Shown here: in pieces, positions 1 to 64,000 of the stretch
Layout: each line of letters starts with the position of its first letter
Numbering within the stretch: the stretch's first letter is position 1
DNA from: Spizellomyces punctatus DAOM BR117
Lineage: Eukaryota
Assembly: GCA_000182565.2 (NCBI GenBank)
Contig: KQ257466.1
DNA length: 64,000 nt
Direction: 5' to 3' (one strand)
Program-made: the position numbers and the translations under genes
Notes under the pieces: generated by a model
Databases searched by the model: none
What the model saw: the letters and a program-made list of their open reading frames with translations, nothing else
What the model was told of the DNA's origin: nothing

Positions 1-1394
1 GACGGGAGGCAGTAGCGGTGGCGGAACGTGGGATTCATCTCGACGAGTGTCGGGCGGAAATGCTGCAAACAACCCGGCCGGAACGATTGGATCAGGATTC
101 CCAAGTGCTTGGGGACAATCAAAATGGGATGCTCCTAGACGGGCTTCAGGTGGAAGCACCGTCAGCGCGGGAGGTGGCGCTGGATGGGGAGCTGGAACCA
201 GGCTCTCCGGTTCCAGTACATCATTAGCCGCCCCGAGCAATGGCCTCTCACTCAACATTTCGCGTCCCCCTTCGGCTGCTAGCATATCGAGTGTATCTAG
301 CCGTGCTGGAAGCGAAGTAGATGCCGACACGGTCACACCAAAGTCTATATGGCCGCACATTGCGCATGCTGGGGTCTCTGGGTGGACAAGTCCGTTCTCA
401 ACCTACCATCTCCGCAAGCCCCAGGTCGCGATTGGGCTGAATCCGCGGGTGCTTCTGCAGCAGCTCATACTTTTGGATGATGAGGATAGTCTGACCATTC
501 GAGCAGACGTAGGCGAAGCTGGCGTTGTGATGCTATATGAATTGTATTTTGAATCCTCTGGTGAGACATCATATTTTGCATGCGACTGCCAAAAACACAT
601 TTGCTCATTATTTTGCTGCTGCTTGCAATTCAGATGGTGGAAAAAAGTGTATGTACGAAATGGACGCTATGCCTCGATTAGATAGGTTAGGTCCCCTCCC
701 ACGACCGCGGTATCATCACATTTGTCAGATTGCATCCCAAGAATTCGCAAAGATCTTTGGAGCCTTGGGTGATACCAGCGATAAAGGTGAGGGAAACATA
801 TGGTGATACAATGCTCTCGCAGAACCAATTGCTCAACATGTCGTATTAGTGATCATTTCCGCGAAAAAGTCGTCCATCACATTTTGCTCTTCGGGTGCGG
901 AGGGAACATTGCAGGTTGGATTGGCGCAACGGCCACTTCCGAATGGGGAACCAGTATGTTGTCATTCTCGCTGTGCTATGTTTTCAAGCACAACTGAAAT
1001 CTGTTCTCCGAACCACTAGAATCCGCGTTTTAAAGTCCACTGCCACTCCGCCTCCCTGCGTCAGACCTTTGATTCGCGTTACCTTCGCGGGTTCACCCTC
1101 GCTACGCCACTCTCGCCGTCCGTTGTCTTGTACTTTGGTACCGGACGTACGCCTTTGCGCCTGACATTCCCCATCGTGGTAGACATGGAATTATCATCTG
1201 ATGGGACCAAGGAATCGATGACCCTTGCCTCTGGAAAGACGCTTGGCCCTGGCGGATTTTCTGTGAGTATGAGTCCTTTTGTGGGATCAGAGAGAGCTGG
1301 AGAGAGCAGTAGTAAACGACGGACTGTGATTGGTGTGGTGGAGTACATTTTATGGCCAGAAGCCGAACGAGGAATCGGAGATTTGAGGGTTTAG
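1..1394 (+). CDS. Divergent PCNA-like sliding-clamp protein, 5' partial, with low-complexity insertions
   Basis: Exons <1-560, 634-786, 850-953, 1020-1394 with GT-AG introns. Translation gives FSTYHLRKPQVAIGLN..DEDSLTIRAD, YEMDAMPRLDRLGPLPRPRYHHICQIASQEFAKIF, VIISAKKSSITFCSSG, QTFDSRYLRGFTLATPLSPSVVLYF and IGVVEYILWP. These are colinear with PCNA motifs [82 protein letters not shown] and MGHLKYYLAP. Confidence 0.8.
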
Positions 1395-1905
1395 ACATTT
1401 CACAAATGATTTAAAGATTCTAGAGCATTGGGGAAGAAAAACGTACAGAATAGAGTGGCGAGAGTGTGGTAGCTTGGTGTCGTGGCTTCTGTGGGTTTCC
1501 AAGTTTGGTGTATTTTATAGACATCCGATAGACTCTATACTGCCTTACAGTCAACCCTAAGATCCTGCTGTATCTGCATAAGACAACTCCGAAGTGCTTC
1601 TGATTTCTCGTGGCGTTACCTTGGTTGCCTCATCAAGAATCACACGGCATATAAAAGATAGAGCATCCTTAAGTATGGAACACAACAAATCTGATTACTT
1701 TGGATCCTGTGGCAAAGCCCGACTTGAGATTTCAGTTACGGATCAGAAATTTACACTTGTTTTGGGTTTTTACAGCACATACAACAGCTAATCTACTTTA
1801 CAGATCTTGTTTGCTATAAACATTGAGACCAGCTATGGATCTACTTGCGCACTTTTGTTTACGTTCGTCTCATCTATATACATGTAACGTATACCAGCAG
1901 CAGCG

Positions 1906-3398
1906 CTACTTACACACAAACTGCTTTCCTTCCTTTAAAAATGGTTTTGCTCTATTCATATCGACAGGTGGGCCTGGCCTGCCAGCGCGATCACCTTTGA
2001 ACTCAAAGTACTCGCTCACAAAGTCTTCGTCACGTGCAGCACGTTCAGCAGCCAGCTTTCTCTGTGCATCTTCTATCCTTCTTTTCTCATTCGTGGCGAG
2101 TGTAAAGTCCTTGGCTAACAGTGCTGAGGTGACTGGTTCCCATATTCGGCGGGACTCGAGTGGATGTTGGTCTTCCAGGGGGAGTGTTTGCTTTTTGGCG
2201 GGAGTGGACGTGTGCATGTCGAAAAGAAGACGGGGTTTTGCGTCGCTGTCTTGAGTAGTTTTCACACAAAAGATTTGACCATTCCATTGGCCGTAAAGTC
2301 GGCACACCACATCCTTGTCCTTGATTTTACTCAATTTTTCCTTTTCTTTGCGCTCCTTGTCCGTATATGATTTGTCGGCTTCGTAATCATACTTGAAAAT
2401 CTTTCCTTCAATGGCGAACTTGGCCTTGCCAAACATGGACTCTTCCTTATACTCCAATACGGCTTTAAGGCCTGTCTTTGGGCAGGTGATAATGGCGCTC
2501 TCGCCCACGACGACGTATGGAGACCCAGAAAGCCAGCCTGTGACTGATGCCCATGGGTGTTGGATGTTGTATTCTTCGTCGTCAAGGGAGGTGAGCGTTA
2601 TGTAGATGCCGTGGTTTTGGGCACCTGGACCGACTTTGATGTCTGGATGATCACATAAGTTTTGGAAACCCTAGTCACGCAACACAGCAGATATAGAAAG
2701 CCAAACGACTCACTTGTTCCTGTGAATCTCGCAGAAATATGATCTACACCACGTCCAATAATACCCTTCTCCTTACATTCATAATAGTAGGCGGATACGG
2801 GAGGGTGATGCGAAATTTGCTCGGTGATACATGTGACTTTGAGCGGAGTATCATCTACAAGCGTTTTCTCGCTCTCCTGGTCGGTGTTTGTCTGGTCTGT
2901 CGATGTACTCGACCGTGGCTCGGCGGAAGGAGAGACATCATTGAGGGGTACATCCCACCAGCACAGGAACCGCTCCCCCAGGATCGAATTGTACGGTTTC
3001 CGAATGCGCTGGTCCTTCCATTTCGTGTCTTTTGAATACCACCATCTAATGACACGAAGCATACGCTCGAGAGGGTCTTCACCATCTGGGATTGTAACAA
3101 AGTAGTCAGGACGGTCCATGTAGTTCCAGAACTCGAGGTTAGACTCGGGTTCCATAAGAGAAGCCGGAAGGGAGAGGCGCCTACAAGTATTTTTAAGAAA
3201 ATGAGCATTCGATCTATCCAATTCGTTCATTCACATCACTCGTACTTACATGCTGCTCAAATCCTTGACACCCACCAACTTTTTTAGCATTCCAAACACA
3301 AACTTGACCTTGGACGTTCCTTCAGCATGGTCAAGGTTTTCCGTTTCCATTGCTACGGTCGCCGCGGTCTTGTCGTCCATCTTGTCTTTTCCACTCAT
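1906..3398 (-). CDS. Oxysterol-binding protein (OSBP/ORP, short Osh-type)
   Basis: Signature EQISHHPPVSAYY, RKPYNSILGE, LESRRIW, ATNEKRRIEDAQR; multi-exon (ORFs 2598-3230 and 1906-2508). Confidence 0.92.
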
Positions 3399-4458
3399 TT
3401 CTGCTATTTCCAAAGGCCAAAGTCGCTGTCAAGCCAGAGCAGTTTGAAAGAAAACCCCAAGTTAACGACGGAGAAATCTAAAGAAGTTCAAATGGCGATC
3501 CTGGGGGGCAAAATGGAGGCCCAAACACGCGGCCATGTGGGGCACGTACCGCAGTGGCGTCTCGTCTAAATTATGAAACATAAGGGGGGGCCTCCGATGA
3601 TCATGTAAGAGATTTCTGTATTTCAACTTATTCAAGATGAATTGTTGAACAACGTAAGAGCAAGAATGCAAACAATGGAACAAAGCCACTGGAGGTTCGG
3701 ATATATATTCCACAAACGGAATCTCGACTATGAAGACGAGCATGGAAATCCAACTGCATGCACGGGGGGATGCAGCTCATCATGCTTCACACAAGTCCGC
3801 CTCCCATATGTACGATGATGGTCACCATGATAAACCCATTTGACTGCTCGTGGAATACGAATTGCCATTTGCATATGAAATAACATATGAAATAACTCAT
3901 TGCAAATTGCACGCGTAAAGTTCCCGCATTGGCGGAATTCGATTTTTCAAGCGTATGGACTACGAAATCATACGTAATCCGTAACTCCGATCTGTTTTCG
4001 TCATGCATCAGATAGACACGAAAAAAAATAAGGTTTTCATAACTGGTTGGTCTTTTTCATTCCAGTTGCTTTGCGATTCAAAAGTGCATCCTTCGTCATA
4101 TGCCAACTTTCCAACAATTCTTCTTGCTAGGTATTTGCTTCAAATTACCTCATGCGTCAGGCATGCTAGTCCTTTCGATGAGCGGGATTGTCCTTGCAGT
4201 ATATGGATGGTCTACCGAGCGCGCGCATTTTCCGTTGCAGCGCGTGTAAGATGGACTTGGGTAACGCCACTGAACTTCTTGAGGGTTAATACCGTCATTG
4301 TGATGCTGCAGCAAAAAAACAGTGGAGGTGCAGCTGCGTCAATCTGCAGCAGCACTTTAAAAGGGAGGCATGGAGGAGGTCGACCTCCAGAACATCAACT
4401 CTCAACATCTACTTCAAATAACTAGTCACTACACCTTCACATTAATCAAAGAAACAAG

Positions 4459-5302
4459 ATGGGTCTCATTAGCGCCTTGAAAAACGCTGGCCACTCCCAC
4501 TCCAACAATGAAAAGTCTTCCAATGTGGATTCCGACAGTACTGTAAACCAATCTTCCGCACCCCAATCGACCACAACTACCGACACATCTTCGGCTAACC
4601 CAACCGCCGGTGCCTCCGAGTACTGCCACACTCAAAACGCCCCCGTAACTCGCGAAAATGTTCGTGAACACCACGCTACAGAAGTGACACCCATTGTCTC
4701 TCGCGAACGCGACGAAACCATCGTCCAACAATCCGTCCAACCCATCCACGACCACGTTCAAGCCGAGACTCAGCATCACTACGCTCAGAACGCCGGTATC
4801 GCCCGTGAATCCAGCGAGGAGCTGAATGCGGAGGACGCAAGGCGGTACCAGAAAAACAGAGAGTTAGTTACTGGGGGACGTACGGTGGAACAAGAGAATG
4901 AGGGCGTCAGAGTCACTGCCCCGATCGTAAAGGAAAAGGTCAATAAGCACGTTATTGAGGAAGTTCAGCCCGTTATTGAGAGGACCATTGACCAGACGGT
5001 ATGTTAGTATGTTAAGCGATCGGCTGCAACCCTATGCGGTCGCATTCTACACACGGACAAAGTCTCATATCTTTGTCATGTTTTAGCACGTTGTGCACAC
5101 TGCACAGCCCATCTATGAACATCAGACAGCCGCTCCCAAGGTATTGATCCCCTACATCACAGTGTTTTTGAACAAATTCAATTCTAACTGATCATCCATC
5201 AAGGTCGCGGATGTACGCTACAATAACCCCATTTCGATGGAAGAGTTTGAAAAGCGAGGTGGCTCAATGAGTGGGACTGGGTTGAGCTGCGAAAGGCGTT
5301 AA
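4459..5302 (+). CDS. Hydrophilic His/Glu/Val-rich fungal 'allergen'-type stress protein
   Basis: ORF 4459-5007 plus two short downstream exons ending at TAA 5300-5302. Repeated motifs VQPIHDH and HVIEEVQPVIER are typical of this fungal family. Confidence 0.65.
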
Positions 5303-5678
5303 GAAACGCAAACTGTAGCTACCTCTGCTACCATACCTTATTTGATAATATATTGCTGTCAACATACCGACAGTTTTGGTGTCATATATGTGTGCACAAA
5401 TAATAAATTCAATGTGAAATTACAGAAAGTACCACAAAAGAATGAATAACAAAAGTATCAAATAAAAGAAAACACGCCCTGCCCAATACGGTATCCTCTT
5501 TCCAAAGCTCCAGCCCAACTCCAACAGCAATGAAAGGTATGTCGCGAAATAAAACCGAAAGGCTCAAATCGCTGAGAAGAGGGAGAAATGCAATACTGAG
5601 CCCATACTTAACGCCTATTTGTAGTACAATCCCAACCGCAAGGTATCTGCCTATTATAGAAATGTACGCTGTGTCCGT

Positions 5679-7487
5679 TCAGAGAAAGCTTCCACTGCTA
5701 CCCAACAGCGAAGTTCCATTCAATAACGACTCAGTCTCCTCCATGGCACTCAATCCCATCCCACCAGTTGAGACCTTGTCTCCACCGTATCCGTTTTCAT
5801 TCGCAGGGCCTGCGGCAGCAGCAGCGGCAACAGCAGCGGCTCTTTGCACAGCACTCTCCCTAGGTGGGCGCGGTGGGTTGCCGCATCGGTCCTTCCCATA
5901 GTTTATCTTGTACTTTCCGTAGTCAGGAACCAACTTCATTGATTCAACAGCCTTGACAGCGCTCATAATGTCCACAAAATTCACGAAACCAATATTTTTT
6001 TCCGGAATGATGTTGACCAGCTCAATGTCGCCAAACTCGCTAAAGTCCTTGCGCAAACGGTCTTCCGTAATCAATTCGTCAATCGCTCCAATGTAGACGT
6101 TACGCGAAGCTCCCGATTGAACGGCAACTGCAACTGACTGTGGCAGGGAGGTCGCCTTTCCCCAACCAACCTTGAGCCGCTTCCCCTTCAGCACAACCCC
6201 TTCGTAAGTACCTCGGTTATAAAAGTTGACAGCTGAACTAGGATCGATGAACGTGACAAATGCAATGTTCTTGTCGGGCATATACTTGATATTTTGAAGA
6301 ATACCACCGCGAATGACCTGCGCATAACGAAAATCAGAAAAGCCAAAGCACTATTCGGGAATCGTGAAAGTAGAAACATACATCACACAAGTCCTTGGTC
6401 GTAACATCCGGGTGAATACTTCCGAGATATACTGTGCGATTTGTACCCGCATTGCCATTCATCTGGCCCGAAAGGCCATTGAACGGATCAAATGTCATCC
6501 CAAAGCCCATATTTTGTACGAGTCCTGCAAAAAAGACGATAAATCGGTGGAGCTGAAAGAAATGTACTTGATCACACCCAAAAACATACCAGCGACTTTT
6601 GGTTGGTAGGCACATCGATCCTTTCCATAGTTGATACGGCGATTTGCCCAACGCGAGTCGTTGGGAAGAGTACTAACCGCCTTCATCGCTGCAGCAATGC
6701 TCGCCATGTGAACGAAAGCAATCCGCTTTTCAAAAAGAATCTTGATCTGATCCACAGGACCAAACCGGCCAAACTCTTGCGTCAACATTGGTTCCGTCAC
6801 TCCTTCGTCAATGTTTCCAATGAAGACGTTCCGCGAGGCGCCTCCCTGGATTGCAGCGAGAATGGTTGGGGGAATAGTAGAGTGCTTTCCCCATCCGACC
6901 TTGATCTCCTGGGTGCCAATGTGAGGCCGTTTGGCTTGCGAATCCGCGTGAAACGCGTGGGCAGCGGTTGCTTCTACAAAGGTAACAAATGCGCAATTCT
7001 TCTCCTCGAGAATCTTGACTTGCTCAAGTGACCCTCCTTTCACTATGTTGATGACTTCCTCATATGAAACCAACGGCGGAAGGTTACCAAGATAGATTGT
7101 ACGCATCGTCTGATTGAAAGCATGGCTGGCAGCCTGATAGTGCTGGCTCGTATGGAATGCCGTTGACGGAAACTGGTTATAGGAACCGCTCTGGGAGAAC
7201 TGCGTCTGGTACTGATTCGGGTTCATCCCTTGATATGGGCCAAGGCCTTGACTTGCGCTCGCCTGCGGGGGAGGACTGCCGAGTCCAGCCATGCCACCCA
7301 TACCGGAGAGAACGTTCACGTAGGGGCCCATTGATCCGAACTGTCCGTAAAGATCAGCATTGTTTTGATTGAAGCCTCCGGGGGGGCTGGCACCGAGAGG
7401 ATATCCATAGGGAGTCTGCGGACTAAACCGCTGTTTCTTATAATTATCCACGGCTGGCTGAGGACCATAGTCATTGCTGCGCTTCAT
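5679..7487 (-). CDS. Four-RRM RNA-binding protein, Nrd1(S. pombe)/Mrn1-like
   Basis: RRM pairs RTIYLGNL/KNCAFVTF, SRNVFIGNI/KRIAFVHM, RTVYLGSI/KNIAFVTF and SRNVYIGAI/KNIGFVNF; characteristic KVGWGK and INYGKDRC motifs. Confidence 0.9.
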
Positions 7488-9477
7488 CGCGGCAATGACG
7501 GGTTGAAGTAGGGATGGCAGTTTGCTAGTAAGTCATAGAGGAAGACAAGGATTTAGGCTTGTCACACTCCAGATTTGCCTGCACAGATTCACCAACCTTA
7601 GATTTCAATGGCGACAACAAAAAAGTCGTCGCAAATAATTCGAATTAGAAATTAAAATACAATCCGAGAGGAGACTAGAACCAGATCTATTAGTGATCAT
7701 CGATCAATCATACGTTTGCCTTCATGCCACTTACGATAAACCTGTACCAATATACTATGATACAGCTAGGGAGGTGTCTCAAAAAGCCAGTGTCGACAAT
7801 GGATCTAATGAAACATGGAAGAGAATACGACATATTAGTACAAGATCCTGGCAGATCACGCAGATGGTCTCCGACGACCGCACCAAAAAAAGTAAAAGAA
7901 TAACAAGAAAGCCGCACCTCCGAATGCAAAAACAAAAGGGTATGGTATATAAAATACACAGAAAGGAAGGAACAGGAAACAGAAAATAAACTTGAACAGA
8001 ACACGTCAAAGGGCAAGGATTTATTTTTACTGATGGGTGGGCGGAAGGAAGGAAGGGTGAGGACAAAGGGCAATAAAAACAAATCCGAAACCAACGCAAA
8101 CGCAACTGTAAACTGCATCAAGAAAACCAAGTTTCCCACCTCCCGCGTTCTCGCCGGATCGTCATGCAAAAAACCAAGCAAGCTACTTTTGCACGTGAAA
8201 CCTTGGACAGTCACCTAGTCCAGTTGACATGTCGACAAGATCTGCGACATTCAGGACATTATCCACCAAGCCTTCCTCTTTTCCACCCGGTATCATAGGT
8301 CGCTTGCCAAAAGACTCGATTCCCACACCCCTGTTGTCTCATCTCCACCCTCCAAGTCAAGCGTGATCTACTCACCAACTGAACCGACGACATGTACGCG
8401 CTGACCCTCAGTGACATGGGGATAAAACCAAGCGAACGGAAGCTCTTCCAACGTAGGCACAGGGCTGCGTGTGTCAAATAGACTCGACACACAAAAAAAG
8501 GGTTTCCTCGCTGGAAAGGGCAGGTAGGAACCTCCAAAGAAAAAATATATACGACAAAGGGAAGGGGAATATAAACCACCAAATAAAACCGACTCTGAGC
8601 TTCTTTTTTGACCAAAAGACCCTCCGATAGCCCCGCAACCTTCTTTGGTATGAACGACGACAAAGGTTTGCCCGTCGAACAATTCGAAAAAAGCAAAGCG
8701 GTGAAAAGCTAAAGGACAAGCGGCTTAAACCACCTCCGGTTGACAAGGGCAACCAGCAAAGCTAAACCAAGCAAACTAAACCAGCAAGCCACAGGCAAGA
8801 GTGTGCATTGGATTCAACTCAACTACTGATTATATCCAAGCGCAACCCACTCCAATGCAAAGTAGTTGCCAACAACAGAAAAGGTTTTTACTTTCTTCCA
8901 AAGTGTTTTTTCTTCTTCTGCCTTTTACACGTACAGTAGGTACGCGCCCTACCAACTTATGTTTTTTTTTTGTTTAGCGAACTTTGCAAAAGGGTTTACT
9001 GAGCGACTAGCAAATTGACCAGATTTGGTTGGACGCGTTTTAGTTTAATTGTTCGCCCTCTGCTGCGCGCACATGAAGAGTGTTCATTTTCGCAACTAGT
9101 TTCGTTTGCCCAAAAACACTCGAGTTTAAACAGCTCAGCTCAGAGTAATGTTTGCAAAACAATGTTTGCAAGATAACAATCACGCATCTCCTATATATTT
9201 CTATACTACTATACACAAAAAAAAAGGATAGAAAAACAAAAGGCAGTCTGGTAGATGACCATTGCCAGATTCCTACGCCGGATATGAAAAGCTCCATTTT
9301 ACGCAAAAAAAAGCATACACTCACATCCATCTTTCAACTACGCCATCGCATCCACATCATCTCCGCACATCCGCACACCATGCAGAAACGCGAGATAAAA
9401 GAAAATAAAAAAACAAACAAGAATACACAAAACAAAAAAAATAAAGAACCTATACAGGGAATCGAGTCTCCAGAGAC

Positions 9478-12400
9478 CTATACAGGCCCATCCCGCCCAA
9501 CACATACGCCAACAGGACTCGCTTTCTCAGATTCTTCTGTGCCAACTTTGGCTTCAACAGCTTTCAACTGATTCTTTAGCTGTCGAATTTCAGTTGCCAT
9601 AGCCTCACACTTGTTGACCAGATCCGCATACCACGCCTTTTCTAGCCGTCCAATGACCGGTCCATACTCTTCTTCCTCGTCCTCAGGAGTCGGAAGCGAG
9701 TCCAGACCTTCTCGTGTCGATTTTGATGCACAAAAGTTTTCGACACTTGCCAGTCGTCCTAGTCGGAGTCCGTTTCGTGGGGCGCTGTTCTCCATGGCCC
9801 GCTTGAGGCTGTTTGCATTGTCAGAATTGAGTCCAGCAAGGTTGCTACGAGCCCTTCTTAATACACGAGTTGGGTTCGCCGTCGACGTCTGATCCCCTGA
9901 TTCTTGCGTGTCATCTGGAGTGTGGTGCTCATATGCTGGTGGCGCCCCGCTACTCTTGCTCCTCAGTCGCACTGACAGTCGAGAAGATGTTGACTCTGTG
10001 GAAGCGATCCAATGAGGGAACGACGTGGGAGGCGACGTGGTACCATTGTTGATGGAAGTCCCAGCTTCACCGCCAAATCGATTCTTTAGGGTTTCAAAAA
10101 TGGTCTGTCGCTTGGCTCGTTCTGCTCTTGACGGAGAAGGAGGAACACTAATCTCGTCTCGAAGCAATGATGTCACCTTTTCCGATCCAGATGCTTCTTC
10201 CCTTGGTGGAACCGCAACAACTGGGATGAAGTCCTTTTCAGGAGGCGGAGGTGGGACGGCATCCATTTCCTTCTCAAGATTGGCAGTTTGGCCATTCTTT
10301 GAATAAATGTCTGGAATAGGTGGAACGGGTTCCATCGGTTCCTGGGCCCGTGAACCTTCTGCACTCAATAATCCATAAACGCCACTGTCTAACCCTCTTC
10401 GTCCGTCTTCTACGGCACCCTCCTCAGGAGGAGCGGCCACATTCGCAAGTGATCTCTTCGGGGCACCTGTAGAAGAGGTGGCCGCAGAGGCAGAAGTTAA
10501 GGGAGCCGACGGAAGTGGGGAAGGAAACGGTACTGATTGAACCGATGGCGTATAAGGCCGTGTTTTGCCAGGTTGTACACTTTCACCCGAGACTCGAACA
10601 CTTCTGGGGGGTGAAGGCGACATGTACGGCTGTTGCAACACAACAGGAGATGGAACTTGCATAGAAGAAACGACCGTGGTTTTGGAAGCACCTGCCAGGC
10701 CTTGTTCATTCCCTGCACTCTTACTCCTCCGTCGCGCCTTTGTTAAAAGACCTTTCAGATCTGCAAAACTAGATTTTCTCGACTCTTGCTTTAGCCGCAC
10801 ACTCTCCGACGATGAATCAGCCTTCATCTTGCCCGCTTTCAGCGCATCGGAAGACCGACTCCGTCTGAACAAACTGTCGATTGACCCGCGCACTACTTGC
10901 ACCAAATTTGAACTAGATGATTTACGCTGTGGTGATTTGTTCAGACTGGGCAAATCTGCCATCGACAGTGAGGAGGGTAAATGGTACGGGAATCTTCTGT
11001 TGCTGCTAGTCTCGCCCTCCTCGTAGTGCGGGAGTTGTACCGACGACGACCCTCTGTGCGACGTCACAAACGAGGAGCTGTCTTCACTTGACTGGTATTG
11101 GCGACCCAACCGAGCTCCAATAACGCCGTATCGCATACCATCTCCTCCACCTTCGCTCTGCTGTCTTTGCCGTGTGAAAGAGTCTGACCCACTCGCAGAT
11201 ACTTGCCCATGATTGCCATTCTCGCGCACGGGTGACGGTGGTGGTGCCGTTGGTACCACCGACCTATGCCCTGTTATCGTCGATGTTGATGTCGATTGCT
11301 GGCTTTGCGATTTCAGTGACATGCGATCTAAAGACGCCCGTCTACTTTTTGTCTCGGCAACAGTAGCGACGGGTTGCGCACTCACGGACACTTCACCGCG
11401 GATCTCGTCAGAAGTAGATTCTCCCGTATCTGAGTGGTAACTGATAAACTTTTGCCATTCGACAAGCTCAGTTTCAGATAATGACGAACCCTCCAGTACC
11501 GGTGGATGACTCAGTATTCGTTGCCTCCGACCCATGGATGAGACCGTAGTCTTGCCGTCCCACCGGGGCTGAATATTTGTCCTGTTTTCCAATGGTTCTA
11601 GTGAAGCTACGGTGGGAGCATTTGCTAGAGGCGCGAGAATGCTCTCCTTGAACGAATCCCTCGAGAGAGTATGGTGAGCAGGATTTGATATCAATGGCAA
11701 ATGCCCCTGAAGATGCTTCGACATTCCAACCGAGCCGGCCGATTCAGGACCGGGAGTGGGTGGTCGAAGGCGATTACCAATCGACGACCTTGGAGTATGC
11801 ATCCAGAGAAAGCTCGCAGGACTACTGGATTCACTATTAGTGGCACTAACTGGCGTGTGAGCACGTTCCAGTTCGTGCGGACCGCTTGAACCGAGGTCCG
11901 TTGTCGCGATGGTAAGCTTTACTGGGGAAGACGGCTGTTTAACTGCGTTAACAGATGGGCTTGACATCGACAGCCGCAACGAATTCATAACAGCAGTTGT
12001 CAACGTTGTCGCGCTTCCACTTGAACTTCCGCTATGCGCACGACTGCGCCTGCGTATGCTCTCTTTTACGATGGAAGGCAACGGCGGCATTGGTGGCGGC
12101 GGCTCTAGTATTGCTTGTGCAAGAGCTTCATCCGGACTTGGTATTGCTAGAGACGATGTTTTCCAGGACCGCGAAGACCCACCGCTCAACCGCTCACGCG
12201 GTGGGGTCCTCTGCGAGTCCATTGCGCCCGAGAGTGGGCCGACATCCCCTGGCTCGTCCGCAGCGTGATGAGGAAGAGCCATTTCAGCATTGGAGATAAT
12301 GCTCGCTCGTGGAAGGGGTACCGGATAGTGGGTGTTTCGAGTCTGCGATGCTTGGTCCAATTCCGTTGGCGATAACTCTGATCCCTTGAGTTTCTCGCGA

Positions 12401-14822
12401 GTCTCTTTCTTTCGAATAACCCGGATGAAAATGTTCCCATCCCCATCCTTGTCACTCTCCACCATGCTTTCCGCATATTCCCTCAAGTTTGGCACACTTG
12501 GCCGCTTCTTCCGAATCTTGGCGCTCCAGGTAGCAAACCACTTTAATGACCGTCCTGGCTTCCCCTCCACACCGTCTGACGCATTCATGTCCTCTGCACC
12601 AGTAGACTGAGAAATAGGGAATACTGCTCGTATGTTTCTATCAAGCAGGGCGTTCAACGCAGCAACCCATTTCTCTTTTTGTTCCGGATTGAACGCAGTA
12701 ATGGATAGTGTCCTCGCTTTGCTCTCTTCAGTGAGGTACGATATTTGAAACGATAGATTGAAAGCTGCAAACGAGATCAGGATCCTAGAATAGTCTCCAG
12801 GCAAGATCAAACTGGGCACCTACCATCTCCTTCCACATGGTCATTCACCGCAAGCACTACCGTCCTACTCAATGGTAATTTCTCAATAAGCTTAAAGGTT
12901 ATGTCTCCAGTTTTATTGTTCAGTGGCCGAGCGATGACCAAGACGTATTCGAGTAGATAGAATTTTCGCTCTCGTTTCCGAACGCTCTCCTGCAGTTTGA
13001 GATTTCCTTCTAGTACCATGTCACCGTACAACTCAAGAGACGGGCCCTGTTGATAGATTAGATTCGCATGGTCCGACAATGTTAAACAGTAATATTCCCG
13101 TACCTCCCACCCATCGATTCGCCCACTGAGGCTCCGGATCATGGCCCTGCGCTCAATGAGCTTCCTTCTATCCTCAATGCTGGTCAAAATCTTATCTAAT
13201 CGCTGGCAGGCGGTAGAGAGTGATTCGAAATCAGCGTGTTGCGGATCGGTTCCACTCAATAGATTCTTCAAAGCCATGGAAAACTTGTTTTTCCATTGAG
13301 CAGGTTTGTGCAGGAATGAAACCATATGGAGAATGGGCGGAGTGGAATTGCTGCTCGTCGTCTACAGCAAGTTTAGATATGGTTCAATCGGCTATGTCAT
13401 GCTCAAGTATATGATGTCCAGACATACCTGTAAAAATCGTGTCATCAATGAATTCTGCCCATACTTGGTCGAAACCGTCATAGCATTCGGTAGATTTCCA
13501 CAGTACTCATTATAAACTTCGCTGAATCGATCGGACTGACAAGGTTCTTTCGCTTCAGTACAATTGTTTTTTTGCAAGTAATTGCATTGGCGACATCTTA
13601 CCAAACTCAGGAACGCTTGGCCAAATAATTGTGACCCTCCGGCAGCGCTTTCAAGGGCCTCTACCAAATCCTTTTCAAAATCAACCAAATCTTCTATGTT
13701 TCCAAAAATTGTCTGATGATCGTTGGGCGGAAACCAATCGAGCTGATACAGTGGGTAGACAAATTCCTTTATGACAGAAAATAATGAGTTTCGAACGTCG
13801 TGATGCCAGCAATTGTCACATGTCACACTCACATCCATAAACCGCTGGAGAGACTCAAGATATTGCTTTTCCGCAGCGATAAGTGAGCCAGCCAGTGCGA
13901 TTCGATATCCCTCCTGCTTTGCAGTCTCTGGATCGGTATTTGCATCGGACGGGCATTGTACACTTTGGATTTCGTTGTTCATAAGCATTGTTTTGACACG
14001 GAGGTCGTCCAGCTCTTCAAGTGTGTTGGCAAATGGTCCAATCTACATGATCAAATGTATCAGCATCGGGTGCTATGTTCCCTATGTGGCGGATCAATTA
14101 ATGAGACGATTTTACCTCTCCGTCCGCCAGATCCTCTGGAGCCACGGTGTAGTTCTCCACATGATTCGCAGGAAACCATCCGACACGCTGGTCCAGCTGT
14201 CCTTCCCACCAACCTCCTTCTACCTTCCTCACCACCCGAATCACCTGGCCCTCTACAAAGGACAACTCATCATTTTTGTCCGCTGTGTATGGGTAGCTCG
14301 TGATGCAAAGTGTCAAATTCGCAGGGTTGAGAAGATGCTGCTCATCGCAGCTTTCATCCTTTTCCGGAGACCGCGGAAGCGACGTAGCCTGACGGTTACC
14401 CACCGGTGGTGAAGGTGAGCGACGCGCTGATATACCAGAGACATGTCAATGAGAGTGCAAAGGACCAATTCAAAAAACGGTGAGACTCCAGTACCTATGT
14501 CACACTCTCGTAGTATGTGCTGTCCGTCCACGCGGCGCAGTGGAGTTTTGCGGGCTCCGGGGTGTGGTCTCGATGATTTAAAGATGCTCACGGGTTTATA
14601 ATCTAATGTATTGGGTGACGAAGTGGGCGTTGCTTTCTCTGCATGGATGGAGGTGAAATGCTCTGGGATCCAGTGCTCCAACGTTGTTACACCTAAGGAT
14701 ATCGGGATCTCGGGTAGGGAATAATGGCAGTCTAGTGATCCCTCAAGGTGCGATCCTTCGCCTTTTCCCGGCAGAACCATCTGCGGGGCATCGCCAGGAG
14801 CTACTTCCTCAGTTGTAAGCAT
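9478..14822 (-). CDS. SH3-DH-PH Rho GEF, betaPIX/ARHGEF7-like, with long Ser/Pro-rich tail and C-terminal coiled coil
   Basis: SH3 YPYTADKNDELSFVEGQVIRVVRKVEGGWWEGQLDQRVGWFPANHVE; DH helices AEKQYLESLQRF, IFGNIEDLVDFE, FLHKPAQ; PH YGDMVLEGNLK..ERKFYLLEYVLVIAR..EQKEKWVAAL; multi-exon. Confidence 0.85.
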
Positions 14823-16595
14823 CGTAGCAACACGAGCGCCAGTCTACATGAAATATAATGATCCTCTTCAGTAAACTCTCAAATGACAAATGGCCACAGC
14901 GATGCTCTGCTTTGTTCCATACACCGAAACTTACGTTCTGGTTCTTCTTTGATTCCAAATATGAACACTGTTTTCCCTGTTCAAGCGAAGCGATCGTAAA
15001 CAGCGAACAAGAGCGTTTTGAAGCGTGCCTTTCTGCGTTCCAAGCAGGCAGAGAGGCTCGTCCGACGAGGCTGCGCAGACAAGACCACGGCGGGGCTAAG
15101 TTTCAATGTCAGTCTGTTCAGCAGAGGTTGAAGGTTTGAGGCTGGTTCTGACGTTTGGGTAGCTCTCTTGATGTCTGTGCGGTGCCGCCAGTATGTGGGT
15201 CTTAACGCTGAGCTGACACGTCCACCCGTGATAGACAAAACGGTAGTGGTTTCCTTGGGCGACTCTCTCAAATCACGTTGTGTCAAAGGAATGGGAATGC
15301 ACAGAATAGCGCTGGGAGGCAATGTTAGCTTGTGCTGATCCTCTTGCACGAAACAAAAATTCTCGACATGCAGCTGTTTCACAAAAGCAGCTGGGAAGGA
15401 ACGAGATGTGCGATCTATGGGTAAGGAAATCGAGAGGGGGAAAAGGACGTCAAAACGAAGCGCCGGCCAAGGCAGAGTTCCTTCCTGACCTCCTCCCACT
15501 CCATGTTGGTTTCCAAGCCCCTTGATGAGTGATAAATGATTCCAATGCGGATTGTTATTTGGACTTTTGGCATGTGTTATGCATTCGATTTTTGGATAAT
15601 TTAATCATTTATCAGAAATGGACAGAGAGCAAAGGTGAAAATGGAGCACAAAGGCAAAAAGCAAAAAATCCCGTCATGCAAGCGGACAAGGCAAACATTG
15701 GGCAAACTTTGTCATCCGCATGGTTTTTATCAACACAAAAACAAAAGGCAAGATTGCGAGCAATTTGACACATGAGCGTTTGAAATTCGGCCGCCGTCGA
15801 CGTCATTTGCCGAGACTTTGCGGCTCTGCTCAAGTGTCAAAGACAAGTAGAAGGAACAACTCGCGAAGCCTCTGCAGGAACACAGCCAGACGAGTTTTGC
15901 ACGTGTAAAAAGCGTCCATCACGGCGGCGTGGAACAGGGCGACCCGCCAACTGGGTGCTGAGTTGCGACAAATGTTTTCATAAATTTGGCCAAACTACCC
16001 CAAACTTATGCCAATCCCTACGCAACCCTAACTCCAGTTATGAGGGGTGTGCAACGGACATTTTCGGACAGCTCCGATAAAATTATAACCGGCTTAAAGT
16101 GGTTTGTTTTCGGTGATCACCATCACATCAATTAATCGATCGTTGACGATTCAACCTTGTTCAATAAACTGTCACGCTTGTTGATGGTTTTCAAAGCAAC
16201 TTCTCTTGCCCGATACAGTGCCGTCTAGAGGATGTGCCTTCCAGCAATGCAATATAGCTTTGGAATCGAGTGTATGATGTATGATCCCAGGGCTATTGAT
16301 AAAGCGCGGGAGCAGATGGAGACAGTATGCGTTAGACGAACTTGCAAGTCAAGGACAGAATGGAAAGAAGTTATTTTGTTTGGGTGTTGAGCGCTGGTTT
16401 GCTCGCCGATCCAGCCGATCAACACGGCACGTGATTGCGGCATTCTCCTAAGTGTCGATCACACATTGCCTGCGCATGGTGTGTGTGGGGAAGCAACTTG
16501 TGCATTGCATTTCTTCCCCGCGCGCGGCCCATTTCTTTTATTTAGGCCGTCAGCGTATCCTCCCCCAGTCCAAAAGGTATCCAAATAATCAGAAA

Positions 16596-19543
16596 ATGTC
16601 GGATCTCTTCCAATTCTACGCACGGAATAGAGGGGTTGTTGTGCCGGATTTGCTAGCCGCTAGTGTTCTACACAATCCGTCCAGTCAAGAAAGTCCATAC
16701 TCCCTTCTCGCTCTTCTCGGTTCAAAGTTTGATTTACGTCGATCAAAGGGGCTGACTTCGTACCTTGTACGCCATCCTGATGTCCTTGAAATCTTGTTCT
16801 CCACCCTATGTGGAATGGCTCCCGATGTGGTTGAGATCGAGCGCCACGTCATGTCCCTTCCCGCTGGGTCACTAGGAACTGATACGAAGCGGATGAGTTT
16901 TGTCAGTTTCTTGGAAAAATGCGAGACGTTGAGCAAAAGTGACGCGTCGGTTGAATCTTTATATAAAAGACTGCTGGATCTGCTGGAGCACGCTGATGTC
17001 TGCTTCGTATGCATGGATCGCAGTGTCGATATTGTCTTTGAATGCGGTCATGTTCTCTGCGAGGAATGCTCATTACAGATATTCGAACGATGCCCCTTTT
17101 GTCGGAGAAACATCAAGGATCCTGCGCATCGGATGCATCTATCCGACGTTCGAAATGCCAGTGCTATGGAGATAGAGGCGCCTGTCAAGTCAGCACCACA
17201 GCGTGCGCGTCAATCTTTAGAATTGCGAAAGGATAAATCTGCATATTTGGTAGAGCGTATTGAGGCTCTTCAGTGCAACACAACTACGCTGGATGAAGCT
17301 GAAAAGACAGAATGGAATCTGTTGGTTGATCGGGCACCGGATACTGTTAAGACTGCAACACAGTCAAATCCTTTCCGATCACAGGAGACCAAAGCCTGGG
17401 TTTGCGCAAAATTGATCCTAAAGCTTGCACCGCTTCATAAGGGCAAGCCATGGACGGAAGCAGAAAGGCAAACAGCGTTCGAGTAAGTGACTTATACGTG
17501 TCGTTCAACGTATGGCCTTGACTTTGACCGTCTTTTTCAATAGAATTGTTCGAAATGTCACTACACCATCGCAACTCCACCGATTTCTCGCCGTCATTGC
17601 TGGCAATGATCCTACTACCGATGCCCAGATTAGCCGCTCAATGCCCCGTAAACTCCGAACATTAGTGACGCATATTGTGAATAATATCAAATCCGGCGCT
17701 GATTCCGTAGACTTTCATCGGAGAGACGACAAGGGCTTTTGGAAAATGCTTTTTGCAAAAGTGCATATCACGGAGAAGAGAAAGCGCAAAAGGTTTGCGA
17801 AGGCTCAGGCTACCGGTATGTATTTATGTGACTTCAACCCTAAATGAGCGACAGTTTTAAAGCTTTCCCCCAGCCACCGTGCTCAGGACAAATAAGCTCT
17901 CCGACGACCAACGTGCTGAGGCGATCAAGTTTAAAGTTTTGGATACGAATGGACAACGTCCGAAAACATCAATCCATGATCTGAATGTTGCCATACGTGA
18001 TCGCGACGTGTCAGCTATAGTGGCTAGCTTGTCCAAAGATAGTGGCCTGTGTTTCCGATATCTTCGCTTACTGGCTACACGTTTGCGAGATAGCATCGAG
18101 GATGTAGAGAAATGGAGAGCTTTCGTGGAAAAGATGGCGCCACAGTGGAGTGTTCGACAGTTGATTGAACTCAAGCATATATTCGTAAAGTGCTTGGAAC
18201 AGTCAGAGGACGATAACAATGTAGAGATAGGAGCTGCCTCGAATCCTGTTGGTGAATCGGCGGAGCAGACCACGAAATGTAGGCGAGTCATACTTACCCG
18301 GAAGGGATCGCTGTATCAGGAGCCACCAATCAGTGATTCTGACGAGGCTTTCCCCCTCTATCCACGAAAGGACATAACGCATGTTGCTCTCCAGTGTCTG
18401 GAAGCACAAATTGAGAGTAAACTCACCTTGTCCGACAGATTCCATGGCGTGCTTTTGGAGGATACCCCAACATCACGGTTAGGCTACAGAGACCGCCTAC
18501 TGCCACGTGGCAACCCACCCAACGTTCCTCAATGGGCACTGAAGCAGATTTTCAATCGGGGCGACTTCATACCCCTTCCTTTGAACTCTGAAATTCTGGC
18601 GTATATCTATTGGAAGCAGAAAATAGACCGAGTCGACCTAGATCTATCCGTATTCGGAGTTGACGAACAATGCGTGGCTGTCGCAGGTGATACGAAATGC
18701 GATTATACCTCCCTAGACGCTTTCGGCGGTGCAATGCAGCATAGTGGAGACCTGATGTCAGCACCTAACGGGGCTTCAGAATATGTTCGCTTTCGCATTC
18801 GAGATGTCCTTCAAGCGAGTCCTCAGACGAGGTACCTTGTCGTCTCAGTGTTTTCTTACAATAAGGTGGCGTTTGATAATTTGGACTGTGCAATTGTCGG
18901 TGCTGGCGTTCTACCTGCTGGAGCAGCGGAACACGAGGGGGACGTGGAGAGCAACGCAAACCTCCATCTAGCCGAATCCGGCCCAGCGTCATCGACTACC
19001 CTCGGAGTCGCTGGTCTTCGTGGCTCATCGATGATGAACTTGGCTGGCATTATTGATTGCAACCCCGAGAATCCCGGGATGTGGTTGACTGGCATCAATG
19101 TTGGTGGCGCATCAAACTCGTTTCTTTCTGTTGACAGCAATGGGGTGACGGTTTGTAGGGACGTGGCGGGATTCTTGAAATGGAGAGCCACGAATGCCCC
19201 ACCAAGTGTGGAGTGGGTATTGGCACATGCCGGGGCAGCGATTGGAACTGTTGCTGTAAAAAAGTCCAGGGGAAAGCAAGAGTTGGAGAACATGCTGCAT
19301 GATATGAGTATAGATGAGACAACTCTGGGCGATCAACAAACGGGACAGAATGATGCGGAGGACTATTTTGAAATCTATCACCGACAGCCAACGGAAACTA
19401 AGGAGACGTTTATGACTCGCGTACTAACTCCTGGGATGGAACCTGATCTGTGCGTCAATGACTTGAAAGAAGTGGACGTTACAGGGAACGATGGGGGTGT
19501 GAAGCGCAAATGGCTGGATGATTGGAAGGTTGTATATGCCTAA
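16596..19543 (+). CDS. RING-finger plus TerD-like domain protein, resembling bacterial MXAN_6230/SCO0854-type RING proteins
   Basis: Exons 16596-17482, 17544-17815, 17874-19543. RING CFVC..CGHVLCEEC..CPFC; TerD-like IYWKQKIDRVDLDLSVF..CDYTSL..HSGDLMSAPNGASEYV..RYLVVSVFSYNKVAFD. Confidence 0.8.
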
Positions 19544-19810
19544 CCCGGACTCAAGATTGTATATCCATTTTAATATGTGTAATTATCTCATGTGGTCGAA
19601 TACATCAACTGTAGCTACCAACTGGATTTTATCCAATCGTCTGAGCATTGGTTGAAAGTTGAGGTTACCCAGTGTAAAATCAGGGATGAGCATTATTCCC
19701 GAAATACATCACGGTTGCCTATTAACACTCTGGTACAACTACACATACCATCTAACTACAGTGATTCAAAAGTACATATATAAGAAACGAGGCTCCGAGA
19801 AACAATCAAA

Positions 19811-20414
19811 CTAGAGCACAAGAGCTACGACACCAGCCAAGCCAGCCGCAGCAGCACCAGTAACAACATTCATCAAGTTCTGGCCAACCGCACTGTTCTT
19901 CTGGGCTGACGTTGCAGGAGGAGTAGCTGTAGCAGACGGCGCTGAGCCGACCGGTGTGGGCGTCGCGGAGGGAAGAACAGAGGTAGTGGCAGTCAAGTCC
20001 CAAGGTGCAGGTCGAGGAAGGGCGGCAGGGTTCAGACCTGCGGCTCCGCAAAGAGCAGTTTGCTGCGGTAAAGCTCCTCCATCCCGTTCAGCAGTGACGT
20101 TAGGGCTGCTCGCGCACAGGTTGTAACAGTTGCTGAAGAACACAAGAAAAAAAATAGCGTGTTAGCGTCGGGTAAAGAATCAGAACACACTGCAAACACA
20201 GCAGGCAAAGAACATACACATTGTTGACTGCGGCATAACACAAACAGTACGAGTATAATGTCGCATTTGCCCTAGGACCCGTCTGAAGAGGGCCGCAAGT
20301 GGCCTGCCTAAACTGGTCAATGCTTGTCTTGCAAGCGGTGAAACCATTCATGTCACATGGTGCTTGCGCGAGGACCGAGGCGAAGAGAGTCAAAATGATA
20401 GTCAAGGACTTCAT
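19811..20414 (-). CDS. Small secreted Cys-rich, probably GPI-anchored surface protein
   Basis: Signal peptide MKSLTIILTLFASVLAQ, Cys-rich domain, Ser/Thr/Pro stalk, NSA omega-like site and hydrophobic C-terminus; one intron at about 20139-20219. Confidence 0.75.
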
Positions 20415-21416
20415 GGCTGTTCAAGTGTTAGATGAGTGTGTAGCGATGAGATGCAAGGCAAGTCAAAGCAGCCAGTGCTTTTTGTACTGCGAACAAATGG
20501 AATTCCCAGCCCGATTTTTGCTTCTTTGGGACAAAATGAAATTCACGTCACGTTAACGACGTGAGGCTTCTTTCCTTTTTCGCTTCGTTTCCATCTGTTC
20601 CGCATTGCAAAAAAAAGGTTTTGGAAAAGCAAGCAGAGCGCTGCTGCGCAAAAGCGAAATGTGATGACGGAGAACAAACTTCCTGTTATGAAGGGGGGTG
20701 ATCCCCTAAGGCGAGTTTGGGGCGCGCGTTTCCAGCAGTTGCTGTGCGGTTGGTAGGACTGAACGCCATCAACACCCATGAGGTTGTTTACCCTTTTGCT
20801 ATTTGCTTGCAAAGGCAAGGTTGTTTGGGCATTTGGTTATGACTTGTAGTAGAATCACGCATTGGACCGCATACGCCAGAGCACACGCGTACACAACAAT
20901 ACTTGAAACTGTGTGCATTAGTGTTCAAAAATGGTTATCCCAGCCGGAGTGCGAGCTGCGTGCTTACTGGGTGGTAAGGCATTGCTTCATGTGTGGACCG
21001 AACGGATTAGAACGCATTCGCAGTGCCTGAAAGAACTTTGTCGGACTTTTGTCCACCGTCCTAATGCCATTTCGCAAAGCCTCCCAATTACACAATCCAA
21101 TATCTTGCATCGGCTGCAAGATATATTTATATGGATCGATCATTAAAGCCGGAAGGGAATTCTTGGATGTCACGATGCATATCCCTGGAATCCATTCTTT
21201 TGTCCAATGCAATGCAGTACCAGAGAGACCGCTGGATGATGGCTTAGCTCCGAGATGCACGTGCGAACCTTAAATATGCTATAGCCTGCAACTTTTCCTG
21301 AACCTTGTCCTTGGTCTTTCCCAGCCCATTGAAAGGGAAACAAAGGGACAGAGACAGCGCAGAAAGCTGGCAACTGAAAAGCAGGTTGGGGTGGAGAACC
21401 GAGATCTTGCGTAGCA

Positions 21417-23437
21417 ATGGCACGAACACGGAGAGCATTGCCCATCCAATACGTCTTGACACTTGCGCTAACATGTCTGACTGCTCCGCTCCTTTTTGCA
21501 AATGTTGCTCGTTTTGTTGCGCCAATCTACGGTCACTTCCTCGCAAGCCAGTACCACTTTCACGCTGCAACTGCGTCAGTTTTGATCGGTGGGGTGTTGG
21601 GTTACTTTAGAGTTCCAAAGAATGCACGGTTGCCTTTGTCGATAGGCATAGCGTCCCTATTGGGACTAATGATTGGCTACATGCGCTTCTCCTTCGACTA
21701 TAGTGGCACACTAGGTCCTACATTCGGCCCTCTTGTGAGCATGGCAATAGTCTATCCAGTCCTGGGCCTCCAAGCCGCAGCATTAGTATCGAGACTCCCG
21801 CAAAAGAAGATGGACAGTGCTCTCCTCGTTTGCGGAGTGTTAGTTGGCAGTTTTTTGAATGCGAAGAAAGTAGACACATTAGCTCGGAAGTTGGTGGATG
21901 TGAAGACGTGCGGCATCATCGACCTGGCAATTTATGGATGGATTACATTAGCGTTCTTGGATGCACTGGACATGTGGCCCCGCACGGTAGACGTACCATC
22001 ACCTGCGTTGCAGGAAGAGAAATCCAACGCAGATAGTAAAGGAGAAAAAAAGGGGAAAAAGAGAACATCTGGCAAACAAGAAGAAAAAAAGGAGACTGGT
22101 GTGCAATCGACCGCACCTCTTCCAGCATCCGACGGTCGTAGTGTGATGAGCAAGAGCTTTAACCTTATATTGGCTATCGCACTACCGCTGCTCCTACGGA
22201 GCTCTTTCGATGGAGGACTTCAGTGCAACTTGCCCTCTGTCAAGGTGAGAAGGTGAGTGATTGGATTTAGACATCCAAACCTCACATCGTCTTGTATTTA
22301 TTGGGAGATCGTAATGGAATCTAAGTCACCCTCTTTAGCCTGAGCAACACGGCAAGTACTCAATTCTAGCGCGTGACGAGTCTGTCACTGGCTACCTGTC
22401 GGTCATTGAGGATCCCAATCTCCACGATGGTACACGCTTTTTGCGCTGTGATCATTCTCTCATCGGCGGTGCTTACCTGCAGCATGAGATGGATTCTGTC
22501 TTTGGATCGTTCTACTATCTTGACTTTGTTCGCTTTGTCGACCGCAAAAAGGACGACACTGAGAGGGCTTTGCAGATGTAAGCACCTCGTCGTGGTATCT
22601 TTCCTTTCTACAAGCTTGATACTGACGGCAATATAGCGGATTGGGCATAGGTGTGACAACGCGGTCGCTGACCCTTCACACACCAATCCAGGTAGACTTG
22701 GTGGAACTCGACCCGATTGTGTATACCTATGCACGCAAGTATTTTGATCTACCGGAACCTCATTCTGTTCACTTTGGGGACGGCCGGGCTTTCCTCGATG
22801 AATCTCCCGACGGTGTATACGATTATGTTTTACATGATGTGTTCACGGGAGGCTTGGTTCCGTCAACGTTATTTTCGGTTGAAGCGCTTCAGAATGTCCG
22901 CAGGGTGTTGAAGCCCAACGGAGTTTTGGCTTTGGTATGGCTTATCTCTTACTCTGTCTTGACAAGCCGAACGGCTTTTTCTTAAATTGATATCTGATGT
23001 TAGAACTACGTTGGAACACTGGATTCTCTCGCCACTAAGGCCGTCATCAAGACTTTACATACAGTATGTCACGTCTTTCATGTCATTCCGTGGCTGCTAC
23101 TTATCAATTATAACAGGTGTTTCCGAACCTCGAATGCTATACAGAAGACCCTAAAGAAGCAGCCGGTCCGGATGCCATATATAACATTGTTTTCTTTGCG
23201 TCGAGCAAGCGGATTGTATTTCTCCCCCCGAGCCAGGATGACATGGCGAGAGGAGGCTTGTATGCAGAGTTTCTCAAGACATTTGATGATCATCGGGTTG
23301 ATCTGGATTTCAGAACCGTGGCTGGGGAGCTGATGACGGATAAGAAAAACATGTTGCCCAAATTACAAATTGAGAGCGCTAAGAAGCATTGGAAAGTGAT
23401 GAGGACGCTGTTCGGGATCGAGTTTTGGGGAGTCTAA
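21417..23437 (+). CDS. Multi-TM membrane protein fused to a spermidine-synthase-like SAM methyltransferase domain
   Basis: Hydrophobic N-terminal ORF 21417-22256; spliced IGLGIG motif, VELDPIVYTYARKYF, GDGRAFL, YDYVLHDVFTGG, VLKPNGVLAL. Confidence 0.8.
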
Positions 23438-23771
23438 AGACTTTGTATGCCGTTGTGCAAGGAGTGCCTTATTCCTAGGGCCAAAGTCTCTAATATATTT
23501 GATGTTCACTGCTTTGGCTGTGTATATCGCACATTAAACTGATATTGCCTTTTACCTAACGCCTGCATTGACTTGGTGCTATCTGTTGTCTTAATAACCT
23601 CACTTACAGCCGAATGGAATGTCACTAAATGCGCGACTGTTTGGATTGTGTCATGATGTGTCATCAGTCGGCAAGCCACGAGATAATGTTCTCCTTGGTA
23701 CATGGTCATCCTCATGTTCCTCGCACCCGTCGCTTTATGCTTCCAGCTATCAGAATTCTTGTAAAGCCAAT

Positions 23772-25341
23772 ATGGATCCTGGTGTTCAGTCTGCCATCAC
23801 TGAAGGCTACAATGCTCTTGGCAAGGTTCCCATATCAGCTCTGCTGAGGCACCGAAGGTACAGAAAGGGGTCGTCGGGTTTGATTTCTGTCCCAGACGAC
23901 ACAACGTTAGGCGAAGTGATGTCGCTGTTGCGGACTGAGGGAATCCTCGCAGTTCCCGTTTATAAAGAAGTTGAAGGGGATACCTTTGGCAAAGAATATA
24001 CTGGTGGGTATTCGTAGAAAACGCCGGTATCGACTTTAATTTACAATGCTTTTCGGTAGGCATCGTCAGCATCTATGATGTTCTGGCGTTCACGGTCTTT
24101 CAAAAAATATTTGATCAAATGGAGTATGTTGTTCCGTTTACCCACGCTGTGAACCCCCTGGTATGTCTGGAGTCTAAACCCTCTCTGGATTTACCAGCCC
24201 GGGGAGTAGCGAGTTTGTTGGAGATGACGAAGACAAACTGAAAGACTTTATCGACTCCATAGTGGAGGGGCAGCAAGTTTACTTTAACACTCCGGTGAGG
24301 TCGGGTTCATATTGACATTTTTAGTCATGGAGCCTCATGCCATGCAATTCGTGTGTAGGTTAGGGATCTTGTAGGCATGAGTCGCGAAAGCCAAGAATCC
24401 TGGACGTTGAACTCGTCCAGTCCTATATCAAGCCTTTTGCAAATGCTCACCACCGCAGCCTATCATCGCGTATTGGTAATTGACGAGGACGCTTTGGCTG
24501 CCTCTGCCATGGGCGACGACGATGGACCTGGTCCGACTGCTCCACCAACTGGATCATCTATCACAATGGTGACTCAGGTAGGTGTGATTAGTAGCAGCGG
24601 TTAAGGCATTTCTCTAGCTGATTGTTTTATACCAAGACGGACTTGTTATATTTCCTCATGGAACATACAGATATCGCCCCAAAATTGATGGCTACTATTC
24701 TCAATTTGCCTGCTCAAACTGTTGACGAACTTGCTGCACGACGTGCCACAGAAGGAGATGCAAACCAAGTGTCAGGAAACCGTAAACATACCAGTAGGGT
24801 AGTGACAGTGCCAGATTCGGTTACCGCGCTTGAAGCATTCCGGTAGGTCTGTCTATGAGATTCTTACATAGCAGCAGTGAAGTTACAGTTGGGTCCATAT
24901 TTTCAAGTGTCATGTACACACACGGAGTAACCGCCGTTCCAGTCATTGATAAAGACGGCGGATTAGCTGCCAACTTGAGTGCATCGGACCTTCGTGGGAT
25001 CAGTACAACAAATCTAGAGTGTCTCCTTGATAACGTCTATACCTTCCTTGAGGTAGACACTAGAAGACGAGCGGATCAAGTGAAAGCAGACCAACTCAAG
25101 TTTGTTGAACCTGAAGCATCATTGCAACAGGTCGTCAATTTGGTAAGATGATGATCAAGCGGATAACACTTTTGCAACCTTTGCAATTGTCATCTTACTG
25201 ATCAATCATTTATAGATGCTTGGGTCCCATGTACATCGTGTGTGGATTGCAGGAGAGGGGGATAAGCCTATTGGTGTCGTAACTCTCTCCGATGTCCTGA
25301 GTACACTTGTACCGGATGGGATGATGGCCGTGGAGCAGTAA
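23772..25341 (+). CDS. CBS-domain (Bateman) protein, SNF4/Sds23-like family
   Basis: CBS motifs GILAVPVY..YTGIVSIYDV, YHRVLV, GVTAVPVIDKDGGLAANLSASDLRG, VHRVWI..PIGVVTLSDVL; multi-exon. Confidence 0.85.
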
Positions 25342-26037
25342 AAGGTCGTCTGTTTGGTGTACCCACGGTGTGGCCGTGGCAGTGCATTTTGGTTCTTGTA
25401 TATTCTTTGGTTTCAATTCATTGAGGCATAATCACATCTTCCCTGATACTAATTTTGGTGGACTATTCTGAGTACCTCCGTTGTTTTGTTCCATTTGGAA
25501 ACAATACCAAGATTTGTATCCCATCATCAGGGTTGTGGATTGTCTGCGGAAAATTGTCTCAAATGGGAAATTTATATCTTTATTTACCGAACAATCACCT
25601 CTCCGAACAACATTAAGGGATAATAGACAGGTCTAGCTTTAAGACTGATACAACACGCTCCCTTGGGGATCCGGGCGCCACGGTCATCATCATGACAGCG
25701 ATCTGACTTTGGAAGCAAAACAAAATCGCTTTTGGAGTCAATTACCCAGAAATTTCCTTTGATATGAGGCGCACTGAACTTTGGCAGATCCTTACACATC
25801 CTTACTGGGTAGCTGAGCCGGTACGGATACGGCCTAGTAGAATCCCATAGTTTAGATGACAAAGAATAATCTCATCTTAAGAACAATGGCTTCCGGTAAA
25901 GCAAAAACCATGTATCGTCTCACAGTGCTCAATCGGACACTCTTGCGCTACTTTCTTTAAAGCGGAGAATAGCTCTGTTTTCTCGAGTTTATTTTCACAT
26001 ACTCGTGCTTCTTTCGTGTTTCGTTATTCTAAATAAG

Positions 26038-27720
26038 ATGGTGCCCGTTGACCAAGACCTGGTATGGCGCTCTTCCGGGATTTTCGGAGCTTATTCAGAG
26101 CCGGACATCTAATGTATTTTTCCTGATACCAGTGGCTAAACTCGGAATGGTGTGATTGGAGGTGTAGGTAGAGTCTCTTTCCCGGTTATATCGAGTTGAA
26201 TTTTAACCCGGCAACGGATACAGGGCGCATCACTGGCTGTGAACACGCAGAAGTTTGGAAGGGGTTTTATATCGGTATGTCAACTTCTCACAACCTTGTC
26301 AATATTATAATCCTCTGACAAGACTTTGTCCTTTTTAGCCCATACAATCGCATGCTTCATCCTAGTTAGTGAGTGTTGCCCTTGCAGGCGGTGACCTCAA
26401 AGTTAGGAAACCCATTAATGTCATTTCCGTAGTTCTCGGCTCGTGGGTCATCTACAGAAGGGTGTACAGAGACCTCTGGCAAAAGAAGTTAAGGCTGTTT
26501 GAATTTAGCAATGGAATTGTGAAGCCCCGCGGTACCGAGGTCTTCTTGATTGCCTCGTGTGTGCATCTTTTTGGTATGCAGCTGATTACTGCGTCTTTCT
26601 GTACTCCTGCACGGTTATTCACAGCAGTATCTCAACAGGAAGAGGACTTTATACCGCAATCGTGCTCGGGGACGGATTCAAGAGTCAGGCCGCGGCTGAA
26701 TTCATGGTATGCGCATCACATGTGTTCAGCCTGGGAGATGGTTTAATTTACCTGCTATTGCAGCATGAATGGCCCTGGGAGACTTTGTACTTTGCTTGCG
26801 TCTCCTTCACAATTGGAATGTAAGTAGCTGCCGATCCATCATCATAAAAGAATTTCTTCAAACCTCTTACTTTCTTCACAGTATTCATGCTACGCCAAAG
26901 ACCTATATGAACGGCAAAGGAACTTTGGATGAACTTAGTACTCTCACAAAAGTTCGACTCCCCAGTCAACGCACGCTCAACTTTCTTTTCTACTTCTTCA
27001 ATGCTCTGCCCCCTTTGACACTTCCATGGTTCTCCATCATAGACGGATATGGCCGTGATACTGAAAACTACGTCTTGGCTAATGCATTCAATACCGCACA
27101 TTATGTTTGTTGGTCAGCCTATTGCTGGTCGTTGGCAGCCGTTGTGCTGTATTTTGGCCTTAAGATGGTCATGATCTTGAAAGCCAATGCGGTGACGGGA
27201 GTGAAATCTTCGGAAAACGGGGTGTCACAGACTACTCTTCTGAAAAGGGCTATGATTATTGTGAGTTTCTTGTTTGCTTTTGAAGGTAATGTTGCGCACG
27301 CGTTCTGTGAAACTGATTCCTGTTCTGCTTCAATATGCAGCTGATTGTTACCCTACTCGGAATAACTGTTATTCTGATAAGCTTCGCTATCGTTCTCATC
27401 GTTTACGCCATTTGGAGGAGATTGGTTCAAGGCATCTTTCCTCTCTCCGTCATTGTTGGATTTATTTGGATCTTTGTCACACCTTTTATGATAGCACCCA
27501 TATATGTCGCCGTAGGCCTGGGGTGAGTTGGATATTATTCGCTATTTATTATCTGGATGGCTCACATGTCGTGTTTTGCAGAATCATTCATAGAAAGCCC
27601 GCTCCCGCAAGCAGCAGCAACAAATCCGGTAGTAAGGGCTCACAGTCTCAAAGTGAAAACTCGACTACAAGGAAATCAAAGCAGTCCCTGGCGAAGAGTG
27701 GTAATGCCCTTAATGCTTAG
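26038..27720 (+). CDS. Polytopic (about 7TM) membrane protein of unknown function
   Basis: Many short exons encoding hydrophobic helices; N-terminal WCDWR..ITGC motif; Ser/Lys-rich cytoplasmic tail ending at TAG 27718-27720. Exon boundaries are approximate. Confidence 0.6.
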
Positions 27721-27740
27721 GCAGATATGATGTGACGAGC

Positions 27741-27922
27741 AACTAGTTGTTTGTTGAGATGAATCATTGGAGATATGTTATCTCCGTCGTCTATTCAATG
27801 TAGTCATCAGAGATAGCCATTCTTTACCAACTAGTTGACTGATGGGATGAATGCATTTTTCTCATTGGAGATATGTCTCCGTCATTGATTCAATATAGTC
27901 GTCAGTAATAGTCATCTTTAAC
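27741..27922. repeat. Degenerate tandem duplication, two copies of about 90 bp
   Basis: Copies start at 27741 and 27829, each reading aactagttg..gatgaat..cattggagatatg(tta)tctccgtc..attcaat.tagtc.tcag..atag.cat(t)cttta. Confidence 0.8.
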
Positions 27923-28402
27923 ACCGGATTAACCAGGAGGGAGTCCGAAGACACTTCTCAGGGCCCGAGACGCATATCTGCTTTCAACTTTATTTCATTA
28001 CGCTTAAGCTAATTCCTTAAACCCGTGGGAATTGGTGATGTGTGAAGGGCAACCCGACTTTATGGATCTTACAGAATTATTGAAAAAAATTCCTTCATCT
28101 AACCCCATCACAAACCATATCCTCTGCATCAGGAAGGGAGCAAATACTGTGACCTTTTCAAACAGTCGGCAGTGTTGGCAACCGGCGAAAGCATGCAGAA
28201 GAATCCGATTTATGCATGAGCGGTGTGACTCACAGGATGATGCACTCACGTGATCTGAAGCTAGTCACTTCGCGTAAAAAAAGGCTGGGTGCAAAAGCCT
28301 GCTTTGGCGAGTAAGTGGTTGAGATAGTAGCAGACTCATCAGCTTTTAGGCCTTTACAATAGAACACTTGTCGCAGCAAAACCAAAAAGCACGATCTTGC
28401 AC

Positions 28403-31117
28403 ATGGACGATCCCGGCTTGGCAGCTAACAAAGAGCAAGTGTGGCAGAATGTCTCAAATGCCGTCTCCCGTGACTGGGGTCTCTACGAAACTGTCTCTGT
28501 GAACCTTGATAAAAACTTGTTGGAGTATATAGTGAACGAGCGGTGGCCTACAATTCAGGGAGCTGAGCATAGTGCTTTGCGTGCAGGCCTGGTGCTGGCG
28601 GTTCTCATACCATCGCGGAAAAAGTTGATGTTGGATGCCAAACCTGCTGCTGAGAAGGTGAGTGGATGATTTACCTGGGCTATTGTGCGCAGGTCCTAGC
28701 GTTGTGGGTTCGGCGATCAGAACTCAGACTGTCGACTGGTCTGTCAGTCGACCCCACGTCTCCCGCTGTCTCCGTTGCCTGCCGCCATCCCAGCTGGTTA
28801 CCGCCGCAAGCTTTTTCAAGGGGCATGGGGGTGTTGTGGAAGGTTGACACATAGGGACTGTGTTCATCGGACTATAGACATCTATATACATGTAGAACGT
28901 AAGGCGGGTTTTTTATGTGGGGGAAGGATGTTCACACGCATGTTGAGGAGAGAGAACCGATTCAGTGGACCAAAAGTCCCAGCTTCAAAAGCATTAGAGA
29001 CAAACTGCCAAAGTGATGGACAGGTGCTTGCTTGCTCAGTTGATGATTGGTGTCAATATCGTATCTTTTAAGAACACTATTGCCCACTCTCAACATCATG
29101 GCGGCGCTGTTCGCAATTCTGGCCATGTCTGCAAATGCTTTCCCCACCCCACCTAGTTCTTGCATAAATGTCTCCTGCATTTGCCACAGCGTCCGCTATG
29201 TAGCCTGTATCTGTATGTCTGTATGTCCTATATGGTGCGAGTATCTGACCTCGGCATTTCGCCATTCCGCCATTCCATTTTCACATGCAGTTGGTCGCCT
29301 TAGCCCAACAAGACGAGGACGAATATGTCCGCGCCCTGGGAACGCTGGGCGGAAATCGAGTCAACGGAGGAAAGTTTGACGTTGAAATTGACAGGATGGG
29401 GCCTACATTCGTCGATGCACACAAGAAGCTGAAAGAGTCATGTAAGTGTAGCGACCCATCGATTTAGCGTTGTCAGCAGATGGAACTAATATTTATGTCC
29501 TCTTGCCATTGATATCAAGTGAGCTCCCTCGACTTCAAGTTTTATCCCCGTGAATTCTCGTATCTGAATGACCGAGTCATTCAGTCCATCAAAAGAAGCG
29601 GTTCGGACCACGTCGAGAAACCTGGCCTTAACATTAAGGCCGGGCACGGTGTGCCTTCCTTGTTGGAACGCCTGAAGAGCTATGGATTCAAAAGAGAACC
29701 AGGTATCACAATGTGGTTCTATCTCGCAGAGTTCCGCGGACGTTCAAAGCAATGCGATATCTCACACATCGTTGAATCTGTATAGTGCCCTCACCAGTGA
29801 GCCCCGCAACCCCAATGGAGATTCCGAAAGTCTCTTCACCCACTACCATCTCTCCAACCACTGCAACACCGAGTACACCAGCATGGATGCTTAGAAAAGG
29901 CGCTGGTGGTTTGAAAAACTCTGCATATGGCACAAGACGTGAGTATACCATATGGTCATGCGCTGCCAACGGCCTTTCTGAAATCTCTTATAGGCACAAG
30001 TGCCGGAACCAGCGGTCTCCGCAAAGGCTTCGAACGTGAACGCAAAGTTGCCATCCTTGGTTTGGACGAAATGCGAAGGGTAGAAGACGCAAGAAAAGCG
30101 GAGAAGGACGGTGAGAAAATCTGTTCTCGATGATGTCCGACCTGGTGGATTTATCTCCCATTGTCGTCTACAGAAAAGAAGGCAGAAAAGGAACGCAAAC
30201 AACAGGAAAAACAACGGGAAAAACTGGAACGTGAGCGACGAAAAGAGGAAGAGATCCAGAAAAAGATCGAAGAGGAGGAAGAAAAGTTGGCTGAAGAGAG
30301 GAAATTAGCTGTCGAAGAGGAGCAGCGGGCATTGGAAGATAAGGAATCAGCAGTCGAAGAAGCAAAGCAGGCTGCTTTGAATGGGCAGTCGGACACAAAT
30401 CCCATTGACGACATGAATACTATGAATGCCCACGAGTCAGTCGAGGAGCGGCATACAGGGCGTACGTAGCTAGTTTCATTGTAGTGGATATATGGTCACA
30501 TTTAACATACTCTCGCTCTCGTGCAGGCTTGAAGAGACGCCTCAGTCTAAGTGATTCTGAAGGTAACATACCATCTGCTGAACGTTTTTTCTGCCTTGGT
30601 CTACCTGATACTAACATCAGCACACAGATCCCGACAAGCGACACAAAACGACAGCTAGACGGACCACACTGACACCTCCTCCAATTTTATTCGATCCATA
30701 CCTTACTTCCTCTCGAGTCCAGTCTCCTGAAACTGTTTTAGGTCCAGTGAAATCAGAATCCCCGGATCGTGCTGATACTGAAGAGTCAGCGCAGACGCCA
30801 GAGCGACAATCTGCGGAACAGACGGCGGCAGTCATATTAGGTGATGCTGATGTGAGCGTGGAACACCGGGAGAAGCTGGTGGCCTTCTTACTGGGACAGT
30901 ACGGTAAGCGCGATATTCCTCTCTTCGTATGTTGCATTGAGATGGCCTGAATCATCCACCAACAGAACCCCATGCTGAGATATATCGCATTTCACTGGGT
31001 GTGGCAAATATACCGGGCAAAAGCGGTCGTCTGGTACCAAAGGAGGTCATAATCGAATTGGATTATGCTGCCGCGAAATGGTCAAAACGGGCAAAACCGA
31101 TCAAGTCAGCAAAGTAG
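28403..31117 (+). CDS. NELFA: Negative elongation factor subunit A (NELF-A) homologue
   Basis: Nine exons reconstructed, first intron 28658-29290. Matches to metazoan NELF-A: LVALAQQDEDEYVRALG ~ IIQLASLDSDPWVLMVA; GKFDVEIDRMGPTFVDAHKKLKE ~ GSLNLELEEQNPNVQDILGELRE; FYPREFSYLN ~ MLPLECQYLN; RERKVAILGLDE ~ KERGVKLLDISE; C-terminal DVSVEHREKLVAFLLG..IIELDYAAAKWSK ~ KVTRPEKALILGFMAG..VFEMNYATGQWTR. Confidence 0.8.
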
Positions 31118-31395
31118 TGAATTGTGGCCGTTGTGATTGCAAAAGTGCGTTTATCAACGTATGATACCCCATTCTGTGTAGCTATAGCTTTGGTCGCAAT
31201 TTTGACAATAGCCATTGATGTGAAGCATAAACAGCAGCGCTCACTGTGACTTTGTAGACGTGATTCATGGCTTGAATTTAAGAGTATATCCTACTCGGGA
31301 CACTCCATATGTATGATCGTTGCAGCATTTTAGCATATACAGTTTCATGGCAGTCAGAAAAAATGTTATCTTTGTGCACATCTGACCAATACTGC

Positions 31396-34300
31396 TCATG
31401 TCAATGTGTCAATCTCAGAGCGAATTTCCTGCATCACATCAATACAATCCAGCTCAAAGAATGTTCCTCTGCGCTTTAGCTCCTCCACCAACCCCGTCAG
31501 GAGCTCAAATCCTTCCGCAGTTGACTTGTCCCCAAGCGCGCTCAAACACCCCAAGAGCGGCTCACTAAGAAAGATGACACATTTGCTTCGTGCTCTGCTG
31601 AGGGCCACATTGAGGAGGTTGCGGGAGAAGAGAAATGTGGTTTCCGATGATGGATGTGAAGACGCGTAGAGGATTAGAGTGACATCTGATTCCATCCCTT
31701 GCGATTTGTGTATTGTAAATATTTGAGGTGTGGGCGTTTCTGGAAGGAGTTGTTGCAACGGCAGTCGCTTTTTGTGGTGTGTTATTAGGTGAAGGATGGA
31801 CATTGGTCGGGAATGAGGAAGTCGACGAAGAAGGTTGGTTACATTCGCTGCTAATGCAGCTTCAGCCGATTCAATTAACGAACTCTTCCGAGTCCTGTCT
31901 CTGCAGATTGTAAAGTACGTGAGCAGTATACTACTAAATTGGCCAAGGAGATCTTCTCTCACCTCAAGATCACCATAACCATTGGTTTCCGTCTATCCAC
32001 GATGGTCGCGAAGACTGGTACTAGACTTTTGGCAGTTCGGATGTGTTCTTGGAATTCGGGCCGGGAGATGGGATTTCGTCCAATTATTTGCCCGATATTC
32101 TGCCGGGCAATTTCAGATGTGGCTGGTGCATAACTGGAGTACCCGACGAATCTACGAAGAATGCTCGCAGAGACCTGAATTGAAGAATAGCGTAAACATG
32201 GTACAGATAGTGAGAGTAGGTGGTTGTTTGTTACCTTATTCAATCTCCAGGTATCAACCAAACTAACCGGTACAACCCCTTCCCCGCCACGTCTAACGAT
32301 CCAGTTGAACAGGCTTTCACCCAACCAACCTTCGTCTCGTTTCGCCCCGAGTCGTCCTTTTGCCAGCGTACCAATCTGCAAATGATCCCCCACCATTAAA
32401 ACGGACCCGTTACGAGGGCACCACGGCAAAAGCTGCAATGCTACGCTCGTCTCAAGAATGGGTAAAAGAGATGCCTCTTCAATGCAAAGCATTACATCCG
32501 CTTCTGACATGTATGGGAGGACATGTGCAACCTTTTGCAATGCCCAGACGGTGCCTGCAATGACGACGTGGCGTTTGGCTTTCAGCATATTTTGCAAGGG
32601 TGTGTGTGAACATTTTCGGCTGCACTGACAGCGTTTTGAAGTTGTTGTGTAGTATATTATTTTGCCTTCAAAAAGACGAGGCGTGGATTCGGAAGTTGTC
32701 AGCCGAATGATGCGAGCTCCAATATCGGGACTGTTTGTGTGCTGAAGCATTTTTTGGATGACAGTGTCAATTGCGCTATGAGTTTGAGCGGCAAGTAGAA
32801 TAATCTGGGATCTGGTCGGGCGATGGACGATAGCTTGATGTATTCTTGAGAGGATGAGAGCACCAAGGAAGAAGCTTTTACCTACGAGATAGAAATCAGG
32901 CACAATTTGTGTGGGTGGAAAGTCTAGCTCAGATCTTACCTGTTCCAGGAGGTCCAATGAGAAGCTGCACCGGACGACTCTGGATTGCTTTTATGATAAC
33001 TTTGTGCTGTCGAGTCAAAGTAATTTTCTTCCCGGCATCCACAGCCAAACAGCCATCCTCATCTATGGGCCACCAACCATTCATTGGAATACCATTCGGT
33101 TTTGACGAGGGCAAAACGTCACCATTCACAAGTCGCATGACAACTGGGAGAGTTTGCTCATCATCGCTTCGTCCAATGTTTTGTGTTACAACATCGGCAT
33201 CCAAAGCCTGAAGATGATTGAGGGCTGGCTTGAGAGTTTGATTGGTATAGCGTCGGAAAAGCAGATACTGAGTGGAGACTGAAAGATTTGTTTGCGCATC
33301 AAAATTGAGAATGACATGTTCACTTGTTACATTGTCTTCGAAGTGAATGGTTGCAACGCAAAGATATGATGCATGGCCACGATCTGCTGCCCGCTTTGCC
33401 TGATACCGGTTGAATGCATCACACCTAAACATTGAGGAATATGAGAGATCCCGATGTAGAAGCAGTTCGGTTCGAAGTTGCTGATCATCCTCGGGTATCA
33501 CAAAATACTGGGTAAAGGCTGCTGGCTCGGTGCTGATTTGGTCGTCTATCGCTTCGGACATTATCTGGCATTGCCACGATTTGCCATTGTCTAGTGCTTT
33601 AATGGGCAAGACTACCATGGGACTGACAGCAAGCAGCCGCTCTTGTGAAAGCTCCTGCATATCTCGAGTAGCGTCCATGAGCCGCGAATACGCTAGCTGA
33701 GATAGCAAAGGTGTGCGAATCTGTAGTGGGGGTACGAAAGTGAAGGGCTTTTCTTGAATGGGTAGGAGGAGAGGCGTTGTAACCTTGTACATGTTCTGAA
33801 TGACGGCGAAGGTGCTGTTGATATAAGTGAATAGTTCGCTGTCCACTCTTCGTTCCATCTCCTCGATGTTACCATTTTGGCTTATTCGGAGATTATGGAT
33901 GTCAACGGCCAGCGTTCCTCGCGGGTCCTCGCGGACAAAGGCGGAGACATCAACAATGTCAGCCCCAGTCATAATATGATGCAACTGCGATATCGTAGAA
34001 ACGGGAAAAGGCAGCGCAAACATTGTGCGAGCCTCTTCCACAGCACACAGAGCACCTGTATGTACTCTTGTTGGATCGGCATGGCCTTCCTTCATGGCGG
34101 CCCCTATAGCTTCATCCACCACAATTGTTCTCAGCATGGTCTCCGCTGCTATTTTTACTTGACTATTAGTACCACCTTTGGCAAGTACGTCCACTAACAT
34201 CACGCCGAAGTTTCCCAGTTCCTCGGCTTCGCCTACCCAAACAGTGAGACTTTTTCCAGCGGTTTCTGCTGCTGACATGATACTGTGCAGTACGTTTATA

Positions 34301-37300
34301 TAGGCTTCAACCGTTGTGGGCGTTCCCACAGGGTAGACTTTCCAAGAACTTAGCGACGTCCCCGCAAAAATTCCATATCCGAGGAGGAGAGGGGTGTGGT
34401 CAATGGGGTCTTGGGAAATGCTGATAATCAGGGTTTGGTCTGAGCGGCAAGGAATCCGGAGGGAAGGTCGATTGAGATGAATGAGACGACTGGATTTAAC
34501 CGACAAAGCCTGTGGAACGTAAGGAACAAGTGTATTCCAAATTGAAGACAAAGAATCCTCACCCGTAATGCAGGTTTGTCAATTACTCGGCTGGCTTTTT
34601 CGTTTGGACTTCCCAAATCTTCAATATCTCGAATTCCTAATTCCCCACACAGGTCTTTTACCCGTCTATTCACCCCAGGGACAATCATCAAATCCATCTT
34701 CTCTTTTGCTTCGTTATAGCATTCATTCAAGTACTTGCAATCAGCACAATCCGGTGTGAGGTGGAAATCGGCTTCACCTTCAGGTGAAAGAATACTGGGA
34801 AGCTCATTGGTAAAAAAAGAGCGGATGCCCAAAGTGATATTTGGAATAGAAAAGGGAATCCGTTCACCGGGTTCCAATGGATAGTTGACTCCACTAGGTT
34901 GTCGGTCAGAACCTGGGAGCCATATTTGCCCAACTTGATCGATTACTATCTGGTGATTCTTTGCAAGCTGCAACATCGATTGTAGTATCATGCTATAAAG
35001 CGAGACTTGTATTTTCTGCGAAGGAAAAGTGCGAGGTGAATCCGTTGTCGATAATCCAACAAAATTGCTTCCTACCTGGTATGCTTTGATCCCAGTACTG
35101 AACTTTGCATCGATTATCTGAAGCACAGTAGTACCATTTTCAGCCCTTGTCAAGTGGAGAAAGTCTGGCTTAATGGTCTTGATACGTGGCTGCAAGCGGG
35201 CTCCCGATCTTGCCAAGCCAATCATGGCATTCACCTCGACCGGCACTTGAATGTTCGGCTCGTAAATATAGTGGCCGCTAGGGACACGTTCTATCAGAGC
35301 AATAAGTTGCTCTGCTGAGCCGACCTTTTCGCGAGATGAGCACATATAGCCGCTCTTCTCGATCCACTCCGTTATTCGCCGCTCCCAGTCATCTCCGCTG
35401 CGCTTTAAGAGTGAAGAAATCGGAGTATCGTTTCCATTCTGGAATGCGACCAATGGCGTTGCAAGGCGATGAAGGAGTCGAGGACAGCGCGTAATAAAGT
35501 AGCTCGCAATCTTTGTTGCACTCAAAGAGTGAGTTTCTGGGAGAAGCGGCCCGAATGTACCGGTGACATCATGCAAACTTAGGCTCGTCAAAGGTAGGCT
35601 GGAGGGTGTTGGCTGACCAGGTAAATTTGACGGAGTGGGCGAATACGACAATGAGCACCCTGTCATATTTTCTTGCGACAGCGCACCAATAGTGGTTCGT
35701 TCGGAATCTTGGGTAGGACAGCTCATGGGAGTGGCGATATGAAGCTTTTGCGAGACGGCGGCACCATCCTCTTCTTCATGATCACTCAATTCCAAATCCT
35801 CCGTAACCTCAGCAAAGATACACCTTGGTTGGCTCCAAGACACGCTCCTCGATTCCATAAACTCCTCCATCAATGTACGCCATGTCATTGTGGTCGGTGC
35901 ACCAAAGAACACGATATGGAGTGTGTACTTGGCTCTAGTCAGCGCTACATACACCCTTCTTCTCTCCTCCTCGCCTGACACCCCAATTTTACCGTTCTTA
36001 AGCTTTAAGAGAACAAACACATGGCCACGCTCTAAACCCTTGGCACCATGGATGGTTGAAATGAGGGTTTCTGCGAGAACATTGGTTGTCTCCGCTGTGC
36101 AAAAATCTGTGAAACGAGAGCACTCATCGTTACGGTAAGCGAGGATGGCGATGTCCGATGATGGAACGTTTTCCATTGCTACTAGTTTAGAAGCGGTTTT
36201 GTATGTGTGCCGGCACGCTTCGTCGAGCTAAAATTCATAATTATAAACAAATGGTTGATAAGTGATCTTTAACTTGAACCACCCATTGTACCGCTTACTG
36301 TAGTTTCGTAACAGACTCCAATGTCGCTACAGTTCATCTCTCTGCTGCCAGCAGGGACGCAAGATCTGAAGGCCCCTTTGTTTTCCTTTTGCCGTCGGGA
36401 CGCCAACGCAATTACCGAAGAATTGAAATCAATGATGCTCTGAATTGTACGATAGTTCGACAAGAGGGTGACTTCATTGAGATGATGACGGTCAAATCGT
36501 TTCTTGAATCTCTCCATAACCTCTGGAGCTGCACCACGAAAATGATAAATCGTCTGATCATCGTCTCCGACGACTGTGATTCGGTAAGGCCTGGGCGATT
36601 TTTCGATACCTGGGGAGCGGCTTCCGGATATCATATGTTTAATAAACATCTGGCGTCCAATCATACCGATGTTAGTTTCCAGACCATTTGTCGAGTACCA
36701 AACAAATTACCTCTTGCCATCTATCAACATCCTGAAATTCATCCACGAGAAGGTAATACTGGTCTCGGAAGTGTTCCGCCAGCTGCGGAGTCGAGCTAAG
36801 ATGCTTCACCACCCGTATCAATCTCGCTCGATGTGTACATATTCCCTCCCTCCATAGTTCATGTTCAATCTCCGTGATTCTCTCGGCATACGGCCGCAAC
36901 GCATCACATAGATGAGCAGTGCGATAAAGCGAGCTCAGTGCGTTCTCCAAAGACGTCCTGGACGCCTCGATATCGGGATTTGATTCATAGAGTCGGTCCA
37001 ATAGCTTTTTAATATATTCCTCGTCTGGAATGACAGTGTTTGGAGGATCTTCGATGAACTGGCGGCAATAAAATGAGGCGAGAGAATCGATGGTGCGAAC
37101 AAACGGCAAATTAATAGGTCTGTGATACCCCGCCAGTGAACTTATACGAGTCTTCAAGGTTTCCGCTGCATTTTTTGTAAAGGTGATGACAATCAGTCTG
37201 TGGGGAGAGATCTGTTGGGACAAGAGGAACAGGATCCTGCCAACTAAAGTAGCGGTTTTCCCTGTGCCTGGACTGCCAAGTTATGAGAAACATCTTCAAT

Positions 37301-38277
37301 TCAAAGATGTCCCTGAATGCGACGTACCCAGCGTTAACCAGTAGTGGGCGTTCCTTATCCGCCAGTACGGCACTCAACTGCTCAGGATTGAAATCATGGG
37401 CATCAACTGCATTCCTGAAGCTTTCAGCATGAAACTCCCGTAGTTGAGGATGGTTCTCAAACAGTGCCAATAGAAGGCAGTAAAATGGCGTGGTGGAGCA
37501 CAGCTCACATACGCGTTGGCTTAACTTTGTCGCTGCCTCATCCAGCATCTGTTTCGTTTCCTCTCGTCCGTAATCATGCAACACATTCTCAACCACTTTC
37601 CGACAATCAGAGAATCCTGTCACATTGGATAACTGTCCTCTAGCCAACGGGTCTTGCAAGGGCGGACGTGAGTTTTCTTCGGCACTTCTAAGCCAATGCT
37701 GTAGCCCTTGTAAAAGGTGTAGCACAGGAGGCCGATTACCATCAGACGGACCCTGAAATGGTACAGTACTTGTATTTTGGATTGTCCGAGAATCCCGCGC
37801 CCACCTGTCCATTGGTTGCTTGCCCTTGGTCCTTCCAATTCCTCCATTGAAATGGCTTACTTGTGGTGAAGGCACCTTGAATGGTAATGTTATTTTATCC
37901 GCAGGTTTCGGACGCTCATGCTCGTCAGCAGATGTGGATGAAGTGGTCCCAATCGTAGGTCCAGACACCACTGGTCCTTCCAGGTTCCCCTTTCCGCTCT
38001 CATCAGGTCCTAATCCATCAAGGAATTTGTTCGTCCGCTGTAGCTTGTCTGGAGACAGTCGTAAGATCCGCTCAACCAGATTGCTGGCTGCCCGGATGTG
38101 TTCTGCAGGGAGGCTCTGGAAGACATCCGCCAGATTTGTTGCAGCGAGGACTTGGGAAGAGGAATCGGCATCATCAGAGCCTTTGACTGTGTATGGCTGT
38201 TGCGGATGATTGATATCGCCTGTTCTGTGGCGTTTTCGTAAATCTTGTTCGTCAAGTAAACCCCGTTGCCGTCTCAT
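31396..38277 (-). CDS. Fusion protein: UvrD/PcrA SF1A helicase, Cas4/TM0106-like PD-(D/E)XK nuclease, degenerate RNase H-like region, and Upf1/Dna2-type SF1B helicase
   Basis: SF1A: AGPGTGKT (spliced), ITFTKNAA, LVDEFQD, VGDDDQTIYHFRGA, SNYRT, STIHGAKGLE, EERRRVYVALTRAK. Nuclease: KPDFL, IIDAK, QVSLY, CADCKYLNEC. SF1B: GPPGTGKS (spliced), AQTHSAID, EEAS, GDHLQ, TIHKSQGME, LLNVALSRAR. The UvrD C-terminus and the nuclease lie in one uninterrupted ORF (34428-36176). Confidence 0.88.
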
Positions 38278-38525
38278 CCTCTACAATCCCAGCGCGCTGA
38301 TCCAACTCACATTTATCGGAATTTAAACGTGATTGTACTGGGTCCTGGTCAATACGTCGGTCGCTTTTGAACGTTGGCAAGGCGAATACACACATGTTTC
38401 GTGCAGATTTCCTTACGCCCACTTCCCTCCTCTGCGTGCAAACTATGAAGATACTAAAGTGCCCTGAACACAAGTTTCTTGATGTCAAACATATTTGATA
38501 GTATATATATTTCCATACACTCATT

Positions 38526-39585
38526 CTACCTGTATTCCACCCGACCCCTGACAAAAACAAAATGCTCATCGACAGCTCTAATCCCCAAATAATGTATCAA
38601 AGGATTACCCAGCCCTGCCGGACGATCTACCCAATTGAATCGAACGTTGGGAAATAAAACTGGTCGCTGCTGATTTTGCGAGTTGACTCGTCCGCATATC
38701 TGCCCTGATAAAGTATATCGCACTTCATCAATTAGACCAAGGTTCAGGCAGTCAGATGCAAAAGCTCCGCCTGTGGAAATATCTAATGTCTATGGTTGTC
38801 TGTGAGTAGAGGGCCCTTGAAGGATTATCAAGATTTTGTGCCTCGGATGACGGACGGACCTGGATCTGATAACTCTCCTTCAAAACTTTCATCAACTGTC
38901 TCAAATCCACCACATCTTCACCGCAAACAACGACATTCTCTGATTTCCCGCGCTCAGCCAAGCACCTGCTTCCGCGTCCGCCTGTGACGATAAGAACTTT
39001 CAAGTCAACCCGTTGGAAAACGGGATGGTCCAGAGGCAATTCCCCGCTGTTCGTTACAATGATTTGAAGAGGGTGATCAGGGCTTTTGAGGTTTGTCTGG
39101 CGATAGTTTTGTAGATCTTGGAACCTAAGGAAGCACATATACAATTTGGTCATCGATACGCTCACAACGGAAAATGCCCAAATCGTCTCACCTTGTAAAC
39201 CACCCATCAAATTCTGGTTCATTTCTCAGGTTGGCGCCAGTCACCAGCACGCCGTCTGCGCATGCCCATCCAAAATTGAGTATTCTCCAATCGGTCAACG
39301 AGCCTTTCACTTGCTCCATGTGCTTCATGGCAATAGGCCTAGCACAGAGTATCAAAGAACTTCAAATGGTACCACCCATCCGGTAGCAGCTTTACATACA
39401 TACCCAGCATCAGTGCATCCAATTTCCGCAAGCCCAATCACCCCGTCTAAGGATGTGACTGCATTTTGCCATACATATGGCCTGTCGTTGGGAACATGGA
39501 TGCCGTCAAGGGAGAGGTAAGAGGTAAGTTCTGGTAATTGAACCTCCGGAGAGGTGAACACTGCCAGAAATGGCGTTGAAGTCAT
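38526..39585 (-). CDS. RibD C-terminal (DHFR-fold) reductase-like protein
   Basis: DRPYVWQNAVTSLDGVI, DGVLVTGANLR, PLQIIVTNSGELP, VDLRQLMKVLKE and LIDEVRYT follow the RibD_C/Rib7 pattern; spliced. Confidence 0.8.
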
Positions 39586-39982
39586 TATGGACAGACCGTC
39601 TATCGGCCTCTACCTATATCTCTGCTGTTGTTGTGGTTATGGTAAAAACAACGGTCTCTGATCAGCAACTGCGCAGACGCGTGCAAAAGCATCATTTGCC
39701 TATATCTCGTTCTTGGCTTTTTTTATTTTCTTTTTGGTTTACACCTTTTCTGGTTAATTACAAATAGTACGTCTGATCCTTTCAAATCACACGTCAATAA
39801 GGAAGCGTGAGATATTCTCATGCCCGAACCCCCCTTCCCTATTCCTGACTGTACGTATATAAGAAAATGTTAGATAAAGACGAACAGTTGGACACTTTTT
39901 ATGTGGTATGAGGTCGCCCAATCGGGTCCAAAGAAGAGCAAGATAAAAAAAAATCGGACCGGTTTGGTCGCTTCATAACGAA

Positions 39983-41386
39983 TTACTGTTGTTCCCACAA
40001 GCCGTATTTGATGCCGGGAACGGTTTGCCACAATCTGCGACAGTAGAGCCCCATATTAGCTCGACATCAAAAAGAGCCACGCAAACCCACCAATAAATTA
40101 CCTCACAGTTCCGTCCTCACTTCCCGTGGCATAGAGATGACCATCTGGGCTATAGCTTACGCAATGAATGGGTCCATGATGTCCTTTATATACCTCTGCC
40201 AATCGCAATAATATCATAGCAGAACGAGCAAATTTACCACTGGCTGTCCTTAGCTGCGAATTTTAATTTCCCACTCACCTTGCTCTTCCCCGGTCTTCCA
40301 ATCGTACACGCGCACCCACAGGTCTTGACTTCCGCCAACGACAAATTTGCCTCCAGAGGGATGGAGACTTGCCGACGATGCACTGATATTGACGTCAAAG
40401 GATTTTTCCAGAGCAGAGCTATTTCAAAAGGCTGGAATCAGGGGAACAGAAGATAATGTCAGGCATCCACAGTAAGATGCTCACCTCAATGCATTATAAA
40501 ACAACACTTTCTTCCCTGCGGTGCAGATGATGAACTTTTTATCCCACGAGAATCGTAAACTGGAAATTTCGGATTCAAATTCCCGGTTGCTGATTTCGCT
40601 TGATGTCCGGAGATCCCACACGCGAAGGTTTTTCCCATCTCCGGCAAAAACCAAGCTGAACATTTGATTCAGTTGAGTGACCGCAAATATGTCGATTCCG
40701 TCACGGGGATATACTCACCCATGATCACCATCCAATAAGGCTGTTTTGATCTCGTTCTCACATCCCTCCAATACTCTCATAGGCTCCCTCTTCCCATCCC
40801 CCTGCAGGTCAAAAATGCGGACCTTCTTCTCGTAACCGCCCGTAAGAACGTAACGCCCTTCTCCCGTGATATCCACACAGCGAACGACATGAGAATGGTC
40901 CAAGGTAACCTTTGCGACACCTGTAAGGTTATCCCAAATCTTTGCCGTAAAATCTGCGGAACCGGTAACGGAGAGAGTGGCGTCTCGGCTTAGACGGGCT
41001 GACCAGACCGCCCCTTTATGACCTATCACACCGTTATGTACTAGCATCAACAACGATACTTCGTGAGGGAAGCGTTGTACAATGCATACCTTGGAAGCTG
41101 CCAACCCAATCCCCAGTATTGCCTCTCCTCAAGATTGGCACTGAATCTATGTTACCACGGCGATATCAGCTCTGGAAGTGTAGTCCAAGCCACGTTAACC
41201 GCCATAGAAATGCCAACCTTTACAAGCACTAATCAAAAAGAAGTCGCCGGTATAGGTAAACGAAGAAAATCCCAAATCCACCACCGGCCGCGTATGTCCC
41301 GGGCACGTTAATGGGACTTGTTTAGCGGGCTGAATGGCATCAATTGGACGCACTGGTTGAGATAAGCGACGGCCGTTCTCAAGCAT
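39983..41386 (-). CDS. STRAP: WD40 protein STRAP/UNRIP
   Basis: [54 protein letters not shown], and C-terminal [14 protein letters not shown]. Confidence 0.88.
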
Positions 41387-41838
41387 CGATGAGGTTCTTG
41401 ACTTTTAGGTTCTGAGGCAAGGTATGTTTATCCTTGATGTTTGGCGCCAGTTTGCGATACCCGAGACAGTTCCAACGGTGTTCTCAGAAGCGCGGGGACG
41501 TGACCAACCACAGGAAGAGCACAGGGATCAGGATACGGGTAGAGAAGAGATGGAGCTTCTCTACAAAGAAGCCAATTGAGGATCCGGGGCGGGGAGGATC
41601 AGCGAAACCCAAAAGCCGATTCTCCTAAAAGCGATCATCAACAGACTCTGAATTGCTCAGTTGCCATTTCGGGTAAATAGACACCTTTCGAATCTCGCTG
41701 GAGACATTTTAGAATTGAGCCAGCAACGGTTTTTGTCGGCCGATTATGCACGCGTCGCGTCCGTTGTGGGTGGGGACGCCCGTCCGCAACGTTGGAAGAG
41801 TTGTCCAACCATCGCATACCCGCCGTCGTCAGTAAGAA

Positions 41839-43383
41839 ATGTCAGATTCATCAAATATGGCCGTCAAGCCTTCGGACCTTGCATCTCAGCTCAAAAATGA
41901 CACCCGCGTTAAAGTCTCTGGTTGCGATATCGATGGTATAGCACGGTAGGGAGAAGCAATGAGGAATGCCAAACGACCCTGGAAAATTCAGATATTAACT
42001 CTGTTTTTAAATAGAGGCAAAATAATGTCAACTGAAAAGTTCTTGAAAGCTGCCGAAGAGGGATTTGGTAGCTGCTGAATGGGCTTGCCCTGATGAGGCT
42101 TTAGCACTAACCAGTTGGTATCGACAAGGCTTTTGCAACGTAACATTTGGCTGGGATATGCATGACAAAACGTATGATCCAAACGTTTTTCCCAATAAAG
42201 CCCGGGAAACAGCGTATCCAGACATCCTCGCCCGTCCTGACCTATCCACTCTCCGCCGGGTACCATGGGACGATAATGTTCCGCACTTTCTCTTGGACTT
42301 TTATACTCCCGACACTAATGAGCCGTACCCATTTTGTCCTCGTGCCCTGTTGAAAAGAGTGATCAAACATTGTGAGAAGGCTGGGTATATGCCATTTTGT
42401 GGAATGGAATATGAGTTCTTCAGCTTTCAAGGTATGTTGACCGTCGTCCATGATCATTGCAGATTTGCATTTGATCATCAGCTTTCTGATCTGTACCAGA
42501 AACACCCGAGACCTTGGCGTCAAAGCAAGGTCAAGATTTGAAGCCACTCACACCTGGCATGTTCGGGTACTCTCTCCTACGACCAACTTTAAACCAATCG
42601 TATTTCAACAGCATATATACGTCCTGCCTTTCCTACCGCATCCCCATCGAAGGGTTTCATACGGAGACTGGGCCAGGAGTGTACGAAGCTGCTCTGGCGT
42701 ACACTGATGCTCTTGAGATGGCAGACCGAGCCCATTTGTTCAAAACAGCTGCCAAACAGATCGGAATGCAGTATGGAATCATGCCAAGTTTCATGGCAAA
42801 ACCACACAGCAATCTACCTGGATGCTCAGGACACATCCACTTCAGTCTCAAATCCATCTCTACAAAAAAATCCGTGTTCGAAATGAAGGAAACCGAAGAT
42901 TCCATCAATAAGGTCTGCAGACAGTTTATCGCAGGGATATTGACCGCTCTTCCTTCGCTTTTACCTCTCTTCGCACCAACTGTCAACTCTTACAAGCGAC
43001 TCGTGGAAAATTACTGGGCACCTACTACTACGTCGTACGGTCTTCAAAACCGCACCTCGGCCATACGACTCATTCCGCCTTCACGGATTGAGTTCCGTGT
43101 CCCTGGAGCAGACGTGAACCCTTATCTGGCAATTGCTGGATGTTTGGCTGCAGGAGTTTGGGGCATTGAAAATGAACTTGATTTGAACGATGTCCCAGTC
43201 CAGAGATTACCAGGGGACTTGAAGGAGGCAACCAGCAAGATGTTGGAGGAAGGGAGTGTGGCGAGAAAAGTGCTTGGCGATGAATTTATTGAACATTTTG
43301 GAGGAACGCGAGTGGCGGAATGGAAAGAATGGTGTGGGGCTGTCACTGCATGGGAGAGACTTCGTTATATGGAGACAGTGTAG
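41839..43383 (+). CDS. Glutamine synthetase type I-like (gamma-glutamyl ligase family) protein
   Basis: DIDGIARGK, FGWDMHD, GMEYEF, HTETGPGVYE, FMAKP..GCSGHIHFSL, NSYKRLV, NRTSAIR, RIEFRVPGADVNPYL. Confidence 0.92.
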
Positions 43384-43595
43384 GTAGCAATGTTTAGTAA
43401 CCTTTTTATAACGATTCGTATGGTGCTGTACCTTTTTGTATGTGATGGTATCTGCTTAGATGTCGCTTCTGTTTTGTATCTATCTAATCGTCACTATGAG
43501 AAAATTCCCATTTCATGCACCAGTTTCCAGCAATGCTATACAGTATTCCAGAGGTGACAACACTTCGCTAACCTCATCTACTACTACTTCTATCT

Positions 43596-44171
43596 CTACT
43601 TACTAGCCTGCTTACTCGCCAATAGCTCTTCGTAATTCTCTTTTGCAATATCCGCTAGCGTGCCATCATCAAGATTGTATTCTTGATCATATGCTTGCTT
43701 GATCTGTCCAAAAAGGTTTAGTTAACCACAAAATAATCTGAGGCTAGGGAGTGAATAACCTACAAATTTCAAGAAATCTTTTGTATCGCCTGTGGCAAAA
43801 TCCAGGTGTTACACATAGTGGTCACATATATGATAGCTTGCAAAAAAGCGTACCTATCAACTCGCCACTTTCTCGCCAGACCATCTGTTCCAGTCCTTCC
43901 GGAGTCTTGAATGTCCGATCGTGGGCCATACGGTTTGCCCACCCGTTTTGGATGAATATCTGACGTGCATAGTCTGGCCAATCGTCAGGATGTTGGGGGA
44001 GAAGAGTGATATGGAAAGAAGGGAGGTTGATATTGAGATGATGGGCAAGCATTTCAGCCTGTGGATCGAGTGGGTTAGTGGATTGGGATGAGGCTTTAAT
44101 TGCAATAAATTGAGGCTTGCCCGTGCATATTCGGGATCATTTGCTCGTCCAGCGATCATGAAGTAGGCCAT
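43596..44171 (-). CDS. Stand-alone protein homologous to the N-terminal domain of ciliary MDH1B
   Basis: Spliced product MAYFMIAGRANDPEYARAEMLAHHLNINLPSFHITLLPQHPDDWPDY..VWRESGELIGDTKDFLKFIKQAY..DIAKEN parallels MDH1B [48 protein letters not shown]..IAQEN. Confidence 0.75.
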
Positions 44172-44422
44172 GTCTCCAGCGAAAGAGAAACTTGATGAAG
44201 GATATGCCAGATGAGTGGATCAGCGCAGATCGTCATTACAGTCAGTCATATTGAACAAGCCGCAGGGTAGCTATTTTTAGCCACTTGCAACCATCTGTTA
44301 ACATGGAGAGAAACCGCGTATATAACATAAATGAGGTAGAACACTCCCACCACCAACGAAAAAACACCTATACTACATGGACTATCAGGGAAACAATAAT
44401 GATCCTTCTAAACTAGTTCATT

Positions 44423-45978
44423 TCACTTTACTGTTCCCCTGGACCCGCTCCCAAACTGTTCACTTGCACTTATCAAACTTTCCACCATGCTTAAAAATGC
44501 GCTCGCATCCGCCGGGAGGTTGTCGGACACATGGTGGGAGTCAAGTGAGCTTGTGCATGAGTGAGCCGCGGGCCATGGAAAGTTGACGCCATTCATTGCG
44601 GGCTCTTGCCTACGAGGCATATCGCTTTTAAGCTGATGCTCTTCTAGCTTGAAGTGGGGGCTACAGGGATCGATGCCCATAACCAACAGATAATCCACTA
44701 CATCTGTCAAAGACAAGCCTGTCGGAAACGCGACAATTAGCTCATAAGTCCCGCCTTCCTCCTCTCGCACATGTAAATCTCTGAGTCCACTTTGCAGCAG
44801 CTTCTCCAGGATTATCGCTGTGGCTGTTAGATGATCTTTGTGTAATCGGGCGAGGGAACGGATTTCGGTAATGAGGGCTACTGTCAGGTTCTGTGAACCA
44901 GCTCTCGAAATAGAGTCCATTTCCCAGGCAGGGGGACCATAGAGGCTGTGTGAAAATAGGTGGGAGGTTAGGTTATATTTCATGTCCCCATGTCACATTC
45001 GACGAATAGGACTTACAAGATGGACATGGAGACCGAGACGGCCTTGCTGGATGCAGGGTTGACCTGCACGGGCGACCGCTTTGTTACGACTTTCTTTGCA
45101 GTACGTACTACAACGGCAGTGCCAGTGTTCTCTACAGCCGCACCCAGACCAGCGGGTTCAACGTCCACAGCGCGCTTCAACAAGACACCCAAGCGGGCAG
45201 GGCGAATAGACTTCACCGCCTTTGGAACCAGTCTCCTTTTTGGAGTCCTGGTCACACGTGCCCGTAACCTAGCTTTCAAATCATCACCCATCCCATTCTT
45301 GTCCTTCATCTCCTCTGTCACAGCACCAGGTAACACTTTGAAGCCAGCAAATGAGTTCGACACAGAAGGCCCATGACTTTGAAAAGTTTGCTGGCCAAAT
45401 CCAGTGGTGAAATTCCTCCGACCGCCAAACTGTCTGGATCCTTGAGTGAATCCTCGAGTACTGTAAGCGCCAAACATGGTGTTTTGCGCCGGGAAAATAC
45501 GGCCGAAAGGTGGAGCTTGGCCAATTGGACCCCTTCCAGTATAGAACCTGCCTCGGAAGGCTGATGTGTTCTTCGGCAATGCCCATGCAGTTGAAGTAAT
45601 ATTCTGAGTTGCCATTTTTCGAGCAATCCCTGGGAATACGGACCGAAGCGCATCAAGAAGGTGACTGTATGGAAGAAGAGGTAACTGAGGGGCGGCTTTC
45701 TGTAACAAAGAAGATACTGAGTCCTTGGTTTAGCTGTATTGCAAACGCTGTAAGTTACCAACCTGGGTCACTCCAGCACGAAGAAATAACTGGTGCAAAA
45801 CCGTACGACGAGCAACCTGCAACAGCCGACTCGACGAAGGAGAGGGAATGCCGCTGGAAGAATAGCCTTGGCTAACAGACACCTCGGTCGCCTCCCACGG
45901 CCTTGCGAGTCGGCCTTGGAGAGGATGCCCGAGCCCCTTCACGGGCCGCCAAAGGCTGCCCAAAAAGGATCGTAGCAT
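44423..45978 (-). CDS. Hypothetical protein, possibly mitochondrial
   Basis: Three ORF segments (45730-45978, 45013-45708, 44423-44983) joinable by short GT-AG introns; Arg/Ser/Leu-rich N-terminus resembling a presequence. Confidence 0.55.
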
Positions 45979-47066
45979 GGTTCACCAAGGTTTGAACAAG
46001 ATTATACCTTCTTTGCTAGTTGGAAAGAAGGCACGAACCGCAGTTGACGTCTGCCACCCGTGCTTATGTAAGCGTGACACCCGTGATCAGATGAAAATAC
46101 CATGAACATTTAGTAGTGTAGAGGTGACAGAAACTGGCACTAGCTACTACACCAGGGAATGAACCGGCGACAACCGGTTCGGAAAAGCTAACTAACTACT
46201 ACTAGGCAATTATACACGTAATACGTAGCGGTTGTTCTAACCGGATAATTGCCCACCACCACACGCGGTCCCTACTAGGCCTTGATCCAGAACTCTTGAT
46301 GCCATTGAAGCCAGAGTCTTCGCAACATTGGGGAGACTCGCAAGCTGGAGGATCTTCAGTGACAAGGCTTGGAGACTAAAAACTGCATGTCAGAAGATGA
46401 CCCGATGACAAGAAATGCAAGAAATGACATCGATACATACCAACCAAGCTCAACTAATGTGGCAGTATAATAGTAGGTTTTGTTATCGGATCCGATTGGT
46501 TGCCGCTGGTTCTGATCACGGTTGCTGTCGGGCGGTCGAGGTCCTCGACACCACCACATCTGTATTCTCATGATTCGACCGACAGTCGCGATGAGAAGAG
46601 TTGCACAGATGCTTTGAGTTGAGGGATAAAGAAACAAGAGGGAAGAGACAGAAGGCCCCCCTTTTATGGACCTTTGGCATGCGCCTCACCGCAGTTTAAA
46701 AAAAAAACATTACATTAGCATGCCTCACCGTTTTGAGCGATAGAGGGGGTGCTGATTATGCGATATGACTAACCGGATTAATCCGGATAATAATGGGTCT
46801 TAGTGCCATTTTCAATGACCTCCACACTATAGTGGACAGGAAAAGTACCATGCAATAAGTGATATTTTTTGATCCAGAGCATGGACACCAAACAACAGAT
46901 ATACACTGAAATCAATATACACAGAATTCCTACATGAGATGCTAACTAGCTACATCCCCTGTACAGATGCTAAAACCAAAATATGAGGAACCATGCAACC
47001 GTTAAACTGGTTACAGCAATGCAATCTCCCAATATGCCCGCTTTTGGCCTCCCCTAGCTACACAGC

Positions 47067-48430
47067 TTAGATGAATATCTCATCATACCGTGTCGTCAAC
47101 GGGCGCGTAGATCTAGGGTATGAGGTGGGATCAAGAGCTGTGAACGTGTGCCACGGGACGTGGAGGGTAGAAGTGCGGAGAGAACTATAGCAATTTTCGC
47201 AGAGATCTGCACAACGACATAAATGTGGTTAATACTAATTACAACACTCAAAATCTGTGCAGAGTTGAAGCATTACCATAGTGTCGGCATTCTGAGCATT
47301 TGTACCTCTTTCCCGCAAACCCACGTCTTCCGCAACCATCACATGATACTCCAACCCATACATCCTTGACATTTTTCAGTTCTTCAAAGCCATGAGCAGT
47401 ATCGTGCACGTCTCGTCTGTTTTCGAAACAGCGGCCACAGAGGTCATAGTCCGGACAGCTTAAGCATTTGTATCGAGGTCCTGTAAAGTGACGCCTTTCA
47501 CAGCCATCACAGATTACAGAATTCCACTTTACCACTGGATGGGTCTGCATTTCGGATGTCGATGTCCGATTGGATGCAGACGATCCTGGTCGTACTTGCG
47601 GCGATGCATTTGGAAGAACAGTAATTCCCCAGTTTCGGTTTGCCAGTGTCGAGTTCATGTGCATTTGTAGGCGCGAAAGATGTTGAGGGTTAGATTCCAG
47701 TTTGGTTAGCAAAGTGTCGATCAAAGGCTGAACCTCGCAGAGGAAGCTGTCAAAAGAATTAGATGATTCCTTGACCTCGCTGGTTCCTGATATCCCGGCC
47801 GAAGCCTCGTCAGATTGATTATGCTTTGCAGATGTGCCCTCGTGCTCGTCTTCATTACTGGATAGTGCATCCCTTATCGCTTCCGTCGCTCCACGCTCCC
47901 CAATATGCGGTTCTGCTGGTATCTCCTCTGCCACCAACTCGCATTTCTCGCATTCGCCTTCATCAGCATCGACCAACAGCGGAGCACGGAGAATGTTGCT
48001 CAGAACGGCCTTGTCCCCGCTATCTGGCGCGGTAGGGTCGTGCTCTGAACCAACTGCATCCGTTGCGGTTACTATACAGGCATCCTCAACCACATCTTTG
48101 CTGACAACCACAAATTCATCCCCCGACTCGTCGCCTTCCTGATCCATGACAACTAAAGAAACCTCTGTTATGTCTCCGTTCAGTAAGCGGTTTACGTCCC
48201 TTCATTTTTCTGGTGTCAGTCAAATATAATAGAATGTTATGAGGGCCCATAACTTACTCATCGCTTTGCAGCACAGTTTCATCGTCCACTGCCAACCTCA
48301 GCTCAATAGAGTTTCTGTCTGCAATAGAGTGGGCCTTGCACACACATTCCCGTAGTTCGTTAAAACTTGGCGTGTGTGGGAAAGTGATGTCCTTTTTAGA
48401 GTCCCTGTATTCTACAGAACAGTTGAACAT
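47067..48430 (-). CDS. PB1-like plus tandem ZZ zinc-finger protein (p62/NBR1-like)
   Basis: N-terminal ubiquitin-like/PB1-like segment; ZZ fingers ICDGCERRHFTGPRYKCLSCPDYDLCGRC..H and SCDGCGRRGFAGKRYKCSECRHYDLCENC..H; LIR-like DEFVVV. Confidence 0.8.
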
Positions 48431-48969
48431 TCCTGTTGCTGTCCTTTTGGCGGTGCGCTTCAAGTGCACAAGGGCTAGCTAAAATATAAACGCCTTTTAG
48501 ACGCCGTTCAGTTACTTTCACTGAACCTTTTAACCAAAAGGTCTCAACGAAAACGCAGCGCAACAGCTGGACCCGTCCAACTTGGCCACGAGTTGCCCTT
48601 CTGCGCGTGTTGCTTTGTAAACACGACACGTCAGCAGGTTTCTGTCACCTGATTCCTCAGTTTTTGCTTGCGGGCCTCTCGAATGTAACACCCTTTGACC
48701 AGACGGCCACGGCCCCCGTTGTGGGCAATGGATTTTACCCATTTCTTTATGGGATGTAGGATACTGCCGACGACGATGGTCGGCCTCGGATGAGTCTGGG
48801 ATTTGGGAGAAGCCATTAATGACTGAGCTGCTGGATATTGGATATGGTTCACGCCGGCTAGAAAGCATTAAAATGTGGTTTCTTTCGGACAAAACCCCGC
48901 TTGATTCGTCCACTTGGTCCTTGCACAGACAATTTGTAACTCCTTTACATCCATCTGCATTTTGTGAGA

Positions 48970-49659
48970 ATGACCGCCGCCGAACCTATTGTCGCTGCTG
49001 TTCAGTCTACAGCCGCCGCTCCTCTACTTGTAAAGCGGTTGAGCGAAAAGGCGAGGCTCCCAAGACGGGGAAGCGCTTTCGCTGCTGGTTACGACCTCTG
49101 CAGGTACATTCTGGCCTTTATTTTGTCTCTCAGCCTATCCCATGCATATTCCTGAGCTCATAATGGCGATTATTAGTGCCAAGGCTATGAGCATTCCACC
49201 CCATTCACGAGCAATCGTGCCTACTGACCTATCAATTGCTGTACCTCCAAACACATACGGCCGCGTTGCCCCTAGAAGCGGGTTGGCTGTAAAACATTTT
49301 ATTGATGTTGGTGCTGGTGTTGTGGATGCCGACTACCGAGGTCCTGTCGGTGTTGTTTTGTTCAACTTTGGTGAAAATGAGTTCAAGAGTGAGTAACTAG
49401 TAATTGATTTATGTAATGGTTTACGAACGCTCACATGGTTGGGCATCTGTTAGTTGAGGAGGGTGATCGCATCGCTCAATTGGTATTGGAACGAATTGTC
49501 ACGCCTGAGGTTGTCGAAGTTAAGGTGAGATCTTGGAGAGCATTTCTACCGTATCCCTCCGTACGTTGTCCTGATCGGCTATTTGTCTGTAACTCAAAGA
49601 CGCTGGAAGAGACCGTCCGTGGAGCTGGGGGCTTTGGATCAACTGGGGTCTCGAATTAA
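48970..49659 (+). CDS. DUT1: dUTPase
   Basis: Motifs [44 protein letters not shown]. Confidence 0.97.
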
Positions 49660-49952
49660 GCATATACCCATCTTGATAAACGCTCTATCGCCTGGCGGAC
49701 GTTCATTGTTCCAATAAATGGAAATACATATTTTTCTTATAACCATGGTCCATACTTGTAATACTGAGGATTCAATTGCCTTGCTTTATGCTGTGCTGCA
49801 AAATGTTTCGATTTACGCAGGTTGTACTGTTTGGAATTCATTTGGTTTATTCGGCGTTGCATATGTACCAAAAATCAAAGTCATTGACTTTTTACGAACC
49901 ATTGCACAGAATCACTCTCTCCAATGCCACCAATTGAGCTTTGAACCGTCGA

Positions 49953-50723
49953 TCAAGGCAAAGATTCCCTTGACCCTCCCCACCACTTCAATACATCTTC
50001 TTTGCCTCTAGCAAAACGTCCAAACTTCTCCAGTGTTCTAAATTTAATTGGTGTAGGATTCGCATCTGCTACCAAGCGCCTCTGAATGTACTCCAACCCA
50101 GACTTTTCGCATGGGACCATTTTATTCGGGTCTCCTGTTTTCGATTGATCCGCCTTGAGACCCTTTTCGATTCCCAGCCCTGCTTCCTCCGCCTCATCTC
50201 GTTCCCAGTCCCATCCAATTTCATGTTGGGTTGTGGCAGGGTATGTATATTTTTGGCGTGGGTAGCGAGTTCGGATGATACGGGGCACGTCATGGATGCA
50301 GAGGAGATCTGCCGTGTACGATTTAGGATCTGTTGTTAGGCCTTGCGGGAGTTTGGAAGGTAGGCCAGAGATAAAGGGGCGGGGAGTGGTGCTGGACAGA
50401 GGAGGTAGTTTCACATTTGATTTACTGTTGGCTTCCTGATACTAGAAAAGGACAAAAAGCTGGGTATGATTAACCTCATTCATATTTCGTAACGCGGAAT
50501 GTTGCAACCTTGTAGAGCTCTCGCATAAATCCCCAATTTTCGTTCCAGTTCTTTGCGGTCGACAGTTCATAGTTTGTCGTTTGCCGCCTGATAATTTCAG
50601 TATATTGTTGATGATGAAAACGACTGCGTCTTCTAATGCACAAATGAAATACCATATCGCATCATCATGAACCTGATTCCGTACTCGAGGAGGTTGTCCT
50701 CGTTGAACAGCTGCTTCCGCCAT
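49953..50723 (-). CDS. Ciliary microtubule inner protein-like (C20orf85/CIMIP1-type)
   Basis: Spliced NQVHDDAIWRQTINYE..KNWNENWGFM, PATTQHEIGW and LEKFGRFARGK resemble C20orf85 QDEIWK..WPQNWGFL..PQTTQGFIGW. Confidence 0.6.
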
Positions 50724-51282
50724 GATTATGTGATTTGGATTGGACAGTAGATCAAGTTCTAATATCAAAGTGAAAGAAGTGAAGCGTTCCAGCTTGGTCG
50801 ACCGTGTTTTGGGGGTATCAATGACTTGAGGTCGGAATGATACCAAAATAGCTATCGGTGAATAACGCAGTGCACGAAATGCAGGGTTACCGTAAGCTCC
50901 CCTGGTCAGAAGCATTTAAATTCTCCGATGTGCATACTATAAAGTTGGATTTTATGGAGCAAATGCAGTCGCTCCCTCTCTTGAGCTCACGCTGAGGGTC
51001 ATGGTCCTGTTGGTAAATAATACTCTTACACTTGGCAACACTTGCTTATAACGACTACTGATAATAAATAATATTCATGATTGTCAAAAAGACCACCATA
51101 GACTAATCTTAAAATCCATTTCATGAATGTGAAAACAGCGGTTTGTGAGATATGATCACGTGATATTGAAATGAAATGTCCCCCAAGCAAAAATCAAGTT
51201 CCAGTGCACAACCTCCTTTACATTCCTGCATCTGCTGTGTCCTCCTCCATTTCAGCCCCCAGACGCACAACAGTAGCAAACC

Positions 51283-52059
51283 ATGGCTGAAGAACTCGCA
51301 CAATACCAATTTCAACTCGATCAGGTAGACGAAGCTATAGCCAAAGATCCAGACAATCCCGAACTGCACAAGCTGCGCGAAAACATTACCGAACTCATCA
51401 ATCTCTACAGCGAAGCCGTCAAACAACAGCAACAAACTGCTACGATAACTACAAGCGACAATAAGCGAAAGCGACCCGTCGGGGGATATGGGGAGGAAGC
51501 TGCGAAAAAAATATGCACGGTGGGTGCTACGGTTATGGCAAAGTTTTCCGGTGACGGCAAGTATTACGAGGCAGTCATAGATGCTGTTCTTGAGGAATCC
51601 ACAACGGCGGATGGCTCTTCAAAGTACATGGTCACATTCAAGGGATATGGAAACCAAGAAACAGTCATGTCATCCGATATACGACCTGTGTCTACCGCTA
51701 CCACATCCCAATCCGCCGCCAAAAAGCGTCCAATTGCACCACCGGTAACACCAGCAACAACAGCAGCAACCAACCCAGATGTGAACAAGAAGAAAAAGAA
51801 GTTCAAGTCCAAAGACGGTGCTAGCGTATCAAAGCGGGATAAGGAGCAGCTCGAGAAGCAAAAGGCATGGCTGTCGTTTGCGACAGGGGATAGTAAGAAG
51901 CGCAAAGCTTCTGTGGTCGCAGCCAAACCTCCATTAAAAAAGCCTAGTATTTTTGCTACTCCTGATGATCCAATGGCAAAGGTTGGCGTAATTGGGAGTG
52001 GGAAGCCTATGACGCAGTTCCAGCAAAGGGGGAAACACATCTTCATGCACGGAGAGTAG
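51283..52059 (+). CDS. SMNDC1: Survival motor neuron-related splicing factor 30 (Tudor domain)
   Basis: YQFQLDQVDEAIAKDPDNPELHKL, Tudor AKFSGDGKYYEAVI..VTFKGYGNQE, QKAWLSF, SIFATPDDPMAKVGVIGSGKPMT. Confidence 0.9.
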   Translation: MAEELAQYQFQLDQVDEAIAKDPDNPELHKLRENITELINLYSEAVKQQQQTATITTSDNKRKRPVGGYGEEAAKKICTVGATVMAKFSGDGKYYEAVIDAVLEESTTADGSSKYMVTFKGYGNQETVMSSDIRPVSTATTSQSAAKKRPIAPPVTPATTAATNPDVNKKKKKFKSKDGASVSKRDKEQLEKQKAWLSFATGDSKKRKASVVAAKPPLKKPSIFATPDDPMAKVGVIGSGKPMTQFQQRGKHIFMHGE

Positions 52060-52504
52060 AATTGATTCCGCCAATATACTGAACGGAGGATTGTGATTGC
52101 GCTGCACCTGCAGTGGCCATCCGAGCTGCTGGAGTAATTTTCTCGACGATTTTTCTGGTGAATTCTTGTAAGATTTTTCATTGTAACAAAAACTGATTTA
52201 TTATTGAGGAAAGAATGGTATAATAAGTAAACTGCATTGTACACTAGCCTTATAAGACACGGCTTTGATTTGTGCGGCCTTTGATGGATCCTGAGCGACT
52301 GCCTTCCCACCCGAAATGCCAGCTGCTCAACTTGCCAATTGCTTCATTTTCAATGGCTGTAACAAGTAAAGAGGAATGTGCTCAAGTTTGCAGTAACTTC
52401 GCATAGAGTAATCTACAATTATATTGGCGTACGCAAGCATATGATCCATCCCAACAGCAAAGCCACACCAGAGTCCACCTAGATTCTGTTTGTCACGTTT
52501 CCAC

Positions 52505-53427
52505 TCAGTGTGATTCAACAAAGTTCTATAGCAGAAGATGAAATGAGAACAAGGACATTTTTGGAAATTGCACAGACATTATACTGACCCTTTGTGCTTG
52601 TTTGGCCTTTTCCTTCATGTTCTCTACTTCGCGCCAACAGTCTAGAGGCCGTGATGGATTGTTTCTACAAAGGGCATGATTAGGCTATGTGGAACAGATA
52701 ATGCAGAAGTCAAAATAAGTACCTATAGCATGATACGACAGCGTCTTGCGCTGCCACACATTCTGGATCAACTTTTGTCTTTGGTGGACTGTCAAAGTCA
52801 CAAAGTAAAAAATTCCAGGTCTTCACATCTCATCATAAGCCATTTGAAAACCTACATCTTCTGCCTCTTTAGCAAATCCTCCACTTCCCTCCGAACCTGG
52901 TCTGCAGATCTTTGCTCATGCACCAACCGCTTCTGTTGATGAAGCTCAATCTCCCTTTCTACACGCTGCTTTACAATTTTGTCAATATCTGCTGACTCGA
53001 CTGCCGGTTGTTGGGACTGCTCGGGTGCGGACTTTCGGTTGGGTGGAACGGATTGTGCTCCGAGGGGCATGTGCGGCGGAGGTGGGGGAGTGGGAAGGCC
53101 GGAGAAGCGGGCAAGAACGGGCTTGTGCAGGAACACTTATTAGCACATTCAATAACGCAATCAACCCAATCTTGTAGATTATTGTTTATGCACAATGCCG
53201 ACTTACGTCTGGTGGTTGGCCTTCCAACTTTCGGAGGAGATTGGGAGAGAACTATGTGAACAAAGAAACAAAGCGCGCAACAGTCGATTGTTTAGCCTTG
53301 TTTCTCTACACTTTGCCCTCCGCGGACCATGGTTGACCAGCGGACAAGGAGATGAACATACCTGGATTGCCACATCAGGCTCATTGTATATTACAATAGG
53401 CTCCTTCTTTGAGGACTTGGCTCCCAT
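52505..53427 (-). CDS. MIC19: MICOS subunit Mic19-like (DUF1690/CHCH)
   Basis: Myristoylation-type start MGAKSSK, IQFSPNLL, coiled coil, C-terminal VVSCYRNNPSRPLDCWREVE; multi-exon. Confidence 0.8.
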
Positions 53428-53656
53428 CTTGTAGTCCTTGGGCAATCGTGTGCGCCTGGGTGATTTCTGTGTCAATGACATGAAGTGGACGAGATGTATT
53501 GTCATGGTAACAAGGATTCGATAGCCCGCAAAAGTGAAATTATAGACTGTTGCAAAATTGCTGCAACCAGGACTCGAACCCATTGGCCAGCAAGTGCTCT
53601 GCTAATGGCGATGAATCAGCACGCAACGGAAATAATATATTACTCTATGCCAAAAT

Positions 53657-55403
53657 TCAGTCATCATCAAAAAACCCATCGAAGAATCCACCTGCTCCAC
53701 TGCCCACTCCCGCCTCTTCATCCGAGATGAAAGGGCTCTCCCCCCATTGGTTTGTCTGAGAATCTGTTGGAGGTGGAGGTGGAGCGGGGGACGTCTGGCC
53801 TGACGCACCGCCTTGGGGTGCCTGTCCGGCAGCTCCCTCGTTTCCTCCCATACCGCCCATCATACCAAACGGAACAAAGACTCCGGTACCTGTTCCGCCG
53901 GCGCCCGCTGAAGGGGTAACGTCCCCTCCAGCGGTTGGAGCTGGCACACCGGAGCCGGTATTCTCCGCTTCACCCATACCTCCGAAGAAGGGTATTGGCA
54001 TGAAGCCACCACTAAGACAACATTGAGGTTAAATACATGTACACTGTGGGATGCAATGCTAAAAACGTACCCATGTGAAGAGTGTCTGCTAAAATAATCA
54101 ATATCAATGTTGACGGCGCAAGCTAGCATCACAGCGCGCTCATCCAGAGACAACGGGCGATCAACTCTTTCAACATCGTCCATATGAATCGCGTATGTAC
54201 CAGTATCTGTAAAGATCTGCCATTGACGTGGTCATCAGAAAGGTTTCCCTGACGCTTCGTTAACAGCCAGTTGCTTTATTATACCTCACGAGCAAAGCCC
54301 ACAAAATTGCGATTCACTTCACCGATCCGTATCCCGCTCTCGTCGAGTATATGAAAGTCCCATGCCCAAAAACCTGATAATGAACGCTTTAAAAATGCAA
54401 GCTATACGAGTTTCGCGGATAGATTGGTACCTGCATCTATCTGGGCAAATTGGCGGCGTTTCCAGAACAAGTCATACTTTCGGCGCCAGAGATGCCATAC
54501 TCTGAGAGGTGTTGCAATTGTTAGTCTCCCATGTAAGCAACCTACAGTGGTTATACATACTGTGTGACTTCACCAATGAGGTTGTCATCCGCGTCATGTA
54601 TCAATATCGTACTGTTAAGGAACCACTTCAACGGACGAGATACCTAAATGGGATTGGATGTCAGCTACTGACATGCAGTTACATGAGCAGTGAACACATA
54701 CTTTCAACACTACATTCCCACTTTGATCCAGGACCACTGCCTTGAAAGGCCGTCTGGTACGCAGAAACTGTCGAGCCAAAACACCAGAAAATGAGGTCTC
54801 CTCCTCTGCAATAAATCCAACATCTTGGCCATTGGCGTTCTTGATGGCGTACTTGTTTGCTTGTTCATACCCTATCACCCAGACACTAGTCATAATTTGA
54901 TCCTCCTTGATACAGACAATAACAGCGCGGCAAACGTACCAATAAGGACATTCATCATCTCAAGTTGCCTCGTCACCATCAAAGCAGGATGAGCCAACAC
55001 CGAATATGCACCCGACGCTTTCGTGAGGACCGCACCCTCTGGATCCCGCTCTGGTAAACGAACCGGGACGGTATTTTCTACCGTGGTTTGCAAAGCGCCC
55101 AGGGACAGATCTGGCTCAACTGCAGACGCGGGTTCATGTGTGGGTCGACGTATTGGAGGGCGAGGAATGGTGCGACGAGCAAAGCGGTCTGCAGATGCAG
55201 TTGAGAATGTACGCTGCCTGCTGATTGCTTGATATTCATTACTTACCTGAACTGAGACGAGCGCTATAACTCCGACATGAGGCCGACCACTTTGGTTGTG
55301 ATAGTGAAGCGCGTGGGATGGGTGTTCCAAACGCAGCTTTCAAGCTGAGAGGACCCAATAGCCTCATGGGTGAATGTCGATGAACGACTCTCAACGATTG
55401 CAT
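53657..55403 (-). CDS. AIM25: Phospholipid scramblase family protein, mitochondrial Aim25-like
   Basis: LMVTRQLEMMNVLIGYEQANKYAI, RQFLRTRRPF, WHLWRRKYDLF, LSLDERAVMLACAVNIDIDYFSRHS; presequence-like N-terminus. Confidence 0.88.
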
Positions 55404-55758
55404 CGTTTCTTCCAGCGTTGGTCGACCAATCTTCGGAAATGGAACTGTGGTCAAAATGTGACGTGTAAAGTTGAGTGAGTCAAAGCGTGGCTCTAGTGTG
55501 GCTGCGCATCAAGACTAACGGTGTTTTGCCATACGTCGAATAAAAAAATATTCCGAATTAAAGAAATATGAAAAATATAATTGGTATCGTTTAAGCATAC
55601 AATTACTACCATCTACCCCGACAACATTTTTTACTCAAGCAGCAATAAGCCAGGACACTCCCCGACATTTAACGCCCATGAGATATCCACCCTTTTTATT
55701 GATTTTCAACGGTTTTACTTTTTGTTGTATTTCCACTGTTCTTTTGCAGTGAATACTC

Positions 55759-57090
<1,332 letters not shown>

Positions 57091-57190
57091 GGCGAATGTG
57101 TGTGTTTACTGATATTAGGTGGAAAAGTAGAAAACGTAGGGTATGTGTTAAGCGATGGGAAGCAAGTTTGGGGGGGAAGACGATACACCC

Positions 57191-57198
57191 TTTTTATA
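57191..57198 (-). promoter_or_regulatory. TATA box of the actin gene
   Basis: TATAAAAAG on the minus strand about 100 bp upstream of the actin ATG. Confidence 0.55.
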
Positions 57199-59158
57199 AC
57201 AATCCCCTTTGCCTTTTGCAATGGGGCCCACGCTGTGCCTGAAAGGGTTGAAGCCACTTGAATTTTGCTTGGATTTCCCCTATGGAAATAGTCAATTTCT
57301 ATATATGGACTCATTGTTTACTCGCCACATGAGGCGCATTCAACGCGTTCTGGTCGCGATTGTTCGCGTTTAGGCTTCTGGACGTTTCCTTCTTTACCTT
57401 TGTTTCTTTCAACGATCTTGCTTCTTTTGCTGGGGACGCCTCCTTTTTTCCTTGGGCCCCCGCGGGAAAAACGCTTGCAAGAGCGGAACTTCTAGAAGCT
57501 TTGGATCATTATAGAACTCGCTATGCTTAAATTAACCTTAGATCGAACGCGCAGCTTAATGCACATCCAATGGGAAGGGTCTGCGCTATACAGTGCGTTC
57601 CGCTTCCCTTTCAACAATCACTTTCACTCTTTTAGGTTGGGCTGGGCCCGTGGAAGTCGATAGTTTTAACGATCCTTTTCTCCGTTTCGTTTGCCCAGCG
57701 GCAAGAAATGCAAACATTCCATACGTCTTCAATGCCAAAAGGCGCACGAAATTAAAAAGAAAGCCAAAAGAACAAGGTTAGCATCACGTGTCGAATGCTT
57801 TGGTTATCAGTTTCTGTATGAGGGTCTAGCTGACATGACATTCAACGTTGGGGGTTGAGCAAAACCAAGGTTCGTTGCCCAGACTAAGATGGGTGGGAAA
57901 AGATCAATGCTGACAGCGTCATCTGTACGTGTTTGGATCTCAACGTTCAAGGGACCAAAACCATCCAAAGCCCTGTCAGACCCGCAGTGTTGCTCCTAAG
58001 CTTGCAGACAAAATACTCTTGGCTGCCTTCCTTGCGTTCACCGCCTAACCCTCACCGCAATTTGCAATGGCACAGCTAACCCCAGTCAAAGGACAGTAGT
58101 TATGCGTCATCCTCTTTCGCATTCTTTTTCACAGTGCACCACCGCGGTCTCTCAAGTTCAATTGGAACTACAGGTGTATGGACGATTAACTGCTCGACGT
58201 TGCAATCAAGGTGGTGTACCCAGCAGGATAGCGCAAATATTCTTTCAATTTGGCGAGAATGTTACCGTTTGACTACTGCCTACTTACTGGTTTTAGGATT
58301 CAGTTGACTGTTTCGAATCAGCACAAAGTAGGTGAATTCTGTTTCGAATGTCTTCAGTTTTCATCTCTTTGGTTGAGGATGTCATGACCCCCACTGGTTC
58401 TGCAGCAGAAGGCGAGGGGACGTCGACAAGACGTTCGCCACAGTGGGCACTATCAATTGTTTATCATAAATTGGGATCTCCCGTAATGGTTTATGGGCGA
58501 GTGCGGAAGTCAACTCGAACTTCTTGGCCATTGCAAGTTGACAACGATGACGATGGAGTCATGCACCTTTTCACTGGAAGTATTAATATAAAACTCGCTC
58601 CAAACTTGACACTTTTTGTCATTGCTCAGTGAGGGTCTCTTCCGATCCTTGGCGTTGAATGACACATTCAAAAAAGTCAATTCAAAACTAAGGATTAGAA
58701 ATGACCTCATAGAGCAAACAAAGTACGCCAAAAACGTCCAAATACGCCAGAAATGCAAGCCCATGGATAGAAGACGGCCACCAAATAAAGGACAAGGATA
58801 GTCCAAGTCTTTAATGCTCCCGCTTGTCGTCTATTCGGTGTCACTTCTATGATGTGCTTTCAGGCGTATCGGATGAAGATGGGAGGGGAATGCATGAGGG
58901 AAGGCCTCCTTTTATATTCCACAGGCCTTGTCCAGTGGCGTATGGATCTCGTCCTAAAGAAGCGTCACAAAGAAAATGGGCCGAATATTTATCCACGTGA
59001 TCCTAATCAGATTACGGGAGCCCACATGGAAGGCACATGGCATGATCGGAGGGATTGCATAAGCACCCATGCGGTGCAATTTGAACGGCTTTTTAACACC
59101 TGTAATTTCATGCGTCGATAACAAGAAGAACGATCAAGGGTGAAACCTTTAGAAATTA

Positions 59159-61340
59159 TTAAGCCGATGATTGCTTGGAAGTTGCATGCCCTGCCCTAAC
59201 ACCAGATACCACATCGCCCCAAAGATGTCTAGCTTTGGCACTTCGGACTGCGTCTCCAAACCGAGCAATCCGTAGGGTGTTACTCAATCCGGGCCAAGGC
59301 GCATGGAAACCAGCACAGAACACAACAGGGTCTCCTTTCTGTAATCCCAATTCTTCTGCGGTTTTTAAAATGTCCCGTTCGGCTTGTGCGTAAATTTGGT
59401 CAGTGTTGGACACCAATAGCATTGTACCCGATTTTGTGGGCGATTGACCCGTCGGACTCGTCTTTGTTGGACTGGTATCCGCTTCAGGAGGTAGGCTTTT
59501 GGTTGAAACCGGGCCTTTTGACAGCAGAGACCGGATCTTGAGCACGGGTGTGAGAGTTGGGTACACGCCGTAATTGAGAACCAAGCGGCGATAGAGGGAA
59601 TAGCTGGACGTTACAGCTATAATAGGGCGATTAGGACGCCGTTTTGCGACATATATGGCCATGCTGCCTAGCGTTGTAAATACTATGATGGCGGAGGCAT
59701 TTGCTTCTTCTGCAGCAGCAACCGTCGCATCCGCGATCGGATACGCAAACTCTCCAGAGCCATCGTTGACACGGTTACCACGGTCACGGGCAGTAATGAC
59801 TTGAGGATGCATATACGTGTCTCCGTCTTCGGCCTGCTGGCAAACTCTCGCCATCTGAAGAGGCGAATGGTATCGTTATGGCGAGATTCAGAATAGGAAT
59901 GAAGTCGTTTCATACATACCATCTGGACTGTTTCAACGGGATATTTGCCAGTGGCACACTCTGCTGAAAGCATCACCGCATCTGTACCATCAAATACAGC
60001 ATTCGCAACATCGCTGACTTCTGCACGAGTTGGTACCGGAGAGTTGATCATGGTCTCCAACATTTGCGTGGCAGTAATGACTGGCTTGTCTATAAACAGA
60101 GAGTTATTTCCAGCGTCCTCCAAAGTGCTCATTTCATCTGCTCCTGCACTCACCGGCAGCATTAGCCTTTCGTATTAACATCTTTTGGATCACTGGGACT
60201 CTCTCCAGACTAATTTCCACACCCATATCCCCCCGTGCAACCATTATCCCGTCCCCAACCCTGATCAAATCATCAATAACATCCAACGCCTGCGGCTTTT
60301 CAATTTTGAGTATAATGTGCGGTCTCCAATTCTCCTCTAGCTCATCGACTTCTGCTTCAATGTCATCGTGAATTGGGTGGTGGCGGACACTGCCACGGCT
60401 GTTGGCCGACAACTGAGCATCGGAGTTCTTCCACTCTCCAAATAATCGTTTCAACTCCTCGACATCCTCCACTCTCTGAACAAAGGACATGGCAACGTAC
60501 TCTAGGCGCATTCGATAGGCGTACTGGGCATCTCTTTTGTCCTTGTCAGTTAGAGCTGCTACTCCCAATCGAATATCTGGTACGTTGATACCCTTGTGTG
60601 ATTTAAGTTCGCCGCCAACAAGAACGTCGCATTCCAATTCAGTGTCAGAGATGCGACGGGCTACGCGAAGTGTTAAATTTCCGTCGTCTAGAAGGATCCG
60701 ATGGCCATTCTCGAGTTGTTGAACGACCTCGGGGATCTTGGTCTGCAGAGGCCCTTCGTTAGAGGATACAATTCATAGGATATAAATGGCATAGCATACC
60801 GTGATGACACCATCAGTTCCTGGGCCAGATGAAACAACCAGGCGCACGGGACGACCCGGCGTAAGTTGAATAGTCGGCCCTGGTTTGAAATCATTGCAAC
60901 GGATCTTTGGTCCGCAGAGATCACCTGGGGAAGGAGATGATGAACCATGGACGTAATTAAAAGTCATTTGTTAGAACAAACCTAGAATAGCTACAGCGAT
61001 GTTGAGTTCATCGCTATGTTTCCGAATCTCCTCAATGATCGGTGTTTGCGTTTCAGGGTTTTCAATATGCGAAAAATTCAAACGAAACATGTTGACCCCT
61101 ACCAAAGAAGATTTATCAGTGCATCCATCAAAAATGTCTTATGTGTCATTTAGGCAACATACCGGCGAGAATCAATTCCTTAATCCTTGGGATGGAAGCT
61201 GGACCCAGTGTCCCAACAATCTTTGTCCTCCTCTTCTGCAAAGTCTTTTTCTTCATGGATGTTGCTTCGGCCGTACCCGCTGCTGCGAGAGAAGGGGTTG
61301 GACAGGGAGGAATGCTAACTGATGTAGGTGACATGGTCAT
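59159..61340 (-). CDS. Pyruvate kinase, bacterial-like with K+-independent signature
   Basis: [86 protein letters not shown]; spliced. Confidence 0.93.
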
Positions 61341-62344
61341 CAAAGCGTAGGGTTTGGAAGCCGTTTAAGCCAATAAGGTGTCCCTTGGACAGGAGCAACA
61401 AAGAGGGCTTCGCTGGGCGCCGGCTTATGTGTAAACGTTCAATAGCGCTCTCCGATACCTCGCGAAGGAAGAAGGAGCACGACCAATATAGCAGGATATT
61501 GCCAGTATTCCTGCCTGACGAGGAGGGCCAATATATATGGTTGGAATCCTGCTGTGCTGTTGGCGTCGCGCTCTGACGCGTTGATTACGTGGATCACTTT
61601 GGCAGTGGTCCTTTGCAAGCATAGCACACGCTGGCAAATGCACAAGACTATTGGTACAGCTTATTTTTTTTTGCGCAGAAGGACATCCGATCATCATTCT
61701 CGTTCATAGCAATGCATGGCATTGGTGCATCAGCATATTCAGCTAGCTGTTAATAACAGATCAGTTCATGGCACAAGAAACAACAGTCATTGAGTTCTCA
61801 TCCGTGGAATTTACACGACAGTCTCACCCATCTCCAGCTGCTGGATGCTGGACAGCCGACAATCGTCTCCCTTCCACACCAAGGTCTGATTCTTTTCCAA
61901 ACCACATAGGCAAGAGTCACGTAATGTATAGCGATGTTATTTGGAGCCAGGCATCAATGAAGATCCTGGACTGTTGCTCCACAGTTGGTAAACAACTTCT
62001 ACAGCTCTTCAGAGACATCTACCCGAAATCGAATATGAGCCAATTCCCACAGCGTCTGTCGCATCATTTTCCAAATTCCATTACGTTGCTTCCCAAACTG
62101 TCCGTTGTCGAGAACTCGGGATGTTCCGTGCTTAAGGCTCCCATGTGCAGCATCAACATTTGGAGAGTACACATGAACAACGACAAACCAAATATCCGCG
62201 CAAGTTTAAACCAGCTCAGTGCACCCCATCTCAAGATATCACGACGTTATATGTACTTTGGCCATTTGATGTTCGAACTCAATTGTGAGGTCCTAGTTTA
62301 AATGGATAAAGCAGCGTCAACTTCAACGAGAAAATGTTCCACAG

Positions 62345-62635
62345 AGAATCACTTCGCCTGCTTAGAATGGCCGAGTGGCGAAAGGTCGCCTCGCTCATTG
62401 ACTTGGTTTGGTTATTGGATTTGCCCTGTCCAGATAAAAACTGTCATTTAAACTTTGGATCATAACCAACGTTTTTAAATTTTGGTCTTGGCTCGGAGGG
62501 GCAAACCTTCCTGAGAGCCGAGGCTTCGCAGATGTTCACCACTGAAGCTTTTGACAGTGGACATGCCCATCGGGACGAGTAGTACTGACTTCGATGGCAT
62601 TTAGAGCGAAATTAGAGATCTCAACTTATTTTTTG
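62345..62635 (+). ncRNA. Candidate structured non-coding RNA of unknown family
   Basis: Five consecutive hairpins whose non-Watson-Crick pairs are G-U on the + strand, possible 5'/3' closing stem (ttcgc/gcgaa), followed by a T6 run. Confidence 0.4.
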
Positions 62636-62796
62636 ATCAACAACAAGAAGACAGAACAGAATAGTTTATCACAGAAAAACATAGTACAAACAAGGGTTCT
62701 AAAGGCAAACTTGCATACAGGATGAAAAACCAAAAAAAAAAACGGCTAGATAAGAGAAAAGTACTAGACAAAATAGTCCCGGACAGACCAAACAGC

Positions 62797-64000
62797 TCAA
62801 TGTCCCCGGTCCTTGTCGGCTCGCTTTGCCATCTCCACCAAAATCGGGTACTCGCCCGTCTCTTCACACATGCCACGAAACACTGCATCGGGGCCGGGCG
62901 GCTTGGTCATCAGCTCGTAAGGTGACCCGAATTCAGCAACAGTTCCCTGCGATAGAACAAGGATCTTATCGTAATCGGCTACAGTCCTGTGAGTTGTAAA
63001 CAAGGCACGTTACACACTTGTTGAATAACCAATGTTTTCCAATTGCTGGGATTCGTACCTCAACCGATGTGCAACACAAAGCAACGTCGCTCCTCGGAAC
63101 TCTGTACGAATCGTTTCCTGAATCCTTGCATCCGTTTCATGGTCTACACTCGCCGTTGCCTCATCCAACACAATAACTTTACAGCTTCGCAACAACGCTC
63201 GCGCAAGGCAAAGGAGCTGCCGCTGGCCTTGAGAAAAGTTTTGACCACCTTCACTTACAATGGTATCCAAGGTAAGGATGTTAGCAGAGCGATAGGATGC
63301 AAGCGAAGTGTTTGATGAACGCCTTCTCGTGGTACGGGTTTCAGAAGCAAGGGAATTGACAGACGCGCGCCGGGAAAGAGTTGGTGTCGGTGTTAAACTT
63401 TGGTGGCGGGAGGGAACCAAGGATCCTGTCCGATCTTGTACCAGGTTAGTAGTCAAGCTTGAACCGTCACAGCTAACTCCAGCTGCATCTCTACCGGGAA
63501 TGGACACTGCAGTAGCATGCGAATCTAAAAGATGCGCTCTACGCAACGCTGTCCATAGTTGCAAATCGGTGTGCTCAGAAAATGGATCAAGATTGGAGCG
63601 AACTGTCCCCGTGAATAGGATAGGGTCTTGCGGAATGATAGTCAACCGTGACCTAAGATCTTGCAATCCAATCTGCGATATGTCAATATCATCAACCAAT
63701 ATTCGTCCGCCAGAAGCTTCCAAAAATCGGAACAGAGCCAAGGACAGGGTAGATTTCCCTGCTCCAGTACGCCCTAAATAAAATGTATTCTAGCTATGTC
63801 CGAAAAGATCCAGAACAATCATTCCCTTCACGATACATACCAACAATTCCGACTTTCTCTCCTGCCTTGGCAATAAAGTTAACATGTCGAAGAACAGGAG
63901 TCAAATCAGCGGAATATCTAATCAAGCAAGATGTCATGAAAAAAGGGCTGCCGTACGATAACACCAGAGCGATAAACGTACCGAACAGTGAGATCTTGAA
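62797..64000 (-). CDS. ABCC/MRP-type ABC transporter, C-terminal NBD2 (gene starts beyond the window)
   Basis: [78 protein letters not shown]. Confidence 0.95.

What the first reader, a model, noticed from the sequence alone, without database searches (positions are those of the whole stretch)
28403..31117. NELF-A homologue in a fungus
Seen: fragments that look unrelated in the ORF track splice into one protein matching three separate conserved regions of metazoan NELF-A in order: the N-terminal NELF-C-binding region (LAQQDEDEYV, FYPREFSYLN), the tentacle motif (RERKVAILGLDE) and the C-terminal domain (EKLVAFLLG..IELDYAAAKW). Known: NELF establishes promoter-proximal Pol II pausing and is absent from budding and fission yeast. 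Inference: this early-diverging fungus retains an animal-like pausing module that yeasts lack.
Basis: partly seen in the sequence, partly recalled or inferred. Interest (0 to 1): 0.78.

Follow-up and report, generated by a model that had tools for sequence, protein, structure and literature searches.

The report
Chytrid fungus gene for NELF-A
This nine-exon gene of the chytrid fungus Spizellomyces punctatus encodes a divergent but full-length relative of animal NELF-A, a protein that helps hold RNA polymerase II near gene starts, which shows that yeasts lost this factor rather than animals inventing it.

Summary
Window 28403-31117 (+) splices through eight GT..AG introns into a 536-aa protein. 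It is letter for letter the public record SPPG_07703 of Spizellomyces punctatus DAOM BR117, named only 'uncharacterized protein'.

On its own the protein is sub-threshold for NELF-A: Pfam NELF-A_N 15.4 bits against a cut-off of 27, and PDB 5L3X_A at E 0.11. Profiles built from its fungal relatives hit human NELF-A decisively:
- 17 chytrid sequences: E 9.5e-19.
- 27 fungal sequences: E 1.7e-26.
- C-terminal domain alone: E 7.2e-7.

These are the N-terminal NELF-C-binding domain, a mid-'tentacle' basic motif, and the C-terminal domain that a 2026 preprint reports as binding INTS12. The AlphaFold model finds NELF-A as its best five solved structures.

What is not shown:
- NELF-B, NELF-C/D or pausing in this fungus (no genome was held).
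- The exon 1-exon 2 splice by RNA (reads too thin).

Related fungal proteins already carry the automatic NELF-A_N name, and a 2024 preprint mentions non-animal NELF-A homologues. I file it as a new member of a known kind, of moderate interest.

The parts
28403..28657 (+). Exon 1 (residues 1-85): the first helices of the NELF-A N-terminal domain
   Evidence: Starts with ATG and has a GTGAGT donor at 28658. 97% identical to the separately annotated 136-aa P0004 of S. 'palustris'. Contiguous with the exon 2 product in P0003. The model aligns with NELF-A from residue 10.
28658..29290 (+). Intron 1, 633 nt (the other seven are 55-83 nt). It holds an unexplained pile of + strand RNA reads at about 28766-29098.
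   Evidence: GTGAGT...CAG. Depth 10-21 in run X10. No Rfam match. No repeat or A-run. Fold z-score +2.08. No Pfam match for its 123-aa ORF.
29291..29441 (+). Exon 2 (residues 86-136): core of the N-terminal domain (LAQQDEDEYV)
29520..29702 (+). Exon 3 (residues 136-197): end of the N-terminal domain (FYPREFSYLN)
29786..29938 (+). Exon 4 (residues 197-248): Ser/Pro/Thr-rich disordered linker, the start of the 'tentacle'
   Evidence: pLDDT below 50 for residues 198-269
29994..30110 (+). Exon 5 (residues 248-287). It holds the conserved mid-tentacle motif GLRKGFERERKVAILGLDEMRRV, encoded at 30014-30082.
   Evidence: Aligned with high posterior probability to human NELF-A at about residues 250-270. 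Invariant between Spizellomyces and Phlyctochytrium.
30174..30461 (+). Exon 6 (residues 287-383): Lys/Glu-rich long helix. The helix spans residues 271-356, encoded at 30062-30382 across intron 5.
   Evidence: Helix 271-356 in the model. Only low-complexity Pfam matches.
30527..30562 (+). Exon 7 (residues 383-395), disordered
30628..30903 (+). Exon 8 (residues 395-487): disordered stretch, then the two helices of the C-terminal domain (EKLVAFLLGQY)
30966..31117 (+). Exon 9 (residues 487-536 plus stop): the three-stranded sheet of the C-terminal domain (IELDYAAAKW). The whole domain, residues 445-531, is encoded at 30777-31099.
   Evidence: Profile of 12 fungal C-termini against human NELF-A residues 440-524: E 7.2e-7. 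pLDDT 94-97. Atlas structure match to an arthropod NELF-A cluster, TM 0.66 over residues 441-536.
31118..31300 (+). 3' untranslated end of the transcript (approximate)
   Evidence: + strand read depth 19-32 at 30986-31207, falling to 7 by 31318

Best explanation
The locus is the Spizellomyces punctatus orthologue of NELF-A (gene SPPG_07703, so far unnamed).

Shown here. The protein keeps the whole architecture of animal NELF-A:
- an N-terminal helical domain (about residues 10-192) homologous in sequence and fold to the part of human NELF-A that binds NELF-C;
- a long disordered 'tentacle' carrying a conserved basic motif (residues 255-277) and a Lys/Glu-rich helix (271-356);
- a small alpha/beta C-terminal domain (445-531) homologous to the human NELF-A CTD (431-528).
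One such protein turns up per species in many chytrids, and also in Bifiguratus (Mucoromycota) and Basidiobolus.

Inferred, not shown. The N-terminal domain docks on a chytrid NELF-C/D, which with NELF-B forms a NELF core on early-elongating RNA polymerase II. The tentacle modules contact the polymerase or other factors.

My odds:
- orthology to NELF-A: about 0.93;
- works inside a NELF-like complex on Pol II in this fungus: about 0.65;
- produces a focal, animal-like pause: about 0.3.

The C-terminal domain probably does not use the human arginine-in-PHD-pocket contact with INTS12, because that arginine is absent at the aligned position.
For: Gene model equals public protein P0002.

Single-sequence hints agree on family and register:
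- Pfam PF23553 NELF-A_N: E 0.018, residues 57-158 against profile positions 43-144 of 146.
- PDB 5l3x_A NELF-A was the best hit: E 0.11, same residues.

Exhaustive HMMER search with the N-terminal profile:
- 27 proteins at E<=1e-3.
- 23 were looked up. 19 carry names, all of them fungi; 4 are unnamed.
- Three pass Pfam's NELF-A_N cut-off of 27 bits: Blyttiomyces helicus 29.9, Bifiguratus 41.8, Basidiobolus 45.2. UniRef names these three 'NELF-A N-terminal domain-containing protein'.
- P0002 is tied to them by BLASTP E 2e-35 (Blyttiomyces). A single collinear alignment, residues 44-534 against 40-491, gives E 2e-17 (Basidiobolus).

Profiles against the PDB:
- 27 sequences: human NELF-A 6gml_U at E 1.7e-26, stretches 38-289 and 351-524.
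- 17 chytrids only: E 9.5e-19.
- C-terminus only: E 7.2e-7.

Fold:
- Foldseek's top 5 of the PDB are all NELF-A (E 5.4e-5 to 1.5e-3); the next hit is at 0.39.
- VIA-align gives Z 12.8 and 12.7 with 166-170 residues aligned of 177-183; the next hit is at 9.8.

Atlas feature search: the top three clusters carry NELF-A_N for both the N-terminal and the C-terminal part.

The gene is transcribed: + strand reads at the 3' end at depth 19-32.

Human CTD function comes from bioRxiv 10.64898/2026.06.30.735463 (abstract and section 8 read).
Against: - P0002 alone is below Pfam's cut-off (15.4 against 27 bits). With the two-sequence profile, NELF-A was not even the best PDB hit (E 0.17, rank 6).
- The VIA and Foldseek superpositions of the N-terminal domain have high rmsd (11-12 A) for the full-length matches. 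The sub-domain arrangement in the model therefore differs from the crystal structure.
- No NELF-B, NELF-C/D or NELF-E could be sought in this genome.
- No RNA joint was seen for any intron. About as many + strand reads pile up inside intron 1 as at the gene's 3' end, so a transcript ending in intron 1 may exist. S. 'palustris' annotators split the gene there.
- The R453 equivalent is V472, and 0 of 12 fungal sequences have R or K in that column.
- Chivu et al. found the HDAg-like domain only in animals and Capsaspora.
Confidence: 0.88

Rival explanations
1. It descends from NELF-A but has been repurposed. The chytrid protein would work without a NELF complex, for instance as a free-standing Pol II or chromatin-associated adaptor, because partner subunits are missing or do not bind it.
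For: - No partner subunit was shown.
- The INTS12-binding arginine is absent in 0 of 12 fungal sequences.
- Identity to human is very low, 16-21% in the structural alignments.
Against: - The NELF-C-binding domain is the best conserved part across chytrids, Mucoromycota, Basidiobolus and human. That is what a retained partner would produce.
- NELF-B and NELF-C/D are reported as widespread in eukaryotes.
Confidence: 0.2
2. The main product lacks exon 1. Transcripts from the upstream promoter would end inside intron 1, and the NELF-A-like protein would start at the in-frame ATG at 29285, as in the 453-aa S. 'palustris' model. That product would be truncated, lacking the first helices of the N-terminal domain.
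For: - A pile of + strand reads at 28766-29098 has the same shape and height as the 3'-end pile.
- The S. 'palustris' annotation splits the locus into g04457 (136 aa) and g04458 (453 aa, starting MQLV...).
- Intron 1 is about 8-11 times longer than the other seven.
Against: - In the 17-sequence chytrid alignment, 16 rows carry the exon-1-equivalent N-terminus contiguous with the rest; only P0013 lacks it.
- Human NELF-A aligns without a gap across the junction.
- The model packs exon 1 and exon 2 helices into one domain with pLDDT 85-97.
- Exon 1 is 97% identical between the two Spizellomyces.
- An intronic poly(A) site can coexist with the full-length mRNA.
Confidence: 0.12
3. Chance resemblance: an unrelated helical-repeat protein with low-complexity regions.
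For: - The single-sequence matches are sub-threshold.
- Helical repeats give middling structural Z scores to many folds.
Against: - Three separate regions match in order, at E values of 1e-19 to 1e-26 for the whole and 7e-7 for the C-terminal domain alone.
- A gap of four or more orders of magnitude separates these from the next hits.
Confidence: 0.01

Closest known systems
Human NELF-A (NELFA/WHSC2): PDB 5L3X chain A, 6GML chain U and related entries
   Same: - Similar length: 536 against 528 aa.
- N-terminal helical domain: model residues 10-192 against chain residues 6-176, Z 12.8.
- Mid-tentacle basic motif aligned to human residues about 250-270.
- C-terminal alpha/beta domain aligned to human residues 440-524.
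- Long disordered linker between these modules.
   Different: - Only 16-21% identity in the structural alignments.
- An 86-residue Lys/Glu-rich helix follows the motif.
- Human R453, the key to INTS12 PHD binding, aligns with V472.
- The region matching the human HDAg-like stretch beyond about residue 150 is a poorly aligned Ser/Pro/Thr-rich linker.
Fungal members of Pfam PF23553 (NELF-A_N): Basidiobolus ranarum KAK9712703.1, Bifiguratus adelaidae OZJ01793.1, Blyttiomyces helicus RKO90362.1
   Same: Same family and architecture. P0002 aligns end to end with the Basidiobolus protein (E 2e-17) and over the N-terminal domain with the Blyttiomyces protein (E 2e-35).
   Different: Those three pass Pfam's cut-off and carry the automatic UniRef name. 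The Spizellomyces protein does not pass (15.4 bits) and is filed as 'uncharacterized'.
Hepatitis delta antigen (the HDAg-like region of animal NELF-A)
   Same: Nothing was shown here beyond the fact that the aligned stretch of human NELF-A (residues 38-289) spans the region that the literature calls HDAg-like.
   Different: - No Pfam delta-antigen match at E<=10.
- Chivu et al. detected this domain only in animals and Capsaspora.
- The PROSITE profile that defines it is not among my tools.

Membership tests
NELF-A | N-terminal helical domain homologous to the NELF-C-binding domain of NELF-A (Pfam PF23553) | tested here: met
   Alone the protein is sub-threshold: 15.4 bits against a cut-off of 27, E 0.018. 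It is met through the family:
- chytrid-only profile against human NELF-A: first stretch 51.7 bits, i-E 6.8e-13;
- 3 relatives pass Pfam's cut-off;
- P0002 is tied to them at E 2e-35 and 2e-17.
NELF-A | Fold of the N-terminal domain as in 5L3X chain A / 6GML chain U | tested here: met
   Foldseek ranks 1-5 are all NELF-A, E 5.4e-5 to 1.5e-3, TM by target 0.55-0.62; the next hit is at E 0.39. VIA-align gives Z 12.8 and 12.7 with 166-170 residues aligned but rmsd 11-12 A; the next hit is at Z 9.8.
NELF-A | Conserved basic motif in the tentacle (human residues about 250-270) | tested here: met
   It lies inside the first aligned stretch of both profiles, with top posterior probabilities. It was not tested as a stand-alone profile.
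NELF-A | C-terminal domain (human CTD 431-528) | tested here: met
   Profile of 12 fungal C-termini against human residues 440-524: E 7.2e-7, 32.2 bits; next hit 0.86. Atlas structure match to an arthropod NELF-A cluster: TM 0.66 over residues 441-536. No solved structure of this domain exists to compare with (best Z 3.1).
NELF-A | HDAg-like domain (PROSITE-type profile over human residues 89-248) | not testable with these tools
   The PROSITE profile is not available. There is no Pfam delta-antigen hit. Human residues 38-289 are spanned by the alignment, but the part after about residue 150 is weak.
NELF-A | Partner subunits NELF-C/D and NELF-B encoded in the same genome, with physical association | not testable with these tools
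   No genome is held.
NELF-A | Binds Pol II-DSIF and slows early elongation | not testable with these tools
   This needs biochemistry or PRO-seq.
NELF-A CTD as INTS12 PHD-finger ligand (Blears et al. preprint 2026) | Arginine equivalent to human R453 that inserts into the PHD pocket | tested here: not met
   By the alignment, R453 falls on the column after the S/T of 'VSVEH', which is V472 in P0002. None of the 12 fungal sequences has R or K there. Six of 12 have an R three positions later, aligned with human K456. The alignment at this helix cap could be off by a few residues.

The most novel reading that the evidence does not exclude
Chytrids, and other early-branching fungi, run a working NELF built from A, B and C/D without E. 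It slows Pol II near promoters. The full NELF-A architecture, including the tentacle motif and the C-terminal microdomain only recognised in humans in 2026, would then date at least to the common ancestor of animals and fungi and would have been lost in the yeasts studied so far. That would move the origin of NELF-A-assisted pausing well before animals. It would also give a fungus in which to study it (S. punctatus is reported to be transformable; recalled from memory, not from a call).
Probability: 0.35. Interest if true: 0.75.

Novelty: new member of a known kind. Interest (0 to 1): 0.42.

Why it matters
NELF is usually presented as an animal device for pausing RNA polymerase II. The one evolutionary survey I could read calls NELF-A 'more recently derived' than NELF-B and NELF-C/D.

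This locus and its relatives show that a full-length NELF-A already existed in the common ancestor of fungi and animals. It has the partner-binding domain, the tentacle motif and the C-terminal microdomain. The yeasts therefore lost it.

It also shows that the newly described human C-terminal domain is ancient, while its INTS12-binding arginine is not conserved in position. That hints at an older, different partner.

Practically, it names an unnamed gene in a chytrid model and gives a concrete handle for asking what NELF did before animals.

The gain is modest. Pfam and UniRef already label sister proteins in three other fungi, and non-animal NELF-A homologues are mentioned in print.

Tried and rejected
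- Exon-by-exon Pfam scan: only low-complexity matches.
- Word-index protein searches found only 1, 2 and 3 close relatives. The third, with the 27-sequence alignment, was swamped by Lys/Glu-rich words.
- Two-sequence N-terminal profile against the PDB: NELF-A only at E 0.17, below an endoglucanase. This was superseded by the deeper profiles.
- RNA check of the splice sites:
  - Runs X4-X6 turned out to be genomic-type contigs that include the introns.
  - Run X10 gave 397 reads, mostly at 3' ends, and no joint at any of the 8 introns. This is evidence neither way.
- Intron 1 as host of a known RNA, repeat or protein: no Rfam match at gathering or at E<=1, no repeat or A-run, no unusual fold stability (z +2.08), no Pfam match.
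- Earlier notes of this scan: nothing on this genome. One note concerns a Naegleria NELF-B.
- Literature:
  - 0 papers for NELF with fungi and chytrid, with Spizellomyces or with Dikarya; 0 for 'negative elongation factor' with chytrid.
  - The two broader searches listed nothing relevant.
  - Supplements are closed. Supplemental Table 1 and Figs S5-S6 of Chivu et al. may already list chytrid NELF subunits.
- Fold of the C-terminal domain against 48,161 solved chains: best Z 3.1. No solved counterpart was found, which does not prove a new fold.
- Complex prediction was not used, since no partner sequence from this organism was available.
Full report
**1. What is at the locus**

I read window 27800-31700 and its stop-to-stop frames. 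From these I built a nine-exon model on the + strand:
- Exons: 28403-28657, 29291-29441, 29520-29702, 29786-29938, 29994-30110, 30174-30461, 30527-30562, 30628-30903, 30966-31117.
- All eight introns are GT..AG. Intron 1 is 633 nt; the others are 55-83 nt.
- The 1611-nt reading frame gives a 536-aa protein.

A database search with exon 8 found a 90%-identity cluster of two proteins. One member is P0002 = SPPG_07703 / XP_016604911.1 of Spizellomyces punctatus DAOM BR117, named 'uncharacterized protein'. It is identical to my model. The organism is a chytrid (Chytridiomycota, Spizellomycetales).

**2. The protein alone is only suggestive of NELF-A**

- Exon pieces gave no Pfam match beyond low complexity.
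- The whole protein gave Pfam PF23553 'NELF-A N-terminal domain' at E 0.018 and 15.4 bits, below the cut-off of 27. The match covers residues 57-158 against profile positions 43-144 of 146.
- Against PDB sequences the best hit was NELF-A of 5L3X, at E 0.11 over the same residues.
- A language-model look-up of residues 1-200 put three NELF-A_N-bearing clusters first, at scores 0.90, 0.89 and 0.87.
- A two-sequence profile did not improve the PDB result: NELF-A at E 0.17, rank 6.

**3. The family makes it decisive**

I ran an exhaustive HMMER search of 1.84 billion representatives with the N-terminal profile of Spizellomyces plus Phlyctochytrium. It found 27 proteins at E<=1e-3.
- I looked up 23 of them. 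19 carry names and 4 are unnamed metagenome or run assemblies. The 4 shortest were not looked up.
- All 19 named ones are fungi.
- By my knowledge of the genera, 17 are chytrids: Phlyctochytrium, Spizellomyces (x2), Blyttiomyces (x2), Borealophlyctis, Quaeritorhiza, Thoreauomyces, Entophlyctis, Polychytrium, Batrachochytrium (x2), Nowakowskiella, Geranomyces, Fimicolochytrium, Rhizophlyctis and Gaertneriomyces.
- The other two are Bifiguratus adelaidae (Mucoromycota) and Basidiobolus ranarum (Basidiobolomycota).

I scanned P0002 and 20 of the longer hits one by one against Pfam, 21 proteins in all.
- 10 list NELF-A_N at the E cut-offs used (10 for P0002, 1 for the others).
- 3 pass its curated cut-off: Blyttiomyces helicus 29.9 bits, Bifiguratus 41.8, Basidiobolus 45.2.
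- UniRef already calls those three 'NELF-A N-terminal domain-containing protein'.
- P0002 aligns with the Blyttiomyces protein at BLASTP E 2e-35.
- It aligns with the Basidiobolus protein in one collinear alignment from residue 44 to 534, at E 2e-17.

**4. Profiles against solved structures**

- The 27-sequence full-length alignment hits human NELF-A (6gml_U) at E 1.7e-26 (96.6 bits). There are two stretches, human residues 38-289 and 351-524. The next unrelated chain is at 9.4e-4.
- As a stricter control I used 17 chytrid sequences, none of which passes Pfam's cut-off individually. The result was E 9.5e-19 (71 bits), with stretches 50-289 (51.7 bits) and 353-524 (19.7 bits). The next unrelated hit is CAF-1 p150 at 3e-4, which is low-complexity similarity.
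Fungal 'kGl.rESKvkilDieE' lies over the human 'RKERGVKLLDISELD' with top posterior probabilities.
- A profile of only the last ~90 residues of 12 fungal proteins hits human NELF-A residues 440-524 at E 7.2e-7. The next hit is at 0.86.

**5. Structure**

AlphaFold2 with the 27-sequence alignment gives three ordered parts separated by disorder:
- a confident N-terminal helical domain (pLDDT 85-97 over most of residues 30-140);
- a long helix at 271-356;
- a confident C-terminal domain at 445-531, made of two helices and three strands (pLDDT 94-97).

Comparison with solved structures:
- Foldseek against the PDB returns NELF-A chains as ranks 1-5 (5l3x_A at E 5.4e-5 with TM by target 0.62, then 6gml_U, 9j0n_U, 8uhd_U, 8uha_U). 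Rank 6 is at E 0.39.
- VIA-align over 48,161 representative chains puts 6gml_U (Z 12.8, 166 of 183 residues) and 5l3x_A (Z 12.7, 170 of 177) first, ahead of generic helical repeats at Z 9.8 or less. The rmsd is 11-12 A, so the two halves of the domain are set differently in the model.
- The C-terminal domain folded alone (pLDDT 85.9) has no solved counterpart; the best Z is 3.1.
- In the Atlas, the C-terminal domain superposes on the C-terminus of an arthropod NELF-A cluster, TM 0.66 over residues 441-536.

**6. What the C-terminal domain is**

[quoted passage not shown] I read its abstract, section 8 and search passages.
- The domain binds the PHD finger of Integrator subunit INTS12 through arginine 453.
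- The R453A change mimics loss of NELF.
- The paper compares only human, Xenopus and Drosophila.

The chytrid domain is the homologue of this CTD. By the alignment, R453 corresponds to V472 of the Spizellomyces protein. None of the 12 fungal sequences has R or K in that column. Six have an arginine three residues later, aligned with human K456. The domain is therefore old, but this particular contact is probably not conserved, allowing for a possible small alignment shift at the helix cap.

**7. Gene model and RNA**

The only RNA run of the species with raw reads (X10) gave 397 reads, mostly at 3' ends. It showed no joint at any of the eight introns, at exon depths of about 0-2. The splice 28657->29291 is neither confirmed nor refuted by RNA.

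Homology supports it:
- Phlyctochytrium and 16 of the 17 rows of the chytrid alignment (all but P0013) carry the exon-1-equivalent N-terminus contiguously.
- Human NELF-A aligns ungapped across residue 85|86.
- Helices from exons 1 and 2 form one domain in the model.

Against a simple picture:
- + strand reads pile up inside intron 1 (28766-29098, depth 10-21), with the same shape as the pile at the gene's 3' end (30986-31207, depth 19-32).
- I infer that + strand reads are sense here. The convergent neighbour's reads lie on the - strand.
- In S. 'palustris' the locus is annotated as two genes: g04457 (136 aa, exon 1 part) and g04458 (453 aa, starting at the in-frame ATG that lies at 29285 here).
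- The intron has no Rfam match, repeat, A-run, unusual fold or Pfam-bearing ORF.

A transcript ending in intron 1, or an unknown RNA, remains possible.

**8. What is not shown**

No genome is held for this window, and I had no tool-given query for NELF-B, NELF-C/D, NELF-E, HEXIM or INTS12.

The one survey I could read is Chivu et al., bioRxiv 10.1101/2023.02.19.529146 (passages). It reports that:
- NELF-B and NELF-C/D are widespread in eukaryotes and lost in S. cerevisiae, S. pombe, C. elegans and land plants;
- the HDAg-like domain occurs only in animals and Capsaspora;
- strong evidence for NELF-E was found only in metazoans.

The authors used BLASTP with human queries against EukProt v3, a set that includes S. 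punctatus (P0002 carries an EukProt id). Given the weak pairwise similarity seen here, that method may have missed this protein.

Full-text searches gave 0 papers for NELF with fungi and chytrid, with Spizellomyces or with Dikarya, and 0 for 'negative elongation factor' with chytrid.

**9. Verdict**

- It is a new member of a known family, not a new kind of thing. Sister proteins in three other fungi already carry the automatic NELF-A_N name, and non-animal NELF-A homologues are mentioned in print.
- What this analysis adds is that the whole NELF-A architecture, including the mid-tentacle motif and the CTD described only in 2026, is shared by chytrids, a mucoromycote, Basidiobolus and humans.
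- It also adds that the INTS12 'key' arginine is not shared.
- Function in a NELF complex and in pausing is inference, at odds of about 0.65 and 0.3.

Noticed in passing
window 28766-29098 (+), inside intron 1: + strand RNA reads pile up to depth 10-21, as high as at the gene's own 3' end. Exon 1 just upstream has depth about 1. There is no Rfam family, repeat, A-run, stable fold or Pfam ORF. This could be an intronic poly(A) site or an unannotated RNA.
   Followed up: partly
P0004 and P0001 (Spizellomyces sp. 'palustris' g04457 and g04458, one contig): The orthologous gene is annotated as two neighbouring genes, split at the long first intron. The second model starts at the ATG just before the exon 2 acceptor.
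   Followed up: partly
P0019 (Blyttiomyces sp. JEL0837, 874 aa): A model named 'Microsomal glutathione S-transferase 3' carries a MAPEG domain (residues 15-139, E 1e-24) followed by the NELF-A-like N-terminal domain (residues 164-321). This is probably two genes fused by the annotation.
   Followed up: no
window 31396-36227 (-): The convergent neighbour is a run of long ORFs with superfamily-1 helicase C-terminal domains. AAA_12/UvrD_C_2 appears at 31399-31992 and again at 34431-36227, and AAA_11 is weak at 31962-32990. This is either one large or two tandem helicase genes. Its - strand reads overlap the NELF-A gene's 3' end region (31208-31400).
   Followed up: partly
Atlas clusters: Clusters nearest to the N- and C-terminal parts include NELF-A_N-bearing groups whose commonest phyla are Chlorophyta (38% of members with the domain) and Bacillariophyta (17%). 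This hints that NELF-A-like proteins reach beyond opisthokonts. These are leads only.
   Followed up: no
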